From contig OX597828.1 of assembly GCA_951406725.2 (NCBI GenBank), positions 5,208,001 through 5,272,000 of the forward strand: DNA of 64,000 nt, written 5' to 3'. Positions 1 through 64,000 of the stretch are shown here, one piece after another. The stretch's first letter is position 1; each line of letters begins with the position of its first letter. The notes beneath the pieces are model-generated. The model had not been told where the DNA came from. It saw only the letters and a list, made by a program, of their open reading frames with translations, and ran no database searches. This stretch comes from Octopus vulgaris (taxonomy: Eukaryota). The position numbers were made by a program, and so were the translations under genes.

Positions 1-277
1 ATAATATATCTAGGTAGGTAGTGTTTAAGCACTGTATTATAATCCGAAGTTATGGTTAACCGTATCAAATGTTAAGGAATAAACTACTGCTATTCGAACT
101 AAACATTCTCAATGTATTTCATCCATGAGTAAATAGTGGACTTACTTCACTGGATTATAAACTCTTTACTGAGTGTATATCCAAGAGAATAGTTTAGACA
201 GTTTTATAATTTAGTAGGGAGACGAATAGCGTTGAGTGCAAAGAATAACTGAACAGTTAGAAACAAGATCTGGCTAT

Positions 278-468
278 CAAATCTTTCTTTAAACACAAGG
301 CTGGAAATGTTTGGAGTGGGTCCAGTCGACTAGATCGACCCAGTACGCAACTGGTACGTGATTTATCGACTCCGAAAGTAGGAAAGGCAAAGGCGACCTC
401 AGCGGAATTTGAACTCAGAACGTAAAGTCACTAAGCATTTCACCCGACGTGCTGGCCTTTCTGCCAGC
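278..468 (-). mobile_element. tRNA-derived SINE, family A (GAGCTGGCAGAATCGTTAG head), degenerate
   Basis: Reverse complement resembles the copies at 1025-1232 and 10787-10995 (ctggcagaa...tgcttag...gttcaaattccgc...gtcgataaat...agtaccag). Confidence 0.8.
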
Positions 469-1024
469 CTGAGACGTTGATATGGCCATAAAATCAGCTA
501 TCATATCGACTAAGGTTTTAACTTCGAGTCACGAATGTTAGATCCTAAACTAGGTGAGTATATATTTTATCCACAAGCCTGGATGATCGTAAACGAGGTC
601 AGAATACATTTCGTCCACCAGAATGGTAGATGAAATACATTCTGACCAAGTTTAAGATCTAACATTAATGAATCGAAATTCGAACCCTGTAGTTATGTTA
701 GGGTCAACCTGTTAATGGATTTTATAGCCATGTTAGGTTTCTGACTTCCTTATTCTATGTAGTCATCACTAAGCGCCCCTACTAAAATGTTAGACTGTCT
801 AAAACATTATACATTAGTTCGCTTCAAAGTTTAATAGTGGCAACAGATAAAACTGGATGTAAATAAAACCACATTGCAAGGTATCCATGCAGCAGAAACA
901 TATGTCGGACAGAGATTTAAATTGAATGTGTTTTATAAATCACAGTAATAAGAAAAAAACTGTGTAGATGTATTATTATCCTTATTCATTTGAACTGTGT
1001 TTCATAGGTGTGTGTATTATGTAT

Positions 1025-1232
1025 GCGACGAGCTGGCAGAATCGTTAGCGCGCTGGACGAAATGCTTAGCGGTATTTCGCCTGTTGCTACGTTCTGTGTT
1101 CAAATTCCGCCAAGGTCGACTTTGCCTTTTATCCTTTCGGGTCGATAAATCAAGTACCAGTGAAACAGTGAGGTCGATTTGATCGACTGTCTCCCAAATT
1201 CCAGGCCTTGTGCCTTTAGTAGAAAGGATTAT
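1025..1232 (+). mobile_element. tRNA-derived SINE, family A
   Basis: Head gagctggcagaatcgttagc, B-box-like gttcaaattcc, and 3' end tagtagaaaggattat; several other copies are present in the window. Confidence 0.88.
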
Positions 1233-1904
1233 GTATGCATGTATGTATGTATGTGTGTGTATGTATAAACATGTTAATACTTGTTCATGCTTGTGTGTAT
1301 GATTGATTTTGCGTTGATTGTTGTAAGCAATGGATGCTACGTTATAATTTCTGTAAACACCAATGTTTTCAATATACTGTAGCTAAAATTCGGACATGGT
1401 CTTTTTCAGCGGATGTTGTTTTAGTTTTCGGAGCAAAGAGAATTAGTAATTCGATTTCATCGTTGCTTACATTTATTTTAAGCATCGAAGATAATTGCAT
1501 TTGCATAAAATGAATGCGTTAATTGATAGCTTTCTCTGCAGTATATTTGCATGAAAAGATTACTATTGCAAACATTCGAAACGCATATTAATAAATTAAT
1601 AACTAAATGCCAATTTTCTTGCGTACTTCATCGATGTAATTTATCAAACATATGTCTCAAATATGTTATTAACCAATTAGTATTTCTTAATTTTAAACAT
1701 TTTGCGTTGCACACGGAATTTCACCTTTATTTTTATATGTATTTCCTTGTCGCCTTTTCTTGAATTTTGTTTAAAATTGTGAGACAGAAAACTTCTTATG
1801 GAAGGATTATAGTGCGTAGTATCTGCATCATACCTTACTCTCGAAAGATTCATCAGTCAATGACACAGCAGGATTTGTCATATAAATTTGATGTTATTAT
1901 ATTT

Positions 1905-2293
1905 TTTCTTTTACGCTCTTATTTTTTACAGTCATTTGACTGCAGCCATCCTGGATCACCGACTTTAGCCGAACAAATCGACACCGGGACTTATTCTCTC
2001 AGTCTCTTTTGTTTACGGAAAAGTAAACACACCAGCATCGGTTGTCAAGCGATGGTGGGGACAAACACAGATACACAAATACACACACATACACACACAC
2101 ATAGACACACACATATATATATACACACATATATATATATATATACAACGGGCTTCTTTCAGTTTTCCTCTAGCAAATCCACACACAAGGCTTTAAGCTT
2201 TAGTCGGCCCGAGGTTATTCTAGAAGACATTTGCTCAAGATGCCACGCAGTGGGACTGAACCCAGAACGATGAGGTTGGTAAGCAAGCTACTT
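1905..2293 (-). mobile_element. tRNA-derived SINE, family B (GGCGCAGGAGTGGCTGTGTGG head), broken at ...AAGCAAGCTACTT
   Basis: Colinear with the intact copy at 16049-16460 (tail, internal CA/TA tract, cacgcagtgggactgaaccc B-box). Similarity stops at 2293. Confidence 0.88.
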
Positions 2294-2515
2294 TATTGTA
2301 TATCATTTGCCTTAAAGGCAGTGCACAGATAAGGTAGTTTGCGGGATGAACAAGACAAAAATGAGGCGAATGATAATAATACAAGATGATAAAGATAGGA
2401 GAAGACAGAAAGCGGCTGCCGACCCTCAGCTTCTCTAAAACATTATTCGTTAAAAACAACATATATAGAGGTATTAGACATCTTACAAATATATACAAAA
2501 ACTTGTATTAGAAGT
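2294..2515 (-). mobile_element. 3' end of an L1/Tx1-like element homologous to the 29835-31822 insertion
   Basis: Shares ordered motifs with 29835-29975 (TATT, ATTTGYC, CAGTRCA, TTTGCGGG, ACAA, AATGA, GCCGA, TTCTCKAAA) and the same SINE junction. The right boundary is uncertain. Confidence 0.65.
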
Positions 2516-2587
2516 CAGTGAACTTACTTTACCTACAAACAGCTAGGTGCAGACCATACGATTTTTTTAAAATATAGTATATATATA

Positions 2588-2649
<62 letters not shown>

Positions 2650-2733
2650 ATATATTTGCATACATATATATATATATATTTATGTATATATATGTGTATC
2701 TGGGTATCTCTCTCTCTATATATATATATATAT

Positions 2734-2785
<52 letters not shown>

Positions 2786-2786
2786 G

Positions 2787-3497
2787 AAAATAATTTAAGT
2801 GACAGAACCATTTTAATATTATGATAGTACGCTTTCCATTTCAACCTATTTATAAAATTCTTTATATTATTTATCAATTTAATCATAATTTCTCTTTTAT
2901 GTGGCATTGGTTCGTCCTTCAGTGATGATTTCCTTTCCAGGGGTTCTATCTTTCCTGTATACGCTATAACCAAACGTAATTGCGTGTTTAAACTTAGCAA
3001 TTGACGTTCGTTTTCTCTTCATTCACACCTTCCCTCCTCTTTCATTTCACTCTGTCCCTTTTCTTTTTTCTCGTCCTTCTCTAATTTTTTTCTCCGTCTG
3101 CCTCTAACTCTCTCTTCTCTCACCACGTGACCGGTGTTTGGCCAAGTCTGACCTTTCTTTATTGGTTCGACTGCCATCCGCGCAACATCTGTATCCCTCC
3201 CTATGCCTATCAACTCTAATGTCGCTGCCGTAAGGCTTCACTTCCACACATGCTAGTTTAATTTAATTCGTCCTTAGCCCAAAGACCCGTGTGGTTACTG
3301 TCTTTTATTTGCATTTTTATTGTGTACCATTTGTCTATTGTTTTCGTCCTTCTTTTCGTATACATTCGCTGCTTTCTTCCAAGGCATCTAGTTCTCTTAG
3401 ATTAGTTTGTTATTGGCGATGACCAGATTGGAGTAATCTCTAGTATAACCAGTCGAAATTGCAAAGATAACCAGGAACTCGACTGAAGAAAGAAAAC
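2787..3497 (-). mobile_element. Penelope-like element relic (N-terminal ORF fragment plus adjacent repeat)
   Basis: Minus-strand peptide [35 protein letters not shown] resembles the SLKnIPiP...KLI...FikRlRWKA N-terminus I recall from invertebrate Penelope-like ORFs. 3020-3497 loosely resembles repeats at 5467-5880 and 34360-35040. Confidence 0.55.
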
Positions 3498-3500
3498 TAT

Positions 3501-3532
<32 letters not shown>

Positions 3533-3706
3533 GTATATGTATATATATATGTGTATATATATGAATATATATATATATATGCATATACATGCATGTTTAT
3601 ATATATATATATATGCATATATATAGATGTATATGTATAGACGTAAATGTATACATGTATATAAATAGATTTATATTTATATATATATGTAAATATATAC
3701 TTATAT

Positions 3707-3761
<55 letters not shown>

Positions 3762-3796
3762 TATATACATATTTATGAATATATACAAAATATATT

Positions 3797-3833
<37 letters not shown>

Positions 3834-3969
3834 GTATATATACATAACTATATTTATGTATGTATATATATACATATGCATGCATATATATATGTGTATA
3901 TATATGTGCACATATATATGTATGCATATACATGTATATACATAGAGGTATATGTATTATATGCATATA

Positions 3970-4206
3970 GACGCAGAAGTGGGTGGGTGGTAAGCAGCTT
4001 GCTTACCAATCACATGGTTCCGTGCTCATTCCCACTGCGTGGCACATTGGGCAAGTGTCTTCTACGATAGCCTCGGGCCGACCAAAGCCATGTAAGTGGA
4101 TTTGGTAGAATAAGTCCTGGGGTAAATTAGTTCGACTAAAGTTCAACTCCAGCGTGGCCGCACTCAAATGACTAAAATGAAGAAAACGATAAACGAATAA
4201 AAGAAT
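3970..4206 (+). mobile_element. SINE family B, internally deleted
   Basis: Head gacgcagaagtgggtgggtggtaagcagcttgcttacc...gtggatttggtaga joined directly to tail taagtcctgggg...ggccgcac...aaatgact...aaagaat. Confidence 0.85.
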
Positions 4207-4232
4207 ATATCTATGTATCTCTCTCTCCCACC

Positions 4233-4298
<66 letters not shown>

Positions 4299-4701
4299 AT
4301 GCATCTATATATGCACATAAAGATATGTATATATGTATAAATACATATATATATACATATGTATATATGTATAAATATATATATATATATGTACGCAGAT
4401 ATATATATATATATATGTGTGTGTGTGTATACATATATATATGTTTATATATTTGTATATATACATATGCATATGTGTTAGGGGTCAGTTGATGTTTTAA
4501 GGTGTGTATGCTCTTGTGTATATCAATTATATTTTGTTTATGAGTATAAATTTGTCAACGTTAGCGCATATTTTAGTATAGGTTTGATTCTAATTCTTTA
4601 CCTCATGAATACGTCCGAGTATATCTGTAAAGAGATATACGCACATGTGTTTTGTATATCTCAGAATATGTACGTATCTAAGTGTGTATACGTATATATA
4701 T

Positions 4702-4765
<64 letters not shown>

Positions 4766-4886
4766 TATATTTATATATATATAATAAGATTAGCTCGTAT
4801 ACGAGTGGGTATATATTTGTAAAAAATGAAGTTCGAAAATGCTGCTATATTAGACAATTTTTTAATTTTTATATATACATTATTTA

Positions 4887-4928
4887 TTTAACATGTTTCG
4901 GTTCTTGAAATGATGAACCTTATCAAAA
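4887..4928 (-). ncRNA. Degenerate minimal hammerhead ribozyme motif
   Basis: Minus strand reads TTGATAA-GGTTC(atcatttcaa)GAACC-GAAAC-AT-GTTA. Stem II is perfect; the core is mutated relative to CUGANGA. Confidence 0.5.
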
Positions 4929-5241
4929 AAATTATATATAAAAAAGATAGTTCAAGCTATCAAATATAAAAAATTCATATATAATATACAATAGAGTCAG
5001 ACATCAAAAGTTTATATATAGTGAAGTGAGTTCATGCTATATGTTTACAGAGTATGATGTAGTAGTTCATAGTGGTGATATGCATTCAATATAAATAATT
5101 GATGTTCTTGAAAAAGCGAGGAATTCATTTTAGATTTTACCTTGAGTAACTGTGATGACTTTTGGTCGGTGTCCGCTCGGACAGTTCTGGCGAACCTTAT
5201 GAATTGTTTGGGTTTTATATCACCTGTTATATAGATATATA

Positions 5242-5309
<68 letters not shown>

Positions 5310-5394
5310 ATGTATCCATGCATGTATATATGTGTGTTTTCATTTTGATGAGTGTGTATGTACGTGTTTAAATACGTTTGTGTTTTTGTATGTA

Positions 5395-5459
<65 letters not shown>

Positions 5460-7127
5460 ATATAACTTACAGGGCGTCACAAGAAGTAAACAACATGAAA
5501 TACGAAGACAAACATTTTTTGCGAAAAACTTGAGAAGCAAATAGAAAGCAAGATAAGCAACATAAAGAACGACCCTTCATCAGTTGTCGGCTGTTTATCT
5601 ACTCCACATTTCGAGAAATTCCCGGCACTTTTTTCCTTCAAGAAAATAGTTGCTTCTGCAAACCAAAATAAAAGTTGGGATTTTGCAAAGGGTCAAAGTT
5701 GGTAAAAAAACATGACAGTGAAACAAATAGTGAGGGCTGCTAAGCCAGACCTGGGGAAGGTGGCGAACGCTGAGGAACATTCTTTGGCAGGAGAAAAGAT
5801 AGGAGAGGAGACATACATAAATACGTCTGGTCTGTGCAGCAGAACGAAAGAAAAACAAGATGAACACGTGTGGCAAAAGCTTGCATAGAACGTATCCTCA
5901 TTACACACGGACATTGTTATACAGAAATATAAAAGGCATCACTTCGTTATACATAAACTTGGTTTAGTGTGTATGATAAAATATAAGTGATTTTAATATG
6001 ACAATATATATCTACGTTTCCCATTTCGAAATGCCTTTTAGAGCAACATTGTTCAGTAACGGAGTATTACATTACATAATACATAATCATACACCATTAT
6101 CATACACAATCGGATTATGATAACATTGTATTATATATGCGTGTATAGGTGTGTTTGTATGCATGCATATACATATGCATGTATATATACATATGGACAC
6201 ACATATATGTACACACACACAAATATATATATATGCACATCTCCCTATATGTGTGTATGTGCGTGTGTTTGTGAAAGAGAGAGAGAAAGTTTAAGTGAGA
6301 GAGACAGAGGAAGAGAGAAAGAGAGCACAAATTTACGCATGTGTATAATTCTGCTTTTGGTCCCAGGCATAGAAACGTGCTCCATATTCTCCGTAGATAA
6401 TAGGGCGTTGTTCTGTCTAATCACAGACCATAGTTTATATTTGTGTTTTTATTTATGTCTTTAGTTCCATATTTAAATGATTGCTGGAATATTTTTCTTA
6501 TATAACACGTGAAACTATAAAAATAACCCAATATATGCGTGCAGAAGTGCGTCCGTCGATTTTTCTCTCATTTTACGTTTTTCTTCCTCACTTTTTCTCC
6601 ACCTCTTCCCTCCTCTCTCCTCTCTCTTTCACATGCATATATACACAGAAATTCTTTTATACGTTTCACTCATGCGGCAGTAGTATATGTTCATACACAA
6701 ATAATCACACATTCATATTCACGTGTGTATACACAGTCGTACAGTGACAAGTGAGCACGTATTTATGTGAGCATACGTAAATATATATTGACGTATATAC
6801 TCTAACTTATATATGGAAAGTAATTACATTTCTTCAGTTAATTAACTCTCATTTGCATTTTTTTGTCTTGCTTCATACAGATAAAACTGTTTCGGCTTTT
6901 TACTTTTCTTACATTCGCCACTGCTGTGTAATTATTGCGTGTATATATTGACATTATATGCCAAGCGTTAGGTTCATCAGCTAATGCATTCTTTCAAAAA
7001 TGTTGATTTAAAATCAAGAAAGAAACAATTGTACTAGAAAAAAAGAAGAAAGCTGTCTGGAAACGTTAGGAAACATCGCAATCAACGGATGCAATGTACA
7101 TACACACACACACATACACACACACAC

Positions 7128-7174
<47 letters not shown>

Positions 7175-7193
7175 TATGTATGTATATATATAT

Positions 7194-7316
<123 letters not shown>

Positions 7317-7407
7317 TATATACAAATATGCCCTTATATTTATATTCATATACGTAAATGCATATATATATAAATGTACACACACATACACATGCATATA
7401 TACACAC

Positions 7408-7439
<32 letters not shown>

Positions 7440-8119
7440 AGGTGAGTGTGTGTTTGTATATATATATATAAATATACACACATATGTCTATATGCACATG
7501 CGTAACCATATATACACTGACATATAAAATAAAAACTCTTCTATGCATCGAAGCATCATAAATTAGGAATCGTGAAAACAAAAGAGAATACTTTTGAAAA
7601 AGAAGTCGATAGCATTTGAAATGAAAATAAGAATCTGTTTGTGTGCGCATGTGTGAATGCGTATGTGTGCGCACGCGCGTGGTGTTTCTGAATGTGTGTG
7701 TGTGTTTGCTTCTGTGTATGTGAGTGTGCGTGCGTGCGTGCATGTGTGTTTGTGTTCGGTATCCTGTCTGTGAAAATATGTATGCATCAGTGTGTATTCG
7801 TAATATGAATCGTAAATTTTATTTGATTGTAAAATGTTGCACCGCCAATAAAAAATGGTTATGTGTAGAGAATAGAAGAATAATAGCAAGTAATAACATC
7901 ACGTATTTCTCTGTAATTATTTTAATTACTCTATCTGTTGAATATTATAAAATAAATATTTGACAGGGCTTATTGGTGTAAGTGAACAGGCAGATGATAT
8001 ATGTGAATGACCTCTCAGGTACCCGGTAGTGAACGAGAAACTAGATATAAATGAAGGATTTCACAACCTTTCAAAATACCTTTTCCTTTATTTTTTTTAC
8101 TCTTAATATTTGTTCACGC

Positions 8120-8385
8120 TTATCTTTTATATTCTACTTGTTTTTGTTAGTTGACTGCGGCAATGCCGGTGCACCACCCTCGAATAATTTTTACTCAAAT
8201 GAATCGACCGACTCCTGCGTTCAAAGAAATTTTTTAAAATCTGGTAGATACTTTATCGGTTCTTGTTTCGAAATGCTAGGTACGGAGAAGTAAACACACC
8301 AACGCCGGTTACAAATGGTGGTGAGGAAAACACAAACACAAAGACAAACATGTATACATACATATACACACGTACACACATGGGG
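8120..8385 (-). mobile_element. SINE family B tail/central fragment
   Basis: gactgcggcaatgccggtgcaccaccc...gtaaacacaccaac...aaacacaaacacaaagac, as in 16049-16460. Confidence 0.7.
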
Positions 8386-8562
8386 CTCAATTCTCTATAG
8401 CACTCCAAACCATGATGCTTTGACCAGCACAAGCGTCTCTCTCTATGACACATACGTCTCCGTAGCATTTACCCCTCTTACACCATACCATTACTCAGTA
8501 CCGGCTCTAGTTAGAGAAGACTATTGACCACCATTGTTGATGCATTTCTTTTGTTGTTCAGT

Positions 8563-8741
8563 GTATAACTACTGGGATACATTTTACCCGCACTTTTCAT
8601 ACTCTCTGTAATTCAGTATCTAGGTCCTGGTATTTTGCTATTTTTCTATACCTCTCATATAATTTTTTTCGTCCTTTGGGACCGTAAAGTCAATTATCTG
8701 GCATTTTCTATTATCTTTATCTACTACTACTACTACTACTG

Positions 8742-8798
<57 letters not shown>

Positions 8799-10462
8799 AA
8801 TCAGGTCTTCTAGCTTCTATTATTCTGTCAGTCTGAATATTAAAATACCACATTTTATATTTCTTACTTTCTAGTACTTTATTTGGTTCATGGGAATCAA
8901 CTTGCTTTTTGTCTATCTTGGTTTTTATACAATTTCTTCTTAATGCTTGATCTTGTGCAGGTACTAGCAAAACTCCAAACAAATTTCCTATCTCCTTCTT
9001 CAGCTTTGTTTTCTGCAACCATAACCATGTTTCACCACAACTATTTGCTGCAGCTATCTTTAGGAATCTACCATGCAATGCCTTCTAGTGTGAATTGCTG
9101 TGACTCTAGCAGCTTCTAATATACTTACTTCACTATTATCTACATAGAAGTCTATATCTACTCTAGCTAACTCCACGAAGTCTTCTATTTATATTAGCTC
9201 TCTTCTACTTTCCTTTCTAGGTAGATATAATCTTGCTACTCCTGTCTTTGGATGGAGTCCTCCATTCATATTGAGTTACTTCCTAGTTCTTCTATCTAGA
9301 TTTGCTAATTCAATTTTTGTCCAACCTACAACAGCTGCCGAGTAATGATACTGCTTGGCCTTCACTAGATTCCGGGCATTTAACTTTGACAACATTAGCT
9401 TCCGCACCCTTCTGATGTTCCCCATTTTCGTTATCATTTCTATAGTTTCTGTCAGATTCTAATACTTCTAGATACTTATAACTCTTTCCTCCTTTCAATG
9501 ATTTTAATGCCTGGCCATCTGATAATTGGATGCCTTCGCTGTTGACACACTGACCCATTTGTACGACTAATATTGCACACAGATCTATAGCAAATTTCCT
9601 GCCTAAATCTTTGCTGAAAAATCTTACAGTCTGTATTAAGGAATCTATCTTTCATTCTTACTAATAAGCTGCAGATCATCCATGTAGAGCAAATGGTTAT
9701 TTCTGAATTGATACCCTGCTTTTGTCTTCTTTAATACTAAACTGAGAGGGATCAAACATAAGACAAATATTAAAGGGGGAAATAACTCCCTCTGAACAAT
9801 TCCTCTTTTAGTATTAACTTTCCCTAAGACTGTGTCACCTGAGTAGAGATCTACTTTCCATTTATTCATGCTAAAGCGAATTAATTCTCTTATGCTGTCT
9901 ACTATACTGAATATACTTAGACTTTCACCTATCTATGAGTGTGGGATCATATTATAGGATTTCCTATTATATATCTATGCTATTGTTAGATTTTTCTGTC
10001 TAGCTTTTACTCCATTTAGAACTGCTTTCTCTATATACAATAGATCATGCTTCCCCTCTAGCTTTCTTCCTGCAACCTTTCTGTTCTTCTCATAGTAAGT
10101 TCTGGTCATCAAGGTGCTCGTAAATGCTTTCTGAAAGCATTCTTGTTCACTTGGGTAAGCAGGTGATTGATCTATATTTACTCATTAATGCACCAGTTAA
10201 TCTTAAGTCTCACTCTACTTCTTCCTTCACTTTCTTTAATCATACCGCATCTCTATTATGATTGACTGTCTTATCCCAAATATTACTCCAGAACTTTCTA
10301 GCTTCTTCTGCATTAGGTTTCTCATTTTCAGTACTTCGTTCACCATCATTTATTTTCTTATAAAATGTCCTCTGGTCTCAAATAATCTATTTTGTTGATA
10401 CTGATCTATTCTTTTGGGATATCTGCTAGGATACTCTGTTTCAACTCTTCTATTACTTCTGT
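8563..10462 (-). mobile_element. Degenerate RLE-type non-LTR retrotransposon (R4/Dong-like): RT plus restriction-like endonuclease
   Basis: Minus-strand fragments KRGIVQRELFPPLIFVLCLIPL, HLLYMDDL (RT catalytic motif), SYKYLEV, MHGRF, AQDQAL, IEARRPDLVV...DKDNRKCQIIDFTVPKD (RLE PD-D motif) and KYQDL, with many stops and frameshifts. Confidence 0.9.
8721..8797. repeat. (TAC)n microsatellite inside the RLE coding region
   Basis: About 25 units, in frame as poly-Val. Confidence 0.95.
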
Positions 10463-10488
10463 TATCATCATCATCATCATCATCATCA

Positions 10489-10552
<64 letters not shown>

Positions 10553-10554
10553 CA

Positions 10555-10589
<35 letters not shown>

Positions 10590-10632
10590 ATTATTATTAT
10601 TATTATTATTATTATTATTGTAATTATTATTA

Positions 10633-10663
<31 letters not shown>

Positions 10664-10689
10664 CATTATTATTATTATTATTATTATTT
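10463..10689. repeat. (ATC)n/(ATT)n trinucleotide tract
   Basis: Directly visible; source of the poly-N, poly-I and poly-D ORFs. Confidence 0.97.
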
Positions 10690-10690
10690 A

Positions 10691-10995
10691 GGTGGCGAGC
10701 TGGCAGAATCGTCCCAAACTTGCTGGCCTTGGGCCAAAATCTGAAACCATTATTATTATTATTATGATTATTATCATTATTATTAAGGCAGCGAGCTTGT
10801 AAAATCATTTGCACACCGGACGAAATGCTTAGTGGCATTTGGTCCTTGACGTTCAGAGTTCACATTCCGCCTTGGTTGACTTTACCTTCCATCTTTTCGG
10901 GGTCGATAAATTAAGTACCAGTGAAACACTGGGGTCGATGTAATCGACTGGTCCCCGGCATTTCCATGCTTGTGACTTTAGTAGAAAAGATTATC
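10691..10995 (+). mobile_element. Two SINE family A copies (deleted 10691-10745; near full 10787-10995) in ATT repeats
   Basis: Heads ggtggcgagctggcagaatcgt and ggcagcgagcttgtaaaatc; tail tagtagaaaagattat. Confidence 0.85.
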
Positions 10996-12249
10996 GTTAT
11001 TATTAAATGATTGAATTCGAAATATTTGAATTCTAAAGAAATTACAAGTAACAGATGTGATGAATTTGCCTTTTTCTTTCACTTGTTGCGAATCTCTTTC
11101 AGTTTCTAGTCTGCAGTAATCATATATAGCACTATTTTATTGACTTAAGAAATTGTCAGCGTCATATAAATTGCGACTTATTAATCAAACATTATTTTAT
11201 GACAAGAGGTATTTGAAGATGAACATAATTATAATTTGGAAGAAATTTATGGAATGTGATTTTCTTTTCTCCATAGAACGATAGTAGTTTATGGATCGAG
11301 AAAAAAGGAAGTTTTTACTGCTTAGTTTAGCTATTATCACTTTCATTTATATACTTACTTATTTACTTCTTTTTGCCGAGGAATCCTATCTTGAGAAATT
11401 AACTTTTAGTAGCCAATAATTTCATCTACAAACAACTCCACAAACCTCTTTCCGATATATTCTTTGGAATTTAGACAATCGTGTCAAGCAGTACTTTCTT
11501 ACAAGTAATCCTTCTCGCATGTAGTCAAACGTGCATCTATTCGTAGCACGCCTCTCTTGCCAATCATTAACAATTTACAGCGGATTCCCGTGAAAATATA
11601 GCTGGAATTTTTAGAATTCAGATGGTATTATGAGGTGGGGTTAGAAGTTTGAAATTGAATAAAGGAATTACGGAGAAAAAATGTACAGAAAAAACGGTTA
11701 ATTGTATGAGTCTTACTTTCATTTGTCAGACTTATCTAGAAGAACTCTTGATAGATATCTACTATAACTGGCAAAAGAGTGGGAGTAATTTCTTGTTCTT
11801 GGACTTTGAGTCGAAGTGCTGTGGTGCTATTTAAATAGGAGCCAAACAAAAGGCTTTTATTTTCATAAATCTTTTAAACGTATTTTTTTATGCCTTGGCA
11901 ATGTTTTCTAAGTTGTATTATCCAACACTTGTAGTCAATGTTCTGATAGGTGTTGCACAAAAATTTGCCTGACCAATCAATTCTATCTACAATAATCTCT
12001 GTTCACGTGGCACAACGTTAAGTGAGTATAGAACATGGTGTAGATGGGGCCCTCATCAAATAAGATGAAGTGTATCTTTTCGATAGGTTTCACCTCTAAT
12101 ACTTGTAGGTTGTTCACATGACAGCCAATTTTGATTCTATTTTCCGCGGTTGGCTAGCCATAATGTACAGTGATATTTGCTTACTGGTCACAGTGAATAG
12201 TTACTTATGAGACCCACTCAGTATCATGCACCCTTTCGCCAACATTGAT

Positions 12250-12556
12250 CCTTCTTATAGCAATAGCAGGTAAGCTTCCCAGATATCAGAAAAGAATAGA
12301 TCAGTATCAACAAAACAGACTGCTTGAGACATATCAGAGGAGATTTTATGAGAAGCCTTGTGCAGAAGAAGCTACGTTATGGAGTGATATTTGTAATAAG
12401 CCAGTTAGTCATAAATCGGATGCAGCATGAAAGTGAAGGAAGAACTAGTTTGTGAGAAGCAGCCAGATCTAAGACTAACTGGGGCATGAATGAGTAAAGT
12501 GTTAGAAAGAATGCCAAATTGGAAGGTCCCATGACCAGATTCAGTTTAAGGGTATT
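12250..12556 (+). mobile_element. Second fragment of the R4/Dong-like RLE retrotransposon
   Basis: RYQKRIDQYQQNRLLET is nearly identical to RYPKRIDQYQQNRLFET at ~10370-10425 (minus). It continues to MPNWKVP.PDSV.GY, a pre-RT motif. Confidence 0.85.
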
Positions 12557-14409
12557 ATATTTTATGTTTTATCTTTTACTAGTTTCATTCCCTTTTACCT
12601 AACCGCTAAGTTAAAACTGACACCAACACTGGTTTTCAATCGCGGATGGAGGACAAACACATCCACAAAGACACACTCACAGATATATATATGCTTGAAA
12701 ATCGGAGATAAGGAACGGCGATCAGGTGTCTTCTCTAGAAATACTAGTGGTTTTATATGTTTTTTTCCATGAGCAGCCCTCGACCGTCTCCTCTCTATTG
12801 AGGAATACTCATTGTTAAACTGTTGTTACTACTTGTTTTTGTTAAAGGTATTTACACGCAAAGCCTTCACAATAACTTGACGCCAGCGCACGCACAAACA
12901 CACACATATTCCATGTTTTGTATTGTGCTATCCTTAATGTTCTTATTAATGTAAACCCTTTCTGATTAATAAACAAGGCGTCGTCATTATCATCATCTGT
13001 GCATGTCTGTATATTTATACGTGTATGTTGCATCTGCGTGCATGACCGTCTGTGTGTATGTGAATAGGTGTAAAACGAAAAGGGAGAAATAATAATGAAG
13101 AGACACACTACAGTAAACGTGCCATAGCTAGGAGAGACCTGTTTTAAATTAAAGAATCCACTTACTGGTTCATTTAATTACAATATGAAGATTAATGACA
13201 TAATTATACAATGAACATTAAAGGATAGAAACTTGGGTGTTATTTTCTATCAATAATAAGTGGAAATAGAAAACTACATAAGGCGTTAACAAGTAAAATA
13301 ACGATTTCAATGGAAATATATAATAAAGAGCATTTATTTGCCATTAGAAAAGAGGTTTTCATAATTAAGTGAAAGAAAACGAGTGTTTGGTGTTATTTCT
13401 TCTATTGGAGTTAGATAAATGAAAATGCATTTTACTTATAGGATATTAGTTTAAAAGGATCACGATGTAATTCTGATTCCGAAGATTTCTATATAAGTGA
13501 ATGATAAATGGTTTTAGTTTGTCAATTATTAATGAGTTGTCTTTAATGAAGATTAACTCTGTTGAAAATGAGAATTATAATCTTCCGAGGAAGGCAGTTT
13601 TTAAAAGTGTATATGACTATAATAAGCTTTAGTCTTTGTCAATTATTTTCAATGTATTATTATACTTAGGAAGAAATTGCACAGGTATAACAGAAATGAG
13701 CTCTCATCCAAATGACGTTTATGTTTCGATGCGTTTGCCGGAGTTTTTGTATGTCTAAGCCATACAATACAATGTAAACAGAAATTAAGCAGCCCTGTAG
13801 GATAATTACTTTCTAAACATATGTTTATGAATAGCAATATGGATGTTTGCTTACACTTTTCTTGCTTCTTTCAATGTTATCTCTTAGTGTAAGTGAAAAC
13901 AAAATTTAAATGTTATTTTGCATTGATTGTTCGTTGTACGCTCTTGATGTATATTAATATGCTAGCCTGAATGAAATTATTCTGAAACAACAAATAATGT
14001 CTTTTTATTGTTCATTCAGACTAAAAAGATTTTGATAATATTATTTCTTATTGATAATCTTGTAACGTTGCAGATTGTGATTTTCCCCCGTTTTTCAAAA
14101 AAAACATTAATGTTTTATTTTTCAGAGAACTATTTTTGTCATTATTCCATAACAAATAGAATAAATAACAATCGATTATGCTAGTAGGCAAACTGAAAAT
14201 ACGGAGGTAGATCAATATTTAATTCATATAATTTATAGCATTTCTATCGTAGCAGATACAAGGATTTATTAGTTTATTTACAAATGTATTCCATTAAAAT
14301 ATTCAATCCGAAAAATTCCTTAGACTGGACAGCCCTCAGCTTAAATGATGCACTGGGCCCTTTCCATTGCCAATCATGGCGACATTTGAACTTTAATAAA
14401 ATGTTTCTG

Positions 14410-14818
14410 TTATCTTTTACCTGATTCAGTCATTAGACGGTGAAAATGGTGTGGCACCGCGTTGGATTTTAAATTGAATCGATGGAGACCAGTGATTGTT
14501 TAAAGCTTAGCACTTATTCTATCGACTTCATTTGTCGAACCACTAGACTATTGGGACATACAGAGACCAACGCAGGTTATCAAGCGGTTGTGGTGTCAAC
14601 AACAAACACACACGCGCTTTCTATCTCTCTCTCTCACACACACACACATACACTCAACTAATCCACAATGAGCTTTTCTCAGTTTCCTTCTACAAATGCA
14701 TCAAGAAGACGTTGACTGTCCAGAGGTTATTGTAGTAGATAGTTGCTCAACCTGCACGCAATGGGATTGAACCCGCAGCCATAAGTTTCAGAGGTTTTTA
14801 CCAGTCTGCTATGCCTGT
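14410..14818 (-). mobile_element. SINE family B, old degenerate copy
   Basis: cacttattctatcg...gttatcaagcggt...cagtttcc...cacgcaatgggattgaaccc, colinear with family B. Confidence 0.7.
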
Positions 14819-15162
14819 ACATTTCGGAAATCTCTACAGTAATGTATCACCAATTTTTTTATAATTAGAGAAAATTTTGCAGGGTGGTGGTAATGGAGGT
14901 AAATATGTATGTACATAGATGAATCTGTCGAAAATCTTATTAGAAGTGCTCATGCGAAACATTTTCAACCTAAATTTAAGTATCCGTGGCAATAATCAGA
15001 AATCGTTATAAAATGTCATTAAATCGTGTATCTATGAAATAATTGGGTGGATTTTAAAAATGAGGCATTATTGCACACAACGAACTGTAGCATTAGTTTA
15101 TAGTTTTCCTTTCATCTAAACGTAATTTAACATAAATATCTATATACTGGTATGCTATACAA

Positions 15163-16490
15163 AGGAAACTTTTCGTCCACGTCTTTTGCTGCGGCATCTT
15201 TTTGTCCGATGATATTTTTTTCCAGCGACTTTTGTCAAATTTTAGATAAACTCTTTAGAAAACAAGGCGAAATATCTCTGATATATTCACAGAACTATAA
15301 CAAGCTTCGTTCTAAGATTGCTTTTATCGTTCCCTTTCGTTCTCTGTTAACAGTTTTATTTTCTCTGTTTCCTTCTCTCTTTTAAGTATGGAGCTGTGTA
15401 TAGAGAGTGCTGCAAATTTAGTGTACATATTTTCAGTCTACCCATCCCGATATAACAAGTACATAGTATTGACAAAAAACAAAAGAAGAGTAGTTGATGA
15501 AAGTCAATACATCTACGATTTTCATTCAAGCAATACAAAACTAGGAAAAGAATACTGGAAATGTGAGAAAAGAAGAAGGCTGTGTTCATTGCGGAAAACA
15601 ATAAGCCGAAAATTATTTTCTTGTGAGCACTTTCATCCAGCTGATGTAGATTCTTTAAATGCTAGAATAGCAGTTGCAGAAATAGAACATGTAGCGGTGG
15701 AAAACTTAGCAGCAAGTTCGCGTAGCATACTAGCGGCTAGGTTTACGCAGCTAACAGAAAATACTTGCTCACAACTTCCTTGTATGCCTGTATTTTCAAG
15801 GACTATTCAAAGGTTCCGACAAAAAAATATTCTGGATTTCCCGCTAATCCAGGGGCTAGAACTGGTTTTTGAAATACCTGAAGAATATTGTAAACTTGAT
15901 AATGGCGAACACTTTGTGAGGTACGTCGGGTATCGACAGGCAACTGCATACTAGTATTTGCATCAGAAAGTGCTCTTCAGGACATAGCATCATATCGTCA
16001 TTGGGGATGTGATGGAACTTCAAAATTGCGCCAGAACAGTGGTTTCCAACTCTTTTACTCTTTTACTTGTTTCAGTCATCTGACTGCGGCCATGCTGGAG
16101 CACCGCCTTTAGCCGAGAAAATCGACCCCGGGACTTATTCTTTGTAAGCCCAGTACTTATTATATCGGTCTCTTTTGCCGAACCGCTAAGTGACGGGGAC
16201 GTAAACACACCAGCATTGGTTGTCAAGCAATGCTAGGGGAACAAACACAGACACACAAACACACACATACACATACACACATATATATACATATATACGA
16301 CAGGCTTCTTTCAGTTTCCGTCTACCAAATCCACTCACAAGGCATTGGTCGGCCCGGGGCTATAGCAGAAGACACTTGCCCAAGATGCCACGCAGTGGGA
16401 CTGAACCCGAAACCATGTGGCTGGCTAGCAAGCTACTTACCACACAGCCACTCCTGCGCCTATGTTTTACATTCATGTATTGAAGGTAGC
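15163..16490 (+). mobile_element. Mutator-like (MULE) transposon relic with FLYWCH-like domain and first catalytic Asp motif, interrupted by a SINE
   Basis: ORF 15388-15954 has YIY...EYWKCEKR..C...HFH (FLYWCH-like), then FEIPEEY. It continues with LVFASESAL...HWGCDGT.KIAPEQWF.QL and resumes as FYIHV after the SINE. TTTT(C)GTCC-type subterminal repeats occur at 15168-15236. Confidence 0.8.
16049..16460 (-). mobile_element. SINE family B, full length and young
   Basis: Minus strand begins GGCGCAGGAGTGGCTGTGTGGTAAGTAGCTTGC (A-box), has B-box GGTTCAGTCCC, a central TA/TG tract and a (GAGTAAAA)n tail. Confidence 0.92.
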
Positions 16491-16635
16491 AGTTTAAGGT
16501 AGATCAAGTACTAGACTACATAATAAGTCCTTGGGTCGATTTGTTTGACAAAAAACACATCAACTCATGGCCGCAGACAAATGACAGAAATATGTAAAAG
16601 AATAAAAGAATACATACATACATTCATACATACAT

Positions 16636-16707
<72 letters not shown>

Positions 16708-16743
16708 CCGATATTCAACCAACTCTTCAAAAACTATATATAT

Positions 16744-17080
16744 GAAGGCGCATGGCTCAGTGGTTAGAGCATCGAGCTTACGATCGTGAGGTTGTGAGCT
16801 CGAATCCTGGACCGGGCTGCGTGTTGTGTTCTTGAGCAAGGCACTTTATTTCACGTTGCTCCAGTTCACTCAGCTGTAGAAATGAGTTGCGACGTCACTG
16901 GTGCCAAGCTGTATCGACCTTTGTCTTTCCCTTGGATAACATTGGTGGCGTGGAGAGGGAGGCTGGTATGCATGGGCGACTGCTGGTCTTCCATAAACAA
17001 CCTTGCCCGGACTTGTGTCTAGGAGGGTAACTTTCTAGGTGCAATCCCATGGTCAATCATGACCGAAGGGGGTCTTTACC

Positions 17081-17083
<3 letters not shown>
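16744..17083 (+). mobile_element. tRNA-derived SINE, family C
   Basis: gaaggcgcatggctcagtggttagagc (A-box)...gctcgaatcc (B-box), body ttgagcaaggcacttt, tail ctttacccttta. Confidence 0.9.
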
Positions 17084-17115
<32 letters not shown>

Positions 17116-17177
17116 GGTATTTATATATGTATGTATGTATGTATATCTCCCAGAAATGTATATAAAGCGCAGGAGAG

Positions 17178-18020
17178 CTTACTTACTTATTTCCCATCTT
17201 CAGTGTAGCATTTCAAATATAAATTTGAGAGTGCTAGGATTAAATATGTACTCGATCGAGCGCCATCTCATAACTGATATTTAACCAATACTTCGAAAAA
17301 TATACACCCAAATGTGAACACATATTCATCCTCAATACCCACGTGTGTGTCTGAAAGATCTTTTACGGTAGTAGAAAAGGAAGTTTAGCTCCTGTTTCTA
17401 AATTCGGTGCGTGGCGAAGCAATTAGCTGACCCCGAATTATAATTACGTTTGCAATTATAGAATATTTGTATAATTTTACCTACAATTATTATTTTAACG
17501 TACTGATCTACTTGGTAAACTTGATTACTAAATTGATTACTTAATTAGTTTTACCCTTTTATTATTAATATCGAAATCATAATTTACTTCTTGATTGAAA
17601 AGTGCAGTTTCTGCGAGATTTCCCGTAACACACACGTGGCAATTGAGGATCAATATGTGTTCACATTCAGCTGCATAGTTTTTGAAGTGTTGGTTGAATA
17701 TCGGTTATGCGATAGCGCTCGATCACGTGCATTTAATCCTAGAACTCTCAAATTTATATTTGAAATGCTGCATTGGCACTGAAGATGGGAAATAAGTAAG
17801 TAAATATAACATTACTTCAATCTCGAAACGCGTATGGAGCTAATCTGAGTCGTTTGGATTCGTTATTTTTTTCTTTTTGCCTATATAAAGAAGCGCATTA
17901 CTGTATGGGAGAGCTTTACATTTGTAGAAAAGGAATTTTAGCACATATTTCTAAATTCAGTGCGAGGCGAAGCAATTAGCTGATCCCCTAATTATAATTG
18001 TTTATAACTATAGAAATATT
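17178..18020 (+). mobile_element. Penelope-like terminal-repeat region with inverted and direct duplications
   Basis: 17180-17350 is an inverted copy of 17628-17803, and 17357-17468 is a direct copy of 17910-18020. Contains a hammerhead motif. Confidence 0.6.
17775..17838 (+). ncRNA. Type I hammerhead ribozyme motif with extended stem II
   Basis: CA-CTGAAGA-T-GGGA..AAGTAA..TTACTT..TCTC-GAAAC-GC-GTA-TG. Core and GUA triplet are intact; stem I is only about 2 bp. Confidence 0.6.
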
Positions 18021-18202
<182 letters not shown>

Positions 18203-18689
18203 CATACACATACTTTTCACAGAAATTGCTTATAGAATTTTTAGTATCACTGAAGTCATGACGAAAACATTATTTAAACAGACAACACTAATGGAGATTT
18301 TTTATTTTCTTCTATTCTTCTATTATTTCTTATTCTCCCGATGGCCGGTTGCAAGACTGTTCAGGAGCTAGCTTAGATAGTAGCACACTATGAAGTGTGG
18401 AATTCCATTGTTGCGGGTCAAAGATGGTGGCGTGCATGAAAAGCTAAGCATGCCACACTATGTCCAGAGACAATAAAAAGCTGTCACGCAGAGCTGATGA
18501 CTACGGGCTTTGTGAACAATGCAAGAATTGGCCCCCAACCATATCTCGATCAGCAGAGAACAGTGGTAAGAGGGCAGGAAATGTTTAATCACAGCTCGCA
18601 AGAATCAACACGTCAAGCAACTTATGAAAGTGGACTAACAAGACACAATACGTATGGCGTTGCATAAAAAATTGAATTTTAGTCCATGA

Positions 18690-19084
18690 AATCCTCATTA
18701 CGTGCAGGAGTACTGTGACCGCAGAAGTCCAGAAGTCCAGAACTCCAGAACTCCAAGAAGTCCAGATCGCCTTCCATGTGATTTTTACCTCTGGGGTTAC
18801 ACAAAAGAGGTGTACAAGACAAAACCTCGCATAGTGGAGGACTTGGTGACAAGGATTCAGAAGTTTCTCTGTGAAATCCCAGACGACGTCCTCCAGAAGG
18901 TTGTTCATTTCATCTCTGGCCGTTTGAGGAAACTGGTTGGCACCAGCAGTGCTTACGTTGAAATATGAAGATTTACTTTTATTTTCCCATGTAATAAATA
19001 ACATGTATCATTTGTTTCAATAAATTTGTGAAAGGAATAAGGATTTTATTACCAATTTTTAATGCCTACTTACTTTTCACCCAC

Positions 19085-19088
<4 letters not shown>
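18690..19088 (+). mobile_element. Tc1/mariner (Tc3-like) 3' fragment with right terminus
   Basis: PRSPDRLPCDFYLWGYTKEVY (SPDL.P.DF.LWG motif); ends ...cttttcacccactctg followed by TA. Confidence 0.85.
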
Positions 19089-19126
<38 letters not shown>

Positions 19127-20389
19127 GACTCAAGCTGTATTTAAAAAAATACTAATATTAAATAAATAAATAAAATAAAGACAGAAGCCTACACTTTGTT
19201 TAGTTGTTTTATCATATGCTTCAAATTATAATATGATTTGTTGGGACAATATCCTTTATAGTTATTCTTCTTTGCTAGTTTCTTAATTGTACCGTTTCAA
19301 GTTAATAGTTCAAAGTGGCGCAATATTAAACGAGTGTTCTTTTCAAGAAAAATCCAAATACCTTTTCCTTATTCAAATCTGTACATTATCCCGATTTTAT
19401 CTGCCTTGACAATAGGAAAACAAAGAGATATGAGGAAAGTGAAAGGGGAAGACGAGAAAATAAACGAAAGATATAAATAAAAGTGAGAGATAGGGAAAAT
19501 GAGATATCAAAAAAGAGAAGTAGAGAAGATGCGTGGAAACACGTTAACAAGAAGGAAACCAATTATAATTCTACAAAATAAACGATCATCACGTAATTAG
19601 AAATAGAAGGGCTTCTATATTATCGCATAAAACAAGAAAAACGTATATCGAAAAAATAAAATAAAAAACACAGATTAATTATAATTTCATGGTAATGAGT
19701 GTTCTTAGGAATGTGAACAAGGAGAATAAACGAAAAATGAAGGAAAACAATCATATGATTTTAAAGAAATTTGGCTAAATAAAGGAAAACAAAATTTCTA
19801 TTAGTTGTAAATGATTTTGCACATTCAAATCAAATATCAGAATTTTGTTCTAGTTCTTCAGCTCTATCATTCTGATTAAATTGTAGAAAACAATAGGTTT
19901 AGCACAAATACGTACGAAAGTTTTAAAATAATTGAAGTACAAAAAAGGAATGAATAGAATTAATTCGCTTAAATGTTAGTGAATATTTGGATTAAATAAT
20001 TACGAAAAACTACACTGAAACAAATAAACGATAAATTTGTTTTCCGAAGCTAGAGAGTGAATAGAATCAGAAACAAATGAAATAAATCAAAGAACGAAAA
20101 AGAAATCCATTTGAACTTAGAAATATTCGTGTGATGGCTGAAGAACTTTTACGGATTTAAATTGCTTGTAGAATTAATTTATGGATTTGAATTTAATCAC
20201 TACAAAAACAAAGTCAACTCGGTAACAGTAACAGCATGCTTATCGTCATTACAGTCATGGCCGACTACATTTGAAATTTTTCGAACATAAATAATGAATC
20301 ACATATACGCGTATATCTGTGTATATGTAATATTCATGTACACACGACTTTTACTGATATATTTTTGACAACTTGGCAAAAACACTTAT

Positions 20390-21830
20390 TTATTTGGAGT
20401 CAAACCTCACTAGAATGGTAAAACATTCTTCGTGGTACTTCATGGAGTCTTAATGCAAATCAATTCATAATAGGAGTCATGGTATCTAAATATGATACCT
20501 CAAAAATATTATAGTGTATTAGTTAAATCAACGTTAGCTTATATGCTGATGTATCATTGCATCTACATTATTGTTGTAATTATTGATGCAACCTATCCGG
20601 ATTCCGAAAGGCAAGTTTTTTTTTATTTAGTTTGGGACAATATGTTGTATTCGTATTCTCGAAATTGATGTACTTTGTATTCAGAAGGGAATATTTGTTT
20701 GTTCATGTCTACGGGCAAAAAATACGAGCAGAGATATTTCGGGAGATATTGCTGGAGCACGACACTAATCAAAGTAAGGAATTGGTATGACAAGCAGGTT
20801 TGAAGAATTTTGATTATCGTTGTTTGATTTCAATTTCAATCCCGATCCTTGATAAAATGTGGTCTAGCAAATATAATCCCGGTGCTTCTTCTGACTTCGA
20901 GTCAAGCAATCTTAATTAATATTTGCAGAAATTGGATTAATTGATTCCAGCAGTAGTAGATTTATACGAGAGGAAAAGTCCTATTTAAGAGATAAGAACC
21001 AATGGTACATACAACCTGCAATTTCACATACTATTCTGAATGATAGACTAAAGGAATTCTTTTTAGTGATAGATGAGGAAGAACATCATTTTTGCTGTAC
21101 ATCATCATGCGGATCAGCAATGAACAGAAGAAACTCTCATTTCCGGTTGACATGCGGAACAATCTTCACATGTTTCACTAACTCCTTGAAGAGAAAAGCC
21201 CCATATAAGGCAAGAAAGATGCGCATGGGTTTGTCTTCCGCAAGCTAGACATATGTGATAAAATCAGGAGATCCGAATCATGGAATTCTAACCCCGATAT
21301 CACATTATTTCTTACAAGCTATGCAGTTGCAATCCAAGAAAAAGCTACGAAATATCTCATGGCCAAATGGAAGAGTGAAGGCTTTTAAACAGAATGGGCT
21401 ATGTCCAAAGATATTACCGAGATATCACATGATATATGTGAAAATATATGCAATGACCATTTTGCATATATGTCTGCGCCTCTGCAATGGAATACATAAA
21501 TATCAGCACATGGAGTTTTGGCGCAGCTTTCACTTTAAATTTCTATGGAATGCAGGCCTAAAACACCTGACGTTGTTAGATAGGACAGAAAACTTGTCAA
21601 CAATCATAGAGGTTACAAGTCTTGTCAATATTGACATATCTTATAAAATGAACGAGAAAGCAGATATCTGTGGATAACTGCTTTGCAAAGTGAAACAATG
21701 GAATCCGGTTATGTTCATAAGTGTCCAGAAGCCATAATCTGAAGAAGCCAGTATTTTCAAAACAAAGAAAAGAAAAAGCCGGCTGAAAGGAACTTTACAG
21801 GTAAAATCAGAATGTAGGGCAGTAAGACAT
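20390..21830 (+). mobile_element. Highly degraded RLE non-LTR retrotransposon (second family)
   Basis: Frame-broken motifs QPIRIPKG (RT), AIQEKATKYL, CPKILPRYH (knuckle region) and LTLLDRTENLSTIIEVTSLVNIDISYKMNEKADICG (RLE PD..IIEV..K region). The 5' boundary is uncertain. Confidence 0.65.
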
Positions 21831-22910
21831 AGAGTTCGATATATATATACACACACATAGATATACATACATTACATACTGACACACATACACACATACA
21901 CCCACACAAACATATACACATCAAAGGTAGAATAGAAAAACTCAATAAACGGAAACCGTCAAATCACAACATGCGACATGCGGAACATATTTGATATACA
22001 TAGATACATATACACAACCCGAAAATGTAAGTAGTAGCATGCATTATGTATAGATGACCATATATTTATGTAGAGCTGAAATGTACGTTGAACTCGGCCG
22101 AAAAGTATTAACAATTCTCTGATATATGTAACCAGAAGAGTTAAACTTATGGGAATTCACAATGGCAATAATTATCAATAAGTAATACATCGCTTAATTT
22201 AATACTTTAAATACTAAAAGGTCTGCCGCAATTATGAACAAACACGGGCGTACTGTGACGTATGTACAACAAAAGAGGAATCACACTTGCACATACATAA
22301 TCTCTCTCTCCCTCTCTCTTCTTTCATGGCAATCACACGCACACACACACATACACATATACATACATACATACATACATACATACAAACAAAATATAGA
22401 CAGACATTGAAAGAGAAATACTGATATACGAACACGCATGTAAATACTGATATTAACAGATTATTACATATACAATTTTGTTTGAATGATGGATTCGTTT
22501 AGGCAAGCAAGTAGGTTAATACGTAATCGCTTGCTTCCAATTAAATGAAATTCTACGATTGCACAGTTTCATTAAATTCATATAGATATCTATATGAAAT
22601 AATTTCTCGTGGAATAACTCTAGAATTATATAAGCCAGATATTGCTTCATATATTTTGCTTCTCATTTTCATGACGGAAATTGTGAATAGTAAAATATAG
22701 GTTGTTGTTAATTCTAAGAATCCGTGCTCCACACTCAGCTCTAGGTGTTACACTTTAAAAGAAAATACACTGATACCTGAATGTAATTCTTATGTTACCC
22801 GAAAAAAAAGTTTTTCTGATTTTGATAATCAGTGAATAGACTTCACTGAAATTTAGATATATACATTACGAGTCGAGACAGATATCGTCAGCTGACCGGT
22901 GTCTGCTACT

Positions 22911-22953
22911 CTAGGCCGACGAAGGACAATCATCCTGAAACACGTGTCCCTAG
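22911..22953 (+). ncRNA. Minimal type I hammerhead ribozyme
   Basis: CTAGG-CCGACGA-AGGA(CAATCA)TCCT-GAAAC-ACGT-GTC-CCTAG: perfect 5-bp stem I, 4-bp stem II, palindromic stem III, GUC triplet and a U4C core variant. Confidence 0.8.
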
Positions 22954-24185
22954 ATGCAGCCCGGGCGGCTGGGGGTATTTGTCTCCCCTTCGTAAATGTA
23001 TATAAGGATACAGGAAAAATGTGTCAAAGCCATCAGGAGGCGTCAATGCTTCCTAGGGCTAAACAGCGGTAGTGTACCCCCCTACTGTCACGTTCGTGTT
23101 AGATTGACAGTATACAACCATTCTATCGCCCCACCACCGTACATGTCTCTACGAGAGATTTAGAAATTTAGTATTTCTGCGGTTATTTAATGTTTTCCGT
23201 AAACAGATGTGTTCAGCAACTTCAAATTTCCTAACAATGCTGATCATTGCAGTCATTAATTAATGTCTTTGACAGAATATTATTTGTAGCACTATAAACA
23301 TAGGTAATACTCCTAACAAGTGTTAAAAATATTTGCGAGACTTAAATGGAGCATCTAATGCCCAGTTAAATTGAAATTGTAAGTTCAAACGTAACACTGT
23401 ATTATAATGGTTTTCCTTACTACAGCGCAGCCCATCTTCTGTGATTATGAATGTGTATGAGTTAAGATTTTCCCTTTGATCTTGCCGTTGGTGAATTGCA
23501 GGCATTTTAGCCGACATATATTTTGATTAGCTGGTACTTTGAAGTGCCTGATTGTGCATCTACAGTGATGGAATGCATAGCGAAGAATATTTAAAGTTAA
23601 ACAAATATAGGTCTTAGGTATGAGGTTCTTTTTTATGCACTACACAAACTCTAAGATAAAACCTGTTGAGGGTACATATCATAGCGTTAAGACAATTGCA
23701 TATGAGAAGAGGTTAAAAACGCTCTTCTGCAGAAATGCTCGGCTTCTAATAGTGAATAACAGAAACAGTGGTGGTTTTGTTAACATTGCCGATGAAACAC
23801 ATACATATAATCTTTTATTTAGTCATGGACAGTTTATTCAGTTCGTTGATAAAGCACAAAAGCGGTGAAACATCGATGTCTATCGTTCTTGGATGGGATT
23901 TGGAGTGAGCTCCCCCGCTCGTCCATGACTTTCAGGTGTTTTAAGACACGACGCTTTGAGAGAGTCATCTCCACCGCGACATACGCAGCCTACCGACGAA
24001 CAAACAGCGTACTTACAATGAGCATGTGTTCGATAATATTTACGCTACTAGCACTGCTTCTAATTCATGTTTAAATATATTTACACACACATATACACAC
24101 ACACTCACAAACACACATTCACACACGCTCACACACACACACTCTCTCTCTCTCTCACACACAGATATATGTATATATATGTATG

Positions 24186-24218
<33 letters not shown>

Positions 24219-25146
24219 ATGTATATATATATACATACATACATATATACATATGTATATATGTATGTGTGTATATATGTGTGTGTATATATATATATAT
24301 GTATATATATATGTGTGTGTCTGTGTGTGTGTGTGTGGTGTGTATACTTTTAATCCATAATTTAAGCAAACAAAGCATATAATTGAATAAATGTTTCTCT
24401 GCTGATTGTCAAATACAGCAGCAGATATACCACGGGAACCAGGTATTGTCAAACATGTCTCACGTATATTAGATGCGAAGATATGTAACCTGTAGATAAA
24501 CATCCTTATCACTTAGAATGTATTTAGTAATCAAACGACAGCAATATCACGTTTCTTTTTACTTTTCCATTGTCAACACTGCTCATCCAGTATCGAAGGA
24601 TGAAAGAAACTTAGAAAAAATATTCTGGTTCACTGTAAATATGTTTAATACATTTAAACATATTTCGTTCCCATAAAGTAATATATTTCAGTACACACAA
24701 CAATATTGCTTTTATATAGATGATGCAATTGCCGGAAGATTACATCAAGAGCATTGGAAATATAAACTAGCATACCATGGTATGCCGTATCAATTCTGAA
24801 AATGATGCAAGAACATCTCGATATTACACATTATATTGACTGCATTTTACACATGATATTAGCATGAGATAGTCATTTCCAATACTTTTATCAAAATATT
24901 GGTTTGGTTTTATCGTTGAGAGAACATAACTGCTGAAATCATTCACTAAGCAACGTGATGAGAATAACAATCATAACACGGATGCACATTAGCATAAAAT
25001 CATAAATATAAACATACATAAACGGATATATACATATATGAATTATACATATATGCATGCATATTTGTGTACATCAAGAAAAATATTGATATAAATGTGC
25101 GTATATATGTGTTGTGTGTGTGAGTAGGAATGCATGCATATATACA

Positions 25147-25190
<44 letters not shown>

Positions 25191-25596
25191 CGCACAAGCA
25201 CACACACATATATATATATATTATGTATGTATGTATTTATGTATGTGTTTGTGCTTGTGCGTATATATATAGATAAATAGATAGATGAAAAGTTATAGAT
25301 ATAAATAACAACGTATATGCATACATATATACATAGACATACGCACGCGCGCGTGTGCATGTGTTTGTGTGTGTATAGCACTGATGCATAATATTCTGGA
25401 TTGGAAATGAATCATAAAACCAATATAAATACATGATGAGAACATATTAAGTAAGTTCCCCTTTGATATTCAAGAACATATTACTGAAACAATAGCATTT
25501 GGGGGGGGGAGGGGGTGTAGCACGAATCATTTAAGTGTTCATTCATTACAAACATTGGATATATTTACTTTAAATGTAACACAACTCCCCAGTTAA

Positions 25597-25650
25597 ACCT
25601 GAAGAAGGGAACTTCTGAAGTAATATGGTTCCTTGTAACTATTTCCTAGG
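25597..25650 (+). ncRNA. Degenerate hammerhead-like motif
   Basis: CTGAAGA-AGGGAAC(15 nt)GTTCCTT-GTAAC; GAAA is mutated to GTAA. Confidence 0.45.
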
Positions 25651-26051
25651 AATTAGGAAGGGATATATTCACCGAAATTGATACCGACATAAATTAATTT
25701 TGATCAACGTATGTTGTTCACTCTTAGGGGTATATTATGTTATATGGAAATAATTATACGAGTTTTAATAAATTATGTATATTTATAAACGCACATACAC
25801 AAACACACTCGTACACACATACACACACATACATGCACGCAAACACAGTCACACATACACGCATATATATGCAGATCACTTGATACATGTAGTAAATATG
25901 ACATCTAATAACGTCTATAAATGTCCGTTCCATCGACATTAAAAGGCACCGACAGCACACATATATACATACATACGTACTTATGTACATACATACAAAC
26001 AAACACCCACCCACACACATACATGCATACATACATACATATACACACACA

Positions 26052-26123
<72 letters not shown>

Positions 26124-27697
26124 CAGTGGCGGTCAAAATTTTCAGAACGGCATTGTTTTCGTCAGAAAAGTAGGTATAAGTTTTTATCAAAGTTGTTTTA
26201 TATTCTATAATTTTCACAGACAATAAATACAATAATTATTATTATTGTCTCAGATTTTAGTGTAATTTGAGAGGATAATACAAAAGTTATGGATGATTTA
26301 GTGATTTACTGCAAAACCCATGGCGACTAAAATGATCAGAACAGTTGAAAAAAATAACAAAATAATAAAAAATGACAGAGAATACTGGAATTATTTAATA
26401 TTTAGTGTGAAGCCCTTTAGCTTCAATCACACTTTGACATCTTCGACTGCATGAGGAAATTAAATTCCATAATTGCTCAGTTATTTTAGGATTTCTGGCT
26501 TTCGAACGTTCTCCTAGAATATTCCACACATTTTCAATAGGATTGAGATCTGGGTTTTGAGCAGGCCAATCCATAACAATAATCTTTTCAGCCTTGAGAA
26601 AGTTCATGACCACCTTAGCCTTGTGACATGGGGCATTGTCCTGCATGAATATGGGTGGTCGCTTAGTTGAATTTCTCAGCACAGGCAAGACATGATCTTT
26701 TACAAGTTGTTTATAAACTCCTGCATTTACCTTTCCATGTAATCCCACCAAAGGGCCCACACCATCTCCAGATATCATCCCTCAAACCATGACAGTTCCT
26801 CCACCGAATTTAACACAAGTCTCAAGGCATTTAGGCGAGAATTTTTCACCTACTTTTCGACGAACGTACCTTTCCCATCTGAGCCAAATAACATAAACTT
26901 AGATTCATCACTGAAAAGCACCGTTTGCCATTTTCCTTGAGACCACAACACATGTTCGGTTGCAAAGGTAAGACGACACTTTTTATTCTTGGAGCTGATC
27001 AGTGGCTTCACTGCAGGTGCTCTCGCTTGTAGGTCATGTTCAACTAAACGACGACACACAGTTTTTCGAGATAAAGTTTTCTTCAGTACAATGCTCATTT
27101 CCCGAGAAACAGCAGCAGCAGTTTTAAATCTGTCCTTTTTAACCAACTTTACCATAGCACAATCTTGGTCGTTTTTCTTAGCCTACCTGTAGACTTTCTT
27201 GCTTCACACGAACCACAATCATCGTAGACCTTAAGAATACCGTGAACAACACTTTTTCACTTGTTAGCAGTCTTTGCAATAGACCCAATACTTAAATTAT
27301 CCTTCTTTCGAAGCTTAATAATCTGCTGACGAATTGGTAACGGAGTAAATGGCATTATATTAACAAAGTACACTGCAGATATTCTTACTAATGTTTAGTA
27401 AACTAACCGTCAGGTAAACAAATTCAAAACATTAGAGTTCACCGGTTAAATATACTAAAACACGGAGTAAAAGCAACCGTTCTGATCTTTTTGGCCGCCA
27501 TGGGTTTTGCAGTAAATCACTATATCATCCATAACTTTTGTATTATCCTCTCAAATTACACCAAAACCACAGACAATAACAATCAATATGGTATTTATTG
27601 TGTGTGAAAATTATAGAAACTAAAACAACTTTGATAAAAACTTATACGTACTTTTCTGACAAAAACAATGCCGTTCTGAACATTTTGGCCGCAACTG
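26124..27697 (-). mobile_element. Full-length Tc1-family DNA transposon (DD34E-type) with ~220-bp IR/DR terminal inverted repeats
   Basis: TA-CAGTGGCGGTCAAAATTTTCAGAACGG at the left and CCGTTCTGAACATTTTGGCCGCAACTG-TA at the right. TIRs align over ~26124-26345 and ~27476-27697. Confidence 0.95.
26395..27355 (-). pseudogene. Tc1 transposase pseudogene
   Basis: ATG at 27355 (MPFTPLPIRQQII...), VLFSDESKF, FMQDNAPCH, WPAQNPDLNPIENVW and GLHTKY*, broken by stops and frameshifts. Confidence 0.92.
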
Positions 27698-27807
27698 TAT
27701 ATATTCACACGCCTATACTTTCTATACTGAGTTTAGATGCCAGTGGAATCCAACCCATCTCTTCGGTTATTGGCTATTTACGTTATGAAAAAAAAAAAAA
27801 AAATCCA

Positions 27808-27929
<122 letters not shown>

Positions 27930-28292
27930 ATTTTTGTCTCGTTTCATTATATGTGAATCCCCACATTTTGTGCCTGTCGTTTGCATTGCCCCACTCATCC
28001 GTCGCACTAGTGGTAAAGAAAATAAATTATTGTTATTAATCTTGTTGTTTTTGTCTCTAGCTAGTCTACGTTTTGTAGCCGCAGAGAATAGGGCCTGGCA
28101 TTGGCAGAAAGTAGATGTGGTTGCTGTTACCTCTTATGTTGTTGATTTTGTTGTCGTTATTTTTATCTTTGTCCGAATTACCTTCAGAAGCTAGCTGCCG
28201 ACACTGTGTGCGTAGAGGTATATTGTTGTTGTTGTTGTTAAGGTTACTGGCTTAACTTTGAAGGAGGAAGAAAAGACAGATTGCTGGCCTAC

Positions 28293-28417
28293 AGTTAGAT
28301 ATCATTGGTCTATAAATAGATTCAATAAAATGTAGGTAGGGAGGCAGGAAGCAAGTTAGATATCATTGGTCTATAAATAGATTCAATAAAATGTAGGTAG
28401 GGAGGCAGGAAGCAAGT
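28293..28417. repeat. Perfect 61-bp tandem duplication
   Basis: agttagatatcattggtctataaatagattcaataaaatgtaggtagggaggcaggaagca x2. Confidence 0.95.
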
Positions 28418-29271
28418 GCTCGTCCTCATGTGGTCAGCAAAGGTCAAAAATATGTGACTAGAACAGCAACAGTTACTGCTACTGTGGTTAGTGAGAGTGA
28501 AGGTAGGTTTTGACCAAACAACGTTAGTGTGTTCTCTTTCAAATATCGTTGACCTTATATTTTCCAGAATAAATAAAGTTATGAGGTTTCGTAGCGGTGC
28601 AGTGTATTTCTTTCTTTTATTCTATTATTTGTTTCAGGCATATGAATGCGGTCATGCTAAAACAACGCCTTGGAGGAATTTTAGTCGAACAAATCAACCC
28701 CAAAACTTATTTTAGTTCTTTGTGGTTTACGTCACTGTTTACAATTATCTTTAAAACATTTTTTATGTATCATAGATGTAATTTTTGGACGCTGAATCCG
28801 AATTTGTTATTCATTTATCCCAGAGCAATTTTTCCAAAAATGTTACAGATGTTCAAAGTTTGATAATTTTCAGCCAATCACAAAAAGCGCGTTCACTTAC
28901 TTATCCATCATGGAGAGCAGGGAGGATCAGTATGTCAAAACATTGCTAGAAATAGCAGTTAAGACATTAAAATATAACATCAAAACATCAAACTACCAGT
29001 TTGTCATCACCCCTTCCTTCCTTATTCATTTATCATCCTTTCGTTATTCATCTTTTACCCCTTTCTTTCTCATTCATATATTGTGACGGAGAAGACCACA
29101 TGAGTATTATTATAGCAGAATTATATCTCCTTCTCCTCCTTCTGCGCATGAGTAGTATCTTTGGTTAGTATGGGAACAAAGATTTTCGCCTGGCTGATGT
29201 GTAAAATACTCGCTTGGTTAAAATACCCAAAAATTTGCAAACTTTAAAGGCTAATAACTTTTTATATATGG

Positions 29272-29458
29272 ATTGCTGCTTGACTGGTCCCGCGCCGGTG
29301 GCACGTAAAAAGCACAATTCGAGCGTGGTCGATGCCAGTACCGCCTGACTGGTGCCCGTGCTGATGGCACGCAAAATCACCCACTACAGCCTCGGAGTTG
29401 TTGGCGATAGGAAGGGCATCCAGCTATAGAAACCTGGCCAGATCAGATTGGAGTCTGG
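29272..29458 (+). mobile_element. SINE-type 3' fragment (GGTGGCACGTAAAAAGCAC / AGGAAGGGCATCCAGC tail)
   Basis: Duplicated tgactgg...tggcacgyaaaa unit and aggaagggcatccagctatagaaac, recognised as a common cephalopod retroposon tail. Confidence 0.6.
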
Positions 29459-29643
29459 AGCAACGCCTTTAGTCGAGCACATCGACCCCAGAACTTATTC
29501 TTTTGTAAGCCTGGTACTTATTCTATCGGTCTCTTTTGCCGCACCGCTAAGTTACGGGGATGTAAACACACCAGCAACGGTTATCAAGAGATGTTGGAGG
29601 GACAAAAAGACACAAACATGCACGCACACGCACACGCACACGC

Positions 29644-29716
<73 letters not shown>

Positions 29717-29834
29717 CATATATACGACAGGCTTCTTTCAGTTTCCGTCTACCAAATCCACTCACAAGGCTTTGCCCAAGGTGCCACGCAGTGGGACTGA
29801 ACCCGGAACCATGTGGTTGGTAAGCAAGCTACTT
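29459..29834 (-). mobile_element. SINE family B body (3' part of a split copy)
   Basis: Highly similar to 16100-16440 apart from a short deletion; ends at GGTAAGCAAGCTACTT. Confidence 0.9.
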
Positions 29835-31822
29835 TATTTCATAAATTTGTCATATAGACAGTACAAAGAGCTTTGCGGGGTGGACAAATACATTAATGAA
29901 GGAAAATGAATTATAATGAATAAATGAGAGACGAAACCCAACACCCGCCGATTGGATTTTTCTCGAAAATATATTTTCTTTTCTTTTTTTTAATCAATAT
30001 GATGTTTCGAACCTCTTACAAGGAGAAGGCTCTAAAACCTCTTACTTAACATGTTTTCTTTTTTTTTTCTTTCTTCAAGCACAAAATTGAGGTTATAAAC
30101 CACTACAAAATAATCCAATAAGATGAGCTTTCAAATGCAGCTTAAGTTCCTGTATCCCACCATTTCCCATGCCTCACTCATGTAGGACATGTAAGTCGTG
30201 TAAGGGCCACCCGGCCATATGCGACACTCCTCCCCAAATCCTTTAAGCCTTTCCCACAAGGGAAACCTTATGACCTCCACAGCTATCTGCGGCGGCCATT
30301 CGAGATCCCGCGTGAAGGGCATATTTACTGTTTCTTTAAGTTCTTCTACTATTTTTCTACCTCCCCGCCCTTGTAGAAAAAGATAATTAATTGATCATCT
30401 TTAAGGGTGGGGGTGGTTTCTTCCACTGTGGGTGGCACAACTTCGGGACATGCAGTCGGCACATCATATCCCCGCTGAGATGACCCGTTCTTCTTCCTTC
30501 TTTTTTTTCTTTTCTTCCTGGCTTCGGGAGAGTGGAGCTCCTCCGCTTTGTCCGGTGACTCTTCCCCGCCTTCCGAAGCCTTAGGTTCCTTCGGCGGGCA
30601 AATATTGTTGCCCGCCTTCTTCCTTTTTAATCCTTTTTGAGTTGAAGAGGCTGAAGCCTCCTCGACCACATCCACTTTGACCGGGTAGGGGAGGTGGCAT
30701 CTAGTGACAGTTCCAGGACCTTACCATGGTCCTGGGGGTAGTTCCTTTTAATGTGGCCTGGCTGCAGGCACGAGTGACACTTTGGGGGACGTCCCTCAAG
30801 TATCACCGGATACCTGCAGCCAGCCATTTTCAAGAAGTCTGGAAAAACCAGTTCTGTTGCGGCCGATGGGGTCCATAGGGCCAAAATCGCTTTTGACCCT
30901 TCCCAATCGACCGCCGGCAATACTCTTACATTTAAGAGCCTGGGCCCGCCATCCCCCAGTCACCGTCGGATGGTATCTTCAATCCAATCCGCTTCGGTGC
31001 CCGGGGGAGCCCACATACCCATGCTCGTATTAATTTTCTTCCACAATATGACGGGAGAAATAGAATTTCCTTGCCTTCTAAAGGCTGACTCGAAAACTGG
31101 CGAGCCTTTTCCCGTTGTCAAACAGCAGCCATACGGTTGCATGTTTGACACTACGGGATATATATTTTACAGGGGACAAATGTTCTTTAAGTTAATTTTT
31201 TTATGACTTGTTTTGGGAAGACGGTGATGGAATTAAGAACCTTAGAATATGTTCTAAGTACCGTCGTCTTCTCCTCCATATCTTTTAACCATTGCTTAGG
31301 CGGGTTAATTTCCCACTCTAAGACAGAGTTTTTCTTTTTAAGTTCCTTCTCTGCCATGTCAAAAAACAGTTCAAAAGTAGTTCAAAAGACAGTCTGCCAA
31401 AAAATTAAACCGAATAAAATAAAACAAAATAAAAGAGGAGGGGAGGAAACCGAAATTAAAGTAATGAAAAGAATGAACCAAAATTTAGAAAGAAAGAAAA
31501 ATAGAAGAAGTGAAAAGTAAAAGAAAAACCTCACAAATAGCACACACAGGGAATCCTTTGTATAATACTCCAAAAAGGTAATCCAAAAGTTAATCCAAAT
31601 GGCTTATTCTTATTTTTCTGGCGAGATACGCCCACTAGTTTCACAAGAATAATTTTCAAAAAAATTCACATTTCACCGTTACGGTGATGAGAACCCAGTA
31701 TTTTGCTCACTATAGCTAGCCATAATTGACAATTTTTCTTTTTGGTCTTTTTTTACTGTTCGCGGAGCCGAAACTCATATCTGCTCACTGTAACAATCCA
31801 GACCAACTAGTGTTGCATTCTG
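29835..31822 (-). mobile_element. ORF1-only L1/Tx1-like (HAL1-like) retroelement with a 16-bp TSD
   Basis: TSD GGTAAGCAAGCTACTT (29819-29834) / GGTAAGCAAAGCTACTT (31823-31839). Has a 5'UTR, a broken gag/ORF1-like ORF with zinc knuckle, a 3'UTR and AATAAA spanning the 3' junction. No RT or EN sequence is recognisable. Confidence 0.8.
30131..31357 (-). pseudogene. ORF1/gag-like nucleic-acid-binding protein (frameshifted)
   Basis: ATG at 31357 (MAEKELKKKNSVLEWEINPPKQWLKDMEEKTTVLRTYSK), then YPVILEGRPPKCHSCLQPGHIKRNYP (CX2CX4HX4C with the last C as Y), a K/R-rich segment and a C-terminal piece at 30131-30322. Confidence 0.75.
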
Positions 31823-31960
<138 letters not shown>

Positions 31961-32867
31961 CAATATGTGGAGAAACGAAAGACGAGCACACAACCAATTC
32001 ATTGCGAGTTACATGTATGGATCAAAATAGTTTGATTCAAATTCGTTGGTACTCGTGAGTTTCAAGTGTGATGTTAGGCGTCGGACATTTTGAATTTTGA
32101 AATTTTTAATCAAATTGTTTTGATCCATATATATATATATATATATATAAATTTAAAATGAGGTTGAAAAATTGGATATTAATTTGATTAACATCAATTT
32201 AAACCAGTGGTCTTGCATATTAAAATCTGAAGGCTCAGAAAATTCTATTACATACATATGAGTGGGATGACCACTACGTGGACAACCCTTATGCTAGAAG
32301 CAGATCCGCTATGGCCTTACCAATAAGAAATTTTGTCAAGAAAATTTAGCAAACACCAGAACGTAAGGCATAAAATATGTTCGGCAGTTAATATATTTCT
32401 GTTTTTTAAGCTGCTGTTCCTACATGGAAGGAAAAATAAATGTATTTGATCGATCACATGCACGCATACCGTTGCCTTGACACACGGAATACATTTAGCA
32501 TTGTTTACTTATACTGGAAAACTCGTAACAAATGCACATATTTCACGATATGAGGTGTATAAAGGATGTTGTCTATGCATATTTTCTTAATGCTCAAGTT
32601 TCTTGCCTATATTGTAGTTTTCTGATATATATAATATTTAGCATCCATCCTGATAAATCATATTTTCGACTAACAAATGCAACGTTATTGAAGTTTCTAC
32701 ACATTTTTGTCATAACGTATCCACTAAGATAAGACGAAATCATTAATCCAATTTTCAAGTGCACTACATTTTAAGACGAGTTTCTTGTTACTCCTTATAA
32801 TTTTAAAATTTTCCCTTCCAAAGCATGTTGACATAATCAAGTTCACATTCGTTTTCCAAGATAAAAC

Positions 32868-32932
<65 letters not shown>

Positions 32933-34070
32933 TGTGTATATGCTTTTTAAGAAACATTATTCAGCATCAGAATATATCTCTACTTAAGAAGGAGAAAAAA
33001 AATATTCGAGAATACAAGAACTACGAAGATTAGACAATAACCATAAACATAAGAATTCTGGCGCCACTTCTAGGTAATTGATGAAAATTTACAAGAGAAT
33101 AATGACGATCTCAAAAAAGAGAGATAATCAGTAACGTTTCAAAATTGTATTTATATAACCAAAAGAAACATTCACAATAAACATTGTTTAGAATTAAGAA
33201 CGCTTAGTTATGTTTTATTGTTCTAAATCAATAGAATACACAAATATTTTCGTTTGCTTTCTTCTTTCTTTTTTAACATCTACTACTACATGAAACTATT
33301 TTCAGCACTCAGCGTTTTATAAATTCGGTAATAATATTACATCTAGAAGGGTAAAACTGTCTATAAGTGGGAGACAGTGCAAGTTTCTATTGTATCATTT
33401 TTTTTAATATTGAGAAGTTGAAGTTGAAGATCAACCCTACCAAGTCGGTGGTAGTGACAGTAAGACTGAATTTACTATTGGCAACTATAGTAGGCATTAA
33501 ATGAAAGAAAGATGTGCCTCCTGTGACAGCTGAATACACTTTTAATGTGCAACAATAAATCATATCACCGTAAACTAAACATTGTTCTAGAGAGGCAGGT
33601 GGTGCACGTACACGGTATCTTCCGGACTTGACGTCTTTCTTTGTAATGTCAATTCTTGTGAATATTTTCGACCGTTGATTGAAATACGCTCCAGAATATC
33701 AAGGAAAAAATATTGTGTCTCATTCCTAAAAAAAATACAATATTTTAGAAATTTAAAGAGTAAGGTTTCATAATATTGCAGGAATTTTTTTTAAAAATTG
33801 ACCCCATAAGGAATATTTTATTTTTCATTATTCAAAATAATTAAATTATGAGATCAAAATAATAAATAATAATTATATACTCTTTATCACATGTTGAAGT
33901 TCTATTTACAAGCAGTATTTGTATGTGCATGCAACTAGCTTTCCTGAGTTATTGTCCTTGCTTCATTCCCGTCTCATATACTTGTATATGTGTACTTGTG
34001 TGTATATATGCATATATATATATATATACATACATACATACATGCATACATACATACATACATACATACA

Positions 34071-34102
<32 letters not shown>

Positions 34103-34359
34103 AAGTATTGGGCTTTAGTTCAGAAGTGAGCTAACCGATTAAGTACGCTAGGTAAGTGCTGTAACGGATTACTAGGGCTTCTTTTTTCTTCTTTCTTTCC
34201 ATCTCATTCTTTTACTCACTTCTATGTCATCATCTCATTAATATATACCATTCTCATTTTGCCTATTTTTTCCCAATAATAATATTGTATACGACTTGAG
34301 ATGTTTGCCTTGTCTTAACGCTTATCGTCCTCTATAACAATTATATATATATATATATA

Positions 34360-35040
34360 TCAAATGGAACAAAAACGCAATAGAGGACATTAAACATCCG
34401 GACAGATAGACGATATTAAGGCGGACAGAGAAAGCAACAATTAGTTTGACATGAAAAATAAGTACGGCTCATTTGTGGCCTTCATTTTGTTCAATCAAGT
34501 TAGCAGATGTCCTAAGAGTTTCGGGCAGTTACACTTGACACTGATCGATCTGGTCTCGCTCCAAAAAGTCTGAATTAAGAGCATTAGATTTTTTTATGTA
34601 CGACAGCTCCCGAATGTGTACGACAACGAAAGCAAAAACCGGAGAACATGATACACAATTACAAATACAAACAACAAGGATATAACAACCGGTGTCTTTC
34701 GGGTGAGGTGAATGAAATTGAGCTGTCGTGTATAAAGTGAAAGCTTTGAAGTAGGAAGATAGGCGATGGAAATAAGATGTGTTGGCAGTCGGCAGTCAGG
34801 CCGGGAAAGAAAGATCGTATGTATGTATGTATTTCGTTTTTGTATATTGCCTGCAAGATTCTTTATGTGAATTCATATGTTGAAGCATATTTTTTCCTCT
34901 CTGGGGAGAGTTCATTCTGATTTAATGCCATATTACTTAACACACACACCGGTTTGATTTCCACTCATTTACTAATATATTTTTCTATATTTTGTTTCTT
35001 CTTGCAAACTCTTCAACACTTGTTGTCCCTGTCCGTTATC
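34360..35040. mobile_element. Unclassified interspersed repeat related to 3020-3497 and 5467-5880
   Basis: Loose similarity by eye (taagagcattagatt vs catctagttctcttag in inverted orientation); next to a TA tract. Confidence 0.4.
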
Positions 35041-37149
35041 AGAGCTGCGTTCGTTTTATTTGTTTGTACGCATGTGTGTGCGTCAGTGTGCATGTGTATA
35101 CACATACGTCTGTGTATATGTATGTATGTGTATCTATGTGCGTATGTATGCATGTGTGTACGCATATATATGTATGCGTGTGTGTACGTTTGTACGTATG
35201 TATTCTGCATATTCATGTGCTTCTATGTTCCTGTTTGTATGGTTGTATGTGTGTGTGTATGTGTGTGCGCGTTTGTGTGTCTTCAAGTGTGTGATTGTGT
35301 TCGCGCGCATTTGTGTGTGTACCCTTGCCTCCTTGTGTGTGCATGCTTGAGTGTGTGTATGAGAATGGACGTGCTTGGATATATACGTGTGTGTGATATG
35401 TATGGATGTGTGCCTCCATATTTGTCCTTGGTTATTTCTACACAACTTCACGGTATGTGAGAGATAGCACTGTTGTGATCCCATCCGTCCTTTCGCAGGT
35501 AATGTTTTCACATTGCATGCTGTTCAACGAAAACCACCCACCCTACCGAATAGGCTTTGTAGGGCGGCCGGTTTAGTTGCTGGTGGCCTGACAATATAAA
35601 AGCTTGTACACCCCCCACGCATGCCACACCAAACACACTACATTCGTCTTCACCCCTATATTCATCGTACCACGCAAAATTTATATATTATGGACCCATA
35701 CGCTGATTTAAAGCGAATATAATGATCTCCGTACATTTTTTGGTATATAAGTATATAGCACACATTTTGGCAGAAATGACTATGTAACATCTCAAAATGT
35801 ATTTCCTAAGCATCGGATTTTCATATTTTGTACATGATTTCTTATTTTCGACAGTAATTTAAAGAAAATATATTCTGGGCTTGGATGCAGTTATGCGACA
35901 TAAAGCAGATAATGTTATACAGTGCCTTGAATAAACATCGCATAATATATTATCTCTTCCGGCATATATCATGAAATGTGTGGCTGTTAATGAAATCATT
36001 AGTGTTTCAGCAGATCTATGACGCATATACATCACATATCGGCAAAACAGAGTTGCTTAATACATCGATCAGTGTGTGAAGTCTCCCGTGGGATTTTTTA
36101 TTTGAGAATATATTACGGATAATATTCATGTTTACATATAGAATAACTTCTCATTAATTATTTAGTGACAGGAACGTAGTTATATTTAGAAAGATCCCAC
36201 TAATACGTCATCTTGGGAATGACTAGTGTTCTGCTACACTAACTTTTTGTAACATATTCCTCTTAGATCTTCGCTATGATAATGCACAGGTCAACGAATA
36301 GCTAAATACCACTGGGGAAAGATATAGTAGCGAAACTAACTTACTTCCCGAAGCAAAATAAAATCAGAAAAGGGACGCTAAATGATACTTCTATGTAAAT
36401 AATGCGTAGAAATTAATATCAAGTCACACTCTATCAGTATATATTAGTCAAATGCATCATATCTACGTTCTGTTGGTATCAAAAGATTAATATAAATTGG
36501 TTTCTCTCATGTGGCAAAAATTAACCGATTTCATGCATTGCATGTGGAAGAAACTACCTTTAAAGTTTTAGTGAATTCATCATATTAGCTTCTGTGTTTA
36601 TTTCAGTTTGATTTTTATTGTATGGACTCTTATTTGTCGTACTAACATAAGTGATTTCAGATAAATCATATCCTTGAAAAGCGCTCACGCACACATTTGT
36701 AAACAGTTTAAAGACGCATATGAACCTAGGCAATAACATTTCAGTTGAATGAATAAACACCACAAATAGACATGCAATCGTCCCTATCAATTTCTGCCAA
36801 TTCAAAAACATCTGAGGATAGCGCCACATTACTTTGACTCATTGTTATTACCCTGGCTCCCATGAAATAGACGTTTTCACCTCCCTGGTGCTGCAAACAT
36901 TCCATTATCTCCCCAATTTCTCCTTTTGTAACAACTGACAATGTAGGGCGTGTTTAGCAGAGAATCTGTAAGCGCATAGCTACAATATTTCCACTCAAAA
37001 ATATCAGTTAGATGTTCCTAAAGTCATCGAAGTTGATCAGTTCTCTTTTCCTTAGAATTAATTTCCCTTCTGTACAGCTCCATTGATCAGTAGCCTAGAT
37101 TTTCATTCATATCTAATTCAGGATTTTGAATGCCATATAGAGCTACTTG

Positions 37150-37800
37150 GAAATTTATTGCCCTGTCCCTATCGGATTCCCAGACGCGTTCCTAGCATTT
37201 TAGCTACTGTAAATGAGAAACAAAAAAGGAAGGCAGATTTTAAAGCCATAGCTTTAACTAAAACACAGACAACACATTCCCTGAGTTGCAATATTATGCT
37301 GCCAAGTCGAAAGGAATACAGCAGTATTAGCGCCAGGCAGTGTTAAAGTATAAACTAGCAGCGTTTAGGTTAGTTAAAATATGTTTGTGACATATTAAAG
37401 ACAATTCACTTTTGTTACCTTCCAGAAATAATTCTTTCTTATGGTAAAAGGTGCAAAGGCACTATATCTGCCCAGTGCTTCCCGCTATTGGATTCCTAAA
37501 CGCGTTTATACCTCTTCGACTATTATCAATCCGAAATACCGAAGTGAAGTAAATCTGGACAGATTTTAAAGCCATAGGTTTAACTAAAGCACAATCAACA
37601 ACATTAATTGTATTGGGTTCTTAGACTATCAGGTCTGAAAATTGTTTGCAATGTCAGCACCAAGCAGTGTTTAGATAGTGAAGTCAGTTAAAATATATTT
37701 GTGACAAATTTCAACTTCTAAAGGCAAACTTAGTGCAGTTACCGTGGAGAAAAAATTCTCTCTTAGGTGTAAATCTTGAGGTTGCATCCCTACAAAACAA
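37150..37800 (+). repeat. Two diverged ~330-bp tandem units
   Basis: ggattcc(c/t)a..cgcgtt, cagattttaaagccatag.tttaactaaa, gcagtgtt and agttaaaatat...tgtgaca recur about 325-345 bp apart. Confidence 0.75.
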
Positions 37801-38332
37801 AAACACCCCAGCAATTTACTGTCCTAGACTATATGTCTTCCCACACCAAGGCAATAATCACAAGCCACTTCGAAGGCAACCACTTACTTTTCATGACACA
37901 GAGATGTGTACATGCTAGCAGAATTCAGTTTCCACAACAATGATGAAGTGCAGCTCTGGATAAAAAAAAAACGATGATAATATCTCAAGTAAAGTTGCAG
38001 CGAGACGTGTTTCTACAAGAGGTAAATTCTGTTTTTAGCGATCAACCTTACATACCTAATATTTTTGCTGAGATTTTATTTGATTGTTTGATGCAACTGA
38101 TAGAATAAAAGTGTTTCAAGTTTTTTCATGTGTGGTAGAACTGATATAGGAAATACACAAACGCGAAACGATTGTCGTTGATCATTTCCGGTTTCTAATA
38201 CCACTTGAAAGCAAATTTAAGATTTGGGCCAAAACATTGAGAAAAACACTTTATCTAGAAGTATGGTCAGGAATATGCAGATATATGCCATCCCGGGCAG
38301 CTATATCACAATCAACTCCAGCTTATATGATA

Positions 38333-38710
38333 CGAGGGTGTGCTGAAATGTTCATAGGTTGTATATGAAGCTGTGAAATCTTGCAAGCATTAATCTCAAC
38401 TGCTCCTATTAATAACTGCATTGTTTTTTCAGGTAAACAGATATTTGACTGTTAAAAAGAGATACCAAACGTAACTGGTAGTGACTACTGTTGAAAGTGA
38501 ACAAAATTTGGCATCATCATGTTATCAAGTATCTGCAGAAAAAGTATTAAGCCCTCAACGACATTTATGCCAACATGTTTGCTGTACTAGCTTTATCAAC
38601 AGGACGAAATGTTGAAGCTAAATTTAGTAGTGGAAGGGAGAGTCTTGAAGGTGACCCAAGGTTTGGACGTCCTGCAAACCGCCACCACCAAAGAAAGCAT
38701 TGATGGCATT
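38333..38710 (+). mobile_element. Mariner 5' fragment
   Basis: TA-CGAGGGTGTGCTGAAA terminus; VIKYLQKK...DIYANM...KFSSGRESLEGDPRFGRP (mariner HTH and GRP linker). Confidence 0.8.
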
Positions 38711-39680
38711 TGTTGTAGTGAAAATGGTACACTCCTACCCACGTGTCAAAGTGATTTGACACAGACACTATAAAGTCTGATAGTCAGTCGTTGTAGGAGG
38801 CCAGTAGTAGTAGGGTCGTTGTGCGAGTTTTCAGTTGGAGTCAGTGTCAGTTATAGGATATGTACGAGTTTGAGTTATCGTCAAGGTAGACGTTTCCAAA
38901 TCATTGTCTTGCGGAGCTATCAGCGATAGTACGATAGCCAGGTCTAAGATACAAAGACGCAAAATACCACCACAACATACTAGTAGCGACAAGAATATTA
39001 CGGCGCCGACAGCAACATACAAGTGGATGAGGATCAACATTATAACAGTGTTCCATACAGAAAATATAAACAGGTCACGCGGACAATGTTGACAGAACAA
39101 AAAGAAACAATTTTCACTGGAAAATAAACAATTCACGCGGATGTAGTTGTAAGAATGTTTCACTTGGAGAAATTAAAAACTCGACAGAGGAGTAACAAAC
39201 AGTTTCTTTGTGAATATTTTATGAAAAATCCGTAAATTTACGAAAAACTTAGGGGATTTCGTTGAGTTGCAAAGAGAGCAACTACAAACAACTTAAAGAA
39301 CAACGAGAACAACAAATTTTACGACAACAAATGCTACAACCTAATGAGGTTAGTAACAAAACCTAAAAATACGTTTTCGCCATACCATGTAGCAAATTCA
39401 ATAAATGAATTTAAATACAACCCGGAAGACGGTATCACATTCAAGGCATATTATCGAAGATTAGAACAAATTTTCGAAAGAAATCCCAAGACTGGACGGA
39501 CGAAATGGAAACGCGTTTAATTCTGAGGAAACTGACGACGACAAAGAATGAGAAATACTGTAACTTTGTATTGCTTAAAAAGGTTTCCGACATACGTTCC
39601 ACGGACACAATCGACATTTTAAGTAGGATGTTTTGTGAAAAACATCGTTGTTCAACACACACTGGAAGTGTTTGGTAACA
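38711..39680 (+). mobile_element. Gypsy-like LTR retrotransposon fragment: LTR (38711-39017), degenerate PBS and gag
   Basis: LTR ends TGTTG...CAACA, followed by aagtggatgaggat (like PBS TGGCGACGAGGAT). gag-like SINEFKYNPEDGITFKAYYRRLEQIFE...WTDEMETRLILRKL...EKYCNFVL. Confidence 0.8.
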
Positions 39681-41874
39681 ATCTAAATTCAAATGTCTCC
39701 GAAATTAAATTTGTCTTCAATCGATTAGGGAAGAGGTGGAAAGAAATGATATACCACGACCGACCCATGACAAATTGGTGCATTTTGCCTTCGTTGGATA
39801 TAAATATTAATGAGTGGTGGATTGGAAAAATTATTAAAACATCAAGAAAAATATCTTGCGGTAGTTCTTCTCCCCCTATATGTCGTTAGTTCAAAATTGA
39901 CCGGGGTCAACTTTAATTTTCATCTGTTCGATGACGTTAAAATACAGTACTCGTCAAGTACTGGGTCCAACCTAAATAAGTAGCCATTCCCGTTAAGATA
40001 GTTGGCCGAATGCCTAAATTAGAAATTATTTAAAAATGAATTCTCTCCAGTCACCAAGTCTATTGTCCGTAAAATGAAATATCTAGTTGTCTGGCGGAAA
40101 GAAATCAATGTTAAATCTGGCAATGTATGTTGAAGACATCGCAATTTCTTTTTTATCGAATATTTCATTAATTTAATAGTGTGTATGTTACATAATACAT
40201 TAAACACATCTTACACTGGCAAACTTTTAAGTACACCTCATATGACTCGGTGTAGAGTTTTACATTACAAGGTGTTACATTAGACCTGCTTGATTATTGA
40301 AAGCACCAGAATCATTTCCTGAATTCTTCAATAATTGAGGAAAAGAGAGGGAGCGATACATACAGTTATGTTCATTCTCTATTCATCGCATTATAGAAAT
40401 TATATTGAATGTCCACACAACTATTCACATGATACTTATTGCTTTATCAATGGAGTATTTAATACAATACTCGCTTCCTTTCATTAGGAACAGTGTTTAT
40501 ATGAAATATATTCAAAACATTAAAAGCAGATACCAGTTCATTCACACTGAAATATTGTATATTCTGTTTTCAAAATCCTTTTCAAAACAGGTTGGCTTGA
40601 ATTTAAATATTATCATATTATTACGTATACTATATACTCAATAACTGCTTGAAAATCTTATAAATTTAAGCTACTAATGTAATATGGATGGTAGATGGCT
40701 TTATTCGATATAGATTCTTTCGTTTAGTACTTAGTTCAAATACTTTTTTGCAATAGTTTCTATTTTAAATGCATAAATATAAATACGAAATAAGCTCAGG
40801 ATGTAGAGACTATAAATTAAATATTCATACTACTTTCAGAATTTACCATCCATCTCAATCAAAACTTCCATTTCTATTTGAAATAAATATGTATTAATAT
40901 GTCTGAAAAAAATTGAGCTGAATATTAGATATCATAGAATAAGTCATAGCATTCTATGCTTCAAATATTCCGTAATTTATAAGATAAACTACCACAACGA
41001 ATGAGAACTTATACTGACATACAATTAGTGCTGAAACCCTTGTCCTTTCAGACATTTGTAACGCATCTTTTAAAGACCGATTTCATAGAGTAAATTAATA
41101 ATTTCTCGTTTATGAATCTGAGTAACGGAGCGATTTCGATTCGTAGAAAGAGACTTGTGTTTGTGGTAAATACGCATTTTCAAATAATCTCGTTTGTTTT
41201 GTGACTGTTAAATTGTTTAACATCCTTCCATATTTTTTCTTGTACATAAATGGTGCAGAATCAAATATAATGACGTATTGTTAACTACTTATGGATCATT
41301 TTGTGACAGCAGGCATCAGTTTAGAGCGGTCAGACTGTATTGTACTGAACACATATATAGGCACATTCTATATCAAATGTTCAGTTTCCGAATTTGTCGT
41401 GTTTTTCCCACCACCGATTTGAATCACCAGTAGGTATCTTTCACAAAACATGTAAATTAGCAAGTTCAAAAATAATGTTCATTTCTTCATCTGGTTTCAC
41501 TTATGTCAACATTGTGCCTCACCTCCTTTATAGAAAGTGACTAAATATATACATATTGGTATATGTTTTGCGGAAACTTAATTTCCCGAGCTGCTTTTGA
41601 ACATGAAGAATGATAAAACCGGTGTAAATATTCCGGAACATTACCATTTGTTGACCATTTTGTAGTATTCTGCCCTAGATTATCTCGGATTCATGAAAAG
41701 TGTGGTATTCCGTTCGATCTTAGTAGGAAGTAGAAAACAGCTCTTCAGGAAGTTGTTGAATATGTTTTTAACAAAAAGAAAATTTCTTGAGATACCAGCA
41801 TAATTTCAAAACAGAAACCCCTCAAGCAAATACTCCCACCACAAGGATATATATATATATATATATACATACAT

Positions 41875-41912
<38 letters not shown>

Positions 41913-42149
41913 GCATACAAATCTATTAATAAATGGGTCAATATCATAATATTTAAAAGCCCATCACACACATACCCACTCACACATACATACATACATA
42001 CATACATACATACATACATACATACATACATAGATACATACATACATACATACATACATACATACGTATGTGTGTATATATATATCAGAGGTAAATTTGT
42101 TGGTATGAATGTTTAGCATGATACAGGTCGTAGAATATACCCTGTGATC

Positions 42150-43067
42150 TCTGTTATTCATGCAAACTAGATGACTTCGTGGTTAGGCTACTTTTGAAAG
42201 TTTTAAGAGAAAGAGATTATAGCTGCAATAAAATAAGGAAGAAGGCATTTTCTGTACGAGTGACTACTATTAGACAAATTAAGGAGACAGAAGTAAATTA
42301 GATCGAGCCATATCAGAAAAGTTTTGCAAAATGAGTATCATGTATTTAAACATTATACACCGACAAGCATAAAACCAGCATGGCATCACGAAGCTAACAA
42401 AAATTAGTGTGTACCGTGCATGTGTACTGACACCGCTCCTTTACTCATGTGAGACATAAACTCTTTACAAACGTCATGTAATTGTCCTTGAATGCTTTCA
42501 TCAGAGATGTCTCAGACACATTCTGAATGTCGGCAGGACCTTAAAAGCTCCAGACACACAGGTCCTGAGGACAGCTGAAAGCTAGTGTACTGAGGTGATC
42601 GTGCAGAAGCACCGGATATGTTAAACTGGACATCTTATTAGAATGAAGGATAGCAGGATCCCTAAGCAGATGCTATATGGAGAACTTGTGAATGGAAAGA
42701 GACCCCAGCAGAAACCAAGGCTGCGATTTAAGGACTGAATCAAATCATCATTAAAGGCCAGTGATATGCAGGAGACTGACTGGGAGAGCAATGCCTGTCA
42801 TTGCCACATATGGAGGAAGCGGTTAAAGAGGGGGTCGACACTTTTGAGAGAGTATGTACTCTGCATGAAGAACTTAAGCGTGCTACTTGAAAGCGCACTG
42901 CTGGTGTGTGAATGGGGAAAGCTTGGCTTGCAGTCGTGTATGCTTGCCAAGAGCAAGGCTCATTAGCCACCAACGGAACCGCAATTACAAAATATAAGTT
43001 AGTTCTAGAGCGCACAATGTTCCTGAAGGTCAGCAATGGTCTACCTCGGTATCGAGTGGACGGCCAC

Positions 43068-43069
<2 letters not shown>
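42150..43069 (+). mobile_element. RTE-clade LINE 3' fragment
   Basis: TKISVYRACVLTPLLYSCET, ECFHQRCLRHIL, and GHLIRMKDSRIPKQMLYGELVNGKRPQQKPRLRFKD. Confidence 0.9.
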
Positions 43070-43115
<46 letters not shown>

Positions 43116-43116
<1 letters not shown>

Positions 43117-43787
43117 TAGCAGTATCGCCCGGCGTTGCTCGGGTTTGTAAGGGAAATAACTATATAAGCATTTTTAGAGAGTTATAGCAAAATAATAGCA
43201 AAAAAATGCATTAAAAATGGAATAAAAAATGATGGTAATTTTTTTTTTAAATCGTTGACTCATCGTAGACATTTTTAGAGAGTTACTTCCCTTATATAAT
43301 AGCACACAAAAATGCATTAAAATGGAAAAAATGTTGGCAAATGTTTTTTTATAATCGTAGACTCATGTAGACGCTATATATTAGCCATTTCTGTTTTGGT
43401 GTCTTATAAGCCATGAAGTCGTTGTTCTAAAAGAACGCTGGTCTCCTTGACAACGCATTACGACGTTGATTTCTTTACACTCCCTTCCCCACAGCTTCAC
43501 GAGGGAGGGGAGAAGCAACACAGGTGCAGCTGTGAGCGTGGACGCCAACTCCACCGCCATCGACACACGAAAAATTATGCATTAAAATGGAATAAAAAAT
43601 GATGTTAAATTATTTTTAAAATCGTAGACTCATCGTAGACGCGCGCTAATAGCCAGACGGGCTTGATATGAATCACGACTATAAGATACCCGAATTTGGT
43701 TAAACTGCACCGCAAAATGTGGGAGTAGTTAGGAATCTAAATCGATGGGGACAGACACTTACACAACTACAGTTTTATATATATAGA
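43116..43787 (-). mobile_element. Non-autonomous Helitron
   Basis: Minus strand starts TC(TATATATATAAAA) and ends with hairpin CCCGAGCAACGCCGGG followed by CTAG. It sits between A and T with no TSD and carries three internal ~70-bp repeats. Confidence 0.88.
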
Positions 43788-43967
43788 TATATCTAAATAT
43801 ATATATATATATTACATACACATATATTGAAAGAGAAAAAATTAGACGAAAACTGCAAATGGAAAGGTGGACGTAAAACAAACGGAACTTATATTTGAAC
43901 ACTATACAAATATTCTTTTAAAAACACTTTTCTTTTAATTTTTCTAAATTCAATTATTTAATAGCTA

Positions 43968-44004
43968 CAGTTGAAAAGGTCTCAAACAGCCGAAACCGGT
44001 ACTG
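43968..44004 (+). ncRNA. Degenerate minimal hammerhead motif
   Basis: CAG-TTGAAAA-GG(..)CC-GAAAC-CG-GTA-CTG. Stem I and palindromic stem III are intact; the core has two substitutions. Confidence 0.55.
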
Positions 44005-44049
44005 AAATGTTCTTTATAAAATTATTTTAGCATTTTCTATCTTGACTTG

Positions 44050-44116
<67 letters not shown>

Positions 44117-44528
44117 CACACACAGAAGCACATATATCAATGTATATATAATGTGCATGTGTGTGTGTAAGTGCTATGTGTAAGTATGCATATATGCATA
44201 TACATGTAAACCTTTTATATGAAATGCGTTTCTTGGTGTATTAGTGTATTTAAGCCTGTGTGTGTGAGTGCATGAGTATGTTTACGTATATGTGCGTGTA
44301 TGTGTGTGTTTGTTTTATGCATAAAAACACATCACGTTTACACACGCTCATATGCACATGTTGGTAAATCTGCGTTGTTGTATAAGCTATACCTTCTTCT
44401 TCTTCTTCTTCTTCTTCTTCTTCTTCTTCTTCTTCTTCTTCGTTTCTTCTTCTTCTCCTCCTTTATTTATATAAACTTATAGAAATGCCTACACATATTT
44501 TGTAACGACGGTCTTAGATGTATATACG

Positions 44529-44641
<113 letters not shown>

Positions 44642-45114
44642 CTGCTCATATTTAGTTCATCATGATAGGAGTATGGTATTCTCTGTGGTCCTGTGGTATC
44701 GATCTGCTCAGTTTTATTTCAAAGCAGTATGCTATTCATGATTATATTGTAATGCAAAACATTTATGAAACTTGAATATTCTTTAAACTCTATTAGTGGA
44801 CATTAACATGTGCCCTGTCTTCAATCAAATACCACAGCAGAGAAGAGAAGATGATATTGTTATATGCTTCTATAACATATATGATAAACAACTGCATTTT
44901 TTATATATGCGAAATTAGTGAAATTGTGACTGCTAATGGCTATCAGAGTAATTATAATGTATTTACATTTTCTAATTTCAGCTCATAGAAACTAGTATTG
45001 AACGGCGACTGTTTCCTTGTTCAGCCACCATGATTAGATCAATAAGTTCTGCTACGCCATTGGAAAATTTTATACCATATTTGCTTTATAATATTCAAGC
45101 TTCTGAAGTATACG

Positions 45115-45209
<95 letters not shown>

Positions 45210-47801
45210 TTACATAATTAGACTATAACACAAGAGGTGGAGAAAGATGCAGACCATGCGAAACATGCTAATTGTTTACATAACTGTTGTTGTTTGATTT
45301 ATACATGAAAGAAAAGCATCGAAGATCTGATTAGACCCAGTCATTATGAATGCCTTTGGGTAAAACAATAAAAATACAATAGGCAATCTAACAAAAGCTG
45401 GCTATTATATCGATCAAACCAAATGATTGAACAATATATTGATGAAATGGTTATCAAGAGATCAAACGGTGTCGCTCCAAAATAACCAACAGAGTGTGAA
45501 AGAAAACAAAATTAGATATGGATAACAAACGAACAGCCGTTTCAGACAAAAAGCAAAAAACAAAAAAATTAATACCATATACCTTTGCAATTAATTATCC
45601 ACAAGGCAAAATGATTAGGCAATCAGAAATTTCATAGTGGAGGAAACAAAAACATTGATTTGTTTGATATTCTTGATATTTTGTTCTTACATGTATGTTA
45701 TGTATGTAGGCGCATGTTTCTCTATCGATTCGAAATATACAAACGTGGTTGTTTGCTCCAAAGACGTGCATTATATCGGCGGTTTGTTGTTTGTGCCGCG
45801 TATGTATGCGCATTTTCTCATTAATCAAGTCCATATACAATGCGAGAATACAGACATAAATATGTTCATAAACACACATATACATTATAGAATCATACAT
45901 GCACACATGTATTCATATACACACACATACACAAGCACACACACAAATATATATATAGACATACATATTTAGTTAAATATACATACATATGTGTGTGTGT
46001 GTGTGTGCGTGTGTGCGTACGTGCATGTGTGTTTCCGTAAATATATGTCTGTACACGTGTGTGCATATATGCAAGTATGGAAGTATTGTTTGGATCCTAA
46101 TACTAAATAGTGGCTATGATGGCGACTTGCTAACAATGTAATTCCAAGTTTGCTGTTTTTGTAGAAAATAAAAATGTTTGAAGTTTTGAAATTATATTTT
46201 GATTAATCCGCCATTTATTTTTTTTATGCGATTTTATTATCTGATGTTCTGTGTGTGGAATATGACAATAGATTGCAATCTTGAAGATTACTTTATGGTC
46301 TACACAAAAGAAGTTTAAAAAATGTAAACTGAAGTAAACACAAACCACGAAAAGTATTAATATAACAATTAACTAATAGAAAATAACTTATGCTCAAAAA
46401 TTGAAGATTCACAGCAACAATGATATATTAATATTCGTATATGAAAAGATTAATTCTATAGTATTTGAAACATCAAACCTTTGGACCAAAGGGGAACATC
46501 AACTAAACAGATAATACAGATGCGTTCTGGGATAATTTAATGTGTCTAACCTTTAATGAGCATCAACAAAACAATTTCGGTCAATTGCATTATTGTGCGC
46601 TCATTTAGAATATATCAATTCTGCTTGGAGTATATACGCTGTGCAACATCACGAGCGATGTTAAAAGAATATATATCGTAACTTTTCGTCATTGCCAGTT
46701 CTATTCAAATCTGTTGTGTATAGCATGTATCAGTTATTGGATTTCGCTATTATCCGCGATAAGAATTAAATTTATATTACAAATCCCCAAGACAAAATTT
46801 ATTGAATAATTCAGCTATCACAGTGAAATTCTTTTCATAAAACATGATTAAGAATGAAAGGGTCTGTAAATTGAATATATATTGCATTAATAACGTAAGA
46901 ATATATTGATTTGTTTTATCTTTATGGATCACAGATAGAATCATTAAATTACCATGGTTGCGTATTAGCATATATATCAGTCATATATGTTCAGTAACCT
47001 TTAGCAGTCATACCACCTCTCCATTGCTTAACTTCTGGTCAGTAGACAATGCTCATTCGTTCGATTATACAAAGATCAAAAGGAACCATTATCGGTGCTA
47101 CTGTAACCAAAATTAATAATGTTCAGGAAACGTGGTGCAGGGGTGGGATTAGGGAAATATTATCAATACAGGATTCAGTCGAATTCACTGTGATAATTTA
47201 GTCTCCCGTTTATCGCATTATCATGTAGGTCACAGTTGCCTTCGCTGTGATATGATAAGTTATTTGTTTGTCTTATTCGGGCAGAAATATCAAAGTAAAG
47301 GAGAAACAGATTGGTTCATTAGGAAACTGGAAGAGATAACACCGTTAATATTTCTGGTAGAAGCCTTCACCATAGTACAAAGGAGTATTAAGAACATCCC
47401 GAAACAAAGAATTGTTCTAAGAATAAGCAGATCCAGCGTTAGAGTTAAAGATTAAAAACGGAGGCAGCGAGGGTACTTACTACTGGAATTGGTAATGGTG
47501 CTAGGCAGTTATTGAAATTGAAAATGAAGACAGGAGACAAGTAAAAGTTTCGAAAATAGATGGTAAAGTGCCTTACGGATAAATATGAGTTTTGGAAAAG
47601 AGAAAATAAGTTAGGTGTAATGGGAAGAGAAAACCTATGCATGCCACTCGATCTAATAGAAGCAGCCGCTAAATATTCCTCAAACATACTCTAAGAAGGA
47701 CCAGTAGACACTGTTATACTAGCTACTTTCAATTACTGCAAAGATTTTGATGATAGGCATCATCTATACACTGGTTTGACTACTACTACTACTGCTGCTA
47801 T

Positions 47802-47860
<59 letters not shown>

Positions 47861-48077
47861 ACATGACGATGACGACGACAATGAAGATGTCGAAGGAACA
47901 AAGCAGATAAGGAACACCCAGAAGTACATTATGAAATATATTATTCCAATGAAAATATCGTTTTATTTTTGTTTTACTTACTATATCTTTTTCGTGGATG
48001 AGAGCTATGTAAGATTTTGATAAAGAGGAACGAACACAAGGAATATCCCTGGATACAATCAAAGAGAGAGAGAGAGA

Positions 48078-48135
<58 letters not shown>

Positions 48136-48189
48136 AAACTTCGCAGAGACAATAAATGAATACTGGAAATTTCATAAAGAATAAAAAGT

Positions 48190-48900
48190 TTTGAATGGTA
48201 CAACAATGCACTATAATAGAAGCAATGGACTATATACCTGTTGTAATTTAGTCATCCATAGTCTAATGATATTTCCGAGTAAAATTCCTTCTTCAGATAT
48301 TCTTAGATGGAGTCGCTGCTATAATCGGTTTTCCAACGGCTTTTCTTTTTTCGGAAGCGCCTCAGCATTGGTCTCACGAAGCTCCTTCCGGAATTTCTCA
48401 TGAGAAGTGCGTGAGGTCGGCCACATCTCAATCTCGTGTAGCGCTGCTTTTAAGTTATGTACTGTACGTATAGCTTCCATTTTCCTCCGTCTCTTTTCGC
48501 TTCTCTTTTTTTTTTGGTTATAAACAATATATGAGCATATCAAAAATGAACCTACACGCATCCAGATGTAGCTAAATAATATATTGATTACCAACCTCCA
48601 GCCTGTTGTTAATTTGGAGCCCTAGTCTGTGTATGAGTATAGCTTCCTTAATTCTTAAATTACCCAAATTCTTTCATTGGCCTCAATTGTGACTGTTATG
48701 CTTTTGTCGGTGTTTCGGCATCTGACTAGATGTTTTCCGAAGGAGGAGGCTCTCTTGTTCAGATGTTCTTTGATGCGGACATGTAACGGTCTTGTGCTAC
48801 CCACATAGAACTTGTTGCATTTGTTACATTGTATTCTATACAAAACATTTACCCGTTGGCATAAATCTGTGTCACCCTCATTTAACAAACTGTCCCGTCC
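48190..48900 (-). mobile_element. Penelope-like element: GIY-YIG endonuclease end plus downstream region
   Basis: CQRVNVLYRIQCNKCNKFYVGSTRPLHVRIKEHL...H and, frameshifted, LRIKEAILIHRLGLQINNR. It is followed by a new ORF start (MEAIRTV...), as in partial-tandem PLEs. Confidence 0.85.
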
Positions 48901-49039
48901 GTGACACAGATTTAGCTAAAATGTTAGCATTTTCTGTCAGCAGTTAGTGAGCTTAGCAACGTGGGTAGTAAATCTAAGGTATCATAAATCGTCGTATATC
49001 ATTCATATCATCGAATCGCTCCTCAAATGCAATAGAGTA

Positions 49040-49205
49040 ACGGGCTGGCAGAATCGCTAGGGCAGGTGATAGGATGGCTCAAAGCGTTCGTTCTGCTTCT
49101 ATGCGCTTTAATTCCGAATAGCATAGTCAAATTGTCTTTCATAGTCATATTGTCTTTCCGGGGTCAAATTGTATTTCACTCTATTGTGATTGATAGGATT
49201 CGATT
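49040..49205 (+). mobile_element. SINE family A, degenerate
   Basis: gggctggcagaatcgctag head. Confidence 0.55.
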
Positions 49206-49699
49206 ACTAATTTCAATGGCATTCTCTCGCCTCTCTCTTTATCTCGCGCTCTCTCTCTCCCTATACACACACACTGACACACTGACACACACTCACACAC
49301 AGACACACACACACACACGCACACACACATACACAAGAACATACACTCGCGCACATAGTAATATCAGTTTATGTGTGTGGGAATCTTTGTGGTGCGTGGG
49401 TCGTACTAGCCATACAAATTAGAAATGTGTGTCACATTCACTCTACTTACACATATCTGAGGAATATTCGGGCGTTTACACATTAATTTGTTCAGTAAAG
49501 ATTCAGTTGATCGAACATCATGGTGATCATCATCAACACATTGGGAGGATCCACTACAAGTTGATTGGATATTGATTAAAGGTTGCTTTGAAACAAACAT
49601 CTTTTACAGAACAAATATATTCCAAATGTTATGCCAAAAGAAATTTCCAAATATATCGGAAAATATATGCATTTTTCTTTCTAAATAAAAGAACATTTC

Positions 49700-49734
<35 letters not shown>

Positions 49735-50852
49735 GTACACCGGCACACTGAGGCATACTGAGACTCATATATATATACATACATGCGTACACACACACAC
49801 ATATATACATACATACATACATACATACATACATACATAGCGCAAAAACAAGTATGCATATATATAAATATAAATTATTGGGCTTTTTCGTTTGCATGTG
49901 TAAAAACGGAGATTATGCTTAATGTTATTTCATAAGGATACGCATACGTATGAGAATGTGCATGTATACGTATTTAGTTACATACCTAAAATATATTTAT
50001 GTAAAGACACAAATTCAAATATATGTGAGAATGAGGTTGTATGACGTTTACATACATGCACACATTCACACTCTCACAAATATGCAAACGCGCGTATAAT
50101 TAAAAAAAAACACCTCAATACCCGAGTGAAATCATATAGGACATTGTATACTTTGTGATTTGGTGCATAACAATTTGTAAACAACTATCTGCTTCCTTCA
50201 TACATCTGACATTGCCTAGACAGTATTATTTACAGATATATTGTTTCTTTCTTTCAAAGTGTTGTTCTTTCCGATTTTCTATATTATTTCAATTATTTCT
50301 TCCATTGCTATTTTTGCGGTAAATAGTCTGCTACCATTTTCTTCAGGAACTTTTGAATTAGTTTCCATGTAATAGATATGAAAAATAACAGTTAAGATTT
50401 ATTTTGGCTGTTCTTCATCCAAAATAATAAGGAAATAATGAATAAAATACACTTTAGTTCTGATTACTCAATCGGTAATGAATTTTGGAACATTGAAAAT
50501 ACGAACTGATTGGCAGAAATTAGATGCTCGGTTTGATGATTACAAACTCAAATAATTACAATAGAACTTAACCATAGAAGAATTGAAGTGGTAGGAAGGA
50601 AAACATGTATGTGAAATTTGTTTTGATATATGCGTCATCATGTACTAGAGATATGATTCGAATATATATATATATATTTTGCCTTTGTTATCATTAGTGT
50701 CTTTAGTTAAGAAACAAACCCGGGAAGCTAGAAGCATAAGTGCTCGCTCGGACGCGAGAAAAAAGTTTCAGAATCTTTTTGGAATAAGTGTCTACCATCT
50801 TAAAATAGAATGTTTAGTCCAGGGTTACACGAAACTATTAGAAATTCCGGAA

Positions 50853-50884
50853 GCGGTAGCAACAGCAGTAACGGTAGCAGCAGC

Positions 50885-50917
<33 letters not shown>

Positions 50918-50929
50918 AGCAGCAGCAGC

Positions 50930-51007
<78 letters not shown>

Positions 51008-51010
51008 AGT
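50853..51010. repeat. (GCA)n-(GTA)n-(GTC)n compound microsatellite
   Basis: Directly visible. Confidence 0.95.
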
Positions 51011-52290
51011 TTAGCCCCAAGTGAACTTGAACTATCCAAATCTGAAGGTTCGGTGTGTTATGTAACCAAGATGCGCTGTATTATATTGGCAGTCCAGCTC
51101 TTGTCCATTCGTGATTAAGAAAGCCAATAAGGAGATCCTTTCATCTATGATACCGCTGTCACTTTTCAGGTTTGTGTATATAGAATATGGTCGTTGATGT
51201 GTCTTTTTTAAGCATTCCCTTCGACGCTTTAGAATGTCTTTCATGATGGGGCATCTGAACGAGAGTTAACTGGAGGCTATTCAACAATAGCATCTACCAG
51301 TACCAATACGCTAGGTAAATCAAATAGCCAGATGTGGCAAAATGGTGAAGTCGCTTATGTTCGAAGTCACGGAACTCTGGTTGAAAACTAAGAATAGTAA
51401 GGCCCAGATCCTTCAATCACACTATGCCAAACCCATGCCCTCTCAATACCTGGTCCACAAGAATACAGGCATTGCAGACAACGCCAGTTTCAATATCTAA
51501 ATAGCAGACTGGGTGAGAGTGAGGAGGAATGTGTCCCGCATGTGAGACCCAACGCAACTGGAAAGACGCATACAACACTTCATCCGTCGCATGCATTTCT
51601 CCGGCTACACCCGAAGAGATAGGATTAAAGTATTCAAAGGAGCCAGGTCTAAATACAAGGCCATCATAGACAAAGACACAAATGGGATCTGCCCGTTATG
51701 CAGGAGTAAATCCTGGAACAGCATATAAAGGGCCTAGGAGAAGATAGATATGTCCAATTGTTTAAAATAAGCATTAGATAAGGTAAATCTACGGATTAAC
51801 GTAATGGACAGATCCCCATGCACGGAGAACAATTGTTTAGTATGCAAGATGAACCCACAGGTTAACTGTAAGATTAGGAATGTAGTCTATTGCTAACGAT
51901 TTACTGAGGCATGGAGCAAAAATAAGGCAACAACTTACATTGGAGAGGAGGCTGGTAGCATAAGGGAACGGATGGGTAACTACTGGCGGGAGCTCAAAGA
52001 GGAGAAAAACTCGTCAGTTCTGTACCAACATGCTCAACTAGGACATAGAGGCTCGGTTGATAATATAGAGGTTAAGGTATTGCCAACGCATGGAATAGAC
52101 ACGACACTTAAATAGATTACAGTGGCCAAACACATAGTAATAGACAGACCGAACCTCAACGGAATTCATGAATGGAAGAATAAGACCCCTTACCAACACA
52201 CCACGCAAAACGAGGAATGAAGACAGAAGGAAAAAAGACATCGATGTAAACAGTAAAATACATAAACCCATGTATATACACAAAAATACA
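51011..52290 (+). mobile_element. Degraded Penelope-like element (RT remnants plus GIY-YIG)
   Basis: VIKKANK (KADKG-like), KPMPSQYLVHKNT, RMHFSGY, NVVY...TYIGEEAGSIRERM...SVLYQH; homologous to 57050-57500. Confidence 0.75.
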
Positions 52291-53040
52291 CTAAGTAAAC
52301 AAATGACAAAAAATGAGGAAAATATATAAAGAGTACGGATAGATATAATATAGTAAGCAAACTCTTATACACACACAAAAAAAAACACATATAGACACGC
52401 ATACACAAACGCACACCCACACGTACGCATGCGTACACATAATATTTGTGTTTCTTATGTTACAAAAAGAAGCGGTCTCTATACTATTTCCAGAAACGAT
52501 GAAGATGAAACATTTTACCTGTCTGTGTAAAGAGAATATTTTCCATAATTTATGCATAGATGTTTGCTCGGATAATACATTTTTATTCTTCCTTCTTAGT
52601 AAGTGGAAGTTTAGAAAATACAAATAATAAAAAAATTATGAATAAAATGATATTCTTGTTTTCTGTTGCGGATAAAATTATTTGTGTCATGTTGTTTCGG
52701 CTTGAGAATAGCGATAAAGTTACACTTATCTGCAGAATATACAAGCGTTTACACATTAATTTTTTGAGTAAAGATAAATTTAGTCGAGCATCAGCTTGTT
52801 CATCATTGACACATAAAATGAATTCGAACTTATGTTGTACAGAGGAAACAAAGCTATATGTTTAAAGTTGTATTGTATTCTGTAAATGAACCGTCTTCAA
52901 AGGAGTCCCCCTCTGGACCAAATGCAGCGTTTTGTAGTTTACATCATTAAACTCTTTAAAAAAAATATTAAGATTTTGTTTTCATTTGTGCAACTTTTTT
53001 TAACACCAACAAATAGTTTTGTATTCATACATCTTAACAG

Positions 53041-53115
53041 GTTTCGGCGCTTCTTTTCGGAAGTGGAAAGTTAGGTGACACTGTGAGCAGTAGTAACCAT
53101 GATATATTAATAATT
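53041..53115 (+). CDS. Candidate internal exon (phase 0-0) of an unidentified host gene
   Basis: Acceptor ttcatacatcttaacag, consensus donor GTAAGT, and 75 nt open: VSALLFGSGKLGDTVSSSNHDILII. Confidence 0.35.
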
Positions 53116-54475
53116 GTAAGTGTCTTTCACTCGTGAGTTGATGTCGCTTCACCTACTTTTGAGGCATGCTGTGTTTTTAAACATTGAACGTTTTTAGATG
53201 AGTTTTCTCAGGTCAAAATACTGCAGATGCATAGAATATACTAACACACACATACATTAAATATCAGCGCAGATTGAGTGATACGTTATCTTTCTAAATC
53301 CAGGTAGGAGTGGAGGTTGGTGGGGATAAATAAAAGGTAGTCTTCGGAGTAATTCGAACTAAGAAAGTGAAGAGCTAGATAATTGTTTCTCCAGGTTTTG
53401 ACGGTGTTCTAGCGATTCTGACGCTCATCGCCGGCACTTGCAAGTGATTGTAACATTATATAAATATGAAAAAAATAAACATCAGTATACATCAATTGCT
53501 TGTGGTATAATTACGGGTATTTGTCTTATGTCATATTTCTATGAAGTGTTAATAACATTATACACATGTAAGGAATATTAGGAAACTATTAATGGTTAAG
53601 TTCCTTATAATATCTAGTTGCCATATACATTCTGCTGGAGAATTCTGCAGTATTTCAAACAATTCATGTATTCATAAAATTATATAAGCGCATCAATTCT
53701 AGAGTAAAGAAGAAGATACTGTAAGCAAGCCAATCAAGCATAATTTAATATTCTTTACAATATATGTTCACACATCAAATGCATGAGAGGAACATCTAAT
53801 ATAGTGTAGAAAATGCCTGTGAAATACATAAATGTAAATATGTTTCAACGTTTACGATAGATAATAAAACTTACACACCGAACCGTAAAAAAATCTAGTT
53901 TATGATACCTTGGAATTTTATATCCATCGAAATTTATATCTTCACTGTCAACAGAAGGTTTGCTCATTTTCAGGTGCAGAAAAGAACGAAATTCTCTGAA
54001 ACATTTATAGTTTATGTGATAATGAAATAAATATTCAGCATAGGTTGAGTTGTGCTGTCAGTAGTGTTTCTGATATTAGCACAGAATTAAGGCCTAAGAG
54101 AGAATTAAACTATTATCTTCTGGTTCATTGCACGTTTAAATTTTGTTAAGATTTTTTTCTCAAACTGACGGCAAGATTGTGAATGTTAAAATAGTGAATA
54201 CTGTTTATCTACAACTTCTTTTAGATTGAGGTCACTATTAGTAACTTCAATACTGCTACGGTAATTTTAGCAGCGCCACATTTTCAAAGCAGATTTTAAA
54301 AGAGCAAAACCATTTTTGTTGGATTTATTACAAATTCAATCATCCAAGTTGTATCACGAGTTATATTTATGCACAAGTCTTAGAGTTTGATGTAGAAGTC
54401 GGTTCCATTTGCATTTGAATACAGAAAGTGAAGGGATGTTATAAAAGCAGACCTTTGTTGATCCTATTCTGTCAG

Positions 54476-54618
54476 GCATTGAGTCACGCTGTGATGGCTG
54501 CAAATACTGAGATCTATCTCAGCGGTAAAAAAGATAAATTTTCTTTGGATGTAAATTCAACTGATGTCATCCGGGAATTAATATCAAATCAGTTAACTAA
54601 TTTCCAAGAACATCAAAG
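54476..54618 (+). CDS. Candidate internal exon (phase 0-2), frame-compatible with 53041-53115
   Basis: Acceptor cctattctgtcag, donor AAG|GTACGC; open only in phase 0: ALSHAVMAANTEIYLSGKKDKFSLDVNSTDVIRELISNQLTNFQEHQ(R). Confidence 0.38.
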
Positions 54619-54663
54619 GTACGCGAGTATACACACACAAACACACAAACACACACACACACA

Positions 54664-54772
<109 letters not shown>

Positions 54773-55380
54773 CACAAAATATTGAATATAAATTCCAAAT
54801 CAAGTGTGGGTTTATCAGAAATAATACTTTTGATTTATGGATGTAGTTTATGGCAAAGAACAGTTTAATTAAAAGCTAATAAGTATATAAAGATAAGTTC
54901 TGATGATAAGTAACAATTTAAAGCGGCATACACGATTAAAGCTTCCTTTCATTATACGATGTCTTTCAGTAAATTTCCATTAATAAGAAATAAATGTGTT
55001 TATTTTAACAAAATAGGATTTCTTTTCTTTTAATAGACATCAAAAATATGCATACAGACATAAAAAGAAACACACTCACACATGCAAACACACATGAACT
55101 CATATAATTTTGTCTACAGTAATAGAAAAAGGAATATGAAACTAAAAGATTGATTCACCCAAATGGGAAATGATTTTCTCTTCTCAGACAAAGAGTATGT
55201 TCGAGATCGCCCGTTGCCATTCCTATGTACGTGTGACAGTGTTTCCACATTCTTGAACAGTACTCCTAAATTTCAGAGTACGTAGACAACTGCAATAGTT
55301 TAATGACTACTTTCTATACTTACCTAGTGGCATACGTCTCTTCTTAAATTACGTTCTCAATATATATATTTGAATATTAA

Positions 55381-55540
55381 AGCGGTGAGCTGGCAGAATC
55401 GTTAGCACGCCGTGCAAAATGCTTAGGGGCATTTCGTCATCTTTACGTTCTGAGTTCAAATACTGCCGAGGTCAATTTTACGTTTCATCCTTTCGGATTT
55501 TGATAAAATAAGTGCCAGTTGAGCAGTGGCGTCGATGTAA
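55381..55540 (+). mobile_element. SINE family A
   Basis: agcggtgagctggcagaatcgttagcacgccg...gagttcaaatactgccgaggtc. Confidence 0.85.
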
Positions 55541-56046
55541 AATTAAGGACCATTGATTTAGAATGAAATTTGTATTGCTGCTAGTTCGCCGCATGAAACT
55601 TGTAATGGAGTCACGAATTCCCGCTTTTCCTCGATAAGCAAAGTGTTTACTTATAACCATCTCATAAACATTTCATACGCCAATTATTAGTACTATTTTA
55701 TTCATGATAATATTTTGACTTACCTCAAATCGGACATCCCTTATGAGAATATTCTTTGATAACATTGCTGTATATCGCTTAGCACAAATTTGTCACATGA
55801 TTTCTAACTGAGATGTTCAACGTAGATATTGGCCTCGATACAATACTATTTTGTGTAAGAACTCAGCGCCTTATTGTTCCATACTTCATAGAGACAGTTG
55901 GTGCCACATACTTCTAAAATAGAAGTATTTACACAATCAATCAATCAACCAATCAATAAATCTATCAATCATTCAATCAACATATATATGTATGTATATA
56001 TATCAATTCGTTTTGCAAGATTCCTGATGCGAAATCGTGGGTTAAA

Positions 56047-56691
56047 ACATATATTGTTGTATTTTGGGATGGTCATTTTATTGTTTTGCCAAATAAACAC
56101 ACGCATTATGTAGTTTTTTCTTCACCCGTTTAGTACTATTCTTATTTTATTATTTTAACTCATGTCCATTAACCGGAAATCTTTCGTCACACATATGTGA
56201 CCTCTTCAGCGACACCTTTCGTTTTCCTGTGTGTTCTTACTCCATTTCCTCTATTCTTGTATTCTAAGATGTGCATCCTTATGTGTGCATACATTTGTGT
56301 CCTTGTGAGTGTATGTGTGTGTATGCTTCTGTGTGTGTGTGTGAGATAGTTTTTAGCAGCAGTGTGGCCTTGCCCTCAGCCCCATCCTCTAATCCCATTG
56401 TGCTGCTGCTGTCCTAGGATCCACGCTACTATCGTGGTAGTTGCTGTTGTTGCTATCGTTCTCACCACCGCTGCAGCAGTCTTTGTTTATTGAGTTATTG
56501 CCATTGTTATGGCCGTCCATGAAATTTCTTGAGTGCCTGTGGGTTCGCTTCGGACGTTGTATATATCCATGCCCTTTATACAGTTTCATTTATTTATTTT
56601 ATGTATCTCTATGTCTTACATTTATCATAGGTATGTGACAAATATATTTATATATTTATGTATCAATTATATATGTATATATTTATTTATC

Positions 56692-56740
<49 letters not shown>

Positions 56741-57978
56741 TTCATACATCTATCTATAATTTCCATAAGTACCCCAGGTAAGTGCATATATGTCTAATAA
56801 TATGTGTGTATTAACGTGTATGTTTCTGAGTGTTATTTTCAATATTTCTCCCTCTCTCCACTCATCCCTTGTGTCTTTAGTCATGTGCTGTGGTGGTGGA
56901 TGTTACTGCTCCATTCATTTTTTTCTATTGAGGCTCGGTCTATCTGCTGTTATGTGTGTCGCCTCTGTGATCTGTCTAAGTGTCGTGTCAGTTCTCTGTG
57001 TCGATAGTACTTTAATATCTCTGCTCTTAATCGGGCCTTCATAATCCCTGATCTGCAATACCTGTCCCACAGGTATTGTGGGATAGGTAATCCCTGTACA
57101 GTGTACAATTGTGTTGTGTGTATGATGAACCCATAGGTTAACATGGCTAGGAATGTAATGTATAGCTTACGATGTACTGAGGAATAATGCAGAAACATGA
57201 CAACTACCTACGTTGAAGAGACTGCACGCAGCATAGAAGGGCGTATAAGTGAAGATTGGCGAGAGGTCAAAGAAGGCAAAAAGCACGTCAGCACTCTAAC
57301 AACATTCTCAAGCAGAACATGAAGGCTCAATTACTAGCATAGAGGTTACAGTATTATCGACGCATAGAACTGGCACAACATTTAGACAGATCACAGAGGC
57401 TACACACATACCAGTAGACAGACCGCGCCTCAAAAGAAAACACGAATGGAACAGTAACACCAACCAGCATGCCAGATGACTAAAGACAGGGGATGAGAAG
57501 AGAAAGGGAAACATATCGTAAATTGCACACAGAAACATACAGAGTAAGATATACATAGTAGATATATATATATATATATATATATGCAATTACCTGTAAT
57601 AATTATGAGAAATAGAGATAGACGAACACAAAAAAATAAATAATTAAATAAAAATACTTTTATATAAGTAGATAAATAAATGAATATATGAATATATTTA
57701 TCACATACCTGTGATAAATAAAAGACATAGAGATACATAATAAAATAAATGAAGCTATATAAAGGTCATGGTTATGTACAGCTTAATGATACACATCCTA
57801 GAATAACAGTAAGTGGAGCAAGAACACAAACGAAAACTGCCGCTGAAGAGGTCACAGATGTGTGACAATGGATATGAGCTAAAATAATAAAATAAGAACA
57901 AATGTAAACAAAAGAAGAAAAAAGATATAGTGCGAGTGTTTATTTGGCAAAAAAAATTTGGCATCCCTAAATACAACT
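56047..57978. mobile_element. Penelope-like element: plus-strand GIY-YIG and 3' repeat (57050-57978) preceded by an inverted copy of the 3' repeat (56047-57045)
   Basis: NVMYS...TTYVEETARSIEGRISE GIY-YIG remnant. 56047-56280, 56570-56690 and 56860-57045 are reverse complements of 57790-57978, 57680-57770 and 57320-57500. Confidence 0.8.
56162..56215 (-). ncRNA. Hammerhead-like motif in the Penelope terminal repeat
   Basis: Minus strand GTGTCG-CTGAAGA-G-GTCACA(TATG)TGTGAC-GAAAG-ATTTCCGG-TTA-ATGGACAT. Core and stem II are perfect; stems I and III are imperfect. Confidence 0.55.
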
Positions 57979-58002
57979 ATATATATATATGTGTGTGTGT
58001 GT

Positions 58003-58053
<51 letters not shown>

Positions 58054-58469
58054 GAAACAGCTGTAAGTGATTTTAATGATTTTAACAATTTATATTAATG
58101 CTTTTTAAATAAGTACATTTATTCTTATCTTATATGTATTGAATTTTATACTGTGTATTTGTCATTATATTATTATGGTTATCGCTTTGTTAAATAAATA
58201 AGTCAACATTCTAATATCCTAAAGCTGATAAACCAACTAATGTGTTTCTCCATTTTCTTATTTGTAATATAAATTAATGGCATAATATTTCTTTACCTTC
58301 ACCCATTTAATGCAATAAGTAGGTTTATTGCATTGCAATTAAAAACACTTGTGTATCAATAATTTGTGTATTATACCAACAGTATAACGGATAAATATTA
58401 TCCCTTAGTGGGTTGGATCCACAAACCCTAACTTACTTGGTGTTTTATATATATATATATATATATATA

Positions 58470-58759
58470 TCACATGATCACGTGACCGACCAGGCTATCA
58501 GATGTTGCTACATATCGCTGGTCACAATGCGCTTCTCATATTTTTATAGCCTTCAAATAACGGCTAAGCGAGCAGGCCTACAGAAGAAAGAGTGAGAGAA
58601 AGTTGTGGTGAAAGAGTACAGCTGGGATCGCCACCCCCTGCTAGAGCCTAGTGGAGCTTTTAGGTGTTTTCGCTCAATAAACACTCACAACGCCCGGTCT
58701 GGGAATCGAAACCGCGATCCTACGACTGTGTGTGTGTGTGTGTGGGCCATTGCGCCTCC
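58470..58759 (-). mobile_element. tRNA-derived SINE, family D, with (CA)n in the head
   Basis: Minus strand GGAGGCGCAATGGCCC-(AC)n-AGTCGTAGGATCGCGGTTTCGATTCCC (B-box)...GTCGGTCACGTGATCATGTG tail. Confidence 0.85.
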
Positions 58760-59099
58760 ACACACACACACACTCACACACACACACACGCACGCACACG
58801 CACACACACACACACATATATATAAATTAATTTGCGCACCACAGAATATTCTTGGATTTTACAAAGGTAACAACACTCATTCGCTCAGCTATTTTTCTTT
58901 ATAGAAAGATATCTTTTACATGGTAATTTTAATGGAAATAGGAGTGAATTAAATAGGAATAAATATCAGCTGCATAATTACACAGTTTAATTGGAAATGT
59001 CAAACAAGAGAACTGAAAAGAGCATTTTGTCTTTGCCTCTTATTTTCTGAACGTGCATACATACAGATAAAATGTTGGTGTGTTACAATGTTTCTAATA

Positions 59100-59836
59100 T
59101 ACACAACAGTTACCGTGGAGAAAAGAGTCTCTTTTATGATGAAAGGAGTAAAAACATCGTAACTTCCCGAGGCTATGATGTTATCGCATATTCTCGAACG
59201 GTCGAATTTAGATCCTTAGCCTTCCTTCATGGGGAATATCAAAGTGAAATAATTTTAAGTAGATTCAAAGCAGTAAGCGTGAAGAAAAAGAAGTGGCAAC
59301 AACAATGGCTGGGTTGCGTTATTCGACTGCCTCGGGATAAATATAATAACACCAGCACAAAACAAGGATTAAGAATAAACGAACTTTAGGTTAGTTAAAA
59401 TACGTTGGTAACATATTTTAACTTCTAAAGTCAAATTCATTGCAGTTACAGTGGAGACAATTATTTCACCTATTGTAAGAGGTGTAAAGCCACCATAAAA
59501 GGGAAAAATAACCAGAAAGGCAATGAATTTACCTTTGGAATGTAAACTATGTCACAAACGTATTTTAAGAAACTTCAAATTCTTTTATTTCGTACCATTG
59601 CTTGGCGCTGATGGCATCAGAGTTATCCCAAACAGGCGGCCGAAGAGAGCAAATTCAGTCAGTGCTGTTACTGCTCTGATCGTATCCAGGGTTATCTCTC
59701 ATTCATATAATTAAAAAACCAGAAACGGCCGTCTGGGAATCGGATAAAGGGGAGGCAGTGGTTAAATATGTGTTTTTACACATACGTCAAAAACATTTTA
59801 ATTAACCTAAATTTCGTTTATTCCTAATCTTTGTCA
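59100..59836. repeat. Dispersed copy of the 37150-37800 repeat family, with direct and inverted units
   Basis: Shares cagttaccgtggagaaaa, tttaggttagttaaaata and aacttctaaag.caaa; 59780-59835 is inverted relative to 59360-59412. Confidence 0.7.
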
Positions 59837-59959
59837 CTAATGCTCTTATATTCAAATAAACACACATATGTATATACATACATAAATATATGTGTGTGCG
59901 TGTGCGTGTGTGTGTATTTGTGTGTGTGTGTGCATATTCATTATACATTTATGTGCATA

Positions 59960-60805
59960 GAGAGAATACATTCCATAAGTTTTGAAACTTATCTAGTAGA
60001 GACAGTATTTTCAAAGAAGTGCAAAACACAAAGTAATATTCTCTGAGTTCAATGCACTTGCTGAAGCGCTCCAGCCATTTCGTGAAGGCCCTGAGGGATT
60101 CTTCCAAATTGCAAGTCTCTTGGGCCCATCATTTTCCCAGTGTCTTCAAAACCACTTCCCCAGAAGTCGTTCGTCAGCTTGTGGAAGAAACAAAATATCA
60201 CAGGGAGCACGATTTTACTGTTAGGAGGATGAGTGACAGTTTTGATACACATCTGTTTCAGGTACTTTGTTACTAGGTTGGAGTTGTGGATTAGTTCATT
60301 GTCTTGGAGCAGGTACTACCGACCTGAGTAGAAGAGCTCTGATTTTTTGTGACGAAATCAATTTCTGGACTCACTGAAAACCTTCACAGAACACTATTTG
60401 TTGACCGTATGGCCAGAAGGAATTCAGTAGACGTGGATGATGCCCTTGGTGTTGAAAAAGAGGATCATTATGAGCTTCCTGATGGGCATACTCTTGGGCA
60501 TACTCTTGCCTGGCCTCTTGTGCCAGAGGAAAACAACAGATTTTCGTCTCATACAATTTAATCCATAAACAATTAGGAGTATTTCATAAACTTCTCTGGC
60601 ATTTTTCCCCAGTTTAACACAAGACTTTACTGCATAGCGAACTTCCAAATTGCCTTTACGTCCCGACTGCAGTCCGCTTATTAATCAGCAGTGAAAAGTA
60701 GTATTCATTAGATTGTTCAAAGTGGTTTACTAAAATTACAGTTACCTAGGACAGTTGTAAATGCATCAACTAAAAAAAGTTTCAAACCTTCTGGGATGCG
60801 CCATG
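59960..60805 (-). mobile_element. Internally deleted mariner element
   Basis: MEVRYAVKSCVKLGKNAREVYE...WHKR, KLIMILFFNTKGII and HPPNS...; imperfect TIRs (ttccataagttttgaaact / agtttcaaaccttctggga). Confidence 0.85.
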
Positions 60806-60829
60806 TATGTACTTACATACAAACATACA

Positions 60830-60894
<65 letters not shown>

Positions 60895-61507
60895 GTGCGT
60901 GTGTGTGTCAGGTTGGGTGTTTCTTCCATAATATATTTACTTGACAACTTTCTAGAGCTGGCTATCAATAATTTTATGCCGTTATGTTTATCAATAAAAG
61001 CGACAATGAAAATGTGAGCGAAAGAAAAGTTTCCTCTGAGTACGACCATTAACTTTTGCTACAACCATTTAATTTTGGGGGGCCCCGATATTTTGTGTTC
61101 CCTTTGCCAAAAGATATATAATTAACTATAGTAGCGTTCAATGTATTCCCATGCTGTCGAAGCTTTAAGGTAAGATATATGACATAGATTTTGGAACCCT
61201 TCCCCAGAGAATATAAAATGTTATCAACGAGTTGTTGCAGCTAGGTTTGTCAGTTTTACTCACTAAGATGACCAAGTTATTTGGAACCTAGATGATAAAA
61301 CGTCTCTAGTAAGGTAGTTGGTTTTCTTTTACCTTTATCTTAAATGATTTATCGTACTCGAGATGAAAAGCTACTGTTGGCAATATTTCAGCTGATTTAT
61401 TGCTTTGTTTTTTCTCTTTATTCTCCTGCTGAGAATTTATCTGCATATTGGCAACCTTTATGTATTCGTTTTCGAAGGCCATGTTGCGAGGTGTTTTGGC
61501 TGTAACT

Positions 61508-62113
61508 ATAAACATTATATATGTCAAATAATTAACGTATGTATGTTGTTTAAATGCTTTTAAGCTACAGCATTTTGTACGCAAAACGTCCCTTAAAGAC
61601 GTACAGTGTTAAAAAAATGTGTATACCTCAAAGGCGGACAAAACGAATGAGTCCTGGCGGTGAACGAGAACGGAAGATATCTTGCTTATTTTTTAGCTCA
61701 TCGGGGTTGTATATTCGAATCATCTTCGAAACGTATCAAATAGCTGTTTTAGGTGTAAATTCTGCTGATGTGACGCAGTATTTCACAAGTAAAATAAAAT
61801 ATGAGTTTCACATACTTAGCGTATGTGTGTTGCCTAGAGGCTTTTAGTCTGCGGTATTTCGTTCAACGAAAAATAACTTTAAAGACGAATGGTGTTAAAA
61901 CACATGCTATATCTCAAAACCAGGCGAGTCGAATGCATCCAGAGGTGAACCAGAACAACAGACATAAATATTTTGCTGTTATTTCAGTTTGAGGTATACT
62001 GTGTTTTATAACGCTTTATGTGTCCAAGGTACTTTCCTTGGACGAAATACCACGGACTAAAAGCGTTTAAACAACACACATACGTTAAGTATATGACATC
62101 GATAATGTTTATA
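61508..62113. mobile_element. Foldback/MITE-like element with ~125-bp terminal inverted repeats and an internal third copy
   Basis: tataaacattat..atgtca..ta.ttaacgtatgt.tgttgtttaaa.gctttta...gtatacctcaa at the left matches the reverse complement of 61989-62113. A direct copy lies at ~61805-61918. Confidence 0.7.
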
Positions 62114-62601
62114 TCATTAGAACTGCTTCTAGCTCAATCTTTGAATTTTATTTTACTTGTGTGGAGCTGTTGCACATCAGCGGACTGAATAAATTGACCT
62201 TTGTACTCCCGTGGATATTTTCCCTTATTCTTGAGTTCGAAATATCTACCAAAGAATAATTAGCATTTGCCTATTTTCCCCACTTTTTTATTTTAGCATA
62301 TTTTTGCATTTGATGCAGAATTTCTGCATCCTGCTATACTGTTTTTTTAATTCTGAATCGTTTCATTGCCGTCGTCACATTCTCTCTGTATTACTTTTTT
62401 ATAAGTGTTGCGCTTTATATGTTTTTTTCCCTTTTAACACGAAATTTCGTGCATGCTTTCCTATCTTTTTTATTGTATCTTACATTATTGTATTTTATCG
62501 CTGACGTTTTGCTATTACACCTAGACTGAGGTGACTGGATTGCATTCTTTTTCATTACCCCTATTCACACTCACACATACTTACATATGAATCTATAAAT
62601 G

Positions 62602-62638
<37 letters not shown>

Positions 62639-62667
62639 TGTGTGTGTGTGTGTGTATATATGTATGC

Positions 62668-62717
<50 letters not shown>

Positions 62718-63227
62718 CATTATATAAAAGGGCTTAGTAAAATAAATTACTTTGCCACATACTGAACTCATTAGAAATAGCAGCTAATTGTTGAAATTAT
62801 ATATATATATATATATATATATGCATCCATTTAATCATTTTTTATTTTCCTATATCTGTTCACTTATTCATCCATCTTTTGTTGTTTTCTGTCGCTTTTG
62901 TTTTATGTTTATTTTGCTTCATTTACTCTCGTCATTTAGCACCTGTATAATTCACTATACCACCCTCCCTCTAAATGATTGCTCATCCTACCATTGCAGC
63001 CGTATCAATGATAACTAGTCATATATGTTAAGGCTTATGTTGTTTTGGTAATACTGTGAATTTAAATGTTATAATTTATTCATTTAGTTATATCTAATCT
63101 CTGAATTCTAGCTCTAAATATCATTGTTAAGTGTCATGATATGAATCCTCATAACTAATTAGACAGATATCTACACTTTACATTTAAATCAATCAGATTT
63201 GGCCTAGCAGCCTTCGGTTTGTGTATG

Positions 63228-63495
63228 TCCAAACACCTCCCTTGGCATAGCGTCCAATATTATATAGTAGTAAGCGCCACCATTCCTAACGAAGTTGTTG
63301 GGTATCAAATTTATATACTCAATGTTAATTGTATTCACCCATTAGAAGTGAGGACATGACCAAAACATTATTTTGGCAAGCATCCAAAATGCAGTAGTAA
63401 TTGCACTAAGTCGGCCGCTGACCCTCACGAAGTTGTTGGATATGAAATTTCTATACTGAATATTTATACTATTCATCCATGATTAGGGAGAACAA
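63228..63495. repeat. Two diverged ~135-bp tandem units
   Basis: ccaaa.ca...ttggca.agc.tccaa...agtagtaa and acgaagttgttgg.tat.aaattt.tatact.aat each occur twice. Confidence 0.7.
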
Positions 63496-63803
63496 AAGCC
63501 TGAGGCCGGGGTCTAGAAACAGGCAACCTCGATCTGTATAAGTGCTACACTGAAGAAATTTCTTCCTCTTTCCTTCGTTTCTGTTCTTTTCTCTTTTCTT
63601 CTATTCCTTTCGTTTGACAATTGATTTGCTGAACTATAAAATCGCACTGCAACATCCGTTTACAATATTTTCAATCCAGCTGTCGAATGATTGATTAAAT
63701 TGAACCATGAACGTACACAAAATGCATATCAGAAACAGCTGTAAGTCTACAATGCCCAAACAAATGTATACAACCCATTATTTATGCGTATATATGTACA
63801 CGT

Positions 63804-63911
<108 letters not shown>

Positions 63912-64000
63912 GTGTGTGTGTTTACAAATACATTACATGTGAGCTTATCTTTACATACATGCAACCATTAACGAATGGTTTCTTTATGAAACAAGAGGAA

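Follow-up and report, generated by a model that had tools for sequence, protein, structure and literature searches.

Two diverged retroelement tails at the identical base of a SINE head in Octopus vulgaris are consistent with site-preferring insertion

Two copies of one SINE in a 64,000-nucleotide stretch of Octopus vulgaris DNA (the window) are broken at the identical base, at the ends of 1905-2293 and 29455-29834, and both then run on into homologous tails. We consider it probable, at roughly 60%, that these junctions record separate insertions, each primed at the target, by two members of a lineage that prefers the SINE head and is probably of Tx1 type. Four SINE copies in the window span the site, against 128,000 base-strand positions, and two random insertions at a single base and strand are implausible; the choice therefore lies between site preference and common descent. 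Both copies of the element in the window are flanked by the SINE site (2/2, with n = 2 and a single window). If this reading is true, it would add a new target class to the evolution of endonuclease specificity, supply a palindromic site on which second-strand cleavage becomes testable, and represent one mobile element disabling another in SINE-rich octopus genomes.

The four site-spanning SINE copies are as follows.
1905-2293, minus strand: body of the first host SINE, aligned by blastn to the intact copy at 16051-16438 and without the first ~22 nt of the head.
29455-29834, minus strand: body of the second host SINE, which has a deletion of its own near 29773 and includes the downstream target copy at 29819-29834.
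3967-4206, plus strand: empty SINE copy whose head is intact across the site (blastn, alignments).
16049-16460, minus strand: empty full-length SINE copy, with the site at junction base 16438/16439.

The first host comprises a B-box-like motif, a central domain, a (CA)n/(TA)n stretch and a 3′ tail, and its 3′ end at 1905 is intact. Both empty copies read through the site into the head, which bears out their earlier use as empty-site controls; a fifth SINE fragment, at 14.7 kb, ends before reaching the site. An inverted repeat spans the site in each empty copy (16417-16432 / 16436-16451 and 3983-3996 / 4000-4013), and within it CTT/ACC, where the slash marks the junction, appears on both strands, 13 nt apart. 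The head is predicted to fold as a long hairpin (-32.9 kcal/mol, z -1.8), a stability reached by 5 of 200 shuffles. A-box-like and B-box-like motifs are visible in the SINE alignments; the head gave no tRNA match in Rfam or ARAGORN, and these searches found no tRNA gene. Diverged SINE heads often fail tRNA-recognition tests. The window is microsatellite-rich, and among the best 150 of 219 Rfam matches to the whole of it we found only microsatellite-driven miRNA matches. Another repeat, at 29280-29460 and probably from a second SINE family, abuts the 29-kb host SINE and takes the place of its 3′ end.

The locus near 30 kb has a complete anatomy, in the order SINE body, insert, second target copy and displaced head. 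Beyond the host body, its parts are the following.
29835-31822, minus strand: ORF1-only retroelement copy of 1988 bp, lying between the target copies in the sense of the SINE.
30131-30394, minus strand: 87-codon open frame that follows the ORF1 linker; no Pfam or PDB match.
30520-31339, minus strand: frameshifted ORF1 (tblastn) with a degenerate CCHC knuckle (Pfam zf-CCHC, E 0.045, below cut-off).
31823-31839, minus strand: upstream target copy of 17 nt, with one extra A, forming the target-site duplication (TSD; alignment).
31840-31861, minus strand: displaced 22-nt SINE head with the A-box-like motif (blastn, alignments).

The TSD measures 16 bp (29819-29834 / 31823-31839). A self-search of the window revealed no long similarity between the two ends of the insert, and thus no long terminal repeat or terminal inverted repeat. 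No open reading frame for a reverse transcriptase (RT) or endonuclease was found in 29835-31822, where five frames of the insert were scanned for these families; the copy, complete between its TSDs, codes for ORF1 and no ORF2. Its SINE-sense strand holds eight T runs of at least five residues. Such runs act as Pol III terminators, and because all eight lie between the A- and B-box-like motifs, Pol III is unlikely to have copied head, insert and body as one unit.

The window holds the 16-mer GGTAAGCAAGCTACTT exactly twice, at 2278 and at 29819, and TATT follows it directly in both places, as the preliminary description had stated in noting that the SINE at 1905-2293 stops just as the other does at 29834/29835. 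Both tails end in AATA, so that AATAAA is formed across the junction at 2.3 kb and at 30 kb alike. The 3′ ends of both inserts are without poly(A), and the inserts share the sense of their SINEs, both on the minus strand.

Public sequencing data place the 30-kb copy in a larger family. Parts of the element are carried by 20 of 24 listed runs (10 studies, four organism codes), at no more than 43% of the sampled 31-mers, and from four of these 24 runs, representing four organism codes, we aligned contigs to 29730-31861. The element at 29835-31822 is covered in 30/30 bins in 4/4 runs, by many variant contigs. Letters that only the window copy has hardly occur in the aligned runs, and the matches therefore stem from paralogues: the 30-kb copy belongs to a multicopy family with close relatives. 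Joints that skip the whole insert, corresponding to empty SINEs, are present in 4/4 runs. None of the contigs listed spans the whole element, and the loose ends (24 of 1931) and joints (15 of 735) that were listed all concern the SINE, not the element. Judged by their lengths only, contigs appear to run from 14 to at least 36 letters beyond the junction.

The SINE itself is a short dispersed repeat of very high copy number, with several copies in the window and 97,669-235,111 contigs per run, the depth being concentrated on the SINE bins. At 29834, the majority of contig ends go on into the head and then into (TA)n in 4/4 runs, which suggests that the host SINE often adjoins TA microsatellites. 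Summed contig depth, which is not a copy number, is about a thousandfold higher for the SINE than for the element; given this ratio, two filled sites among four copies within 28 kb look like an unexplained local excess. Junction and SINE motifs had 0 matches in viral, metagenome and genome (prokaryote) contig collections.

At the 2.3-kb locus we distinguish three stretches.
2278-2293, minus strand: target sequence where the insert's 3′ end joins the SINE, the same 16 nt as 29819-29834.
2294-2395, minus strand: ~100 nt at the insert's 3′ terminus, homologous to the 30-kb element's 3′ end, with 69/88 aligned letters identical (shuffle tests).
2396-2575, strand not assigned: weakly related insert or unrelated flank, not significant in alignment tests.

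When 2294-2460 was aligned with 29835-29990, none of 2000 dinucleotide shuffles scored as well under 5/-4 or 1/-1 scoring, and 16/2000 did so under 2/-3. An alignment anchored at the first base of both tails scored 158, whereas 300 shuffles reached no more than 104, and among 2554 slices of the window the best non-self matches of the tail were the two at 29.8 kb (169 and 162; next 133). In addition, 5-12 contigs per run have a base at the one-base gap that the 30-kb copy shows near 29842, which brings back the spacing seen at 2.3 kb. The signal is confined to the first ~100 nt: past ~2395, homology was not significant, with 188, 412 and 570 of 2000 shuffles matching the alignment of 2394-2560 with 29935-30130 under three scorings. 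A blastn piece of 62% identity does extend to 2451 (pairwise E 5e-5), with its first part carrying the score. Of the ~150 bp of motifs that had been described as shared with the 3′ UTR at 30 kb, the first ~100 nt thus hold up, and the part past ~2395 does not. Neither tail folds significantly (z -1.7, with equal stability in 13-14 of 200 shuffles), and no coding remnant linking 2294-3490 to the 30-kb element was found by tblastx (best E 0.27) or in translations.

A degraded TSD and head, proposed in the preliminary description at 2514-2556, proved to be background: its local score is reached by 7.7% of window slices, and its end-to-end score by 9.6-59% of 426 blocks of 300 nt over nine combinations of query and scoring. 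Local and end-to-end alignment detected no recognisable TSD or SINE head beyond the 2.3-kb tail. The locus is likely a decayed fragment for which a host function is unlikely, and its value is that of a second data point for site preference. Just left of the 3′ end of the 2-kb SINE, 12 nt within 1872-1890 are identical to 29845-29856 of the 30-kb tail, which is probably an AT-rich chance match. The 2.3-kb insert is followed by a (TA)n array, and just past it lies a 76-codon frame (2791-3018, minus strand) with no Pfam match, whose end resembles the start of Penelope-like element ORFs; this frame may have to do with how the SINE head at 2.3 kb was lost.

The relative divergence of hosts and tails bears on whether one event or two are recorded. 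The host SINEs are identical at 193/228 positions and the tails at 69/88 aligned letters, a contrast that is not significant on aligned letters alone (Fisher p 0.19). We rejected the raw tail identity of 78% as a measure of divergence because shuffled pairs average 62% with the same global aligner (maximum 79.5%). Alignment scores behave differently: the 63 nt of SINE before the junction score 270, compared with 105 for the 63 nt of tail after it. Simulated copies with 15% substitutions and 2-4% indels fell as low as the observed tail score in 0-1 of 1000 cases; with 10% indels, 10% of copies fell to that score at 15% substitutions and 26% at 20%. The low-indel simulations are fairer because the hosts differ by a few large deletions and few small indels, although the AT-rich tail may slip more. 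Flanks compared on either side (1-1904 with 26000-29454, and 2460-6000 with 31862-36000) yielded only microsatellite-type or marginal matches, and a search for an outer TSD gave nothing longer than a 7-nt T run.

The drop in score at the junction and the unrelated flanks argue against a single duplicated insertion. Since the tails are more diverged than their hosts, a recent duplication, which the preliminary description had already thought unlikely, is rejected, and two joining events are favoured; to judge from the alignments, the tails most likely split before either joined its host. That description had gone on to read the pair as two independent hits revealing targeting by at least two subfamilies. 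The implausibility of a random double hit and the preference for two joining events speak for the first part, tempered by n = 2 and by the lack of a TSD or head at the second locus; the distinction of two putative subfamilies rests on ~100 nt of one copy.

As the main rival, the 2.3-kb locus could instead descend from a headless chimera, which would give an identical junction. A targeted or chance insertion lineage would have been transcribed past its 3′ end into a SINE body, or RT would have jumped at the hairpin from a SINE RNA template to one of element RNA, the resulting truncated tail plus SINE body then being copied to 2.3 kb by the partner LINE of the SINE; the junction would be inherited or due to structure, with no second hit by an endonuclease. 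Such an origin would suit the absence of a head or TSD past the tail, the intact SINE 3′ end at 1905, the sense shared by element and SINE, and the long hairpin into which the head folds; being headless, the chimera also escapes the Pol III-terminator argument. We nevertheless regard it as unlikely, for the tails are far more diverged than the hosts right at the junction, so that the chimera would have to stem from another insertion at that base that had diverged beforehand, and this in turn calls for site preference. A head-proximal alignment of the four copies displays no obvious private change shared by the hosts, and their deletions differ. There is also no outer TSD, though the intact 16-kb copy shows none either.

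It is more improbable still that both loci go back to one ancient insertion through local duplication or amplification of the whole unit, the tails decaying fast by slippage while gene conversion with the abundant family kept the SINE parts similar. The flanks, as noted, share only microsatellite-type or marginal matches, and the 30-kb copy has close paralogues and hence is far younger than the split of the tails. Weighing on the other side are the common strand of two loci 28 kb apart, the seeming rarity of filled copies genome-wide (by the depth ratio) and the ability of high indel rates to remove the divergence contrast.

We give little credence to the idea that the inverted repeat forms a break- or nick-prone hairpin or cruciform that catches cDNAs of a non-specific L1/Tx1-type family. 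The repeat does lie across the site in both empty copies, and the junction is a TT/A step of the kind that resembles generic L1 nick sites, but base, orientation and family are the same in both cases, and at 30 kb the duplication of 16 bp is clean, which suits target-primed insertion rather than repair. Lastly, that the 2.3-kb SINE is merely 5′-truncated next to an AT-rich flank accidentally like the other tail is very unlikely: significance is modest under strict scoring (12-39/2000 shuffles) and shuffled pairs attain 62% mean and 79.5% maximum identity, yet shuffles gave 0/2000 under two scorings and 0/300 in the anchored test, the match is the best non-self one in the window and starts at the junction base, and filling the 29842 gap in 5-12 contigs per run restores the 2.3-kb spacing.

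For the preferred reading, insertion by members of a SINE-head-preferring lineage, we propose a mechanism in which an autonomous partner would supply the endonuclease (APE) and RT in trans. The partner would nick the plus strand at CTT/ACC, just 3′ of the A-box-like motif, and the freed 3′-TT could pair with the AATA(A) end of the element RNA, priming reverse transcription. A second nick 13-16 nt away would then produce the target duplication; alternatively, a symmetric 13-bp cut with 3 nt of microhomology could generate the 16-nt repeat, and this fits equally because the inverted repeat shows CTT/ACC on both strands. Insertion would part the A-box-like from the B-box-like motif and silence the host SINE, which would serve as a harmless, very abundant landing pad. 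The 2.3-kb tail is likely an older insertion by a diverged member of the lineage, at which the remaining insert and head would have been lost or have decayed. No ORF2 was found, so that the clade and the endonuclease are putative.

A bolder version remains tentative, and as a whole we rate it below even odds: octopus may harbour a long-lived retrotransposon lineage, one rider of which carries ORF1 (gag) only. The lineage's endonuclease would specifically recognise a palindrome within the head of the SINE that is most abundant in the genome, and would cut both strands at the same motif. Each insertion would split the SINE's Pol III promoter, hundreds of thousands of safe targets would be available, and the lineage, a parasite living on another parasite, would have been kept up across diverged subfamilies.

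The clade assignment draws on ORF1. Its pieces match residues 3-114, 98-219 and 226-274 of an uncharacterised Octopus sinensis protein (LOC115225585, 281 aa; P0001 in our set) at 54%, 59% and 50% in tblastn, with 65% identity over the best stretch. Matches to zf-CCHC (E 0.045 and 0.058) were both below the Pfam cut-off. For residues 1-205 of the O. sinensis protein, Atlas feature matches were to CCHC and ZCCHC3-type RNA-binding clusters (0.90-0.92), and the Atlas structure rows were RRM-like (TM 0.39-0.55), a lead from a single source of evidence. Our own structure prediction from a single sequence was unusable (pLDDT 38). ORF1 is probably of a broken RRM+CCHC type, which fits Tx1 and is not unique to it; such ORF1s also occur in Jockey-superfamily elements. 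According to the accessible part of one account, RRM+CCHC ORF1s in non-mammalian animals are in keeping with the Tx1 clade and are also present in plant L1s (PMC5203782), and in that of another, all ORF1 types are found in L2/CR1 lineages (PMC4120745).

Nine proteins matched ORF1, with the O. sinensis protein as the sole real homologue; among the five inspected, three were oomycete-type knuckle repeats and one was an unrelated repeat protein. Protein searches returned no longer or fused relatives of the O. sinensis protein or of the knuckle piece, the former as query retrieving itself only; no relatives of it were present in viral or genome (prokaryote) contig collections, and PDB sequence searches gave nothing meaningful. 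The 87-codon frame at 30131-30394 is possibly the C-terminal part of ORF1. In other members of the family one nucleotide is inserted after 30351, and 30234-30305 forms a depth peak in 4/4 runs; the frame may be conserved and common to more families.

By comparison with known systems, the feature probably behaves like a Tx1 element that targets transposable elements (TEs), with an ORF1-only member. In the accessible sections of PMC4494074, Tx1 families of this sort include Xenopus Tx1L in Tx1D, crocodilian Tx1-Mar and SINEU in Mariner-N4_AMi, Tx1-8_Crp and Tx1-4_AMi in LTR elements, and Tx1-9_AMi in Harbinger; the clade's targets extend to U2 genes and microsatellites, the non-autonomous SINEU shares the Mariner target, and target specificity is assigned when more than 20% of copies are flanked by one target. 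Shared with these are a fixed position in an abundant repeat, a target duplication, and several related families with non-autonomous riders on the same target. The octopus case differs in that its target is a SINE head and its complete copy codes for ORF1 only, and its Tx1 membership is putative.

HAL1 (half-L1) elements are ORF1-only derivatives of mammalian L1, for which the accessible part of the source does not mention site preference (PMC5753468). Like HAL1, the octopus element is non-autonomous and multicopy and retains ORF1 and the 3′ end; unlike it, the element comes from a mollusc rather than a mammal, lacks poly(A), and has an RRM+CCHC-like ORF1 where HAL1 has Transposase_22. HAL1 proper, as a mammalian L1 derivative, was discarded as a candidate on finding no Transposase_22 ORF1, the O. 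sinensis protein giving no match to that family at E up to 10. HeT-A, of Drosophila telomeres, resembles the octopus element in possessing a gag-like ORF only, in depending on a partner's RT and in its restricted landing site, and differs in residing at chromosome ends, belonging to the Jockey clade and making no target duplication.

Elements that target small-RNA genes offer a further comparison: in the accessible parts of PMC4640811 and PMC8869645, Keno and Utopia target U2, NeSL-1_TV and LIN15/LIN25_SM target tRNA genes, and Dada DNA transposons target the A box and anticodon of tRNA genes. The octopus insertions likewise occupy a fixed site in a Pol III-type head, beside an A-box-like motif, whereas the observed target is a SINE with a head that matched no tRNA, and Dada, unlike the octopus element, is a DNA transposon with ~6-bp TSDs. 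As for the host SINE, OR2 is listed as a CORE SINE of octopus in the accessible part of PMC4758252, and octopus SINEs are described as dominated by tRNA-Core and tRNA-Deu in that of PMC8967140. Compared by description only, and with no family named, our host resembles such tRNA-derived SINEs in being a very abundant short repeat with A-/B-box-like motifs.

A 1995 title among the references of PMC3747384 reportedly announced a site-specific retroelement in bovine Alu-like sequences, a case said to have been explained later by the derivation of Bov-A from Bov-B ends and hence a caution for such claims. A Bov-A-type explanation fits poorly here because the SINE reads on without a break at the site and is far more numerous than the filled form. 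In O. vulgaris, 80 L1-Tx1 families have been described, 13 of them recently active, with targets not mentioned in the accessible part of the source (PMC13282606). In our literature search no lineage came up that is specific for a SINE head and includes an ORF1-only member; Repbase, Dfam and octopus libraries (the Zenodo library of PMC13282606) lay outside this search and may contain it.

The window contains other repeats as well. An ORF broken by a trinucleotide repeat at 8638-9078 (minus strand), with only low-complexity matches in Pfam, resembles what we take to be the C-terminal nuclease region of a non-LTR element. A 188-codon ORF at 15388-15954 (plus strand) has a weak match to the FLYWCH zinc finger (E 0.015) and is possibly the remnant of a MULE-type transposase. 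Finally, 26395-26778 (minus strand) holds a DDE_3 transposase fragment (Pfam E 2.2e-12), the relic of a Tc1-like DNA transposon.
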